39,946 nt of DNA from Candidatus Micrarchaeia archaeon (GTDB lineage: Archaea; Micrarchaeota; Micrarchaeia; CAILAH01), in the NCBI GenBank assembly GCA_038740245.1, contig JAVYLZ010000004.1:1-39946 (forward strand), given 5' to 3'. Shown here in pieces: positions 1-39,946 of this stretch. Below the pieces are notes generated by a model, which was given only the letters and a program-made list of their open reading frames with translations, was not told the DNA's origin and searched no databases. Each line of letters starts with the position of its first letter. Position 1 is the first letter of the stretch. The position numbers were made by a program, and so were the translations under genes.

Positions 1-40
1 GCATTCGTTGGGGAATGATTAGTGGAAGTGCGGTTTTAGA

Positions 41-54
41 AATATTTATAAATC
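41..54 (+). promoter_or_regulatory. candidate TATA-like element upstream of tfb
   Basis: AT-rich 'aatatttataaatc' about 60 nt upstream of the tfb ATG. A second AT-rich run (85-98) and a GAGGTG Shine-Dalgarno-like motif (101-106) lie closer. Sequence alone cannot say which box is used. Confidence 0.3.
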
Positions 55-111
55 TTTTCAAAGAGAGAATAGACCGCGCAATAGTTTTAAAAATATATGT
101 GAGGTGTCACG

Positions 112-1032
112 ATGGCTGTGAAGAATTGCCCGGAGTGTAATGGAACGAAAATTATCCAGGATTATGAGCGCGGCGAGCTTATCTGCGCTACCTGCGGCCT
201 TGTCATAAACGACAGCATGGTTGATGAGGGGCCGGAGTGGAGGGCATTTGACAGCGACCAGCGTGACAAGAGGGCGAGGACTGGCGCACCAATAAAGCTT
301 ATGAGGCCGAACAAGGGCCTTTCCACAGAAATAGACCAGTATAACCGCGACATACGCGGCGTCAAGATAAACACAAAAAAGCAGGCACAGCTCTACAGGA
401 TGAGGAAGTGGCACAAGAGAAGCAGCATCCAGAGCTCTGTTGAAAGGAACCTTGCAATTGCACTCACCGAGCTTGACAAAATTGCTTCTTACCTGGGCTT
501 GCACGAGTCCATACGCGAGGAAGCGGCACTTATGTACCGCCGGTGCATTGAGAAAGGCGTGCGCGGCAAGAACATTGAGGCGCTCGTTGCCGCCGTTATT
601 TATGCAGTTTGCAGGCAGAGGAACATGCCTAGGACACTCGCAGAGATTGCACAGGTCTCAGGTGTCAAGAGGAAGGACATCGGCAGGACATACAGGATAC
701 TTGTGCAGGAGCTTAAAGTAGGCGTGCCGCTTGCAAACCCCTTGCACTACGTGCCTAGGTTCGTCACTGCACTCAGCCTGAGCGGCCGTGTGCAGGAGAC
801 CGCAATGGACATCCTGAAGGATGCAATAGGCAAGAAGCTTATTTCAGGAAGGGGCCCAACCGGGCTCGCGGCAGCGGCGGTTTATGCCTCATGCCTCTAC
901 CACACTGAACACAGGACCCAGAAGGAGGTTGCAGAGGCGGCGGGCATTACCGAAGTGACCATCAGGAACAGGTTCAAGGAGCTTAAGGACACGCTCAACC
1001 TTGACCTGCCGGACATTGAGGGCCAGCTCTGA
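112..1032 (+). CDS. tfb: transcription initiation factor IIB (TFB)
   Basis: 306-aa ORF. N-terminal Zn ribbon CPEC..x..CATCG, then two cyclin-like repeats each ending in an HTH (RTLAEIAQVSGVKRKDIGRTYR / RTQKEVAEAAGITEVTIRNRFKEL), the canonical archaeal TFB layout. Confidence 0.95.
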   Translation: MAVKNCPECNGTKIIQDYERGELICATCGLVINDSMVDEGPEWRAFDSDQRDKRARTGAPIKLMRPNKGLSTEIDQYNRDIRGVKINTKKQAQLYRMRKWHKRSSIQSSVERNLAIALTELDKIASYLGLHESIREEAALMYRRCIEKGVRGKNIEALVAAVIYAVCRQRNMPRTLAEIAQVSGVKRKDIGRTYRILVQELKVGVPLANPLHYVPRFVTALSLSGRVQETAMDILKDAIGKKLISGRGPTGLAAAAVYASCLYHTEHRTQKEVAEAAGITEVTIRNRFKELKDTLNLDLPDIEGQL

Positions 1033-1034
1033 AA

Positions 1035-1754
1035 ATGAAAGTGCTTGACAGGATACGCAAGGAGTGCGATGTAATCATCCGCGTTGCGGATGCACGCAAT
1101 CCTGCAACTCTTTTTCCATTCCCCACACGCAGGCATACCTTAATAGTATTCAACAAAGTGGACCTGTGCGATGAGCGTGAAGTTAACGCACTCCGGAAAA
1201 AGTACAGGACGGCTATGTTCGTCTCCACAAGAAACAGGGAAGGCAAGGGAAAGCTGTTTTATGAGCTTGTGCGCATAGCCAAGCAGGAGGGCCGGCCTAT
1301 CCGCGTAGGAATCATCGGCTATCCTAATGTAGGGAAATCATCACTCATCAACCTCCTTAAGGGCAGGCGCACTGCAAAGGTTAGCGCCACGCCCGGCGAG
1401 ACAAAGGGCGTGCAGTGGATACGCCTGCGCCCGGACATACTGCTTTATGACACCCCTGGCGTTGTGCCCATCAAAAAGACACAGGAGGAGCTTGCAAAAT
1501 CTTTTGCAGTATCTGCAAGCAATGTTGAGGATGCCGAGGGCACTGCAGAGAAGATGATTATGGAGATGGTGCGCAAGAAGGGGCTTGAGAACGTGTGCGC
1601 CCATTACGGGATTGCATGCGAAAGGAACATGGCGCCTTCAAGAATGCTTGCGCTCATAGCCAGGCGGTATAACATGCTTGCGCCCGGCGGTGAGCTGGAT
1701 CTTGATAGGGCGGCCCGAAAGGTAATACGAGATTGGCAAAAGGGAAAGATATAG
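1035..1754 (+). CDS. circularly permuted GTPase (YlqF/RbgA/YawG-type, ribosome-biogenesis class)
   Basis: G4 NKVD (about aa 40) precedes G1 GYPNVGKSS (about aa 95) and G3 DTPG (about aa 139). This is the permuted motif order of the YlqF/MMR_HSR1 family. The ATG lies 2 nt after the tfb stop. Confidence 0.8.
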   Translation: MKVLDRIRKECDVIIRVADARNPATLFPFPTRRHTLIVFNKVDLCDEREVNALRKKYRTAMFVSTRNREGKGKLFYELVRIAKQEGRPIRVGIIGYPNVGKSSLINLLKGRRTAKVSATPGETKGVQWIRLRPDILLYDTPGVVPIKKTQEELAKSFAVSASNVEDAEGTAEKMIMEMVRKKGLENVCAHYGIACERNMAPSRMLALIARRYNMLAPGGELDLDRAARKVIRDWQKGKI

Positions 1755-1757
1755 GCA

Positions 1758-2597
1758 CTATTTCTTAGGTGTGCTGCCAAAGAAGTTGTTGATAGTTTCA
1801 AGAAGCGAAGTTGTTTTTTCAGCATTAAGAATTTCTTTAAGCGCTTCCTTTTTTACTGGGTTTAATGTGGTTTTATATTCCTCATTCAAAATAGCTTCCC
1901 CCTTCCTCGTATTTATTCGCATTACCGCCTTGGCTGCAATTACAGAGACGTGAAGCGAGTATAATGTTGATCCTACAACAAATTTGCGCGCAATTCTGAG
2001 TGCATCATCTTCATTTGTTATATGCTTCCTGAATATGAGGGCACCCCCAAAATAGCTGAGGGCGATCGGAGTTTTATCTGAAATAAGCGTAACATTTTGT
2101 GATATGCGCGAAGCCATCTCTTCTAGCTTTTTCTCACTGTATGCCAAAAGCTTTATAGTAACATCAAGGCTATCAACTTCATTCTGGGGTAGTGCATTAC
2201 TGTTTATGTCCTTCATATATCTCTCGCTTGAAGCAAAATTAAGTGCATAATCTAGCGCCTCCACTTTGTACTTTCCATAAGTAATGTCCAATACCATCCA
2301 CTTTTGAGCTGCGGGTAAATTGCTCTGCAATACTGCATCTATGAGCGGCCTGCACGCCTCAAAGCTGCGGCTATTTTTGACAAAATCAATCATAAACTTC
2401 TCTTTATCTGCCGTCTTAACAAACTCCTCATACCCAACAACTTTTTGCACCATAATATTACCTCTTTGATCATATTCCTGCGCGCACCCCCCAAATTGCG
2501 TGCACGCTATTAATGATACTGCCGCAAAAGCGACAATATGTCTCCTAAGGTTTTTCTTGCTCCCTTGAAGATTCTGATGCTTCATTTCGTATTTCAT
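1758..2597 (-). CDS. hypothetical predicted lipoprotein (orphan, low-GC island)
   Basis: Long ORF in ~37% GC DNA. After Met at 2597 or 2585 the N-terminus reads K/R-rich n-region, hydrophobic IVAFAAVSLIA, then Cys (L-I-A-C lipobox-like). I recognise no family. Start is ambiguous (2642/2597/2585) and every choice overlaps the upstream gene. Confidence 0.55.
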   Translation of the reverse strand: MKYEMKHQNLQGSKKNLRRHIVAFAAVSLIACTQFGGCAQEYDQRGNIMVQKVVGYEEFVKTADKEKFMIDFVKNSRSFEACRPLIDAVLQSNLPAAQKWMVLDITYGKYKVEALDYALNFASSERYMKDINSNALPQNEVDSLDVTIKLLAYSEKKLEEMASRISQNVTLISDKTPIALSYFGGALIFRKHITNEDDALRIARKFVVGSTLYSLHVSVIAAKAVMRINTRKGEAILNEEYKTTLNPVKKEALKEILNAEKTTSLLETINNFFGSTPKK

Positions 2598-3843
2598 AAC
2601 GTATCCCTTCGTTAAGAACACCTCCAGCCAATTTGCGCCCAAACTGAGCTACAGCAGAGCGGACAACGTAAGCTTTCCCAGACATACCGGATAAAGATTC
2701 TGCAAAATTCTTTGCAATAAGAGCCGTATTTTCAAATATCGGCATATTAATAAACCCTTTACTCAAGTCAAATTGGCGGCCCATAAATTCATAGCATTCT
2801 CTTGCAAGTTCCTTAAAATTGGGCGGCATGTTCTTTTTTATGAATTCAGCCACTTCTTTTAGAGTCTTTTTGCCTTTCTTAGCCAAGGAAAGCATATTCT
2901 CAGCGTTAAGCAGAAAACTCTTGCTTTCTTCTGGGAGTTTAGCACTAAGAAAAGGCATATACGCTGTTACCATAATAACAACTGCATCGCTGGCAGTGAT
3001 TTCTCCCTCTTTTATGCCTGTGCTAACAAGTGTGAACGTAGCATCAATGCTTTTTGGGATTGCCCTAAGTGCCACGCCTTCCCACGTTTGGTACCAGTAA
3101 CGCCCTCCTTCTTCTGCAACTCTAGCAGCATCTTTCATCTTTGCAATCCATCTTGTCTTGCTTATAGCGCCAATTGCGGCCGTGCCAGCCAAAAAAGCAG
3201 CTGTATCTATGAAAAAATCGCGTGCCGCCTTTGAAGCACCCTCAAAAATCTTGCGGTTTTTTTCAAGCTCCCCAAGCGCAAATTCAATATCGCCGACATC
3301 CTGTACTACCTTGCGGACATTCCTTTGGTATGAATCAACTGAAGAAAAAATGCCGTCTAAATCCCCCTTTGCAATTGCATCGGCCATCTTATCAAAATCC
3401 TTTGCGAGGCGATCCGCATTATTTTGGAATGAGATTAATGCGGCATTTGCATCGCTTAATGCCTTAAACTGCGCATCGGCTATCAGGTCTGCATCTGACT
3501 GGGATATCCTTTCAGTAAACGAAAAAATGAAAGTAAAAATCCGCTGGGTAACGTAATTTGCACCTGCCTTAAATGAAGTTGCCTCTTCCCTCATGCGCTC
3601 ATACGACTCTCTGGCCTCAGTTGATTTGATAACTAATTTGCGCAATTCCTGTATCTCCCCCAACAATTTGTTTGCCAAAATTAGTCTTTGGTTAAGAATC
3701 TCAAGCTCGTTTTTTGATAATTTGTCCTTTTGCTCTGCAAGCTGATTCTCAAGCTGCTGCTTTATCTTTACGGTTTTCTCCTCAATCTGGGTCAGCTTTT
3801 GGATTGTTGCACCTGCAGCGGCATGCTGCTCCTGTGCGGCCAT
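2545..3843 (-). CDS. hypothetical coiled-coil protein (orphan, low-GC island)
   Basis: 432-aa ORF. The first ~85 aa are heptad-like and charged (QIEEKTVKIKQQLENQLAEQKDKLSKNELEILNQRL...). Two hydrophobic stretches follow (FIDTAAFLAGTAAIGAI; AVVIMVTAYMPFLSA). No catalytic motif recognised. Confidence 0.6.
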   Translation of the reverse strand: MAAQEQHAAAGATIQKLTQIEEKTVKIKQQLENQLAEQKDKLSKNELEILNQRLILANKLLGEIQELRKLVIKSTEARESYERMREEATSFKAGANYVTQRIFTFIFSFTERISQSDADLIADAQFKALSDANAALISFQNNADRLAKDFDKMADAIAKGDLDGIFSSVDSYQRNVRKVVQDVGDIEFALGELEKNRKIFEGASKAARDFFIDTAAFLAGTAAIGAISKTRWIAKMKDAARVAEEGGRYWYQTWEGVALRAIPKSIDATFTLVSTGIKEGEITASDAVVIMVTAYMPFLSAKLPEESKSFLLNAENMLSLAKKGKKTLKEVAEFIKKNMPPNFKELARECYEFMGRQFDLSKGFINMPIFENTALIAKNFAESLSGMSGKAYVVRSAVAQFGRKLAGGVLNEGIRYEIRNEASESSREQEKP

Positions 3844-3858
3844 GTATCCTAATGCTCA

Positions 3859-4446
3859 ATGCAACAATATAAGCATTTTGAATATAGTTATGCCGTGTCT
3901 GCAACAAAATGCGCAAAGCTGATGGCGGAAGGCAAGTACAGCGAGCTCTATGACTATTGCATTTCGCAAAAAAAGCTAAGCCCAAATGAAACAATATACG
4001 ATTTCTATATGGCGGTTGCATTAATACATTTGCTGCGTATAGAGGAAGCGCGACAAACACTGCAGGAATTGTATTCAAAGGAGGGAAAGGCGATATACTT
4101 GGTGGTATCCGCGATTACGCACCTTATAGAAGGTGATGCGCGGAAAGGGTGTGCAGAAATCAACGAAGCAATAAAAAAGGACGATAATATTGAAGAGCTG
4201 ATGTTCATTTTTGAGCTTTGTATGGAGGAGACGCTGATTGCAAGCGGGCAGGCAGCAATTAAAAAGGCGCTTATGTCAGACCCCATTAAGTCGGCAGAAA
4301 TTCTGCGCACATACTTTGAAGGATTGGCCTCAAACCCAGATCTGACTGCAGATGACAGGCTTAACCTGCTGAATGCGCTTTCAGTATTTGACAGGCTTGC
4401 CCAAAGAATCGCAGGATATAATAAAGTTTCACAGCAAAAGGATTAG
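3859..4446 (+). CDS. hypothetical all-helical, TPR-like protein (orphan, low-GC island)
   Basis: 195-aa ORF with a helix-turn-helix-repeat-like pattern (YDFYMAVALIHLLRIEEARQTLQELY..., GDARKGCAEINEAIKKD...). The first ATG is only 15 nt from the divergent gene's ATG, so Met22 (3922) is an alternative start. Confidence 0.5.
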   Translation: MQQYKHFEYSYAVSATKCAKLMAEGKYSELYDYCISQKKLSPNETIYDFYMAVALIHLLRIEEARQTLQELYSKEGKAIYLVVSAITHLIEGDARKGCAEINEAIKKDDNIEELMFIFELCMEETLIASGQAAIKKALMSDPIKSAEILRTYFEGLASNPDLTADDRLNLLNALSVFDRLAQRIAGYNKVSQQKD

Positions 4447-4447
4447 C

Positions 4448-5812
4448 ATGAGGCAATCAACATTCGTGCTCATAAGCTTGCTGCTTTGCTCATTTGCAGC
4501 GGCGGCCTGGACCGAGACGTATGAGGTGCACGTAGTTGACAAGATGGGCCGGCCGATAAAGGGCGCTGCGGTCACTGCATTCTACCAGAAATCAACGTAT
4601 TACACATCACTGCCGGCTGCAGATGCCCTGGACGGCAAGTCAACGCTTTACACTGATGAAAGCGGCAAGGTTGTGCATACAATATACAATCAGGTTGATT
4701 CCGGGCAGGATGAGCTTGTTAACGTGGGCACAGACGACTCCTACTGGAAGGACAAGTATGAGCTGCGGTCGTATTACCTCCGTGCCAATTACAGCGGGGT
4801 TGTGCAAACTGTACGGATTGACTGCAACCGCGAGGGCCCAAAGTGCCACGATAATATCCCGTACCTTTACTCTTTTGTTATAGATGCATACCGCATATAT
4901 GTATACGCAAGGGACCAGAAGGGGGCGCCCGTTGAAGGCGCAGCTGTGAGCATTGCCGGCCAGAATTTAACTACGGACACGAACGGCATGGCATGGGCAA
5001 ATGCCATAAACGGGCGCACGTACGATGTAAGCGTTTCGTATGCTGGCATCATAAGGACGGGAACTGTGCGCGCTTCAGGTGCAGATGCCAACTTCACCCC
5101 TATGTTTTACAGGTATGATGTGCGCCTGCGGGTGATAGATGACAGGGGCAATCCTGTTGACAGCGATGTGCTGCTCAACGGCGTTGTCAGGCACACCGAC
5201 GAAAACGGCTATGTTGAATTCAATGACCTAAGCATTGATTCTGCAAGGGCAATGGTGAGGTATGCCGGCGGGTTCAGGGAGTATGACCTTAAGCTTAGCG
5301 ATGATGTGGATATGGATGTGGTTGTTGACGGGACTGCTCCTGTGATACAGGGTGTAAGCGAGAAGGCCGACCCCAAGCAGAACATAATCGTGATAAGTGC
5401 TGCGATAAGCGATCCGGGTACTTATGCAAGCGGTATGAACCCGAGCGAGCCGGCCCGCCTTAGGTATAATATTGAGGGGCAGGGGTGGTCCTCAGTAAAC
5501 ATGTATCCTACCGGTATCAGCACGTACCAGGCCACCATACCTTTGGAATACGGCAAAACCATAAACTATGAGATTGAGGCGTTTGATGCGCAGAATAATG
5601 CCGCCAGCTATACCAAGACAATAGGCTTCAAGAAGGGTGAAACGCCCGCCAATAACGAACCTGCGGGCCCAGCGTCCCAAAACGAAACCGCAGGGCCGTC
5701 GCAGCCGCTTGAGAGGACGCATAACATAGATATGATGGCGCTCATAGCGGGCATTGTAATCGCGGGCATAGTGCTGCTCATACTCTATAAGAAGTATACC
5801 GGCGAGATATAA
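4448..5812 (+). CDS. secreted, C-terminally anchored surface protein with repeated beta-sandwich (carboxypeptidase-regulatory-like) modules
   Basis: Start taken at Met26 of the tracked ORF. It gives signal peptide MRQSTFVLISLLLCSFAAAAW and lies 1 nt after the preceding stop. Three modules of the type 'Y.V.V.D..G.P..GA.V' followed by 'TD.NG'. Several N-x-S/T sequons, a P/N/E/T-rich linker and a terminal TM helix LIAGIVIAGIVLLILYKKY. Confidence 0.7.
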   Translation: MRQSTFVLISLLLCSFAAAAWTETYEVHVVDKMGRPIKGAAVTAFYQKSTYYTSLPAADALDGKSTLYTDESGKVVHTIYNQVDSGQDELVNVGTDDSYWKDKYELRSYYLRANYSGVVQTVRIDCNREGPKCHDNIPYLYSFVIDAYRIYVYARDQKGAPVEGAAVSIAGQNLTTDTNGMAWANAINGRTYDVSVSYAGIIRTGTVRASGADANFTPMFYRYDVRLRVIDDRGNPVDSDVLLNGVVRHTDENGYVEFNDLSIDSARAMVRYAGGFREYDLKLSDDVDMDVVVDGTAPVIQGVSEKADPKQNIIVISAAISDPGTYASGMNPSEPARLRYNIEGQGWSSVNMYPTGISTYQATIPLEYGKTINYEIEAFDAQNNAASYTKTIGFKKGETPANNEPAGPASQNETAGPSQPLERTHNIDMMALIAGIVIAGIVLLILYKKYTGEI

Positions 5813-5829
5813 GCCACGGTTTACACTTA

Positions 5830-5835
5830 TTTTTT
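5830..5835 (+). terminator. oligo-T tract downstream of the surface-protein gene
   Basis: TTTTTT 18 nt after the stop codon. A second T-rich run (gttttctc) follows. Archaeal terminators are typically oligo-T. Confidence 0.4.
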
Positions 5836-5945
5836 GCGTTTTCTCATTTGTTAATCGGTCCGGTAAGTCCTGGCTTGGGCACTCTCTTGACATTTTTTGT
5901 GTTCTTCCCGCCAGTCATTGAAAATGGATCGGCTCCTGAAAAGCC

Positions 5946-5953
5946 TTTAAAAT
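5946..5953 (+). promoter_or_regulatory. TATA box for tRNA-Asp
   Basis: 'tttaaaat' ends 24 nt upstream of the predicted tRNA 5' end (5978), the expected archaeal TATA-to-TSS spacing. Confidence 0.55.
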
Positions 5954-5977
5954 CTATTTTGCCTTAATAAGAGCGCT

Positions 5978-6049
5978 GCTTCGGTGGTGTAACGGTTAGC
6001 ATTCAGCCCTGTCACGGCTGCGACCCGGGTTCGAATCCCGGCCGAGGCG
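5978..6049 (+). tRNA. tRNA-Asp (anticodon GUC), no intron, CCA not encoded
   Basis: Hand-folded cloverleaf. Acceptor gcttcgg/ccgaggc (one G-U), D stem gtgt/gcat, anticodon stem cagcc/ggctg, loop ctGTCac, T arm ccggg-ttcgaat-cccgg, discriminator G. 72 nt. Confidence 0.9.
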
Positions 6050-6151
6050 TTTCACCTCTAATCTAATTATATAGCAGTGTGATTAGGTGAGTGCCTAGCC
6101 ATTTCACTGGCATATATATATGTCATCGTCTAATTCATAGCAGGTGGTTTG

Positions 6152-6922
6152 ATGAACAGGATATTAAGTGCGCTTATGATAGGGCTGTTTGTGATGAGCC
6201 TGCTCGTGTTTATGGGTGGCTGCACTACGGCTTCTGCGCCGGCACAGGAGAACGCTGCGGCCCAGCCGCTAAACAGCACAGAGATTTCGGTTTACGGAAG
6301 TGCAGAGGTTGAGCTTGACCCCGACCTTGCAGAGATTGAATTGGGCGCTGAAACGGAGGGCAAGACCGCAACCGAGGCCGCCGAAGCAAATGCCGCCATA
6401 ATGGAAAAGGTGCGTGCTGCACTGCGTGCGGCGGGTGTCCCCGATACAAACATAAAAACTTCATACTTTGGCGTCTCACCAAGGTACAAGTGGGATGACA
6501 ATAGCTATGAGCAGACAATTGTCGGCTATACGGCCACACACACGCTGCGCATAAGGAGCGAAGATGTGAAAAACTCAGGCAGGATTATAGATGCGGCAGT
6601 TTCTGCGGGCGCGAACCGCGTAAACTCAGTGCAGTTTACACTGAAAGACAGCACCATGAGCAGAGTGCGTGCAGACCTGCTAAAGCAGGCGGTAGGAAAT
6701 GCCGAATCAGATGCGAATGCGATTGCGGCGGCACTTGGCCATAAGATAATTGGAGTGAAAAGTGTTAGTTCCGGCTCAACATACATCCCCTATAGGAGCT
6801 ATACAATGTACGACAAGGCTGCGATGAGCGCTGAAACCGTCATTACGCCGGGCCAGATAAAGGTGTCTGCATCTGTAAGTGCGGTTTACCTTTCAGAGCC
6901 GGCGGGCGGGAAGGTTGCGTAA
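6152..6922 (+). CDS. SIMPL-domain (DUF541/BP26-like) predicted lipoprotein
   Basis: ATG at 6152, preceded by 'aggtgg'. Signal peptide MNRILSALMIGLFVMSLLVFMGGC with a lipobox-like Cys. The body matches the SIMPL pattern (ISVYGSAEVELDPDLAEIELG...GKTATEA...NA..M..V..AL..AGV....I.T). Confidence 0.75.
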   Translation: MNRILSALMIGLFVMSLLVFMGGCTTASAPAQENAAAQPLNSTEISVYGSAEVELDPDLAEIELGAETEGKTATEAAEANAAIMEKVRAALRAAGVPDTNIKTSYFGVSPRYKWDDNSYEQTIVGYTATHTLRIRSEDVKNSGRIIDAAVSAGANRVNSVQFTLKDSTMSRVRADLLKQAVGNAESDANAIAAALGHKIIGVKSVSSGSTYIPYRSYTMYDKAAMSAETVITPGQIKVSASVSAVYLSEPAGGKVA

Positions 6923-6963
6923 TCCGCATCCCTATTTTTAATTTTATTTGCAAAAGTGGTGGT

Positions 6964-7509
6964 ATGGCCGAGGTTAGGATTGACAGGGAGCTGCTTAGGG
7001 CGATAGGCGCGGATACACGGATAGAGATTCTCAAGTGCCTGGCCAGGGGCAGGCATACCCCCACAATGCTTGCCGATAAGCTGCGCCTTTCAACGCCAAC
7101 TGTGCTTGAGCACCTTGAAAAATTGATTGAAGCGGGCCTCGTCAAGAGAATTGATGAGGGCCGCAAATGGAAATACTATGCACTTACAGAGAAGGGGGAA
7201 TCACTGGTAAGTGCAAGGCCGGACGTACCTGTGCGTGCGTTCATAATGCTGGCCATAGGGACGCTTCTGCTGCTCGGGCCAGTGCTTATGCAGTCATATA
7301 TGCTTAAGGAAAGTGCGCTTCAGGACGATTCGGCAGCGCCTATGGTTATGGCAAGGTATGCGCCTGAGGGGGAGGGCGCCATGCAAAAATCCGGGGGGAC
7401 TGCTGGCGAAGGCGAGGAATTCAACTATGTGCCTTATGCACAGGCGGCGGGTGTGCTGCTGATACTTGCAGCTGCATACATTGTGCTTACTGCAAGAAAA
7501 GAGTGGTAG
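6964..7509 (+). CDS. ArsR-type winged-helix regulator with two C-terminal transmembrane helices
   Basis: N-terminal wHTH (TRIEILKCLARGRHTPTMLADKLRLSTPTVLEHLEKLIEAGLVKRI...KWKYYALTEKG). Then hydrophobic helices AFIMLAIGTLLLLGPVLM and AAGVLLILAAAYIVLTA separated by an acidic/Gly-rich linker. Confidence 0.75.
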   Translation: MAEVRIDRELLRAIGADTRIEILKCLARGRHTPTMLADKLRLSTPTVLEHLEKLIEAGLVKRIDEGRKWKYYALTEKGESLVSARPDVPVRAFIMLAIGTLLLLGPVLMQSYMLKESALQDDSAAPMVMARYAPEGEGAMQKSGGTAGEGEEFNYVPYAQAAGVLLILAAAYIVLTARKEW

Positions 7510-7782
7510 TTATTTCCTTATTTTTGAAAAAATCCTATCGGCGAGCGCTTCAGCTTCCTTTTTTTCGCCTACATTCTTTATGATTACCTTGCCGCGCCTG
7601 TATATTGCCACCTCAACGCCTTCCTTTTGGCCAATCGCCATCACATCGCTTTCAACCTTTATTGCAAACCCGATGGAACGCAGCAGTGAACACATTTTCT
7701 CTGGTGATAGTGAAAGCTCCTTTTCAGGGAGCACGTCAAATGTGTTGCTGCCCCTGCAAGGGGCCGTGATACGGTACTTCAT
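7510..7782 (-). CDS. small hypothetical protein (90 aa)
   Basis: Its ATG overlaps the upstream gene's stop by 4 nt (7779-7782), suggesting co-translation. I could not assign a family. The C-terminal 'RRGKVIIKNVGEKKEAEALADRI' only vaguely recalls small alpha/beta domains attached to archaeal E1-like enzymes. Confidence 0.45.
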   Translation of the reverse strand: MKYRITAPCRGSNTFDVLPEKELSLSPEKMCSLLRSIGFAIKVESDVMAIGQKEGVEVAIYRRGKVIIKNVGEKKEAEALADRIFSKIRK

Positions 7783-8387
7783 TTGTATCCCATGTTTATT
7801 TCTGCGGCTTTCACAAAGCGCTGCAGGAATGCTATAACGGAGAGACCTGCGGCAGCAATTATGATATACATTGAAACTTGCGGGCTAAATGCGTAGGCCA
7901 CAAGTGAAAGAAGTATTGCTGCACACCTCTCCGGCCGCTCAAATATGCATTTCATCTTCCTGAGGTCTTCCTTGCGCACGGCGCCCCTGTGGTCCGCATA
8001 CGCAAGTGCGAATGATGTCAGGAACACGCCGAATGAAATAAGCATTATTATTGCAAACTGCGCCATCTGCTGCCACGGCCATGCAAGCGTCATCATCGCC
8101 AGCAGTATGAAGAAGTCAACTATGCGGTCAGAAATCCCGTCAAAATACGCGCCAAATGCGCTTTCAAGCCTGCGCGCACGTGCAACCAGCCCGTCAATGC
8201 CGTCCATCAGGTATGCCAGCACTACAAATGCAGCTGCAAGCAGCACGCTGCCTTGGTAAATGAACGCTGTCGCTGCAAGCGCCAGCAGAAGCGAGAAAAG
8301 CGTAAGCACGTTGGGGTGGAAAGGAACTTTTTTCGCAAGTGGCACTGCCGCCTTGGAGATACCTGATAGCATTTCCTTTAGGCCCAT
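7779..8387 (-). CDS. CDP-alcohol phosphatidyltransferase (archaeal polar-lipid head-group transferase)
   Basis: Signature D-G-x2-A-R-x8-G-x3-D-x3-D is present as DGIDGLVARARRLESAFGAYFDGISDRIVD. Multi-pass membrane protein. Head-group specificity cannot be read from the sequence. Confidence 0.85.
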   Translation of the reverse strand: MGLKEMLSGISKAAVPLAKKVPFHPNVLTLFSLLLALAATAFIYQGSVLLAAAFVVLAYLMDGIDGLVARARRLESAFGAYFDGISDRIVDFFILLAMMTLAWPWQQMAQFAIIMLISFGVFLTSFALAYADHRGAVRKEDLRKMKCIFERPERCAAILLSLVAYAFSPQVSMYIIIAAAGLSVIAFLQRFVKAAEINMGYK

Positions 8388-8419
8388 ATTGGAGATATAA
8401 GATGGGAATTATATAATAG

Positions 8420-9385
8420 TTAGGCGGGCGCATCCTCTATCCTGTACCTTGGCTTTATGCCGCAATCAGTGTCAGGATAATTGCCCTTAAACTTGTGGTG
8501 GAGATAGTGCGCGGTGTGCGCAATCATTGCGCCGTTATCCCTGTTAAACTCGTTTGCAGGGCAGCCAAACCGCACACCGTTTTCCTCGGCCATACCTGCA
8601 ACCATCTCCTGCAAGCGCATATTCTGTGCAACACCCCCGCAAAGCAGCACTTCTTTCTTATGCGTAACCATAAGCGCGCGCTCCGCCGCCTCGCACAGCA
8701 TTGCAAATGCCGTCTCCTGAAAAGAGTGCGCAATATCCTCGTTTGTGTGGTGTGCAGATACCTGGCCGCACTTTGTTACAAGGCCGGAGAACGCAAAATC
8801 CATACCTTTAACAGTGTATGGCAGCTCAAAGTACGAACCGCTTTTTGCAAGCCGCTCAATCTCACCGCCATGCGCACGCTCAAGCCCGAGCTCGCGTGCA
8901 AGCGTATCAATTGCATTGCCGAGCCCAACATCAAGTGTCTCGCCAAGCACTGTATAACGGCCTTTTTTGAGCACAAGCAGCTGCGTGTTGCCGCCGCTTA
9001 CGTAAATAACAAGAGGGTCCTCCATCATGCACATATGGCGGCCTATTTCAATGTGCGCAAGGCTGTGGTGGACCGGCAGAAGCGGTATACGGAGCATGGA
9101 TGAGCACAGCACTGCAACCGCACGACCTATGCGAAGGCATGGTGCAAGCCCGGGCCCTTTTGAATATCCAATCAGCCCAACGTCACGCATCCTTATGCCT
9201 GCCTGCGCAAGTGCCTCGGAAAGCACCTGCTCGGCTGCAAGCGCGTGATGGTCTGCCGCATCCGAGGGCTTCATGCCCCCGAACTTTTGCGAATATGTGC
9301 GTGAAGCGTTGGCAAGTATTTTTCCATTATGGCATATGCCTATGCCAAACGTGTGCGCCGTTGATTCTATCCCGAGAGTGTACAT
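8420..9385 (-). CDS. kae1: tRNA N6-adenosine threonylcarbamoyltransferase Kae1 (KEOPS catalytic subunit)
   Basis: 321 aa. Starts MYTLGIESTAHTFGIGI. Metal-binding HH..AH (VHHSLAHIE), ...YVSGGNTQ..., ...LCGGVAQN.... No Bud32 fusion. It sits in the conserved S24e/S27ae neighbourhood. Confidence 0.95.
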   Translation of the reverse strand: MYTLGIESTAHTFGIGICHNGKILANASRTYSQKFGGMKPSDAADHHALAAEQVLSEALAQAGIRMRDVGLIGYSKGPGLAPCLRIGRAVAVLCSSMLRIPLLPVHHSLAHIEIGRHMCMMEDPLVIYVSGGNTQLLVLKKGRYTVLGETLDVGLGNAIDTLARELGLERAHGGEIERLAKSGSYFELPYTVKGMDFAFSGLVTKCGQVSAHHTNEDIAHSFQETAFAMLCEAAERALMVTHKKEVLLCGGVAQNMRLQEMVAGMAEENGVRFGCPANEFNRDNGAMIAHTAHYLHHKFKGNYPDTDCGIKPRYRIEDAPA

Positions 9386-9405
9386 ACAGCAACCCCTACA
9401 ACCGC

Positions 9406-10191
9406 CTAGCCACTGCCCGGCAGCGGCCCGAATAAGGCATACAATGAAGCCGCATTTATGAGCATGTGCGCGATTATCGGCGCCTTAACATCACCGCTTA
9501 CCCGATACAGCGCATACAAATATAGCCCCAACAGGAATGTCCCTATAACCTCAATGTACGAGCCGTATGAGTAATGCGCAAGGCCGAACAGCACGCTTGA
9601 CAACACTCCGCCGGTATACCGCGGGAGGAACGCCCTGAAGAATATCTCCTCAGAGAGCGGGCCGAGCGTTATTGCGTAAAGAAGGATGTATGTGGGAAGA
9701 GACATTATCTTTGACTCAACCAGATGGCTGTCATCAAAGCCGAGGTATGGCGCAACTGCAGCCAACAGCACCATAAATATGAATGCAGGTATGAGCGAGG
9801 CCAGTGCGAATGCGGCAGCACGCACTATCCCTCCGTTAAAGCCGAGCGCTTGCAGGAGATTGCCGCACTCTTTTCGGCCAAGCGCCGCGTATACTGGTAT
9901 CAGGAGCATGAGGATGGAAAGCAGGACGGGTGAGAATACGGGGATGTAAAGCGATGCCGCAAGCAGCAGCACAGTTGAGAGTGCGAGCACACGCTTGTCG
10001 GCCGTGCGAAGCAGCAGCGCGGGGGTGAGCGGGGCCAGCACTGCAATATATGCAGGGGCACCGGTAAACACTGCAACTGCAAGCGCAAAAAGGACCGAGA
10101 GCGATGCGAAAATTACCGAAAGAACCGCCCGCCTAATCTTACCGCACGGGCCGGTGCAAGGATTATGGGGGTTACTTGGACTTTTTCTCAT
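9406..10191 (-). CDS. CPBP-family intramembrane glutamic endopeptidase (CAAX protease-like)
   Basis: Motifs EEIFFRAF (EExxxR), FGLAHY (FxxxH) and HMLINA, all within a multi-pass membrane protein. Start taken at Met21 (10191), which still overlaps the S27ae 3' end by 20 nt. Confidence 0.8.
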
Positions 10192-10312
10192 AGTAACCGC
10201 ATTTGCCGCAGGCAACCCTGTCCTTGTGCTCTGCGAGCCGTGTGCCTGCACCGCAGCGGGGGCAGTCCCTACCTTTCTTGTATATGCGCGGCTGTTTTTT
10301 CTTTTCTGCCAT
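10172..10312 (-). CDS. rps27ae: 30S ribosomal protein S27ae
   Basis: Start at internal Met47 of the tracked ORF: [47 protein letters not shown]-x2-C-x14-C-x2-C zinc ribbon and typical size. The upstream extension overlaps S24e and is rejected. Confidence 0.85.
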
Positions 10313-10322
10313 AAGGACCCAC

Positions 10323-10637
10323 CTACTCCTTCTTCTCCTCTTTGCCCGCGCCAAGCGATTTCTTTGCGCGCTCAACAAGGTGCTTTGCCTCGTACTTAAG
10401 GTCCTGCACCGACTTGTAGACCTTTGCCCTTCCGTAGCTTTTCTTGGCACCGAACGGCTGCCTCACATAGTCAACTATCACAAGGTTCTCATCGCACTTC
10501 ATTGCCTTGGCAATCTCCTTTATAACCCAGGCGCGCGAAGGGGTCTCTGCATCCTGCGACACCTCAAAGGTGAGCTCCGTCCTGTTGAAAAGAGGGTTAA
10601 CCGTCTTGTTCGTTATGTCAAGCTTCATATGAAACAC
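10323..10637 (-). CDS. rps24e: 30S ribosomal protein S24e
   Basis: 104 aa. ...[17 protein letters not shown]...TPSR..V...IAK.......VIVDYV...FG...S.G.AKVY matches the S24e family. The start could be Met4. Confidence 0.9.
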
Positions 10638-10638
10638 C

Positions 10639-11031
10639 TTACTTGTTTACGCGTGTTAGCATCCTGCGCGCATTCCACTCCATATAGTCAACTTCCTTGC
10701 CGGGCTGCACATCACTCCTCATATCCTCGGGGATTGAAATCTCAAAGCTCTCGTATGTTGTCATGTCCATAATCTGCGCGGTATCGCCGCTAACCGAGAT
10801 TATCTGGCCGCGCTTGCGCTCAATTATAGGGATCTCAACATCCTGGTCTGCAGGACCAAACAATGCCCTCTTCTGCGAGTCAAATATCCCGATTGCGACC
10901 ACACGCATCTTGGCAGAGCCGTGCTTGCCAGGTGCGGACGAGCTTGTCTCAACTACCCTGCACGGCTCCCCATCTATCATCACATACTTGCCTTCCCTAA
11001 GCTCCTTCATTGAACCGAAAGTTGTGCTCAT
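10639..11031 (-). CDS. eif5a: translation initiation factor 5A (aIF5A)
   Basis: 130 aa. Hypusination loop SAPGKHGSAKMRV followed by a C-terminal OB-fold-like region. A 'tataaaat' box on the minus strand lies 23 nt upstream of the ATG. Confidence 0.95.
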   Translation of the reverse strand: MSTTFGSMKELREGKYVMIDGEPCRVVETSSSAPGKHGSAKMRVVAIGIFDSQKRALFGPADQDVEIPIIERKRGQIISVSGDTAQIMDMTTYESFEISIPEDMRSDVQPGKEVDYMEWNARRMLTRVNK

Positions 11032-11176
11032 GGGTTGTTTTAGAAGTAAAAAGTATTTTATATGTTAGTTGGCCGGAGTGGGCCATTAATCCCTGCGGGG
11101 GTGCCTTGGGCAGGGGGCTAAAACAGCGCCTGCTGTTTGCAAAAGGCTTAATATTCAGCGATGCCATAAAGGGTTG

Positions 11177-11902
11177 ATGATTGATGCGCACTGCCACCTT
11201 ATGGACTTCAGGGCTCCTGATATTGCCGGTTGGAAGCGGGCAGGGCTTGGGGCCATAGTTAATTGCTCGTATGACTTTAACTCAAGCAAAAAAGCGCTTG
11301 AGCTCAAAAGAAATGAGCAAGAATTTACCTATTGCGTGGTTGGCGTATCCCCGCAGAAATGCATGGGGCCCGAGGGTGAGGCGCAGGTCAGGGAAGTGGA
11401 GGGGCTTGCGCGTGCTAATGCAGGCCTTGTTGATGGGATTGGTGAGATAGGGCTTGACTTCCACTGGGGGGATACACCTGAGAAAAGGGCATGGCAATTA
11501 AAGCTGTTTAGGCGGCAGATTGCGCTTGCATTGGAATTGGGGAAACCGATAGTTGTGCATGCGAGGGATGCCACGCGCGAGTGCATAAATGAGCTTGAGT
11601 CGGCCGGATTCAGCGGGAACGTGCAGTTCCACTTCTATTCCGGAAATGCAGATGAGGCTAAGGCGATTGCGCAAAAAGGATGGCTTATTTCGATACCGCC
11701 AATAAAAGGAAGGGCCAGGCTACAAGCGATCAGTGCCGTGCCTATTGAAAGCCTGACTGCAGAGACAGACAGCCCATATGTTGGGAAGAGCCCGCTTGAC
11801 ACAAGGGAGTCCATACGGATTATTGCAGATATCAAGGGGATAAGCGAGAAGGAGGCTGAAAGGCAAACAAGCAAAAATGTGCGGGTGCTTTTTTCGCATT
11901 AA
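11177..11902 (+). CDS. TatD-family metal-dependent hydrolase/DNase
   Basis: MIDAHCHL... N-terminal HxH motif, ...GEIGLDFHW..., ...PIVVHARDA.... The ATG at 11177 is preferred over the TTG at 11174. Confidence 0.9.
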   Translation: MIDAHCHLMDFRAPDIAGWKRAGLGAIVNCSYDFNSSKKALELKRNEQEFTYCVVGVSPQKCMGPEGEAQVREVEGLARANAGLVDGIGEIGLDFHWGDTPEKRAWQLKLFRRQIALALELGKPIVVHARDATRECINELESAGFSGNVQFHFYSGNADEAKAIAQKGWLISIPPIKGRARLQAISAVPIESLTAETDSPYVGKSPLDTRESIRIIADIKGISEKEAERQTSKNVRVLFSH

Positions 11903-11922
11903 TGCAGGGGCACGGGCGGCAG

Positions 11923-14900
11923 TCAGAGCCTGTCTATTATCTCGCGTGCCCTGCGCGCCGCCTTCTTCATTGCAGTTACCACAAAGCCCAAATCCTCATC
12001 TGGCCTTGTTAGCGCCATCACAAGCGTGTGCTCGCCCGCCTTCACTATCACTATCTTGCCCGTCTCTGAATTGAAAAGCACATAATTAACCTCGCCGCGG
12101 TTAAGCGCCTGCGACGCCTGCTCGGCCTTCTGCATTGCGCGTGCGGCAAGAGCCGCAATTGAAGATACATCGTGGCCGCCTGGAAGTGCAGCGCTTATGA
12201 CCAGGCCGTCCCTGCGCAAGATGGCGCCGCCAAGTATGCGCTGGGTGTTCACCATCTCCTCAATTACCTCTGTAATATCCGCCTTGCTTACCCCCTTCAT
12301 CTCCTTGAGCCGCACGAGGTCCGTCCCCTGGAGCACCACCGGGATATCGCCCGTGGATGCGAACCGCTCAAGCACCCATGGGCGCCATTCCGGCGGCACT
12401 GTTGTAAGCATTTCAGGTGAGACACGGTCCTGCCGCGAAATCAATGCGCGCACACTTTCACGCCAGGATGGCCATGCATTCAGGACTGCCTGCTTTTTCC
12501 TAAGCCCCTGCATTACCTCGTCAAGGGCCTTCTCAATCGATGCAATCTCTGAGGAGATTGCCTCTGCGTCCTCAAGCCGTATGTGTGCCAGGCGCTCCTT
12601 TAACGGTGCGATATCCGCAAGGTAAAGCGCCTGCTGCTCTTCAAACGGGAGCAGGCCGCCCTTCGTGCATCCATCCACCTGCCTTTGCGCGGCATCCTTC
12701 TTCTCCTCAAGCGCAAGCAGCCGCTCGTACAATGAGCGCACTACGGGGATCTTACGCTCAAGCTCGGACTTGACCTGCGAAAGCTGCGCGGATACGCGTG
12801 CCTCTTCTTCTTGAGTTAGCGTGCCCGCCGCCGCCTTGCCTATCGCATCTTCCACGCCGATGCCCTCAACCCTGCGCGCATAATCTGAAACGTCTATGCC
12901 TATATCCTCGGCATCCTTAAGCAATACGGACACCTCTGTTGACAGCGCATTAAGCCGCTCAAACGCGCTCATTGAAGAAGTGTGCCTTGATAGCAGGGAG
13001 CGGATGTCCGCATCAAGCTGCGAATACGCCTTCAGCAGTTCCTTGCTGCGCGGTGCCGCCTCATCTATGGGCTGCTCAAACAGGGCGTTTAGTGCATCTG
13101 GGCCGCCCAGTGCATTAAACCGCCGCTCAAATTCCGAGACTTCAACATCCGCCTGGGACGCCTCAAACAGGAGCTTTGGTATGCCATCAATGTATGATTC
13201 TATCTGCGAGATTGCCGTGCCAAGCTCGGCCTCAAGCGCATGTGCCCGTGCAAGCTGATCCTTAAGATGCCTTATTTTCTCCGAGATTGTGGGGATTAGC
13301 TCAGCCGCCTTGTCAAACTTCTTCCTTGAAATGCTTTCAAGCATGTGCGAAAGCAGCACGTCAACTGATGCAACCAAACGGTCACTGCCTGATATCCTTT
13401 TCTCACGCAGCTCTGAAGCCGTGGCGTCAAGCTCATGCCGGAGGTCCGTGTACCTGGCAGAGAATCCTTCTTCCAGAGGGACACCACAGCTCTGGCACCT
13501 TTCTGATGCAAGCGAGGTCATGCGCGAGCATACAGGGCACGCAAAGCGCACTTTCATCAGGCTCTCGGCCTTTGAGATTATTGACTCAAGCTTGGCCCGC
13601 TCCTCTTTTGCGGACTTGAGCAGCTGGTCAAGATGCCTCTTTGCCTCGGCAAACCCCTTGGACTGCAATATGTCGCGATAGCTGTAAAGCGGCGCGCGCA
13701 GTGCCGGCGGCTCGTATTCAATCCCGGCGGCTGATGCGCGTGCGTGCAGCGACTCTATGGCTTCAAGCTCGTCCTCAATTGAGGCGGCCTGCGATGAAAG
13801 TATCTTCTCCTGGTCTATGCGCAGGGACAGCTGCTCGCGCAGTGCATCATACTCTGGCCGTATCCGGCTGCCCAGCATTGCCTCGGCATCGGACGGCCGC
13901 CCCGAAGAGATGGCCGCCTCAGCATCCGAAAGCAAGCGCATGAACGCGGCAATCTTATCAAAATCAACCTCAACGCCCGCGGATATGGCGGACTGCTTAA
14001 GTGCATCAATATCGGCGCGCATCGTGCGTATCTTGTCAAACAGCGCAGGTGCAAGCTCGCGCCTGAGCCGCTCTGCGGATGATACTGCAAGCGACAGCTC
14101 GGACTGCTCCTTCAAGATGCGCTCGCTAACGTCTTCCAGGTGCTTGCGCGCCTCCTTAAGCCCCTTTGAATCCGCAATTCCCTTATACTGCGATATTTCA
14201 GTGCGCCAATCCTTTGGCTTTACATCAATGCCGTATGTTTTTGCGCGCGCGTACAAGTCCTCAACGGCCATTACCTGCATCTCAAGCGATTTCCTGAGCG
14301 AATCTATCGCCGCTGAGCTTTCACGACCTTCAAATATCCTGTCCCGGAGGGATGAATACTCCTGCTGCATCTGCGAAAGCTGCGACTCAAGGTACATCCG
14401 AGCGGCACGGTATCCCTTTGATGATGCAATGCCCTTGTACTTCACTATTTCCGCACGCCAATTTTTCTTCTCAAAGGCAAGGCCCAAAGATGCCGCCTGT
14501 GAATATACCTCCTCAATGGTCGTAATCAGCTGCTCAGCACGCTGGTAAACTGCCTCGGCCTGCAAGCGTTCCTCGCGGTTAAGCATTATCGTTTCCATGG
14601 CAGCGGAATATTCGCGCTGGACCTGCTGTGCTGCGGATTCAAGGTATTTCCTTGCAGCTGCATATCCCTGCATCTCAATTATGTCCTTGTGCTTGTCAAC
14701 AAGCGCACGCAGGTTCTTCCGCTCTATGGGAATGCCAAGCGATTCCGCCTCATTGTATGCATTCTCAATGCGCTCAATCTCCGGCTCCAGGCGCTCGCGC
14801 AGGCCCTCCACGTACAGCTTGTCATCCTTGCACACCGATATGAGCGAGCTGAGCGATGCATAGTCCTGCTTTATGTGCTGTGCTACGGTCTCAAGATGCC

Positions 14901-16857
14901 TTTGCGCGGCCGCAAGCCCCTGCGACTCTGCAATTGCCCTGTACGCATTTGCTTCCTCCCGCCAGTTCTTCCTGTCTATCTTAAGCTGCAGCACGGCCGC
15001 CTGCCCGTAGAGCTCCTCAATCCTCGTGATTTCAGGCTCAAGAGATTCCCTGAGCCGCATGATTGCATCGGTTTCCTGGAGCGCCACCGAGAGTGCCTGG
15101 TGCAATGAAGCATATTCATTTCGCACGGACCTGCTCATCCGCGATTCGGCCTCATCAATGCTGCCCTGCGAAATGAGCTGCTCAATGGGCACAAGCTGCG
15201 CTATAAACCCGTCCGCACGCTGTGAATATGAGGTGAGGCCTGCCGCCTGCGCGCGCTCCTTAAGCGCAATAATCTCTGCGCGCATCTTCTGCACTTCCTC
15301 GCGCAGCTCCTTCTCAACAAGCACCTTGCGTATGCCCTGCGTTACCGGGACACGGAAGTATCTTTCACCAAGCACGAGCCCCTTAACCACATCGGCCACA
15401 AGGAAGTATACTGACACAAGCCCCACAAATATGCAGACCACTGAAATCAGCTGCGTACTGTCGGAAAGCAGGACCTGCAGAATGTCAAACCCTTCCGGCT
15501 CGCCGGCATTCCACGTAAGGTACGTGCCAACTGCGCACATTACCGCTGCAAACGCGAGCATCTGCAGGCGGTTGCGCCCGCCATACCCTGCAACCCTGTA
15601 TACCGCCTCTGCAAGCGGCTCCTTCCTTTGGAAGCATTGCAGTACTGCCACAAGCAGGCGCACAACCACCAAAAGAAGGTATAGCGGGAGGAGCAGTATG
15701 AACATGCCGGCAGCCGCTGCCCATGCAAGCCCCATGCTTGGCCTGAGCTGGCCGGCCACACCGTAAAATGTATCCCTCGCAAGCACATATGCAGGCACGC
15801 CCTCAAGCTCAAGCACCTTGGCAGTGCCACTGGGATATGAAACGGATTTCACAGCTTCATCCCAATTGTGCGGGCCCGTGTCGGCCTTGTATGCAATGTC
15901 ATCACGGACACGGTCGCCCTTTGTGAAGGACAGGCGGTAGCGCGCTACCATCGGGACACTGTCCGAGACGTAGCGCGGCGCAACGATAAATGAAATGTGC
16001 TGCTTGCTGGACGCAAACTGGGAGGGGATTAAGTCGTCAACCTCAATCACTGCGTTCTCATCATAAGTGAATGAGGTCTTAACACTGACCTCATATTTTG
16101 AGTATGCATACGGATACTGCGCACGTGCGGCATCTACATCCTTCGGATAAACCTCCTCAAGCTGGTACAGCGCACTCTGGAGCATAATCAGGTCGTTTGC
16201 GTTGCACAGGTTCTGCTGGAAGATGTACGATGATAGGAGGCGCTGGAGCGATGCCTGCAGCTCGTCGCGCTTTTTTATGATTGCCTCGCGCTCAATCTCG
16301 GATATGTATTGCGATGAGGCGATGAGCTTGCCGAGCTCGCCGGCCTGGCTTTTGACGCGCACAAAATCAACTGAAAATGGGTAAAACGTGGTGTTGAGCT
16401 GCGGAAACTTGTTAAGCCCGTTCTGGCAGCGAAGCCGCGATGTGCATGCGCTCAGGCACTGCTGTTCGCTGTCGCACGGAACAACTTCCTCAATCGCATA
16501 CGTGCACTGCAGGTGAAGCGCCGATACTCCCGACAGCCGCGAATAAGCAGCTTCTGCACGGCTTTCGTTTCTTATGTAGTAATTTTGCAGCTGGAAGGAG
16601 GCATTTTTTTCAATGCCGCGTATGTATATCTCCTTGCGCATGGATATGTCGTTGCCGGTCTGCGTGTCAATAACTGACTGGTCGCGCAGCTTATAGTACC
16701 ATATATCAGGGATTGTGTCGCCGTCACTGTCAGAAACAGTTGCCTTTTCAATAACCGCCTTCTGCGAAACTAGGGGGACTGGGCGCTCAATGCATCCTGC
16801 CGCAAGGATTAGCATGAGAACCAAGGATAGAGTGATTGTAAAGTGCCTTGACATCAT
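11923..16857 (-). CDS. giant (1644 aa) membrane-anchored helical-repeat protein with embedded zinc ribbon and C-terminal Roadblock/LC7 domain
   Basis: One uninterrupted 4935-nt ORF. Signal peptide with lipobox-like LAAGC (aa 1-22). Non-helical N-terminal region with DSDGDTIPD and a Cys-rich patch (aa ~23-374). Three or four hydrophobic helices (aa ~375-492). About 950 aa of charged helical repeats. CPVC-x12-CQSC (aa 1107-1124). C-terminal ~115 aa with the Roadblock/LC7 pattern. Confidence 0.85.
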   Translation of the reverse strand: MMSRHFTITLSLVLMLILAAGCIERPVPLVSQKAVIEKATVSDSDGDTIPDIWYYKLRDQSVIDTQTGNDISMRKEIYIRGIEKNASFQLQNYYIRNESRAEAAYSRLSGVSALHLQCTYAIEEVVPCDSEQQCLSACTSRLRCQNGLNKFPQLNTTFYPFSVDFVRVKSQAGELGKLIASSQYISEIEREAIIKKRDELQASLQRLLSSYIFQQNLCNANDLIMLQSALYQLEEVYPKDVDAARAQYPYAYSKYEVSVKTSFTYDENAVIEVDDLIPSQFASSKQHISFIVAPRYVSDSVPMVARYRLSFTKGDRVRDDIAYKADTGPHNWDEAVKSVSYPSGTAKVLELEGVPAYVLARDTFYGVAGQLRPSMGLAWAAAAGMFILLLPLYLLLVVVRLLVAVLQCFQRKEPLAEAVYRVAGYGGRNRLQMLAFAAVMCAVGTYLTWNAGEPEGFDILQVLLSDSTQLISVVCIFVGLVSVYFLVADVVKGLVLGERYFRVPVTQGIRKVLVEKELREEVQKMRAEIIALKERAQAAGLTSYSQRADGFIAQLVPIEQLISQGSIDEAESRMSRSVRNEYASLHQALSVALQETDAIMRLRESLEPEITRIEELYGQAAVLQLKIDRKNWREEANAYRAIAESQGLAAAQRHLETVAQHIKQDYASLSSLISVCKDDKLYVEGLRERLEPEIERIENAYNEAESLGIPIERKNLRALVDKHKDIIEMQGYAAARKYLESAAQQVQREYSAAMETIMLNREERLQAEAVYQRAEQLITTIEEVYSQAASLGLAFEKKNWRAEIVKYKGIASSKGYRAARMYLESQLSQMQQEYSSLRDRIFEGRESSAAIDSLRKSLEMQVMAVEDLYARAKTYGIDVKPKDWRTEISQYKGIADSKGLKEARKHLEDVSERILKEQSELSLAVSSAERLRRELAPALFDKIRTMRADIDALKQSAISAGVEVDFDKIAAFMRLLSDAEAAISSGRPSDAEAMLGSRIRPEYDALREQLSLRIDQEKILSSQAASIEDELEAIESLHARASAAGIEYEPPALRAPLYSYRDILQSKGFAEAKRHLDQLLKSAKEERAKLESIISKAESLMKVRFACPVCSRMTSLASERCQSCGVPLEEGFSARYTDLRHELDATASELREKRISGSDRLVASVDVLLSHMLESISRKKFDKAAELIPTISEKIRHLKDQLARAHALEAELGTAISQIESYIDGIPKLLFEASQADVEVSEFERRFNALGGPDALNALFEQPIDEAAPRSKELLKAYSQLDADIRSLLSRHTSSMSAFERLNALSTEVSVLLKDAEDIGIDVSDYARRVEGIGVEDAIGKAAAGTLTQEEEARVSAQLSQVKSELERKIPVVRSLYERLLALEEKKDAAQRQVDGCTKGGLLPFEEQQALYLADIAPLKERLAHIRLEDAEAISSEIASIEKALDEVMQGLRKKQAVLNAWPSWRESVRALISRQDRVSPEMLTTVPPEWRPWVLERFASTGDIPVVLQGTDLVRLKEMKGVSKADITEVIEEMVNTQRILGGAILRRDGLVISAALPGGHDVSSIAALAARAMQKAEQASQALNRGEVNYVLFNSETGKIVIVKAGEHTLVMALTRPDEDLGFVVTAMKKAARRAREIIDRL
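11938..12285 (-). other. Roadblock/LC7 (MglB-like) domain at the C-terminus of the giant protein
   Basis: aa ~1525-1640: ITEVIEEMVNTQRILGGAILRRDGLVISAALPGGHDVSSIAALAARAMQKAEQASQALNRGEVNYVLFNSETGKIVIVKAGEHTLVMALTRPDEDLGFVVTAMKKAARRAREI. It follows the alpha-beta-beta-alpha-beta-beta-beta-alpha sequence pattern of archaeal/bacterial Robl_LC7 proteins. This is recognition by eye, not an HMM score. Confidence 0.8.
13564..15324 (-). repeat. protein-level tandem repeats (~80 aa units) inside the giant ORF
   Basis: Type R units at aa ~598-676, 681-757, 762-842, 848-925 and 1022-1098. They share L(R/E)..LEPEI.RIE..Y..A..LGI.....KNWR.E...YK.IA.SKG...AR..LE........EYS.L. Type B units at aa ~512-597 and 928-1015 share MRA(E/D)I.ALK..A..AG......I......(A/I)IS.G...(D/E)AE......R.EY.AL...L. 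Order is B-R-R-R-R-B-R. The repeats are diverged, with no long exact nucleotide repeats. Confidence 0.75.
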
Positions 16858-16880
16858 ACGAGCACTAATTACTGAGAATG

Positions 16881-16888
16881 TTTAAATA
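16881..16888. promoter_or_regulatory. single TATA element shared by the divergent giant ORF and the SRP RNA gene
   Basis: 'tttaaata' (core tttaaa is palindromic). Its centre lies ~27.5 nt from the giant ORF ATG (16857) and ~27.5 nt from the predicted SRP RNA 5' end (~16912). It is the only AT-rich box in the 53-nt spacer. Confidence 0.55.
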
Positions 16889-16908
16889 CATTGTAATCCC
16901 AAAAGAGA

Positions 16909-17186
16909 GTTGCGGCTAGGCCGGGGGGCGAGGGGTCCCTTGTAACCGCAAATCCCCTTTATGGTGGGGCCGAAAAGCCTGGAGAGGTGCCGCGATTGTG
17001 TACGGGTCCGCCTGCACAGTGTAGATCCCCTGCCTTGCGCGGCGGCTCACCATACGAACCGGGTCAGGCCGGAAGGAGCATCCCTAAGTATGGTGTGCCG
17101 TGCCGCAAGCCAACAGGGGGGAGCTTGCAGGTTGGGCAAAGCCCTTGCACGGTTGTGACATCCATCCAGGTGAAGCCGCTCACTGA
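16909..17186 (+). ncRNA. signal recognition particle RNA (archaeal 7S RNA), ends approximate (+/-10 nt)
   Basis: Conserved helix-8 motif gggtcaggccggaaggagca (17061-17080) with a GGAA tetraloop. The long helix 5 is visible as colinear complementarity between 16977-17055 and 17093-17172 (for example cctgga/tccagg, ccttgcgcggcggc/gccgtgccgcaagc). 5' gcggct (16912-16917) pairs with 3' agccgc (17174-17179). At ~270 nt it is short for an archaeal SRP RNA. Confidence 0.8.
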
Positions 17187-17305
17187 TGGAAGCGGTCTGT
17201 CTTCCCTATCGCACAAGCGGATTGCTTGGGATGATAGGGCCAAGCAAACTGAAAGTTTGAGGGCGCCTTCTGCAAAAGCAGAAGTGCGGGTGGCAAACCC
17301 CCTAT

Positions 17306-17494
17306 GCTGGGGTCGCCTAGCCAGGTAGGGCGCTGGATTGCTAATCCAGTGGCCGAAAGGCTTCGGGAGTTCAAAGCAGGGAGCTGTGCCCCATGGTGCA
17401 ACTCCGACCTACCCTCCTTTGGAGGGTTTGGGCAGTGGCGGGCTAAGGGGGCGGGGCCCCTTTTGGCTGCCAAGTGAATATCTCCCCCCCAGCG
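17306..17494 (+). tRNA. tRNA-Ser (anticodon GCU) interrupted by a 105-nt intron in the T-loop
   Basis: Exon 1 (17306-17375): acceptor gctgggg, D arm gcc-tagccaggtag-ggc, anticodon arm ctgga-ttGCTaa-tccag, long variable arm tggccgaaaggcttc, T-stem gggag plus ttcaaa. Exon 2 (17481-17494): t-ctccc-ccccagc-g. This restores a 5-bp T stem, a 7-nt loop TTCAAAT, a perfect 7-bp acceptor stem and discriminator G. An oligo-T run follows directly. Confidence 0.8.
17376..17480 (+). other. tRNA-Ser intron (non-canonical position 58/59 or 59/60)
   Basis: Junctions form a relaxed bulge-helix-bulge. Outer helix gggag/ctccc (17365-69/17482-86). 3-nt bulge tat (17479-81). 4-bp helix ttca/tgaa (17370-73/17475-78). 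Then a 2x4 internal loop and inner helix gcag/ctgc (17376-79/17467-70). The interior is GC-rich with hairpins (ccctcc-tttg-gaggg). Confidence 0.65.
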
Positions 17495-17495
17495 C

Positions 17496-17502
17496 TTTTT
17501 TT
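17496..17502 (+). terminator. oligo-T terminator after tRNA-Ser
   Basis: TTTTTTT starts 2 nt after the discriminator base. Confidence 0.6.
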
Positions 17503-17514
17503 ACATAATAGAGG

Positions 17515-18105
17515 CTACCTTACAATGCGCATGAGGCCGAGCGGCTTATGCTCCGAAGTGGAGGGGATTTTACGGTTGGGGCCCAAGTGCACCGGCTCGT
17601 TGGTAAGCGTCCAGTTCACATAAAGCATATTTGAGCTGCTATCCTGTGCGGCAAGAAGCTCCGGCGTGCTATGCGTGAGGACACGCGGGTCAATAGCATC
17701 AGGGTAATAGATTGATTCTGAAAGTGAGTAGCCGAGTGATGCAATGGATGAAAAGTAGGTAAGCTGGATATCCTGCGTAAGCGTTGATGCAAACGCCAGA
17801 ATCTCTGAGAGAAGGTGCTTGCTGCTGTGCATTGATGCCGCAATTACGCACTTGTCCGCCCCGCTGAAATCAGCATGCACGAGCGCGGCCTCAAGCATCT
17901 GCACCTTTTGCGGTGTCGGGTGTATAAGCAGGCATTCGTTTTGCGCCTTTTTTATTAAGGCAATTGCAACAGTATCGCGCACCCAGTGCGTCTCAATCCG
18001 CGAATACCCGAAATCCTGCTCAATCTTCGGGCTTATCTTGCCGAACTCTCCCATTTTTACAGGTATTACACGGCCTGCCTGCGCCTGCATAATGTAATTG
18101 CGCAA
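17515..18105 (-). CDS. hypothetical protein (196 aa)
   Basis: Clean ORF with native GC, convergent with tRNA-Ser. No signal peptide or TM helix, and no motif I can name. Confidence 0.5.
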   Translation of the reverse strand: MRNYIMQAQAGRVIPVKMGEFGKISPKIEQDFGYSRIETHWVRDTVAIALIKKAQNECLLIHPTPQKVQMLEAALVHADFSGADKCVIAASMHSSKHLLSEILAFASTLTQDIQLTYFSSIASLGYSLSESIYYPDAIDPRVLTHSTPELLAAQDSSSNMLYVNWTLTNEPVHLGPNRKIPSTSEHKPLGLMRIVR

Positions 18106-18179
18106 TCCACTTTTATGAACATTTCTATTGGTGGGTATGCTTAAAAAGGATGGGATTCCTAATATTAGCGGGTGTAAGC

Positions 18180-18563
18180 ATGATGAAGCAGCTGACCATA
18201 ATTGTAGAAAACAAGATTGGCGCGCTTGCAGATGTTACGGAGGCGCTCAGCAGGACCGGCGTGAACATTATATCAATCTCCGCACAGGGGTTTGAGAAGA
18301 CCGGTGTTATACGCGTGCTTACAACCGATGTAAACACTGCACTGAACGAGCTTAACAAGGTTGGCATGAAGGCGGTTGTCAATGACATAATCGTGCTCAA
18401 GATGATTGACAGGCCGGGCGAGCTTTACAAGGTTGCCAAAAAGCTTGCAAATGAGGGCGTAAACCTGCGGTCTGTGTACATTATAGGCAAGGAGGGGGAC
18501 CGCACGGTTGTGGCGATTGACCCTGAGGACTACCAGCGCGCGCTTAAGGTTGTTTCAAAATAA
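18180..18563 (+). CDS. ACT-domain protein (tandem ACT-like small-molecule-binding modules)
   Basis: MMKQLTIIVENKIGALADVTEALSRTGVNIISISAQ... is a classic ACT beta-alpha-beta start. A second unit follows (IVLKMIDRPGELYKVAKKLANEGVNLRSVYI). Start moved to Met11 of the tracked ORF. Confidence 0.75.
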   Translation: MMKQLTIIVENKIGALADVTEALSRTGVNIISISAQGFEKTGVIRVLTTDVNTALNELNKVGMKAVVNDIIVLKMIDRPGELYKVAKKLANEGVNLRSVYIIGKEGDRTVVAIDPEDYQRALKVVSK

Positions 18564-18595
18564 CCTAATTTTTCCTTATTTGCGGGGAGGATGCA

Positions 18596-19168
18596 ATGCT
18601 AAGCCACTCGGATATCCTGCGGCATATAAACACAGGGGACATCCTCATTGACCCGCTTGAGCTGCAAAACATCGGTCCTGACAGCATAGATATCCGCCTG
18701 GGCGGCAAGCTGCTCGTCGCACGGAAAACCGGCAGGATTATTGACCCGCGCAAAAGCATAGAGATGGAGTTTGACCAGTACGATATTGAGAAAGAGCCCT
18801 ACGCGATAAAGCCGGGCGACTTTGTGCTTGCCACGACATTGGAGCGCATCGGGCTCTCAAACAGCATAACCGGCCAGCTTGAGGGCAGGTCATCTATAGG
18901 CCGGCTTGGCATTATCGTGCACATGACTGCAGGGCTTATCCACGCTGGCTGGGGCTACAGGCAGCCGGCAACACTTACACTTGAGCTCTCATCGGTCAAC
19001 CCAAACCCCGTCTACATTTATGAGGGAATGAAAATTGCGCAGATGTCGTTCATAAAGCTGACCAATCCAGCAGAAATCGGTTATGATGACAATGCGCACA
19101 GCAAATATTCAAACCAGCAGGGGCCTGTGCCCTCACGCCTCCACAGGGAGCACTACACAAGGAAATAA
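18596..19168 (+). CDS. dcd: dCTP deaminase
   Basis: MLSHSDILRHI..GDILIDP...IGP.S.D.RLG, ...GDFVLATTLE.I.L......GQLEGRSS.GRLG..VH.TAG..H.G..., ...TLEL..... The dUTPase-fold Dcd family pattern runs throughout. 190 aa. Confidence 0.9.
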   Translation: MLSHSDILRHINTGDILIDPLELQNIGPDSIDIRLGGKLLVARKTGRIIDPRKSIEMEFDQYDIEKEPYAIKPGDFVLATTLERIGLSNSITGQLEGRSSIGRLGIIVHMTAGLIHAGWGYRQPATLTLELSSVNPNPVYIYEGMKIAQMSFIKLTNPAEIGYDDNAHSKYSNQQGPVPSRLHREHYTRK

Positions 19169-19216
19169 GGTGGCTTGGTGGGGGCGGCTAGGATTTTGGC
19201 TCGCGCCAGGCGGGCA

Positions 19217-19381
19217 CTAGGCATTCTTTTCCTCAAATGCCGATTTGGGTGCGCCACACCTTGGGCACTTCCAGTCATCCGGGATGTCCTCAAACAGTGT
19301 GCCGGGGTCTATCATTGAGTCCGGGTCGCCTTCCTCCTCATCATACTCATAGCCGCACACGCTGCACACATATATTGCCAT
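19217..19381 (-). CDS. rubredoxin (54 aa; not in the supplied ORF track, whose shortest listed ORF is 60 aa)
   Basis: Hand translation of the minus strand: [54 protein letters not shown]. It has both CxxCG knuckles (CSVCG, CPRCG) and the conserved DPD...[10 protein letters not shown] core of rubredoxins. Confidence 0.9.
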
Positions 19382-19402
19382 AAGCCTGATTCACTGCAAA
19401 AC

Positions 19403-19412
19403 TATTTAAATA
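19403..19412. promoter_or_regulatory. palindromic TATA box shared by the divergent rubredoxin and arsR-grx genes
   Basis: 'tatttaaata' equals its own reverse complement. Its centre lies 26.5 nt from the rubredoxin ATG (19381) and 25.5 nt from the arsR ATG (19433). This implies leaderless transcripts in both directions from a 51-bp spacer. Confidence 0.55.
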
Positions 19413-19429
19413 TAAGTGCGCACTTATAT
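19410..19429. promoter_or_regulatory. perfect 20-bp palindrome, candidate ArsR-type operator
   Basis: ATATAAGTGC|GCACTTATAT, checked base by base. It overlaps the right half of the TATA box and ends 3 nt before the ATG of the adjacent ArsR-family gene. Confidence 0.6.
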
Positions 19430-19432
19430 AAC

Positions 19433-19690
19433 ATGGATTGCGCCCGCGTGTTCAGGGCACTTGGGGACAGGTCGCGCCTGTGCATAGTGCAATGCCTTCT
19501 GGAAAGGCGGTGCTGCATAAGTGAGCTGCACAAGAGGGTTGGGACCACCCAGCCGAACATTTCGCAGCACATTGCATACCTGCAAAGGGCAGGCATTGTT
19601 AAGGTTGTGCACCGGGGCAAGATGCGTGAATGCCGCCTTGCAAACCCGCGCGCAATCCGCAAGCTGATACAGTATGCTGAAAGGGTGTGA
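19433..19690 (+). CDS. ArsR/SmtB-family transcriptional regulator
   Basis: 85 aa. ...LGDRSRLCIVQCLLERRCCISELHKRVGTTQPNISQHIAYLQRAGIVKVVHRGKMRECRL... is a canonical HTH_5 wHTH. A Cys-rich alpha3 region (CLLERRCC) could sense metal or redox state. Confidence 0.85.
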   Translation: MDCARVFRALGDRSRLCIVQCLLERRCCISELHKRVGTTQPNISQHIAYLQRAGIVKVVHRGKMRECRLANPRAIRKLIQYAERV

Positions 19691-19693
19691 AAA

Positions 19694-20014
19694 ATGAAAA
19701 TTGACATTGATGGCAGCGAGCTTGAAGAGCTGCGCAGGAAGAGGGCAGAGGAAATTTTGAGCAGGATGAGCGCTTCACAGGTGGTGGCCAGGGTTTACAA
19801 AACGCCCACTTGCCCGTACTGCCACATGGCTGTGGAGTACCTGCGGTCACGGGGTGTGCACGTTGAGGAAATTGATGTAAGCAGGGACCAGAACGCCGCA
19901 ATGGAAATGGTGCAGAAGAGCGGGCAGATGGGCGTGCCTGTAATCGAGATAAACGGGAGAATTATAATAGGATTCAACAGGCCTGCAATTGATGCGGCAC
20001 TTTCATTAAAGTAA
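19694..20014 (+). CDS. glutaredoxin-like protein (CPYC active site)
   Basis: ...VYKTPTCPYCHMAVEYLRSRGVHVEEIDVSRD......GQMGVPVIEINGRIIIGF is a thioredoxin-fold glutaredoxin pattern. It has a ~30-aa charged N-terminal extension and starts 3 nt after the arsR stop. Confidence 0.8.
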   Translation: MKIDIDGSELEELRRKRAEEILSRMSASQVVARVYKTPTCPYCHMAVEYLRSRGVHVEEIDVSRDQNAAMEMVQKSGQMGVPVIEINGRIIIGFNRPAIDAALSLK

Positions 20015-20019
20015 GCCGA

Positions 20020-20514
20020 TCAGTAGGGGCGGCCCTTAGATTTTCTCCATTTCTCAAACAGGTGAAGGCATTCAATCCTCAGCACACCGCTCTTTATGCG
20101 GATATCCTCAAGCTTGCATGTTTTCGCAATTTTTGCATTGCACAGGCGCATCTCGTTGAACTTGTACGCGGATGCATCATCTATTGTTGCCCCGTAAACA
20201 ATGTTCTTAATCTTCGCCCAGTGTATTGCGGAAAAGCACATGGGGCAGGGCTCGCACGTTGAGTATATGGTGCACCCTGAAAGGTTTATGGTATTGAGCC
20301 GCCTGCTTGCCTTCCTTATTGCATTTATTTCTGCATGTGCTGTTGGATCGCAGCTCTTCCATACGGTATTGTGCGCAACTGCGAGCACCTTGCCACGTGC
20401 ATCAATTATGCACGCACCGAACGGCCCGCCCTCCTTCTTCCGTATGCCTGCTTCTGCGGACCTGATTGCCATGCGCATAAACTTCTCGTCTGTGCTCTGT
20501 GCCATCACGTGCAA
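20020..20514 (-). CDS. zinc-dependent nucleoside/nucleotide deaminase (CDA superfamily, TadA/guanine-deaminase-like)
   Basis: HAE (..PTAHAEINAI..) and PCxxC (CEPCPMC) zinc motifs with typical spacing. 164 aa. Substrate cannot be determined from the sequence. Confidence 0.8.
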   Translation of the reverse strand: MHVMAQSTDEKFMRMAIRSAEAGIRKKEGGPFGACIIDARGKVLAVAHNTVWKSCDPTAHAEINAIRKASRRLNTINLSGCTIYSTCEPCPMCFSAIHWAKIKNIVYGATIDDASAYKFNEMRLCNAKIAKTCKLEDIRIKSGVLRIECLHLFEKWRKSKGRPY

Positions 20515-20546
20515 TTAAGCAAAAAACAATTAAAAGATGCCTTGAG

Positions 20547-21428
20547 ATGGGTATACGGATGTGCCCGCAAGCGCCAAAGCCCCAATGGCTGAAGATACCG
20601 CTCCCAAATGAAAAATATGCATCCACTAAAATGCTGCTTGATTCGCTGGGGATAGTGACTGTGTGCAGGGAAGCCAAGTGCCCCAACGTTAATGAATGCT
20701 GGGGCAACGGGACGGCCACGTTTATGATTCTCGGGGATACGTGCACGCGCGGCTGCAGGTTTTGCAATACAAGGACTGCACAGAGGGGCAGGGAAGTTGA
20801 CACGGGCGAGGCAAAGCGGATTGCTGCTGCGATAAGAGCACTCGGGCTGAAGTATGCGGTTATAACAAGCGTTGACAGGGATGACTTGGAGGATTTGGGT
20901 GCCGGCCATTTTGCGCGGTGCATACGTGAGGCCAGGCTGCAGAACCCGTCGGTAAAAGTGGAGGTCCTAACGCCGGATTTCCAAGGCAGGGCAGAACTTA
21001 TTGATATTGTATGCGATGCGGGGCCGCATGTGTTCGGCCATAACATTGAGACCGTGAGACGGCTCACTCCGAAAGTGCGCGACCTGCGCGCAAGCTATGC
21101 GCAGTCGCTTGCAGTGCTCCGGCACGCTGCACAGGAATACCCGCAAATCATTGTCAAGTCCGCACTGATGGTTGGGATGGGCGAGAGCGAAGATGAGGTG
21201 TGTGAAACGCTTGCAGACCTGCGTGATGCAGGTGTGAAGGCAGTTGCGATAGGGCAATACCTGCAGCCCACACCACGGCATTACCCGGTTGCCGAGTATG
21301 TGCCCCCAGAGCAGTTTGAGAAGTATGCAAACATTGCAAGGGAAATGGGGTTTGAGTTTGTTGCGAGCGGCCCGCTTGTAAGAAGCTCATACCGCGCATG
21401 GGGAATAACCGGCGGCTGCGGGCATTAG
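20547..21428 (+). CDS. lipA: lipoyl synthase
   Basis: N-terminal auxiliary-cluster motif CREAKCPNVNEC and radical-SAM CTRGCRFC. ...SVDRDDL.D.GA.HFA..I..... Start moved to Met17 (20547) to avoid overlap with the divergent deaminase gene. Met21 (20559) is also possible. Confidence 0.9.
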   Translation: MGIRMCPQAPKPQWLKIPLPNEKYASTKMLLDSLGIVTVCREAKCPNVNECWGNGTATFMILGDTCTRGCRFCNTRTAQRGREVDTGEAKRIAAAIRALGLKYAVITSVDRDDLEDLGAGHFARCIREARLQNPSVKVEVLTPDFQGRAELIDIVCDAGPHVFGHNIETVRRLTPKVRDLRASYAQSLAVLRHAAQEYPQIIVKSALMVGMGESEDEVCETLADLRDAGVKAVAIGQYLQPTPRHYPVAEYVPPEQFEKYANIAREMGFEFVASGPLVRSSYRAWGITGGCGH

Positions 21429-21477
21429 CCGGCAGTGCTAAACTGCAAATATAATTTTTTGGTGAGAGGGATAGGTT

Positions 21478-21777
21478 ATGATAGTTTCAAAGCGGATAAA
21501 GGTGCCGCGGGGGGATGCGCCTGCGGATAAGCTGCTTGAGCATATGCACGACTACCTCCGCAACAATGCCGGCGGCAAAGTGCTCAGGTATGCAATAGTT
21601 GATGTAAAGGGCAACGATTTCATAGTTGATGTGTCAGTGCGCACTGATGCTGCTGGAAATGTGCAACCGACTGAAAGAAAGATGGGGGCAGCAAGGCGGG
21701 CTGGAGGCGCCGGGCCAAGTGCTGCCGCAAGAAAGAGCCGCAAAGGCAGCGCACGAAAATCAGGAAAGCGAAGGTGA
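21478..21777 (+). CDS. small hypothetical protein with a highly basic Ala/Gly/Arg/Lys-rich tail
   Basis: 99 aa. A ~65-aa N-terminal module, then MGAARRAGGAGPSAAARKSRKGSARKSGKRR. Preceded by an AT-rich box (aaatataatttttt). Its stop lies 4 nt before the next ATG. Confidence 0.5.
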   Translation: MIVSKRIKVPRGDAPADKLLEHMHDYLRNNAGGKVLRYAIVDVKGNDFIVDVSVRTDAAGNVQPTERKMGAARRAGGAGPSAAARKSRKGSARKSGKRR

Positions 21778-21781
21778 TGCC

Positions 21782-22849
21782 ATGACCAACCAGTTTGTAG
21801 TTGCGCATATTATCCCAACCGGCGTGAAGGCGGATATCGGCGGGTATGTTGGCGATGCCACGCCCGCAACCAACATGATTGCATCTATTGCCGATAAAGT
21901 GATTTCACACCCTAATGTTGTTAACGGTGTTGCAATAAACCTTGCAAAAAGGAATGTGCTTTATGTGGAGGGCTATCTGCTTGATAAGTTCTTCAAGGGC
22001 GAGGTTGAGCTTAAGGAAGTTGAGAGGAACAGGGTCGGCGTTATCCTTGACAAGGGGATGAGCAGGGAAAGCTATGACCTTGCGATGAACACCATTGAGG
22101 CGATGAGGACTGTCGGCGGTGTTGAGATTGCCTGTGTGCTCAGGACTGGGGAAGAGGTCGGGGTGCGTGCAGTGAAGACGCAGAGCGGCTCGTTTGTAGG
22201 CGAGATCGGGAATGAGGATGCGCTGCTTGATGCGTGCGGGCTTGCCCTGCGCAGGGGTGCAGATGCGCTTGCAATCTCAATGGCAATCAAAGTGAGCATG
22301 CACGACCTTGAGGAGTATTTCAGGGGGAGGGGCGCCAACCCGTACGGCGGTGCGGAAGCAATAATCTCGCATCTGGTTACGAGCAGGTTCGGTGTTCCTG
22401 CTGCGCACGCACCATTGCTGAGCAAGTATGAGATTTACAAAGAGATGCACAGCGGCAGGGTTGACCCGCGTGCAGCTGCCGAGGCGATAGGGCCGGCATA
22501 CCTGGGGTGCGTGCTGCAGGGGCTTGACAGGGCACCGCGGCCAGTTCCTGCTGGCGGCGACCTGTGCGTGCGCGATGTTGATGCGCTCGTGCTCCCGTAT
22601 ACGTGCATGGGCGGCGTGCCTGCGCTGGCGGCGCAAAAATGGGGCATCCCTATAATTGCAGTGAAGGAGAACAGGACGCTGATGAATGCCACGCCCGAGA
22701 ATATGAAAATGAGGAACGTAATTGTTGCAGAGAACTACTGGGAAGTTGGGGGCATACTTGCAGCGATGAAGGAGGGGTATGACCCGATGCTTCTGCGCAG
22801 GCCAGTCAAGAAAATGGGCATCATTGATTACCTGATGCTGAGAAAGTAG
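21782..22849 (+). CDS. conserved-looking protein of unknown function (355 aa; possibly DUF3326-like)
   Basis: Start at Met53 of the tracked ORF (MTNQFVVAHIIPTGVKADIGGYVGDATPATNMIA...ISHPNVVNG...). The 'IPTG...IGG..GDA.P' opening resembles, from memory only, the uncharacterised DUF3326 family. No cofactor or catalytic motif recognised. Confidence 0.55.
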   Translation: MTNQFVVAHIIPTGVKADIGGYVGDATPATNMIASIADKVISHPNVVNGVAINLAKRNVLYVEGYLLDKFFKGEVELKEVERNRVGVILDKGMSRESYDLAMNTIEAMRTVGGVEIACVLRTGEEVGVRAVKTQSGSFVGEIGNEDALLDACGLALRRGADALAISMAIKVSMHDLEEYFRGRGANPYGGAEAIISHLVTSRFGVPAAHAPLLSKYEIYKEMHSGRVDPRAAAEAIGPAYLGCVLQGLDRAPRPVPAGGDLCVRDVDALVLPYTCMGGVPALAAQKWGIPIIAVKENRTLMNATPENMKMRNVIVAENYWEVGGILAAMKEGYDPMLLRRPVKKMGIIDYLMLRK

Positions 22850-22903
22850 CGGGCTTGGCTGCACCGTATGCATAATTATATACTTTCAGGGAGAGTTCAG
22901 CTT

Positions 22904-23977
22904 ATGCCTGTGAGGGATGTATACTCGGGAAGCATTAGATATGTGCAAATTCTGAACGAGAAGGGCGCGGCCGACAAGCGGCTTGAAAAGAGGCTTGGCC
23001 TTTCAAAACAGCAGCTGCTTGATATGTACCGTGCGCTCATAACCACACGCGTCCTTGATGACAAGGCGCTCAAACTGCAGAGGCAGGGCAGGATGCTTAC
23101 GTATGCGCCGTGCCTGGGTGAAGAGGCAATAAGCGTTGGCTCGGCATTTGCGCTCAGGAAAGATGACTGGGTAGTGCCTGCCTACCGCGAGCAGGGGATG
23201 TATGTGGCTATGGGGGTGCCACTGAAATACCTGCTTATGTATTTCATGGGGTTTGAGGAAGGCAACTTGCTGCCAAAGGAGTTTAATATAACGCCTATTT
23301 GTGTGCCCGTTGCAACGCATTTCCCGCACGCCGCAGGCATCGGCATGGCACTCAACTACCTCGGAGAAAAGAAGGTTGTTATGACATATACGGGGGATGG
23401 CGGGACCTCAGAAGGGGATTTTTATGAAGCACTGAATTTTGCGGGCGTATTCAATGCACCGGTAGTATTTGTTGTTAGAAACAACCAGTGGGCTATCTCC
23501 GTGCCGCGCAAAAAGCAGACCGCCGCACAAACGCTTGCACAAAAGGGCATTGCCGCCGGGATAAATAGCGTGCAGGTGGACGGCAACGATGTGCTTGGGA
23601 TGTATTACGTTGCGCGTGAGGCTGTGGAGCGTGCACGCAGCGGTGGCGGGCCGACGCTCATTGAGGCCATTTCATACAGGATGGGCCTGCACACAACTGC
23701 GGATGACCCGACAAGGTATGTGGACCCCAAGGAACGTGAGGTATGGGCAAAAAAGGACCCTATTGAGAGGTTCTCAAAATACCTTAAATCAAAGCGGATA
23801 CTTACGGCCGCACTGGAAAAGGATGCGCTTGCAAAAGCCGAAGAAGAGGTTGAGGAAGCCATACGTGAGGCCGAATCCTACAAGACGCATTGGGAGCGCA
23901 TGCTTGAGTATGTATATGCGGACATGCCTGAGGAGTTGCGCGAGCAGCGCGATTATCTCAAGAGGTTTGAGAGGTGA
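22904..23977 (+). CDS. 2-oxoacid dehydrogenase E1 component, alpha subunit (TPP-binding)
   Basis: TPP motif GDGGTSEGDFYEALNFAGVFNAPVVFVVRNNQWAIS. Start at Met13 of the tracked ORF, 25 nt downstream of 'ataattatatac'. Substrate (pyruvate versus branched-chain 2-oxoacid) is not determinable. Confidence 0.9.
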   Translation: MPVRDVYSGSIRYVQILNEKGAADKRLEKRLGLSKQQLLDMYRALITTRVLDDKALKLQRQGRMLTYAPCLGEEAISVGSAFALRKDDWVVPAYREQGMYVAMGVPLKYLLMYFMGFEEGNLLPKEFNITPICVPVATHFPHAAGIGMALNYLGEKKVVMTYTGDGGTSEGDFYEALNFAGVFNAPVVFVVRNNQWAISVPRKKQTAAQTLAQKGIAAGINSVQVDGNDVLGMYYVAREAVERARSGGGPTLIEAISYRMGLHTTADDPTRYVDPKEREVWAKKDPIERFSKYLKSKRILTAALEKDALAKAEEEVEEAIREAESYKTHWERMLEYVYADMPEELREQRDYLKRFER

Positions 23978-23981
23978 GCGC

Positions 23982-24959
23982 ATGGCCGAGATGAACATGA
24001 TTCAGGCGATAAACGCATGCCTCGCACAGGAGATGGAGCGCAACAAAAACATAGTGGTATTCGGAGAGGATGTGGGCAAAAACGGCGGCGTGTTCAGGGT
24101 TACTGACGGGCTTCAGGCAAAATTCGGCGAGAAGCGTGTGTTTGACACGCCGCTTGCAGAATCCGGCATCATAGGGACTGCGGTTGGCATGGCATATGCG
24201 GGGCTAAGGCCGGTTCCAGAAATACAGTTTGACGGGTTCACGTTTCTTGCGTACAACCAGATAAATGCGCACGCGGCGCGCATAAGGAACCGCACGCGCG
24301 GCAGGTTTTCAATGCCTATTGTTGTAAGGATACCTTACGGCGGGGGAATACGTGCGCTTGAGCTGCATGCCGAGCCGGTTGAGGGGATGTACGCAAACAT
24401 CCCAGGCATAACCATTGTGATTCCTTCCGGCCCGTATGAGGCAAAAGGCCTGCTCGCATCTGCGCTTGAGCATAACGACCCTGTGCTGTTCCTTGAGCAC
24501 AAGCGCCTCTACAGGGCTTTCAAAGAGGATGTGCCTGAGGAAAGATATACTATACCCATCGGCAGGTGCAGGGTTGCACGCGAAGGCAAGGATGTGACAC
24601 TTGTGGCATGGGGTGCAATGGTAAAGGTATGCGAATCTGCTGCCGCACAGCTTGAGCGCGAGGGCATATCCGCTGAGATTGTTGATGTTAGGACAATCAA
24701 GCCGCTTGACCACTGGACAATAGTTGATTCCGTAAGGAAAACCGGGCGCCTTGTGATTGTGCAGGAGGCTATGCGCGGGTTCAGTGCGGCCTCTGAAGTG
24801 GTTGCACGCACATGTGAAAATGCACTCACTTACCTTAGAGCGCCAATCCGGAGGGTTGCTGCGCCTGATGTCCCAGTACCGCTTCCAAAACTAGAGGAAT
24901 ATTTCCTGCCAAATGAGGAGAAGGTAATTGCCGCGGTGCGGGAAGTTACTGAGTATTGA
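23982..24959 (+). CDS. 2-oxoacid dehydrogenase E1 component, beta subunit
   Basis: Starts at Met132 of the tracked ORF (MAEMNMIQAINACLAQEMERNKNIVVFGEDVGKNGGVFRVTDGL...FDTPLAESGIIG.A.G.A..G.RPV.EIQF), 4 nt after the E1alpha stop. The upstream 131 aa of the tracked ORF overlap E1alpha out of frame and are rejected. Confidence 0.92.
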   Translation: MAEMNMIQAINACLAQEMERNKNIVVFGEDVGKNGGVFRVTDGLQAKFGEKRVFDTPLAESGIIGTAVGMAYAGLRPVPEIQFDGFTFLAYNQINAHAARIRNRTRGRFSMPIVVRIPYGGGIRALELHAEPVEGMYANIPGITIVIPSGPYEAKGLLASALEHNDPVLFLEHKRLYRAFKEDVPEERYTIPIGRCRVAREGKDVTLVAWGAMVKVCESAAAQLEREGISAEIVDVRTIKPLDHWTIVDSVRKTGRLVIVQEAMRGFSAASEVVARTCENALTYLRAPIRRVAAPDVPVPLPKLEEYFLPNEEKVIAAVREVTEY

Positions 24960-24960
24960 T

Positions 24961-25467
24961 ATGGGTGATCTTACGGGAAAAGGACGTCTTACGCAATCTG
25001 CACGTGCAGGCCTTGGCTTTGGCATAACTTCTGGTGTGATAACCACGCTTGGCCTTGTGGTTGGGCTTGACTTCAGCACCGGCTCGCGGCTTGCGGTCAT
25101 AGGGGGCATTATAACGATTGCAATTGCAGATGCATTCTCAGATGCGCTCGGCATGCACATCTCGCGTGAATCCGACCGCCAGTCAACGCAGAGAGGCGTG
25201 TGGGAATCAACATTTTCAACGTTTCTTGCCAAGTTTATCGTTGCGCTCATATTTGCACTGCCCGTGGTTATGCTGCCGCTCCAGCAGGCGGTGTGGGTAT
25301 GTGTTGCCATCGGCATACTGCTGCTCTCAAGCTTCAGCTATTACATCGCCGTGAGAAATGGTGAAAACCCGCTATCAGTTGTGGCAGAACACCTTACAAT
25401 TGCGGTGCTTGTGCTTATTATTTCTGCACTTGTTGGCAGCTACGTGAGCTCAACCTTTGGCTCATAA
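24961..25467 (+). CDS. small VIT1/CCC1-like (DUF125-type) membrane protein
   Basis: 168 aa. ATG lies 1 nt after the E1beta stop. GLGFGITSGVITTLGLVVGL...IGGIITIAIADAFSDALGMHISRES..., then further TM helices. It resembles the short archaeal members of the VIT family. Recognition by eye. Confidence 0.6.
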   Translation: MGDLTGKGRLTQSARAGLGFGITSGVITTLGLVVGLDFSTGSRLAVIGGIITIAIADAFSDALGMHISRESDRQSTQRGVWESTFSTFLAKFIVALIFALPVVMLPLQQAVWVCVAIGILLLSSFSYYIAVRNGENPLSVVAEHLTIAVLVLIISALVGSYVSSTFGS

Positions 25468-25503
25468 AAATTGCTTTTTATTTGTTGGGGGTGAAGTCCA
25501 AGC

Positions 25504-26931
25504 ATGGCATACGAGTTCAGGCTGCCGGACCTCGGGGAGGGTATGGCCGAGGCCACCATTGTAAAATGGCTTGTCAAGCCCGGCGATAAGGTGCGGAAGG
25601 ACCAGCCGATAGTGCAGGTTGAGACGGACAAGGCAATTGTTGAGATACCTTCGCCTTATGAGGGCACGGTCCTCTCCCTTAAATTCAAGGAAGGCGATGT
25701 CGCAAAGGTGGGGAGTGTCCTGCTGACTGTAGGGAGTGGTGAATTGCAGCCCGCTGAGCAGCCGGAACATAAGGAAGGGGTTGCAGCTGTGGAAGTGCAC
25801 GCACCAGTAGCATCACCGCGCATGCGCAAGCTTGCAAGGGAGCTTGGCGTGGATATTGCAGCTGTTAAGGGAAGCGGTGTGCACGGCGCCATAACAGAAG
25901 ATGATGTGCGTGCAGCTGCAATGCAAAAGCGAGCTGTTATCAAAGAAATAGGAAGGGTTGGTGAGGTGCGTGTTGTTGAGCGCGGCGGTGCTGCGCCACG
26001 CGTCGTGCGTGCAGTGCCAAAGGCGCGTGAGCTGGCAAAATCGCTCGGCATTGACATATCATCTGTAGTCGGCACAGGGCCAGACGGCATAATAACTGTG
26101 GGTGATGTTGAAAGGCATGCACAGGCCGCTGAAAGGATTGTTGAGGTTGGCAAGCTATCAAAAAGCGAAGCGCCTGAAACTGCCCTTGAGAAAATCAGGC
26201 ACCCGCTTAAGGAAGAGGGCGGCAAGCTTATTGAGGAACGCGTGCCTGTGAAAGGCGTGCGCAAGGCAATCATAAGCAAGCTTACAAAATCAAACACGCT
26301 TGCGGTGCAGGCGACCGCGCACGAGGAAATTGATGTGACGAAGCTGGTTGAGCTGCGGGCAAAGCAAAAACAGGAAGCGCAGCGCAGGGGCATAAAGCTA
26401 ACATACCTGCCATTTATCATTAAGGCGTGCGTGATTGGACTTAAGCGAAACCCGTGGCTGAATGCATCTTTTGACGATGAAAACAATGAATTTGTGCTTA
26501 AGAAATACTACAATATTGGCATTGCAGTGAACACGGATGACGGGCTTATTGTCCCGGTTGTAAAGGATGTGAACCTGAAGAGCATACTGGACATAGCAAG
26601 GGAGATTGAACAGCTCGCACAGAGGGCGCGTGAGCGCAAGCTTACGCTTGATGAGCTAAGCGGGGGAACATTCACTATAAGCAACTGGGGCTCAATAGGG
26701 GGCACATTTGGCACACCGGTCCTCAATTACCCGGAGTGCGCTATCCTTGGCACAGGCAGGATTTACAAAAAGCCGGTTGTTGTGGGGGACAAGATTGAGG
26801 TGCGCTGGGTAATGCCCGTTTCGCTTACGTTTGACCACAGGATAGTTGATGGAGCGCAGGCCGCCGCTTTCCTCATGGACATTAAGAGGCATCTTGAGGA
26901 CCCGTCGCTGCTTTTGGTTGAAATAGTATGA
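25504..26931 (+). CDS. 2-oxoacid dehydrogenase E2 component (dihydrolipoamide acyltransferase)
   Basis: N-terminal lipoyl domain with VETDKA lipoyl-lysine. Two subunit-binding-domain-like segments (ASPRMRKLARELGVDIAAVKGSGVHGAITEDDV; AVPKARELAKSLGIDISSVVGTGPDGIITVGDV). C-terminal catalytic domain with DHRIVDG. Confidence 0.92.
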   Translation: MAYEFRLPDLGEGMAEATIVKWLVKPGDKVRKDQPIVQVETDKAIVEIPSPYEGTVLSLKFKEGDVAKVGSVLLTVGSGELQPAEQPEHKEGVAAVEVHAPVASPRMRKLARELGVDIAAVKGSGVHGAITEDDVRAAAMQKRAVIKEIGRVGEVRVVERGGAAPRVVRAVPKARELAKSLGIDISSVVGTGPDGIITVGDVERHAQAAERIVEVGKLSKSEAPETALEKIRHPLKEEGGKLIEERVPVKGVRKAIISKLTKSNTLAVQATAHEEIDVTKLVELRAKQKQEAQRRGIKLTYLPFIIKACVIGLKRNPWLNASFDDENNEFVLKKYYNIGIAVNTDDGLIVPVVKDVNLKSILDIAREIEQLAQRARERKLTLDELSGGTFTISNWGSIGGTFGTPVLNYPECAILGTGRIYKKPVVVGDKIEVRWVMPVSLTFDHRIVDGAQAAAFLMDIKRHLEDPSLLLVEIV

Positions 26932-26934
26932 AAA

Positions 26935-27732
26935 TTAGGCGAACATCGCCGCAATTGACGCCTGTGCCGAGCTGGCCGATGCGACAAGCACTGCTACCCA
27001 TCCCGCCAAAAATGCGAGGTAAACAAGGGCGGCTGCAATTAAGCCTAGCACAATGCCAATAAGCATATTCAAGATTATTGCCGCAATGGCGCGCTTCTGG
27101 GATAGCCCGTGCACCTCGCGCAGGCCTAGATAAAGCAGGTAAAGCGAGTAAAACAAAAGTGCATAGTTGACTATCCCTAGGCACATCCCGATTACGAGCG
27201 CAGTAAGCACCTGAAGCGGCAGGAACACCGCTATGTTTGCGCCTGCAGAGCACACGAAGAGGTTTGTGGTTTCACGCAATGTGCCCCTGCCGCCAACTAT
27301 TTTTGCAGAGAGGTGCAAAATCCCAGCACCTATCGCGAGCAATATTGGGGGTATTGCCACTGCAAGTATTGCCAGCAGCAGTATTGTGCCAAGCAGGACT
27401 GCAACCGTTGCGAGCGGTGAGGTCATAAGCCCTATGAAGAAAACCAAAAGGCCGCCAATCCCAAGCCAATACCCGTACAGCGGTATCAGGTACCATATTG
27501 AGAGCAAAGTTATGAGCAGGTTCAGGTAGTAGGCTACATAATATTCTTTGATCAGCTCCTTGTACTCAAATCCTTCGCCGAGTGCCTTTTTTATGTCCAT
27601 CCTTGCAAAATCAAGCCATCTCCCTATCTTAGGGTATGGTATTTTTGAGAGTATACGCTCCGAAAAGGAGAGATACTGCATAAGCAGCGACTCAAGATCA
27701 TTCTTAGGGTTTTCCTTCTTCTCGTCCGCCAT
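26935..27732 (-). CDS. multi-pass membrane protein (possibly Yip1-domain-like)
   Basis: 265 aa. A ~60-aa charged N-terminus followed by about five or six hydrophobic helices. The family assignment is tentative. Confidence 0.45.
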   Translation of the reverse strand: MADEKKENPKNDLESLLMQYLSFSERILSKIPYPKIGRWLDFARMDIKKALGEGFEYKELIKEYYVAYYLNLLITLLSIWYLIPLYGYWLGIGGLLVFFIGLMTSPLATVAVLLGTILLLAILAVAIPPILLAIGAGILHLSAKIVGGRGTLRETTNLFVCSAGANIAVFLPLQVLTALVIGMCLGIVNYALLFYSLYLLYLGLREVHGLSQKRAIAAIILNMLIGIVLGLIAAALVYLAFLAGWVAVLVASASSAQASIAAMFA

Positions 27733-27752
27733 GAGCTCATTATAATTAGAAA

Positions 27753-27760
27753 TTATATAA
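27753..27760. promoter_or_regulatory. palindromic TATA box in the 51-bp divergent spacer between the membrane-protein gene and E3
   Basis: 'ttatataa' equals its own reverse complement. Its centre lies 24.5 nt from the minus-strand ATG (27732) and 27.5 nt from the E3 ATG (27784). It sits within a larger inverted repeat tataatt-agaa-aattata (27741-27758). Confidence 0.5.
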
Positions 27761-27783
27761 TAGTTTCAATGGAAGGTTGATTT

Positions 27784-29193
27784 ATGGTTATGGGCGAGGT
27801 TGGCAGGGAGTACGACTTGGTTGTGCTTGGCGGCGGGCCGGCAGGATATATTGCAGCCATAAGGGCCGGCGAGCTCGGCCTGGATGTTGCGCTTATTGAG
27901 AAGGCATTTCTGGGCGGTGTGTGCCTCAATGCTGGGTGCATCCCTTCAAAAATGCTGCTAAATGCGTCCCACCTTGTATCTGAGACCAAATACCTTACAT
28001 CCATTGGGATAAGCGCCAAGGTTGGGAAGGTGGATATGAAAACTCTCAGCAGGGAGTGCCAGCGCACAGTTGCAAAACTGCGCGGGGGCATTGCACAGCT
28101 GCTTCAGGCGAACGGCGTTGAAGTGATTGAAGGGATTGGCAGGTTTGAGTCCTCAGGGCATATGCACATAAAGGAAGGCAAAAATGCACGCTCAATACGG
28201 TTCAGAAAAGCCATAATTGCGACGGGATCGCGCCCTTATGTGCCGGATGGCATTCGGATCGGAGGGAATATTATCACTTCAAGTGAAGCGCTGTTTCTTG
28301 AAGAGCTGCCAAAAAGCGTGGCAATAATCGGTGCAGGGTATATTGCAGCTGAATTGGGCACGTTTTTCGCTGAGATGGGCTCAAAGGTCAGCATACTGGC
28401 CCGCTCGCGCCTTTTATCAAAAATGGACCAGGACCTTGTGCAGGAAGTGTGCAGGCAAGAAAACATTTCAATTTATGAGGGGTGCACTGTAAAATCCGTG
28501 CGTGACGGCAAGGTGGCAAAGGTGGCGTTTGCAAGTGAAAATGTGCAAAGGGAGGTTAGTGCTGAGAAGGTGATTGTTGCAATAGGGCGCACCCCAAATA
28601 CAAGCAACATCGGGCTTGAGAATACTCGGGTTGCTCTTGATAAAGATGGGTTCGTGCAGGCGGATTACAGGGGTGCAACTAGTGACCCGAAACTATTTGC
28701 AGCTGGTGATGTTGCAGGCCCGCCACTGCTTGCGCATAAGGCGTTTATGCAAGGGGAAGCAGCGGCCGAGGCCGCTGCAGGGGTTGCCGGTGCCGGCTTC
28801 CAGCCCAAAGCCATCCCGGAAGTGGTTTTTACGAACCCTGAGATCGTATGTGTTGGCGTGTCAGAAGAAGAGGCAAAAAAGAAGATGCTTGATGTGCGTG
28901 TTGCACGGCTACCTCTTTCGGCAGTTGGCAAGGCGGTTTCAACAAATGCGCAAAAAGGGTTCTGCAAGATTGTGCACTCACCACAGGGCCTTATTCTCGG
29001 GGTGCATATGGTAGGCAAGGGCGTTTCCGAGCTTGCGGCAGGTGCGTGCCTTGCAGTTGAGATGGGGGCATACATTGATGATGTGGCAGGCACTGTGCAT
29101 CCGCACCCAACGCTTAGCGAATGCCTGCACGAATGCGCACAGCTCGCCCTTGGCAGGCCGTGGCATTATGCAGTTGGCAAAATGAAAAAGTAA
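27784..29193 (+). CDS. lpdA: dihydrolipoamide dehydrogenase (E3)
   Basis: FAD-binding GGGPAGY, redox-active disulfide GGVCLNAGCIPSK, NAD-binding GAGYIAAE, C-terminal HPHPTLSE interface motif. 469 aa. Confidence 0.93.
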   Translation: MVMGEVGREYDLVVLGGGPAGYIAAIRAGELGLDVALIEKAFLGGVCLNAGCIPSKMLLNASHLVSETKYLTSIGISAKVGKVDMKTLSRECQRTVAKLRGGIAQLLQANGVEVIEGIGRFESSGHMHIKEGKNARSIRFRKAIIATGSRPYVPDGIRIGGNIITSSEALFLEELPKSVAIIGAGYIAAELGTFFAEMGSKVSILARSRLLSKMDQDLVQEVCRQENISIYEGCTVKSVRDGKVAKVAFASENVQREVSAEKVIVAIGRTPNTSNIGLENTRVALDKDGFVQADYRGATSDPKLFAAGDVAGPPLLAHKAFMQGEAAAEAAAGVAGAGFQPKAIPEVVFTNPEIVCVGVSEEEAKKKMLDVRVARLPLSAVGKAVSTNAQKGFCKIVHSPQGLILGVHMVGKGVSELAAGACLAVEMGAYIDDVAGTVHPHPTLSECLHECAQLALGRPWHYAVGKMKK

Positions 29194-29255
29194 GATTACT
29201 TGCAGCAACAATCACGTTCTGCGTTAGCCCGAGCCATTGCCGGCTATACCGTCCC

Positions 29256-30005
29256 CTATCTCCAAAAAGTCCACTCGCTTGATGCGTATTTGTTCCTTGA
29301 AAGGCGTGCTGCGTCTGCAAGCTCGGTCTCAGTAAAATCACCAAGGTCCCAGCTCTTATCCTGTGCAAAGCCATCAAGAAGCGCGTGGTATGCCTTATCA
29401 AAGGTGAGCTTCGGATTTTCACGCAATATGCACGTCACGCGGTCCTCAGGCGATTTTATGCTCTTATCCCTCAATTTCTCCGCGGATACTTTAAGCGAGC
29501 TGAACATTGCATTAAGGTCAAGGCGGTAAAGGATGGTGCCGTGCTGCAGCAGCACGCCTTTCCGGCGGGTTTGCGCGTTGCCTGATATTTTCCTGCCATG
29601 GACACAGATGTCATTTATCGGCCGGAATTCTGCGGTTATGCCGAGTTTTTCAAGGCCGCGGATTATCCCTGCGCATACCTCCCTGTACGAATCAACTATG
29701 CCCGCCGGAAATATCTCCTGCGGGGCGATAACGCTGTATGTTATCTCGCCGTCCTGCTGATGGAACACTGCGCCGCCACCCGTCTGCCTCCGCACAATGT
29801 CTATTCCGTTTCTGCGGCAATAGGCAGTGTCAACCTCATGCTCCAGCGATTGAAAATACCCTATGCTCACAGCTGACGGCGACCACCCGTAAAAGCGTAT
29901 TGTTGGCGGGGAAGTGCCGTCAGCTACTGCATTCAGAACCGCCTCGTCAAGGGCCATATTCATATGCGCACTGTTAAGCGAAAAAGGTATTACCCGCCAA
30001 TCCAC
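29256..30005 (-). CDS. lplA: lipoate-protein ligase A, catalytic (N-terminal) subunit
   Basis: BPL/LPL catalytic-domain pattern: ...PTIRFYGW.P.AVSIGYFQ...E......C...GI.IVRR.TGGGAVFH...GEITYS....GRKISGNAQ.R....LLQHGTILY. It lacks the C-terminal accessory domain, which the upstream gene encodes. Confidence 0.9.
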   Translation of the reverse strand: MDWRVIPFSLNSAHMNMALDEAVLNAVADGTSPPTIRFYGWSPSAVSIGYFQSLEHEVDTAYCRRNGIDIVRRQTGGGAVFHQQDGEITYSVIAPQEIFPAGIVDSYREVCAGIIRGLEKLGITAEFRPINDICVHGRKISGNAQTRRKGVLLQHGTILYRLDLNAMFSSLKVSAEKLRDKSIKSPEDRVTCILRENPKLTFDKAYHALLDGFAQDKSWDLGDFTETELADAARLSRNKYASSEWTFWR

Positions 30006-30009
30006 ACAA

Positions 30010-30291
30010 TCACCTTTTGCTCATATTATAGGCCTCAACAAGCATTTCATAAATGTCCTGTGCAGAGAAGCCGATGCATTGCGCCCCTCTTTGCGCGCAG
30101 GCCTTTTCTATGCGCTCCCTAAGAGAGCTTATGTGCGTACCAACAAGTGAAGATTCAATCGTCAGCAAATGCTCCTCAGGATGTATAAAGAAATCCCCTG
30201 TTATGCGCAAGGATGCAAGTGTATCCCCGTTAAACTCTGCGGATATGCGCACGAGCTTGCCGCCGCTTACCTTCCTCTCAACAACTGCCAT
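30010..30291 (-). CDS. lplB: lipoate-protein ligase accessory subunit (LplA C-terminal-domain protein, LplB-type)
   Basis: 93 aa. ...GGKLVRISAEFNGDTLASLRITGDFFIHPEE matches the lipoate-protein-ligase C-terminal domain. Stop lies 4 nt before the lplA ATG. Thermoplasma acidophilum has the same split arrangement. Confidence 0.75.
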   Translation of the reverse strand: MAVVERKVSGGKLVRISAEFNGDTLASLRITGDFFIHPEEHLLTIESSLVGTHISSLRERIEKACAQRGAQCIGFSAQDIYEMLVEAYNMSKR

Positions 30292-30332
30292 GCAATATCA
30301 GCCCGCCTGTTTTTGCACCTACACACCCATTG

Positions 30333-30716
30333 CTATTTATGCAGCCGCTTCTTTATGCCCCTTTCGCATACCGCTTTAAGCGAGCTGAGGACGACCATCA
30401 CACAGCCGACACGGCCAGCAGATGGGGTAAACCCAAGCACGTGCGTAAGCCCATCATAATCCAATGCGCATAGCCTTGAAAGTTTCTTGCCTATGGCATA
30501 GCCACAAAGCGCCTCTGCAGCGGCAACAGACAATGCACAGCCGTGCCCCTCATGCTTCGCATCAATTACAGTGCCGTGCCGGTCCACAGCCAAATGCAGC
30601 GAAATATTATCCCCGCATGATACGTTTGCAGCACTGCCGTGTAGCCCACCTGTGATTTTTCCCCTGTGCCGCGGGTGCTTATATGCCTCAACTAACTGGT
30701 CGTAATCAAAGGCCAT
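30333..30716 (-). CDS. sufU: SufU/IscU-like Fe-S cluster assembly scaffold/sulfur-transfer protein
   Basis: Start at Met37 of the tracked ORF (MAFDYDQLVEAYKHPRHRGKI...), 1 nt after the sufS stop. Conserved Cys in CGDNISL, GHGCALS and SAGRVGC. Confidence 0.85.
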   Translation of the reverse strand: MAFDYDQLVEAYKHPRHRGKITGGLHGSAANVSCGDNISLHLAVDRHGTVIDAKHEGHGCALSVAAAEALCGYAIGKKLSRLCALDYDGLTHVLGFTPSAGRVGCVMVVLSSLKAVCERGIKKRLHK

Positions 30717-30717
30717 T

Positions 30718-31908
30718 TTATACACCAAAAACCCTGCGCACACGTGCAATGCCTTCAAACAGCGCATCAACGTCCTCTTTTGTGTTATAGACGTAGAAGC
30801 TTGCACGCGCAGTATGCTCAACACCTAGGCGTTTGTGCAGAGGCTGTGCGCAATGGTGCCCTGCACGTATGCACACATTCACGCTGTCAAGCAAAGCGGA
30901 GATATCATGAGGATGCACACCAGGAATTGCAAATGTTAATATTCCAACTGATGATTTCGGATCTGTATTTGAATAAATGCGCATGCAATCATATTCATGA
31001 GCGCGCTTAAGTGCATATTTCAGCAGCATGCGGCTGGTTGAGGATATGCGCTGACGGCCAATCATTTTGAGGTAATCGAGAGAGGCACCAAATCCGATTA
31101 CTCCTGCAATGTTTGGTGTGCCCGCCTCAAACTTCTGGGGGACCTCAGCTGTAGTGAATGATTGCTCGCTGACTGAACGTATCATACCGCCGCCACCAAA
31201 GAATGGCGGGAGTGACTCAAGCGCCCCTTCCCTGCCTATCAGCAGGCCGACACCTGTCGGCCCGAGCATTTTGTGTGCTGAGAGCGCAACATAATCGGCA
31301 CCCATTGACCTGAAATTTATGCGCTCGTGCGGCGCGCTTTGCGCACAGTCCGCAATTACAGTTGCGCCTGCATCGTGCGCCACCCTAGCAAGATACCTGG
31401 AATTATTTATGGTACCAAGAACATTTGAAGCATGGACAAAGGAAAGCACTTTGGGCCTGAGGGTTGAAACCATCTCCTCAAAAGCAGGATAGTCAAGCTG
31501 CGTGCCCGCCAGCGGGATATACTCAACACGTATGCCCCTCCTCTCCTTAAGCATGAGCCAGGGGACTATGTTGCTGTGGTGCTCCATTGCAGTAAGCAAA
31601 ACCGTATCACCGCGCCTGAGCTGGAGCGCATTGGCAAGCTGGTTGAGCGATTCGGTGGTATTCCTCGTAAAAATTACTTCTGCGGGCTTGCAGCCAAACC
31701 ATTTGGCGGCTTTATCGCGCGTGCGCTCGTACATCTCGGTGGCGCGCTCGCTTATCCTGTAGATGCCTCTGTGGGTATTGGCGCAATACTCAAGGTAATA
31801 CTCATTCATCTGGGAGAGTACCTGCCGCGGCTTGAGCGATGTTGCCGCATTATCAAGGTAATGGAGCTTCCGGATAAGCGGGAAATCCTCTTTGAAATTG
31901 CATTTCAT
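30718..31908 (-). CDS. sufS: cysteine desulfurase SufS (class II aminotransferase V)
   Basis: PLP-lysine motif SAHKMLGPTGVG, active-site RAGHHCAQP, N-terminal YLDNAATS. 396 aa. Confidence 0.93.
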   Translation of the reverse strand: MKCNFKEDFPLIRKLHYLDNAATSLKPRQVLSQMNEYYLEYCANTHRGIYRISERATEMYERTRDKAAKWFGCKPAEVIFTRNTTESLNQLANALQLRRGDTVLLTAMEHHSNIVPWLMLKERRGIRVEYIPLAGTQLDYPAFEEMVSTLRPKVLSFVHASNVLGTINNSRYLARVAHDAGATVIADCAQSAPHERINFRSMGADYVALSAHKMLGPTGVGLLIGREGALESLPPFFGGGGMIRSVSEQSFTTAEVPQKFEAGTPNIAGVIGFGASLDYLKMIGRQRISSTSRMLLKYALKRAHEYDCMRIYSNTDPKSSVGILTFAIPGVHPHDISALLDSVNVCIRAGHHCAQPLHKRLGVEHTARASFYVYNTKEDVDALFEGIARVRRVFGV

Positions 31909-32781
31909 TTAAGCACCTCCTTTGCATGCACGCGTGCCGCCACCATCCCAATCAACCTTCACCTTATGCCCTGGCAGCACGCTGCTTATTGCGTTTGACA
32001 TCCTGTTTATCATGAATTCAACCCCACCGCGTTCAATGAGCGAACACGCTTCCTTCTCAGCAATGCACCTGCTTGCCATATAATATACAGTCTCGGGGCT
32101 TATATTGGTCACCGAAACGCCGTGGGAAGTGCGTACGTCCCGGCTGTGCACATTAAGTACAGGCAGTGCACTTACAGCTGAGCCAGGATACGCAATGAAC
32201 TTGCCGTGCAGCGATGACTCAATATCACGGATGCTTTCTGGCACTGTGAGCGAGCCGTTGAACTCCACCGAGCAGGCCGGCTTGGCAATGCCTGAGCAAA
32301 GCACTGAATTAACTGAATTGCTGCCATTGTGCAGCACACCAGCTGAAACGGAATGCCGGGCCTTGGCTGGGAGGGAAAGAATGTTAACATGTGAAGTGCA
32401 ATTGCGTGCGCATTTCAAGCCAATACAGGCTTTTGTGTGTAGCCCTTGTAATATTGTATTAAGTGCCACTACGGAGCCGTTTCCGCACAAGCCATTGACT
32501 GATACTTCCGACTTCTTTGCGCGGCCCCTGAAATTTAGTGTCTGGGCGCAGCGTGAGCCCTCACCGAGCGCAAAGTTGATGCGGACCATGTGCGCCCGCT
32601 CGCATGAATCACCAATAACTGAAAATGAAAGTGAGGAGCGTTTGCCGAGCGAAACAGAAACCGTGCCCGAGCCAAGTATGCGTGCTGCAACAGATGCCTG
32701 CTTGCCGCCGGGCACGGATATGTCAATTGAGTCCGGCCGGACACGCGCAAACCGCGCATCGCCGAAAACGTATCCCATCAT
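31909..32781 (-). CDS. sufD: Fe-S cluster assembly protein SufD (short form)
   Basis: Sits between sufC and sufS, with a 4-nt overlap to sufC. Beta-helix-like repetitive sequence with C-terminal ...SRDVRTSHGVSVTNISPETVYYMASRCIAEKEACSLI typical of the SufB/SufD family. At 290 aa it is shorter than bacterial SufD. Confidence 0.75.
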   Translation of the reverse strand: MMGYVFGDARFARVRPDSIDISVPGGKQASVAARILGSGTVSVSLGKRSSLSFSVIGDSCERAHMVRINFALGEGSRCAQTLNFRGRAKKSEVSVNGLCGNGSVVALNTILQGLHTKACIGLKCARNCTSHVNILSLPAKARHSVSAGVLHNGSNSVNSVLCSGIAKPACSVEFNGSLTVPESIRDIESSLHGKFIAYPGSAVSALPVLNVHSRDVRTSHGVSVTNISPETVYYMASRCIAEKEACSLIERGGVEFMINRMSNAISSVLPGHKVKVDWDGGGTRACKGGA

Positions 32782-33518
32782 TTTGTTCCACCAAACCCTT
32801 TCTCCTCTATCTCGTGAATCAGTGCGGGACCTCCTTGCCTGATTATGCGGCCGCCCTGCAGCACGTAAACGCGGCCAGGCTTAACGCCAAGGTAGTGTGT
32901 TATGCGCGGGCTGTGCGTGATGAGCAGGATTGCCGTCCCTTCCTTTGCGAGCGATGTGATTGCTGCGGCGGCCTTTTTCACTGAATCAATGTCCAAACCG
33001 GAATCAATCTCATCAAGTATGGCCACTTTTGGCTTTAGTGAAAGCATCTGCACAATCTCATTTTTCTTGCGCTCGCCACCAGAAAAGCCAACATTCACAT
33101 CACGCTGGCCAAACTCGCGGCCCAGCCCTGCCTTTGCTAGCAGGGATTCATACTCACCTGCAAATTCACCGGCACTTTGTGTGCTCCCGCGCGCCAGATG
33201 TGCCTGCCTAATGAAAGTTGAATTCTTAACCCCTGGGATTTCAGGGGGGTTCTGGAAAGACAAAAACAGGCCCTTGCGTGCACGTTCATAGGTTTTTGAT
33301 TTTGTAATATCACTTCCATCCAAAAAAATCCTGCCCTTCACTGAATACTCTGAAAATCCCATAATTGCGTGTGCAAGCGTGCTCTTGCCGGAGCCGTTCG
33401 GGCCCATAACCACGTGTATCTCACCCGGGCGAATGCCCAGTGAAACGCCCTCAATTATGCGCTTGCCATTTACTGAAACGCAAACATCCCTTAACTCAAG
33501 CATACTTTTCATAAGCAT
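32778..33518 (-). CDS. sufC: Fe-S cluster assembly ATPase SufC
   Basis: Walker A GPNGSGKST, ABC signature FSGGERKK, Walker B ILDEIDSGLD, H-loop ITH. 246 aa. Confidence 0.95.
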   Translation of the reverse strand: MLMKSMLELRDVCVSVNGKRIIEGVSLGIRPGEIHVVMGPNGSGKSTLAHAIMGFSEYSVKGRIFLDGSDITKSKTYERARKGLFLSFQNPPEIPGVKNSTFIRQAHLARGSTQSAGEFAGEYESLLAKAGLGREFGQRDVNVGFSGGERKKNEIVQMLSLKPKVAILDEIDSGLDIDSVKKAAAAITSLAKEGTAILLITHSPRITHYLGVKPGRVYVLQGGRIIRQGGPALIHEIEEKGFGGTK

Positions 33519-33555
33519 TGCCCCTCACTTCATATTTGGCATACATCGCCGCCAT

Positions 33556-34890
33556 TCACCCCACACTATTTTCCATCTCAAGATGTATGAACCGTGTGAG
33601 CTCAACCATATACTCAAGCGGCACCTCATTAAGCACCGGCTTGATGAACCCAGTAACGAACAGCATACGCGCATCCTGCTCGCTTATGCCCCTGCTCATC
33701 ATGTATGAAAGCTGCTCCTCTGAAACACGGCCGGCGGAGGCCTCGTGCGTAAACACAACACCTTCTGTCTCGCGTATATCTGAATATGGGTATGTTTCAG
33801 ATTTTGAATGCGCATCCAAAAGCAGTGAGTCGCACTTCACTGTGCACTGTGAATTCTTTGCGCCCTTAAGCACCTTTACAAGGCCGCGGTATACGCTGCG
33901 GCCATCGCCCATTGATATGCCCTTTGATATTATTGTTGAGCGCGTGTCCGGTGCAGCGTGTATCACCTTTGCACCGCTTTCCTTGACTGTGCCCGCAGGA
34001 GCAAGCGTAAGCGTAATGTGGCTTGCGCGTGCGCCCTTTCCCTCAAGCACGCTTGCCGGATAAAGCATTGATACTTTGGCACCAAGCGAGCCGCCCACCC
34101 ATTCCATTAGCGCGCCCTCACCGACACGCGCGCGCTTTGTATTTAGGTTGTATATGTTCTTGCTCCAATTCTGCACAGTTGTGTAGCGCACGCTGCTGTG
34201 CTTCTTTGCAACAACCTCAACAACCGCGGAATGGAGCGAGTGCTCATCATAAACGGGTGCTGTGCACCCCTCAATATAGTGCGCGCGCGAATTTTCCTCT
34301 GCGATTATGAGCGTGTGCTCAAACTGGCCCTCGCGCTTATCCTTCATGTAGAAGTATGTCTGCACTGGGAGGCTAACATCAACACCCTTCGGCACGTAAA
34401 GGAACGAGCCGCCGCTCCACACTGCATAGTGCAATGCCGAAAACTTGTTGTCATATATTGGCACAACTGAAGTAAAGTATCTGCGCACAAGGGTCGGATA
34501 TCTTTTGAGTGCCTCATCAAGGCTGCAGAATATAACCCCCTTCGATTCCCACTGCCTCTTCAAATTCTCATAAACGCCGCTTGACTGGTACTGCGCAACT
34601 GTGCCTGCAAGCATCTCCTGCTCTGCCTTTGGGATGCCCATCTTCTCGTAAACTGCACGTATGCTTTTTGGGACGTCCTCCCACCGGCGGGCGGCCGGCT
34701 TTTGCGGGCTGTAATAGCTTATTGCATCAAAATCAATCTCTGAAAGGTCTGGAACCTGCCATTTGGGGAGTGGCATGCGGCTGAATATCTTAAGAGCATT
34801 AAGCCTTAGCCGGAACATCCATTCAGGCTCGTTCTTATCCTGTGATATGCGGCGGACTGCCCTTGCATTCAACTGCATATGAAATACCAC
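33556..34890 (-). CDS. sufB: Fe-S cluster assembly protein SufB
   Basis: ...EPEWM...RL.AL..F....P.W......ID........, ...HT.I.AEE.S...YIEGCTAP....SLHSAVVEV.A......RYTT.QNWS.N.YNL.TKRA.... Full-length SufB pattern. Met5 (34878) is an alternative start. Confidence 0.93.
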   Translation of the reverse strand: MVFHMQLNARAVRRISQDKNEPEWMFRLRLNALKIFSRMPLPKWQVPDLSEIDFDAISYYSPQKPAARRWEDVPKSIRAVYEKMGIPKAEQEMLAGTVAQYQSSGVYENLKRQWESKGVIFCSLDEALKRYPTLVRRYFTSVVPIYDNKFSALHYAVWSGGSFLYVPKGVDVSLPVQTYFYMKDKREGQFEHTLIIAEENSRAHYIEGCTAPVYDEHSLHSAVVEVVAKKHSSVRYTTVQNWSKNIYNLNTKRARVGEGALMEWVGGSLGAKVSMLYPASVLEGKGARASHITLTLAPAGTVKESGAKVIHAAPDTRSTIISKGISMGDGRSVYRGLVKVLKGAKNSQCTVKCDSLLLDAHSKSETYPYSDIRETEGVVFTHEASAGRVSEEQLSYMMSRGISEQDARMLFVTGFIKPVLNEVPLEYMVELTRFIHLEMENSVG

Positions 34891-34907
34891 TTCCTAAAAC
34901 AGCGCAT

Positions 34908-35120
34908 TCAAAGCACTTCAACCAGAAAGGCCTTTTTGTTGACGGGGATAACCTTAACCCTGCTGCCCTTGGACACGCCCATATACCTGGCGAGGTCCTC
35001 GGGTATTGAAATTATGAGCGATTTGCCGGAGTAGCTGACCTTGCGCTCAAAATGCATGTTGCGCTTCTCAATGTTGGGTATTGCGTGCTCGCACGTTGCA
35101 CAGCTTTTTTTCACTGGCAT
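34908..35120 (-). CDS. small AbrB/MazE/SpoVT-type DNA-binding protein with an N-terminal Cys/His cluster, first gene of the suf operon
   Basis: 70 aa. The C-terminal half (GKSLIISIPEDLARYMGVSKGSRVKVIPVNKKAFLVEV) has the swapped-hairpin SpoVT/AbrB pattern. The N-terminus carries CATCEH. Ends 17 nt upstream of sufB. Confidence 0.55.
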   Translation of the reverse strand: MPVKKSCATCEHAIPNIEKRNMHFERKVSYSGKSLIISIPEDLARYMGVSKGSRVKVIPVNKKAFLVEVL

Positions 35121-35193
35121 TATATCACTGATTAGATTAGGGAAAGATAATTATTTAAGCACATTTTTTAAGTTTATCCGCTTAGATGTGCGC

Positions 35194-36219
35194 ATGGATG
35201 CAATACGCACAACACGCGAGATACTCAGTATTAAGTCGCCCTCCGGGCAGGAGGAGGAGCTTGCCTGCTACGTGCAGGAGAAGCTTGCCTCGCTGGGCAT
35301 AAAGTGCAAGGAGTATGCACATTCAAAAACATCAAAATCCATCGTTGCAAAAACCGGCGGGAAGGAAAAGCTCTGCATAAACTGCCACCTTGATGTGGTG
35401 CCATACGCCGGCACTCCTGTAAAAGAGGATGAAAACTATCTGTACGGGCCTGGTGCAGTGGATACAAAAAAGGACATCGGCCCGCTACTTTCCGCACTCT
35501 CAAAAATGGATGAAATTCCGGAAGGCCTCGTGCTGGCGTTTGATGCGGATGAGGAGTATTATAATACGGGCATTCTTGCTATATACAAGGATATACGCGC
35601 CCCAAAGGTGATTATAAATGAGGCGACAGGGCTGCAGGCCAACTACGGCTGGCTTGGCTGGGCAATCGCCACTATAAGTGCGAGGGGGCGGCAGATGCAC
35701 TCGTGCTACGGTGGCAGGGGGAATTCCTACAATACGCTGCTGGGCGTATGTGCAAAAACTGTGCAGTCCAAATTCAAAAAAAAGGATAAGCTGGGTGAAA
35801 GCGGTGTGCAGGTGCGTGAGATGGTGCTTGACCCGCAGGGGCACACGTTTGTGCCACCCAAAGCCGCCTGCAAGCTCCTGGTGCTCCAGAACACGCACTA
35901 CAACTCTCCACGGAAAATTGCGCAAGAGATTGGGCGGGGCGAGAAGAATATTAGTGTCGGCGTTTCCGACTTTTTCCCAGCACATATAGGAAAACGCAAC
36001 GGCCTCGCAAAAGAGCTTTCATTGCTTTCGGGCAGGGGTGTTGGGCTTGACAGGGCCTGGACAAATGCACACTACTTTAAGGAAAGGGATACTGTAATAT
36101 TTGGGTGCGGCGAGTACTTGCGCGCGCACACAAATGAGGAACGGGTGCCTAAAAAGCAACTTCTGCAGCTTGAGCAGATTTATCTCCGCTTAATGGAAAA
36201 AATTCAGAAAAATAGCTAA
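35194..36219 (+). CDS. M20-family metallopeptidase/deacylase (ArgE/DapE/LysK-like)
   Basis: Start at Met52 of the tracked ORF (MDAIRTTREILSIKSPSGQEEE...). Motifs HLDVVP, GPGAVDTKK (the GxGxxDxK type) and DADEE. 341 aa. Physiological substrate unknown. Confidence 0.8.
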   Translation: MDAIRTTREILSIKSPSGQEEELACYVQEKLASLGIKCKEYAHSKTSKSIVAKTGGKEKLCINCHLDVVPYAGTPVKEDENYLYGPGAVDTKKDIGPLLSALSKMDEIPEGLVLAFDADEEYYNTGILAIYKDIRAPKVIINEATGLQANYGWLGWAIATISARGRQMHSCYGGRGNSYNTLLGVCAKTVQSKFKKKDKLGESGVQVREMVLDPQGHTFVPPKAACKLLVLQNTHYNSPRKIAQEIGRGEKNISVGVSDFFPAHIGKRNGLAKELSLLSGRGVGLDRAWTNAHYFKERDTVIFGCGEYLRAHTNEERVPKKQLLQLEQIYLRLMEKIQKNS

Positions 36220-36311
36220 TGCACGAGCTGAAGCCTTTCCTTTTTCTCCCTCTGGTGGTCTCCCTTTTCTTTTGGAGAAGCTTAGCAATAAAGGAAAACG
36301 TGCAAAAATAG

Positions 36312-37013
36312 CTACTGCTGTGCAATGTGAGTATACTTAAACACTGGTGAGAATGCCGCTATCCAATACCCAATAAGCTCCATCTCCCCTGTGTCAACAA
36401 GCGTTAGGCACCTGTGCAGCAGTGAAACCGATTCCGGGTTTACCAGCCCTATTGACGGCTGCAGGGGCTCAATCAGGCTGCGCGGTATCTCAACACCCTC
36501 AAAATCCTGGAGCATCTGCTCATAATTATCCCGTATATAATCCACAGGCCTGCCCATCAGCATGCTTAGCAGGTTGAGCGCCTGATAGCGGGATTCAGGA
36601 TGAGACCGGACAATAAGGTAAAGCTCCATACCGTTCTGCGAGGAGTATTCCTCAAGGCCCTTTGCAAGCTGCGAGTAGATGCCCTCACGCCTGAACTCCG
36701 GGTCAACATATGCACCTGTCAGCTCATATGCGTATATCTTGGATATCCTAATAGGGTCCTCCGGGGACACGAGAGCGCTTTTTGAGATGTAGTAATTCAA
36801 AGATAGCGATGCGTACACAACTCCAACAGGGCGGTTATTTTTTTCAGCAAGAAGCATAACGCTATTGCTCTTTAGGAATTGCCTCTCAAACTCCTGTACC
36901 CTTTCAGGATGCGGGAGGTCTATATCAGCACGCACCTTTTCAGGAATGGACTCCAAAAGGCGCATGAACTTCTGCCGGGGTACACTTCGGTGCACCGATA
37001 GCTCCACACTCAT
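36312..37013 (-). CDS. putative GNAT-family N-acetyltransferase
   Basis: ...RPVGVVYASL... and ...AYVDPEFRREGIYSQLAKGLEEY... resemble GNAT motifs A/B (the R-x-x-G-x-G/A region). 233 aa. Weak assignment. Confidence 0.5.
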   Translation of the reverse strand: MSVELSVHRSVPRQKFMRLLESIPEKVRADIDLPHPERVQEFERQFLKSNSVMLLAEKNNRPVGVVYASLSLNYYISKSALVSPEDPIRISKIYAYELTGAYVDPEFRREGIYSQLAKGLEEYSSQNGMELYLIVRSHPESRYQALNLLSMLMGRPVDYIRDNYEQMLQDFEGVEIPRSLIEPLQPSIGLVNPESVSLLHRCLTLVDTGEMELIGYWIAAFSPVFKYTHIAQQ

Positions 37014-37066
37014 TTTGTATGTTCGCCGATTTTATATGTCGGCAATGTTTAAATACTTTTCTACGT

Positions 37067-37092
37067 GCGCGCGTTCGGCGGCAAACGCGCGC
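37067..37092. other. GC-rich hairpin between thyX (3' end) and the GNAT gene (5' end)
   Basis: gcgcgcgtt (37067-37075) pairs perfectly with aacgcgcgc (37084-37092). The loop is cggcggca. No adjacent oligo-T on the minus strand. Confidence 0.4.
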
Positions 37093-37120
37093 GTTCAGAA
37101 GCTCTGACGGGATTTTCGGC

Positions 37121-38731
37121 TCAGTTTATTTTGGAAAGCTTGCCGTCTATGCGCTTTTCGGCCTCAAGCCGCTCCAAATCATATTCGTTCAAATCAACAA
37201 ACTGCATAGGTTCGGCCAGCAGAGGGTGCACTCTTCTTATTTCTGCGTACATCATCTGTGCAATCCTTCTGTAGTCTGGATGGCCCTGCCGCTGGCTTCT
37301 CAGCTCTATAAGATGGTACGCCTCGCGCAAATTCATCCTTATGTACCATCGCACCCTGTACGCAAACGGCACCACATACTGTGCGTGCACAGGCGAAAGC
37401 GCAGCGAGTTTCCTATAAACGTCATCGGCAAATTCCATCGCTTCCTTAAAGTTTGCATCAACACCTGCATCCACAAGGTCATGCGGAAGATCATACCCAT
37501 TGGCTGTTGAAAGCAGCTGCCTCTCCTGTGTGAGTATCCTGTGCCTATGAAGGTCCCTGTACGCCCCAAAGTTTGAGCATATATCAAAAAGATAACTTGT
37601 GTTCTCAAAGGCGCGGCCTGGCCTGTGCCTCCGGTTCGTGCGGTTTCCAACATATTGTGCTATTATTTTGCGCTTTTCATCCGGACCAAGCGATTTGGCT
37701 CTTTCAATACAGCCGGACATAGGCGCGCCTGAACCTGAATAAAGTATGGCCGCAACCACCTTCTCTTCACCATCCTTATCGTAGTCCTCAAGTGAAACAT
37801 AACCTCCTTGTGCAGCGTGGGCAGGGAGTGCGCATTCACATTTGCAGCTTTTAATAAATGAAACAAACTCATCCCCGTGTGCGGAGTATGTGCGCCTCAG
37901 CAAAACCGGGAATACTTTGCTGAGCTCGCCGTGCATGCTTTTACCTATGTCCTGGATTTCACCAAGAGGTGATGCCCTACTGAGCGTGATTGCATACTCA
38001 AAAGCCCGCGCATTCCCGAACAGCCCGAAATTCGTAAGTGTTGATGCGGGGAGCAGGCCCCTCAGCGAGTCGCACACCTTTGCCCGTATGGCTGATTCAT
38101 ACGCACGTTCGCCTACATCTTCCCCGCGGGGGAATTTTTCGGTGTAGTATTTCTGCATTGGGCCCATGAGCGCCGTATATGTGTCAAAAAGCAAGTTGCA
38201 GCAAGAAAGGTAGTCATCTGCATATTTTGAGCCCATTATGAATGCATCCCTGTAAAACTGGTATTCCCCATCGATCTTTTCGTTGAAGTAGACATACCTG
38301 CTTGACTTCTCAAGCGGCGATAGGCCTATGCGCCGGTCCTCAAAAAACTTAGTTGCAAGATTGCTTGCCCGCTCAACAGCCAGATGGGCGCCCGCAAGCT
38401 CTGCCACAGAATCGTCCCCGTACTGGACAAGGACGCGCTCGTAGAATTTTTCGGCACGGTCAAGAGCCTGTGCTGGCTCATGCTCAGTCGGTGAGGGTAT
38501 CCCCGCCTCTGCATTCCCAATGAATTCATCAAGAAGGAGCCTCTTCAGGCCCTTCGGCGAGCGGCTATACCGCGAGAACAGCGTCCCCTTCACTATTTCA
38601 GGGAGGTTGGTAAGCACGAAAACATTGCCTTCCACGCTCGTGCAAAAACGTGCGAGAGTGGCCTTCTCGGTGGGTGAGAACTCATTGCCCGGCATAACCT
38701 GATTTTGGCAGCCACAAATAAAAGCTCGCAC
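37121..38731 (-). CDS. thyX: FAD-dependent thymidylate synthase ThyX, long (two-module) form
   Basis: C-terminal module carries the ThyX signature region ...AYRDLHRHRILTQERQ.... The N-terminal module carries a degenerate counterpart ...GTLFSRYSRSPKG.... 536 aa, about twice the canonical length. Start may be Met13 (38695). Confidence 0.85.
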   Translation of the reverse strand: MRAFICGCQNQVMPGNEFSPTEKATLARFCTSVEGNVFVLTNLPEIVKGTLFSRYSRSPKGLKRLLLDEFIGNAEAGIPSPTEHEPAQALDRAEKFYERVLVQYGDDSVAELAGAHLAVERASNLATKFFEDRRIGLSPLEKSSRYVYFNEKIDGEYQFYRDAFIMGSKYADDYLSCCNLLFDTYTALMGPMQKYYTEKFPRGEDVGERAYESAIRAKVCDSLRGLLPASTLTNFGLFGNARAFEYAITLSRASPLGEIQDIGKSMHGELSKVFPVLLRRTYSAHGDEFVSFIKSCKCECALPAHAAQGGYVSLEDYDKDGEEKVVAAILYSGSGAPMSGCIERAKSLGPDEKRKIIAQYVGNRTNRRHRPGRAFENTSYLFDICSNFGAYRDLHRHRILTQERQLLSTANGYDLPHDLVDAGVDANFKEAMEFADDVYRKLAALSPVHAQYVVPFAYRVRWYIRMNLREAYHLIELRSQRQGHPDYRRIAQMMYAEIRRVHPLLAEPMQFVDLNEYDLERLEAEKRIDGKLSKIN

Positions 38732-38804
38732 TTTATGCTGGGCTGCTGATGCTACCGCCTAAAATATATATAAACATTCCCTTAGAGTTATATCCGGGTG
38801 ATAT

Positions 38805-39191
38805 TTGATGAAATGGGACACTGTTGCAGAGTTTGCCTTTATAGGAGGCGTAATACTCGCTTTCATCATAGGGGCGCTGCCAGGCACCAATATGTATGCG
38901 TACACTGTGGTGATGTTTCTTGGTGTAATTGTAGGGCTTGTGAACATGTTTGACAAGAACCTTGAGCGCTTTATGAATGCGATAAACACAATCATACTCG
39001 CGGCAATCCTGTTCTACATCCTTGGATCGCAGGTCAACGACGCGATGCTGACTGCGCTTAAGAACATTGCAACGGCGATTGCATTCTTCGTGGGCCCTGT
39101 GGCGTTTGTGGCTGCAGTGAAGGACGTGTACAACCTGGCGATGGAATACAAGCAGGAGCGCAGGCCCCCTGAGAAAAAGAAGAGGAAATAA
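38805..39191 (+). CDS. small integral membrane protein (128 aa) with a basic C-terminal tail
   Basis: Four hydrophobic helices, then ...EYKQERRPPEKKKRK. The tracked ORF begins with a TTG codon, and an ATG follows immediately. No family recognised. Confidence 0.5.
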   Translation: MMKWDTVAEFAFIGGVILAFIIGALPGTNMYAYTVVMFLGVIVGLVNMFDKNLERFMNAINTIILAAILFYILGSQVNDAMLTALKNIATAIAFFVGPVAFVAAVKDVYNLAMEYKQERRPPEKKKRK

Positions 39192-39194
39192 GAA

Positions 39195-39946
39195 CTAGCC
39201 TGAAATCTCTTTTCCTATTTTCATTATTTCGCTGTGGCTGAGCTGGAATATTCGCTTATTGAGGGGTATGCCAGCACTCTGGATGTGCGCCAGCACCCGC
39301 TCCGGATTTTTGCCAGTTTCCCTGCAGTAAACACGTATGGACGATGAGAGCTGCTTTTGCCTGTGCTGGAAAAGCGTGGTTATCGCCTGGTGCACGGCAG
39401 GCGGGATGGGCGGGGCATGTGTTGGGGCAAGCTCAACGAGCGCGGAGTCAACCTTTGGCCGGGGCCTGAACGCCGACTTGGGTACGATAAAGTGCTCAAC
39501 TATGCTGAAATAGTGCTGTGCGAAAAAAGAGATGCGTGACATCTCACTGCCGCGTGCGCACAGCTTTCTTGCAAACTCCTTCTGGAACATAAGCACTGCG
39601 CGCCTAAACTTCCAGTCAATAAGCCTGAATGTAATGGCCGACGATATGTTGTAGGGCACATTGCCTACTATCAGGTCCACATCAAACGGCTCAAGCCCTA
39701 AAAAATCCCCTTGAATCACACGCACGTTCATGTTCTTGGAAAATTTATCACGCAGCAAAGATGCAAAGCGCGGATCCTTTTCAACAAGCGCAAGCTCTTT
39801 TGCAGAAAGGAGGCGCTCAGAAAGCCGGCCGTCGCCTGCCCCTATCTCAAGGACGCGCCTACCCTCCGGGGATATTATGCGCGCCTCCCTGTCAAGTATG
39901 CGCGAGTCCGAAAGAAAACACTGGCCCAATTTCCTGTTTTTTCTTA
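39195..39946 (-). CDS. rsmA: 16S/18S rRNA (adenine-N6,N6)-dimethyltransferase KsgA/RsmA/Dim1, N-terminus truncated by the window edge
   Basis: LGQCFL (the GQ.FL motif), SAM-binding VLEIGAGDGRLS, catalytic GNVPYNISS. The frame stays open upstream of the tracked TTG start (..RKNRK-LGQCFL) to position 39946, so the true start probably lies outside the window. Confidence 0.85.
   Translation of the reverse strand, partial: RKNRKLGQCFLSDSRILDREARIISPEGRRVLEIGAGDGRLSERLLSAKELALVEKDPRFASLLRDKFSKNMNVRVIQGDFLGLEPFDVDLIVGNVPYNISSAITFRLIDWKFRRAVLMFQKEFARKLCARGSEMSRISFFAQHYFSIVEHFIVPKSAFRPRPKVDSALVELAPTHAPPIPPAVHQAITTLFQHRQKQLSSSIRVYCRETGKNPERVLAHIQSAGIPLNKRIFQLSHSEIMKIGKEISG

Follow-up and report, generated by a model that had tools for sequence, protein, structure and literature searches.

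The stretch of DNA analyzed here (39,946 nt as a whole, hereafter the window) carries one gene that stands out by its size (Table 1). The initial annotation, made from the letters alone, had described it as the largest of the window, and indeed the next-largest ORF encodes 536 aa versus 1644 aa for this one. The encoded protein begins with a lipobox signal, followed by an ectodomain of ~350 aa and three transmembrane (TM) helices. A region of helical repeats then extends over ~1000 aa and leads to a small W/R-rich element and, finally, to a Roadblock/LC7 domain. The repeats, which represent ~60% of the protein, are interrupted by a single zinc ribbon of the CPxC-x10-CxxC type. This domain order and its topology had largely been predicted. 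They are supported by the lipobox signal, the positive-inside rule and the three TM helices, which together place the ectodomain outside the cell and the helical rod inside, along with its zinc ribbon and the terminal Roadblock domain. AF2 models of the protein have pTM values of 0.44-0.54, so the packing of the domains against each other in these models is unreliable.

Table 1. Features of the 1644-aa protein and of its gene (positions in the window)
Feature	Residues (aa)	Position	Strand	Basis or details
Whole gene	1-1644	11923..16857	(-)	4935-nt ORF, ATG start, 1644 aa; stop codon 11923-11925
Signal peptide with lipobox (LILAAG followed by C22)	1-22	16792..16857	(-)	Hydropathy peak aa 5-23
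Extracytoplasmic domain	23-374	15736..16791	(-)	AF2 model, pLDDT 83.6
Acidic DxDxD(T/G)xPD loop (DSDGDTIPD)	43-51	16705..16731	(-)	D43, D45, D47, P50 and W53 invariant
Cys-rich patch	118-144	16426..16506	(-)	C118, C128, C134, C138 and C144 invariant
Three TM helices	~377-411, 430-451, 467-496	15358..15735	(-)	Hydropathy and AF2 model
Variable helical-repeat region	511-1096	13570..15327	(-)	Unit order A-B-B-B-B-A-B
Four tandem 84-aa B units		14077-15078	(-)	NWR motif recurs every 84 aa
Zinc ribbon CPVC-x10-CQSC	1107-1124	13486..13539	(-)	C1107, C1110, C1121 and C1124 all invariant
Constant-length helical region	1127-1457	12487..13479	(-)	Four units; AF2 pLDDT 86.8
W/R-rich element WPxW(K/R)...(I/V)PPEWRPW and beta-hairpin	1458-1516	12310..12486	(-)	Conserved columns
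C-terminal Roadblock/LC7 domain	1525-1644	11926..12285	(-)	Pfam, PDB profile search, Foldseek

The LAAGC sequence reported as lipobox-like is present at aa 18-22. The signal peptide is of the Sec type and ends in a lipobox of the archaeal type, with an invariant Cys at position +1. In a set of 9 close sequences, G21 and C22 never vary and, among 88 family sequences, G21, C22 and D43 are each conserved in at least 90%, a level that points to features far beyond chance. Cys22 is a candidate lipidation site, at which the mature protein would be held to the membrane. Lipoproteins are prevalent in DPANN archaea, in which AliA is present (PMC12462473).

The ectodomain is modelled as a beta-sandwich into which a Cys-rich helical subdomain of ~150 aa (aa ~98-251) is inserted, which contradicts its initial description as non-helical. 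It has no sequence match in Pfam, NCBIfam or PDB, and the ectodomain-3TM module has no Foldseek match at E <= 1e-3 in PDB or BFVD. The best-ranked rows, which correspond to short parts of beta-sandwich proteins (mu-homology domains, CBMs, adhesin domains), were discarded as relatives, their query-normalised TM-scores being ~0.1. The modelled fold of the ectodomain thus appears to be without known relative in PDB and BFVD. The acidic motif previously given as DxDxDG does exist, its form in this protein being DxDxDT; DxDxDG is the family consensus and lies ~20 aa past the lipobox Cys in most members. Judging from the type of motif, this loop is a candidate Ca2+ site. The Cys-rich patch had also been recognized correctly. 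Its five cysteines and C218 make six invariant ectodomain cysteines, which are likely to form three disulfides. All 11 homologs have 6 or 7 cysteines in their ectodomain, and 10 of them have exactly 6. The ectodomain is also weakly enriched in N-glycosylation sequons (0.53 versus 0.32 per 100 aa), an observation on which we do not rely. Identity with an S-layer protein was rejected: the protein does not match the S-layer domain PF05123, and the S-layer protein of Micrarchaeota, SLP_Mh, which carries this domain, is a different one.

These properties raise the question of a sensor or adhesin for host contact, whose ectodomain would recognize the host surface or host filaments, and whose rod and Roadblock domain would organize remodelling of the attachment site. 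Such a role would be in line with a novel, surface-exposed ectodomain that is probably disulfide-rich and has a Ca2+-type loop, and with a family that our exhaustive search found apparently restricted to host-dependent Micrarchaeota. Moreover, surface remodelling has been documented at contacts between a Micrarchaeon and its host (PMC8975820). However, the ectodomain is 72% identical to that of the ortholog and 39-48% identical across the long subfamily, without the rapid divergence that is typical of host-specificity determinants. It would also be tethered near the membrane at both ends, under the S-layer. Hence, we consider this role quite improbable.

Both hydropathy and the AF2 model settle at three the number of hydrophobic helices, for which three or four had been proposed. 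They are accompanied by a conserved cytoplasmic loop, EPLxEAVYRVAGxGGR, and by an LGxRY motif in juxtamembrane position.

The cytoplasmic helical repeats are ~85 aa each, and the number of membrane-proximal units varies between genomes. A B-unit HMM detects five B units in the protein. The variable region has 175 aa in homologs of ~1200 aa, 266 aa in P0010 and P0011, and 596 aa here. The repeats of the rod are old, with 23-42% identity to one another. On the other side of the zinc ribbon, length is constant: the last zinc ribbon is followed by 536-537 aa up to the C-terminus in 11 of 11 homologs. Each unit of this region is modelled by AF2 as one helix of ~50-55 aa and two short helices, and hhalign relates the first unit to the second (probability 95%) and the second to the third (85%). 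The Pfam match to Spectrin_4 is below threshold (15.3 bits versus a cut-off of 24.2, E 0.024), as is the NCBIfam match to ASRP, and both were rejected for this reason. The W/R-rich element, of which W1462, P1463, W1465, P1488, R1492 and P1493 are invariant, occurs throughout the family; the Gugararchaeum protein P0026 carries six copies.

The zinc ribbon, modelled as a beta-hairpin knuckle (AF2), occurs as one copy in the long subfamily and as three in P0003. The knuckle had been located exactly where we find it, with a spacer counted as 12 residues, which is in fact 10. It had furthermore been placed at the end of the rod, a position that has to be abandoned. About 400 aa, made of four helical units and the WPxW...PPEWRPW element, separate it from the Roadblock domain, and therefore it lies inside the rod. 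This arrangement bears on a possible relationship with SMC, Rad50 or SbcC, i.e., a zinc-hook coiled coil acting on DNA or in defence, as for LmuB. Weak profile matches around the zinc ribbon (aa ~900-1310) are obtained with a SbcC-like PHROG (E 4.5e-6) and with the PADLOC profile of LmuB (E 1.6e-4). ASRP and SMC profiles of NCBIfam match at E ~0.03-0.08. However, the PHROG and PADLOC matches are confined to the coiled-coil/hook part of these profiles. The protein has no Walker A/P-loop, no ATPase head and no SMC_N or AAA Pfam match, and it is embedded in the membrane and bears an ectodomain. In addition, the two flanks of the zinc ribbon differ in length and only one of them varies (175-596 aa versus a constant ~400 aa), so an antiparallel hairpin does not fit. 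With neither ATPase heads nor symmetric flanks, this relationship is effectively refuted and we give it hardly any credit.

A long and internally repetitive gene on a metagenomic contig of 39,946 bp may also be suspected of being a chimera, a repeat-collapsed assembly or a fusion of neighbouring genes, a worry that the initial annotation had expressed. The ortholog P0002, from the independent MAG SKW92, answers it: this protein has 1643 aa, is 76% identical and is collinear with a single gap. Ten further homologs share both ends and the fixed C-terminal part of 537 aa. Furthermore, the repeat period of 252 nt is not detected as a tandem repeat by TRF, whose output is limited to three low-scoring arrays of short units (8-18 nt) close to the 5' end. 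The DNA matches at the 252-nt period are only 35-37 nt long with 60-78% identity. Collapse of repeats is therefore rejected, and any other assembly artefact seems to us extremely improbable. With one gap in 1644 aa relative to the ortholog, the extra repeats are under purifying selection as well.

The C-terminal domain is a genuine Roadblock/LC7 domain, as had been claimed. Pfam PF03259 matches aa 1529-1612 with an E-value of 8.6e-11 (41.9 bits for a cut-off of 23). The family profile retrieves Roadblock chains from PDB, namely 9jue_D (E 1.8e-18), 7f8m_A (E 1.6e-16) and CvnB5 (3leq, E 2.8e-11). The modelled domain, an alpha-beta-alpha sandwich whose local pLDDT is 74-83, superposes on 9jue by Foldseek with a target-normalised TM-score of 0.92 and an rmsd of 1.4 A. 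It is the most conserved region of the protein, with 90% identity to the ortholog versus 67-87% for the other cytoplasmic regions and the ectodomain. Roadblock domains usually form stand-alone proteins of ~100-130 aa, whereas here, and likewise across the family, the domain ends a membrane protein, in this case of 1644 aa. It is established that dimers of Roadblock proteins serve small GTPases as platforms (PMC10933270; PMC4316618).

An exhaustive profile search gathers about 80 clusters at 50% identity, with lengths of 590-1763 aa distributed in four length classes. All members with a source name come from Micrarchaeota, and the family appears so far to be restricted to this phylum. The initial annotation had called for a survey of domain order among relatives; nearly all full-length members possess the same ectodomain-3TM module and a Roadblock or Roadblock-like end. 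In the class of ~750 aa, the C-terminal Roadblock is weakly recognizable (hhalign probability 93%, E 3e-7). Since the two ends are paired across ~80 clusters and four length classes, they appear to work together whatever the length of the rod. The rod of ~1000 aa is not a defining feature: the core of the family consists of the ectodomain-3TM module and the Roadblock domain, with a helical linker that can be reduced to ~150 aa. The gene for the 1644-aa protein is a repeat-expanded member. The Gugararchaeum protein P0026 has lost the Roadblock domain and kept its six W/R modules; therefore, the Roadblock end is dispensable in some members. The view that no characterised family has such an architecture agrees with our literature searches (Micrarchaeota or DPANN with roadblock), which brought up no account of it.

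The gene is transmitted vertically and its housekeeping surroundings are conserved, close relatives retaining genes for an ACT protein, TatD, aIF5A, S24e, S27ae, a Rce1-like protease and Kae1. No conserved non-housekeeping neighbour was found at the distant members P0026 and P0019, whose neighbours are unrelated, and the upstream ORFs of the window have no homology with those of L001, so that the genes nearby provide no clue to function. Neither the 40-kb window nor 256 kb at 9 family loci encodes a Ras-, Arf- or MglA-like GTPase, a DUF742 protein or a stand-alone Roadblock protein. The absence of an MglA-like GTPase from the window, already pointed out, is therefore confirmed, the sole GTPase encoded there being of the MMR_HSR1/RsgA type (1035-1754). 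As no mglA gene lies within four genes, the Roadblock domain is an orphan according to PMC4316618, a study that assigns 44% of the MglB homologs of prokaryotes to this group, which includes no characterised example. The coupling of the Roadblock end to a GTPase-type switch would be pure conjecture at this stage.

Vertical inheritance among housekeeping genes without GTPase linkage at the family loci is also what may be expected of a structural membrane skeleton or envelope organizer. The rods would then form a sub-membrane lattice or a spacer, in the manner of EzrA or spectrin, and the Roadblock domain would be a dimerisation cap working without GTPase. Such a protein could shape the small coccoid cell, position division or S-layer anchoring sites, or tether cytoplasmic structures. 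The large share of helical repeat (~60%) is consistent with this role, and so are the purifying selection acting on the repeats and their length, which orthologs keep strictly, a unit number that differs between lineages, as it would for a ruler or spacer, and the existence of P0026, a member entirely devoid of Roadblock. Besides, the S-layer of Micrarchaeota lies above a pseudoperiplasm of 20-25 nm and its anchoring is unresolved (bioRxiv 10.1101/2021.04.28.441871). However, a distance of 20-25 nm exceeds what an ectodomain of ~350 aa could bridge, and the similarity to spectrin remains below the Pfam threshold. The Roadblock domain is the best conserved part, and most of the family keeps it, if only as a diverged version, including members whose rod is reduced to ~150 aa, which is more than a mere cap needs. 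A purely structural role is thus rather unlikely in our opinion, though less so than the role in host contact.

We tentatively favor, with slightly less than even confidence, an envelope-spanning scaffold or receptor in which a cytoplasmic helical rod bears a Roadblock platform that docks a partner. The lipid on Cys22 and the first TM helix would tether both ends of the ectodomain to the outer face of the membrane, from which the three TM helices bring the chain back into the cytoplasm. The Roadblock end would dimerise, as in all solved Roadblock proteins, and the protein would therefore be a parallel homodimer. The rod would set the distance between the platform and the membrane. The platform would dock or regulate a partner in the cytoplasm, and the most plausible one would be a small GTPase, or some other NTPase, whose gene lies in another part of the genome. 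In this way, a cytoplasmic assembly would be coupled to the state of the ectodomain (Ca2+, S-layer/pseudoperiplasm or host contact). The architecture and topology of the protein, the proximity of its Roadblock domain to the dimers of Asgard archaea and to CvnB5 of Streptomyces, the high conservation of this domain, its pairing with the N-terminal module across the family, vertical inheritance and the prevalence of lipoproteins in DPANN all argue for a scaffold or receptor. The lack of GTPase in 256 kb at the family loci, the insignificant similarity to MglB and the P0026 protein without Roadblock argue against it.

Comparison with known systems specifies what is shared and what is not. The closest known systems are stand-alone archaeal Roadblock proteins, i.e., the Asgard Roadblock3 of Ca. 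Prometheoarchaeum (9jue) and the Thorarchaeota protein 7f8m. The C-terminal 120 aa match them in sequence (E 1e-16 to 1e-18) and in fold (target-normalised TM-score 0.89-0.93, 28-33% identity). The solved Asgard proteins are homodimers that resemble Ragulator subunits (PMC10933270). However, they are soluble proteins of ~115-130 aa, whereas here the domain ends a lipobox/3-TM protein of 1644 aa. The Roadblock fold also superposes on MglB from Myxococcus and Thermus (target-normalised TM-score 0.76-0.88), a resemblance limited to the fold because sequence similarity is insignificant (6h5b, 6izw, 6hjm, E 0.28-0.49). Unlike MglB, the domain is fused to a membrane protein and is not coupled to mglA. 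In the Streptomyces conservon, CvnA is a membrane sensor kinase, CvnB a Roadblock protein, CvnC a DUF742 protein and CvnD an MglA-type GTPase. The association of a membrane sensor with Roadblock follows the same logic, and the match to CvnB5 identifies a CvnB-like component. However, neither the protein nor its neighbours match HAMP, HisKA, HATPase, DUF742 or GTPase, no conservon-like operon is found, and sensor and Roadblock belong to one polypeptide of an archaeon. In Ragulator, the lipid-anchored LAMTOR1 holds the Roadblock dimers LAMTOR2/3 and LAMTOR4/5 at the membrane of the lysosome, where they serve the Rag GTPases. A membrane-tethered Roadblock platform is common to both, and LAMTOR2 gives a weak sequence match (E 0.07) and a clear fold match (TM-score ~0.8). 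However, Ragulator is tethered from the cytoplasmic side by a lipidated subunit of its own, whereas here the tether is covalent, through the TM helices and a rod of ~1000 aa, and an ectodomain is added; Ragulator can thus be taken as an analogy only. EzrA and spectrin-repeat rods likewise have an N-terminal membrane anchor followed by repeated helical units, but the Spectrin_4 match is not significant, the unit differs (a helix of ~50-55 aa and two short ones), and EzrA has neither ectodomain nor Roadblock.

Micrarchaeota are genome-reduced, host-dependent archaea. To our knowledge, they lack most known cytoskeletal systems, and the links of their envelope, S-layer and host contact with the cell interior have hardly been explored. 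The gene is among the largest of these small genomes and joins an ectodomain of unseen fold to Roadblock, the one domain class that forms docking platforms for small GTPases in organisms ranging from bacteria to humans. Since this ectodomain resembles nothing in PDB or BFVD, it is a target for structure determination in either case. More speculatively, and with a likelihood that we regard as low, the protein may be a single-polypeptide signalling device apparently confined to the phylum, in which a lipid-anchored sensor of unseen fold would act through three TM helices and a rod of tunable length on a Roadblock domain switching a small GTPase or another NTPase whose gene is located elsewhere. 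It would then be a prokaryotic, covalent counterpart of Ragulator or of the conservon, linking host or envelope contact to cytoplasmic organization in a DPANN symbiont with a reduced genome. If the Roadblock end recruits an NTPase, the protein would be the first membrane receptor fused directly to a Roadblock platform and would offer a concrete handle on signalling and cell organization in DPANN. With a purely structural role, it would instead be a candidate for the membrane skeleton, or for a ruler, of an archaeon so poor in known cytoskeletal systems.

The giant gene is the largest ORF (1644 aa) of the 39,946-bp window, which is an entire metagenomic contig where the runner-up ORF encodes 536 aa. 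It is real and well conserved. Its ortholog from an independent MAG (P0002; SKW92, contig JAOAKR010000004.1) has 1643 aa and is 76% identical, with a single alignment gap. Outside the signal peptide (46%), identity per region ranges from 67 to 90%, the Roadblock domain being the most conserved (90%) and the extra B units, repeats located between the third transmembrane (TM) helix and the zinc ribbon, reaching 71-86%. Within the giant protein, the B units share 23-42% identity. At the DNA level, the 252-nt repeat period is visible only as 35-37-nt stretches with 60-78% identity, and TRF detected no tandem repeat of this period; its only calls were three low-scoring, short (8-18 nt) arrays close to the 5' end. 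Since both the units and the underlying DNA have diverged, the duplications are old and could not mislead an assembler. Together with the collinear ortholog and the lack of DNA-level tandem repeats, this effectively excludes that the ORF results from an assembly artefact.

The LAAGC lipobox, the Cys-rich patch and the hydrophobic helices proposed by the initial annotation were all recovered, the latter within aa 377-496. The acidic motif DSDGDTIPD is also present but has the form DxDxDT, the proposed DxDxDG being the family consensus. The ectodomain had been described as non-helical; instead, an AlphaFold2 model of the first 516 aa (9-sequence alignment, mean pLDDT 83.6) shows an inserted helical subdomain. 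According to hydropathy, three TM segments follow an N-terminal h-region that ends at G21-C22. Positively charged residues, located in the TM1-TM2 loop (QRKEP...GGRNR) and past TM3 (KG..GERYFR..GIRK), predict that the ectodomain is outside and the C-terminus inside, in agreement with the cytoplasmic nature of zinc ribbon and Roadblock modules. The close family shows no variation at G21, C22, D43, D45, D47, P50, W53 and six ectodomain Cys, at E417-A418-x-Y420-xx-A423-G424-x-G426 in the cytoplasmic loop, or at the juxtamembrane positions D489, K492 and L496-G497-x-R499-Y500. Neither the ectodomain nor the W/R element (WPxW...PPEWRPW, before the Roadblock domain) has relatives in Pfam, NCBIfam, PDB (sequence or fold) or BFVD, and the ectodomain fold is without known relative.

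Features of the giant protein and of the window
Feature	Position	Basis or remark
h-region	aa 5-23	hydropathy
Lipobox LAAGC	aa 18-22	
Beta-sandwich strands	aa 24-95 and 252-349	AlphaFold2 model
Acidic motif	aa 43-51	
Inserted helical subdomain	aa ~98-251	AlphaFold2 model; bears five of the six invariant Cys
Cys-rich patch	aa 118-144	
TM helices	aa 377-411, 430-451, 467-496	AlphaFold2 model
B units	aa 594-676, 677-760, 761-843, 845-927, 1024-1096	HMM of 84-aa unit
NWR motifs	aa 629, 713, 797, 881	
Roadblock domain	aa 1529-1612	Pfam PF03259
Zinc knuckle	nt 13486-13539	
RsgA-type GTPase gene	nt 1035-1754	
432-aa ORF	nt 2545-3843 (-)	
479-aa secreted-type protein gene	nt 4373-5812 (+)	
Rce1-like protease gene	nt 9406-10251 (-)	
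Giant gene	nt 11923-16857 (-)	
SRP RNA gene	nt 16909-17182 (+)	Rfam RF01857
Mechanical ORF	nt 16987-17328 (+)	spurious
Candidate tRNA-Ser(GCU) gene	nt ~17306-17492 (+)	
Yip1-domain protein gene	nt 26935-27732 (-)	Pfam

In the stretch that separates TM3 from the zinc ribbon, NWR motifs have a spacing of exactly 84 aa and the five B units are interleaved with two A units in the order A-B-B-B-B-A-B-Zn. The zinc knuckle lies exactly where it had been annotated, but its spacer counts 10 residues instead of 12, and it is not directly followed by the Roadblock domain: about 400 aa of helical units and the conserved W/R-rich element intervene. In an AlphaFold2 model of the last 550 aa (pLDDT 86.8), the beta-hairpin knuckle and two helices (unit X) precede four units, each made of a helix of ~50-55 aa and two short helices, then a helix and beta-hairpin element bearing WPxW...PPEWRPW, a flexible linker and an alpha-beta-alpha Roadblock domain. 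In profile-profile comparison, mutual homology is evident among the units of this constant part (U1 and U2, 95%; U2 and U3, 85%).

The HMM search on which the Roadblock assignment had been made to depend gave a significant match (E 8.6e-11, 41.9 bits for a cut-off of 23). Furthermore, the family profile matches Roadblock3 of Prometheoarchaeum (9jue, E 1.8e-18), a Thorarchaeota Roadblock (7f8m, E 1.6e-16), CvnB5 of Streptomyces (3leq, E 2.8e-11) and a further Prometheoarchaeum Roadblock (7yh1, E 1.6e-10). Its similarity to the solved chains of MglB proper (E 0.28-0.49) and LAMTOR2 (E ~0.07) is insignificant. In structural superposition, the model reaches a target-normalised TM-score of 0.92 against 9jue (rmsd 1.4 A, 31% identity), 0.76-0.88 against MglB and about 0.8 against LAMTOR2. 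These Pfam, PDB-profile and fold matches identify the C-terminal domain as a genuine Roadblock of the archaeal/CvnB-like kind.

The giant protein had been viewed as a singular case; it belongs instead to a family of about 80 clusters, already labelled in databases as Roadblock-domain proteins, in which giant size is secondary. A word-indexed search retrieved 11 close homologs, either unnamed or annotated as "roadblock/LC7 domain-containing protein" of Micrarchaeota or Micrarchaeia. All of them have an N-module (lipobox signal, ectodomain and TM helices) of 488-511 aa and end 536-537 aa past their last zinc ribbon; variation is confined to the intervening stretch, from 175 aa (A+B) in forms of ~1200 aa to 266 aa in P0010/P0011 and 596 aa in the giant protein and P0002, P0003 harboring three A-B-Zn-X modules. 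An exhaustive N-module profile search of 1.84 billion representative proteins gave 80 proteins at E <= 1e-3, including 35 at E <= 1e-10, which fall into four length classes (~590-655, ~735-830, ~1060-1300 and 1643-1763 aa). Almost all carry the lipobox Cys at position 15-29, most carry DxDxDG ~20 residues further, and every member long enough to cover the membrane region has three TM helices. The W/R element (strict search form) is found in about half of the full-length members. According to the family's own HMM, about half of the family ends with a Roadblock or Roadblock-like domain, recognised confidently in the 590-655-aa and >=1060-aa classes; of eight diverse members scanned with Pfam, four have a Roadblock match above the cut-off and a fifth has one below. 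In the ~750-aa class, the protein ends in a diverged Roadblock (hhalign probability 93%, E 3e-7). Since the ~590-655-aa class (P0015, P0017, P0018, P0021, P0023, P0027 and P0028) matches the N-module profile only at ~261-499 and over a short N-terminal stretch, it lacks the Cys-rich helical insert, a subdomain that seems accessory to the beta-sandwich core. It follows that the ectodomain-3TM module was ancestrally paired with a Roadblock end and that this pairing has persisted; the window's gene owes its giant size to a lineage-specific, secondary expansion of the rod.

All source-named members come from Micrarchaeota (Micrarchaeia, Anstonellales or Ca. Gugararchaeum adminiculabundum). Among GTDB species representatives, six loci match a pattern derived from the long subfamily, five titled Micrarchaeota, Micrarchaeia or Micrarchaeum and the sixth (Dive96) only "archaeon". 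The family thus far appears specific to this phylum. The Ca. Gugararchaeum member P0026 (1720 aa, complete within contig CABMDC010000001.1, L006 10001-15163) combines the lipobox-ectodomain-3TM module with six tandem copies of a helical unit and W/R element and has no Roadblock domain; this natural variant is useful for dissecting W/R-element function. Its gene adjoins Trm5, ScpA, ScpB and a ribosomal-protein operon.

The window carries archaeal genes (TFIIB, aIF5A, Kae1, SRP RNA, SUF and 2-oxoacid dehydrogenase genes), and its proteins are most closely related to those of Candidatus Micrarchaeota MAGs. A TTTAAA box lies ~25 nt 5' of the ATG in the giant gene's own upstream region, and the gene is flanked by the divergent SRP RNA gene and the convergent TatD gene. 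In the long subfamily, the order ACT-domain protein, giant gene, TatD, aIF5A, S24e, S27ae, Rce1-like protease, Kae1 and CDP-alcohol phosphatidyltransferase is kept. This conserved housekeeping neighbourhood indicates vertical inheritance; it points to no functional partner. Neighbours of the distant members P0026 and P0019 are unrelated to this set. The Rce1-like CAAX/CPBP intramembrane protease, four genes from the giant gene past TatD, aIF5A and S24e, keeps its place in every long-subfamily locus examined and is probably merely part of this neighbourhood.

Several other features of the window were observed. The archaeal SRP (7S) RNA gene (108.5 bits, E 7e-24) lies directly upstream of the giant gene in opposite orientation, and the mechanical ORF overlapping it is therefore spurious. 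A probable tRNA-Ser(GCU) gene is split in its T-arm region by a non-canonical intron of ~90-110 nt: its 5' acceptor, D-arm and anticodon arm are good (Rfam tRNA 24.1 bits, sub-threshold, over 17306-17378), and a complementary 3' acceptor CCCCAGC (~17486-17492) precedes a T-run. ARAGORN missed the intact candidate and called tRNA-Ser(gct) after in silico removal of the block. A Yip1-domain membrane protein (E 1.7e-8) is encoded within the 2-oxoacid dehydrogenase (E1 alpha/beta, E2, E3) and lipoate ligase cluster; in related loci L004 and L005, a gene of ~252 aa with no recorded Pfam match occupies the equivalent position between E2 and E3. The genes of the 479-aa protein (CarboxypepD_reg and Big_1 domains) and of the 432-aa ORF, which lacks any Pfam match, lie in a lower-GC stretch (0.42 at 2-4 kb vs ~0.52 elsewhere). 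In related loci, a ~430-aa CarboxypepD_reg gene adjoins the GTPase and TFIIB genes.

The assembled architecture comprises a conserved lipobox, an outward ectodomain, three TM helices, cytoplasmic helical repeats, a zinc ribbon and a Roadblock end. DPANN archaea have lipobox lipoproteins as well as AliA, the enzyme that lipidates them (PMC12462473), and Roadblock domains form dimers that serve as platforms for docking or regulating small GTPases, or dynein (PMC10933270; PMC4316618). Both ends of the ectodomain may be pinned at the outer membrane face, by lipidated Cys22 and TM1, and the Roadblock domain would turn the protein into a parallel dimer and serve as a docking platform kept off the membrane by the rod. 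Our best explanation, a tentative one, is that this doubly pinned ectodomain and dimeric platform link the envelope to the cytoplasm, an envelope-side state being coupled to a cytoplasmic partner. Within the window and the 256 kb of Micrarchaeota DNA examined, there is no Ras-, Arf- or MglA-like GTPase, no DUF742 protein and no second Roadblock ORF; the sole GTPase is of the MMR_HSR1/RsgA ribosome-biogenesis type, and a GTPase link is without genomic support. The main rival, a membrane skeleton or ruler with a purely structural role, its Roadblock domain serving for dimerisation alone, seems rather unlikely. An SMC/Rad50-like reading is effectively excluded. The Micrarchaeota envelope has one membrane, a pseudoperiplasm of 20-25 nm and an S-layer (bioRxiv 10.1101/2021.04.28.441871), and the surface is remodelled at host contacts (PMC8975820). 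A host-contact sensor, a special case of the envelope-to-cytoplasm link, is less probable than the structural skeleton or ruler.

By sequence and by fold, the giant protein belongs to the Roadblock superfamily, but not in its stand-alone form. It is not an MglB in the narrow sense, having neither significant sequence similarity nor a coupled mglA, and under the criterion used in PMC4316618 its Roadblock is an "orphan", a class that accounts for 328 of the 749 homologs surveyed there, none characterised. The conservon, a membrane sensor with a CvnB-type Roadblock, is nearest in logic, but the kinase, the DUF742 protein and the GTPase of that system are missing here; with Ragulator, another membrane-tethered Roadblock platform, the analogy is only functional. 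The literature searched contains no description of this family. The giant protein is a new architecture built round a known domain, with an ectodomain fold lacking a known relative, and a good experimental target in available Micrarchaeon co-cultures.
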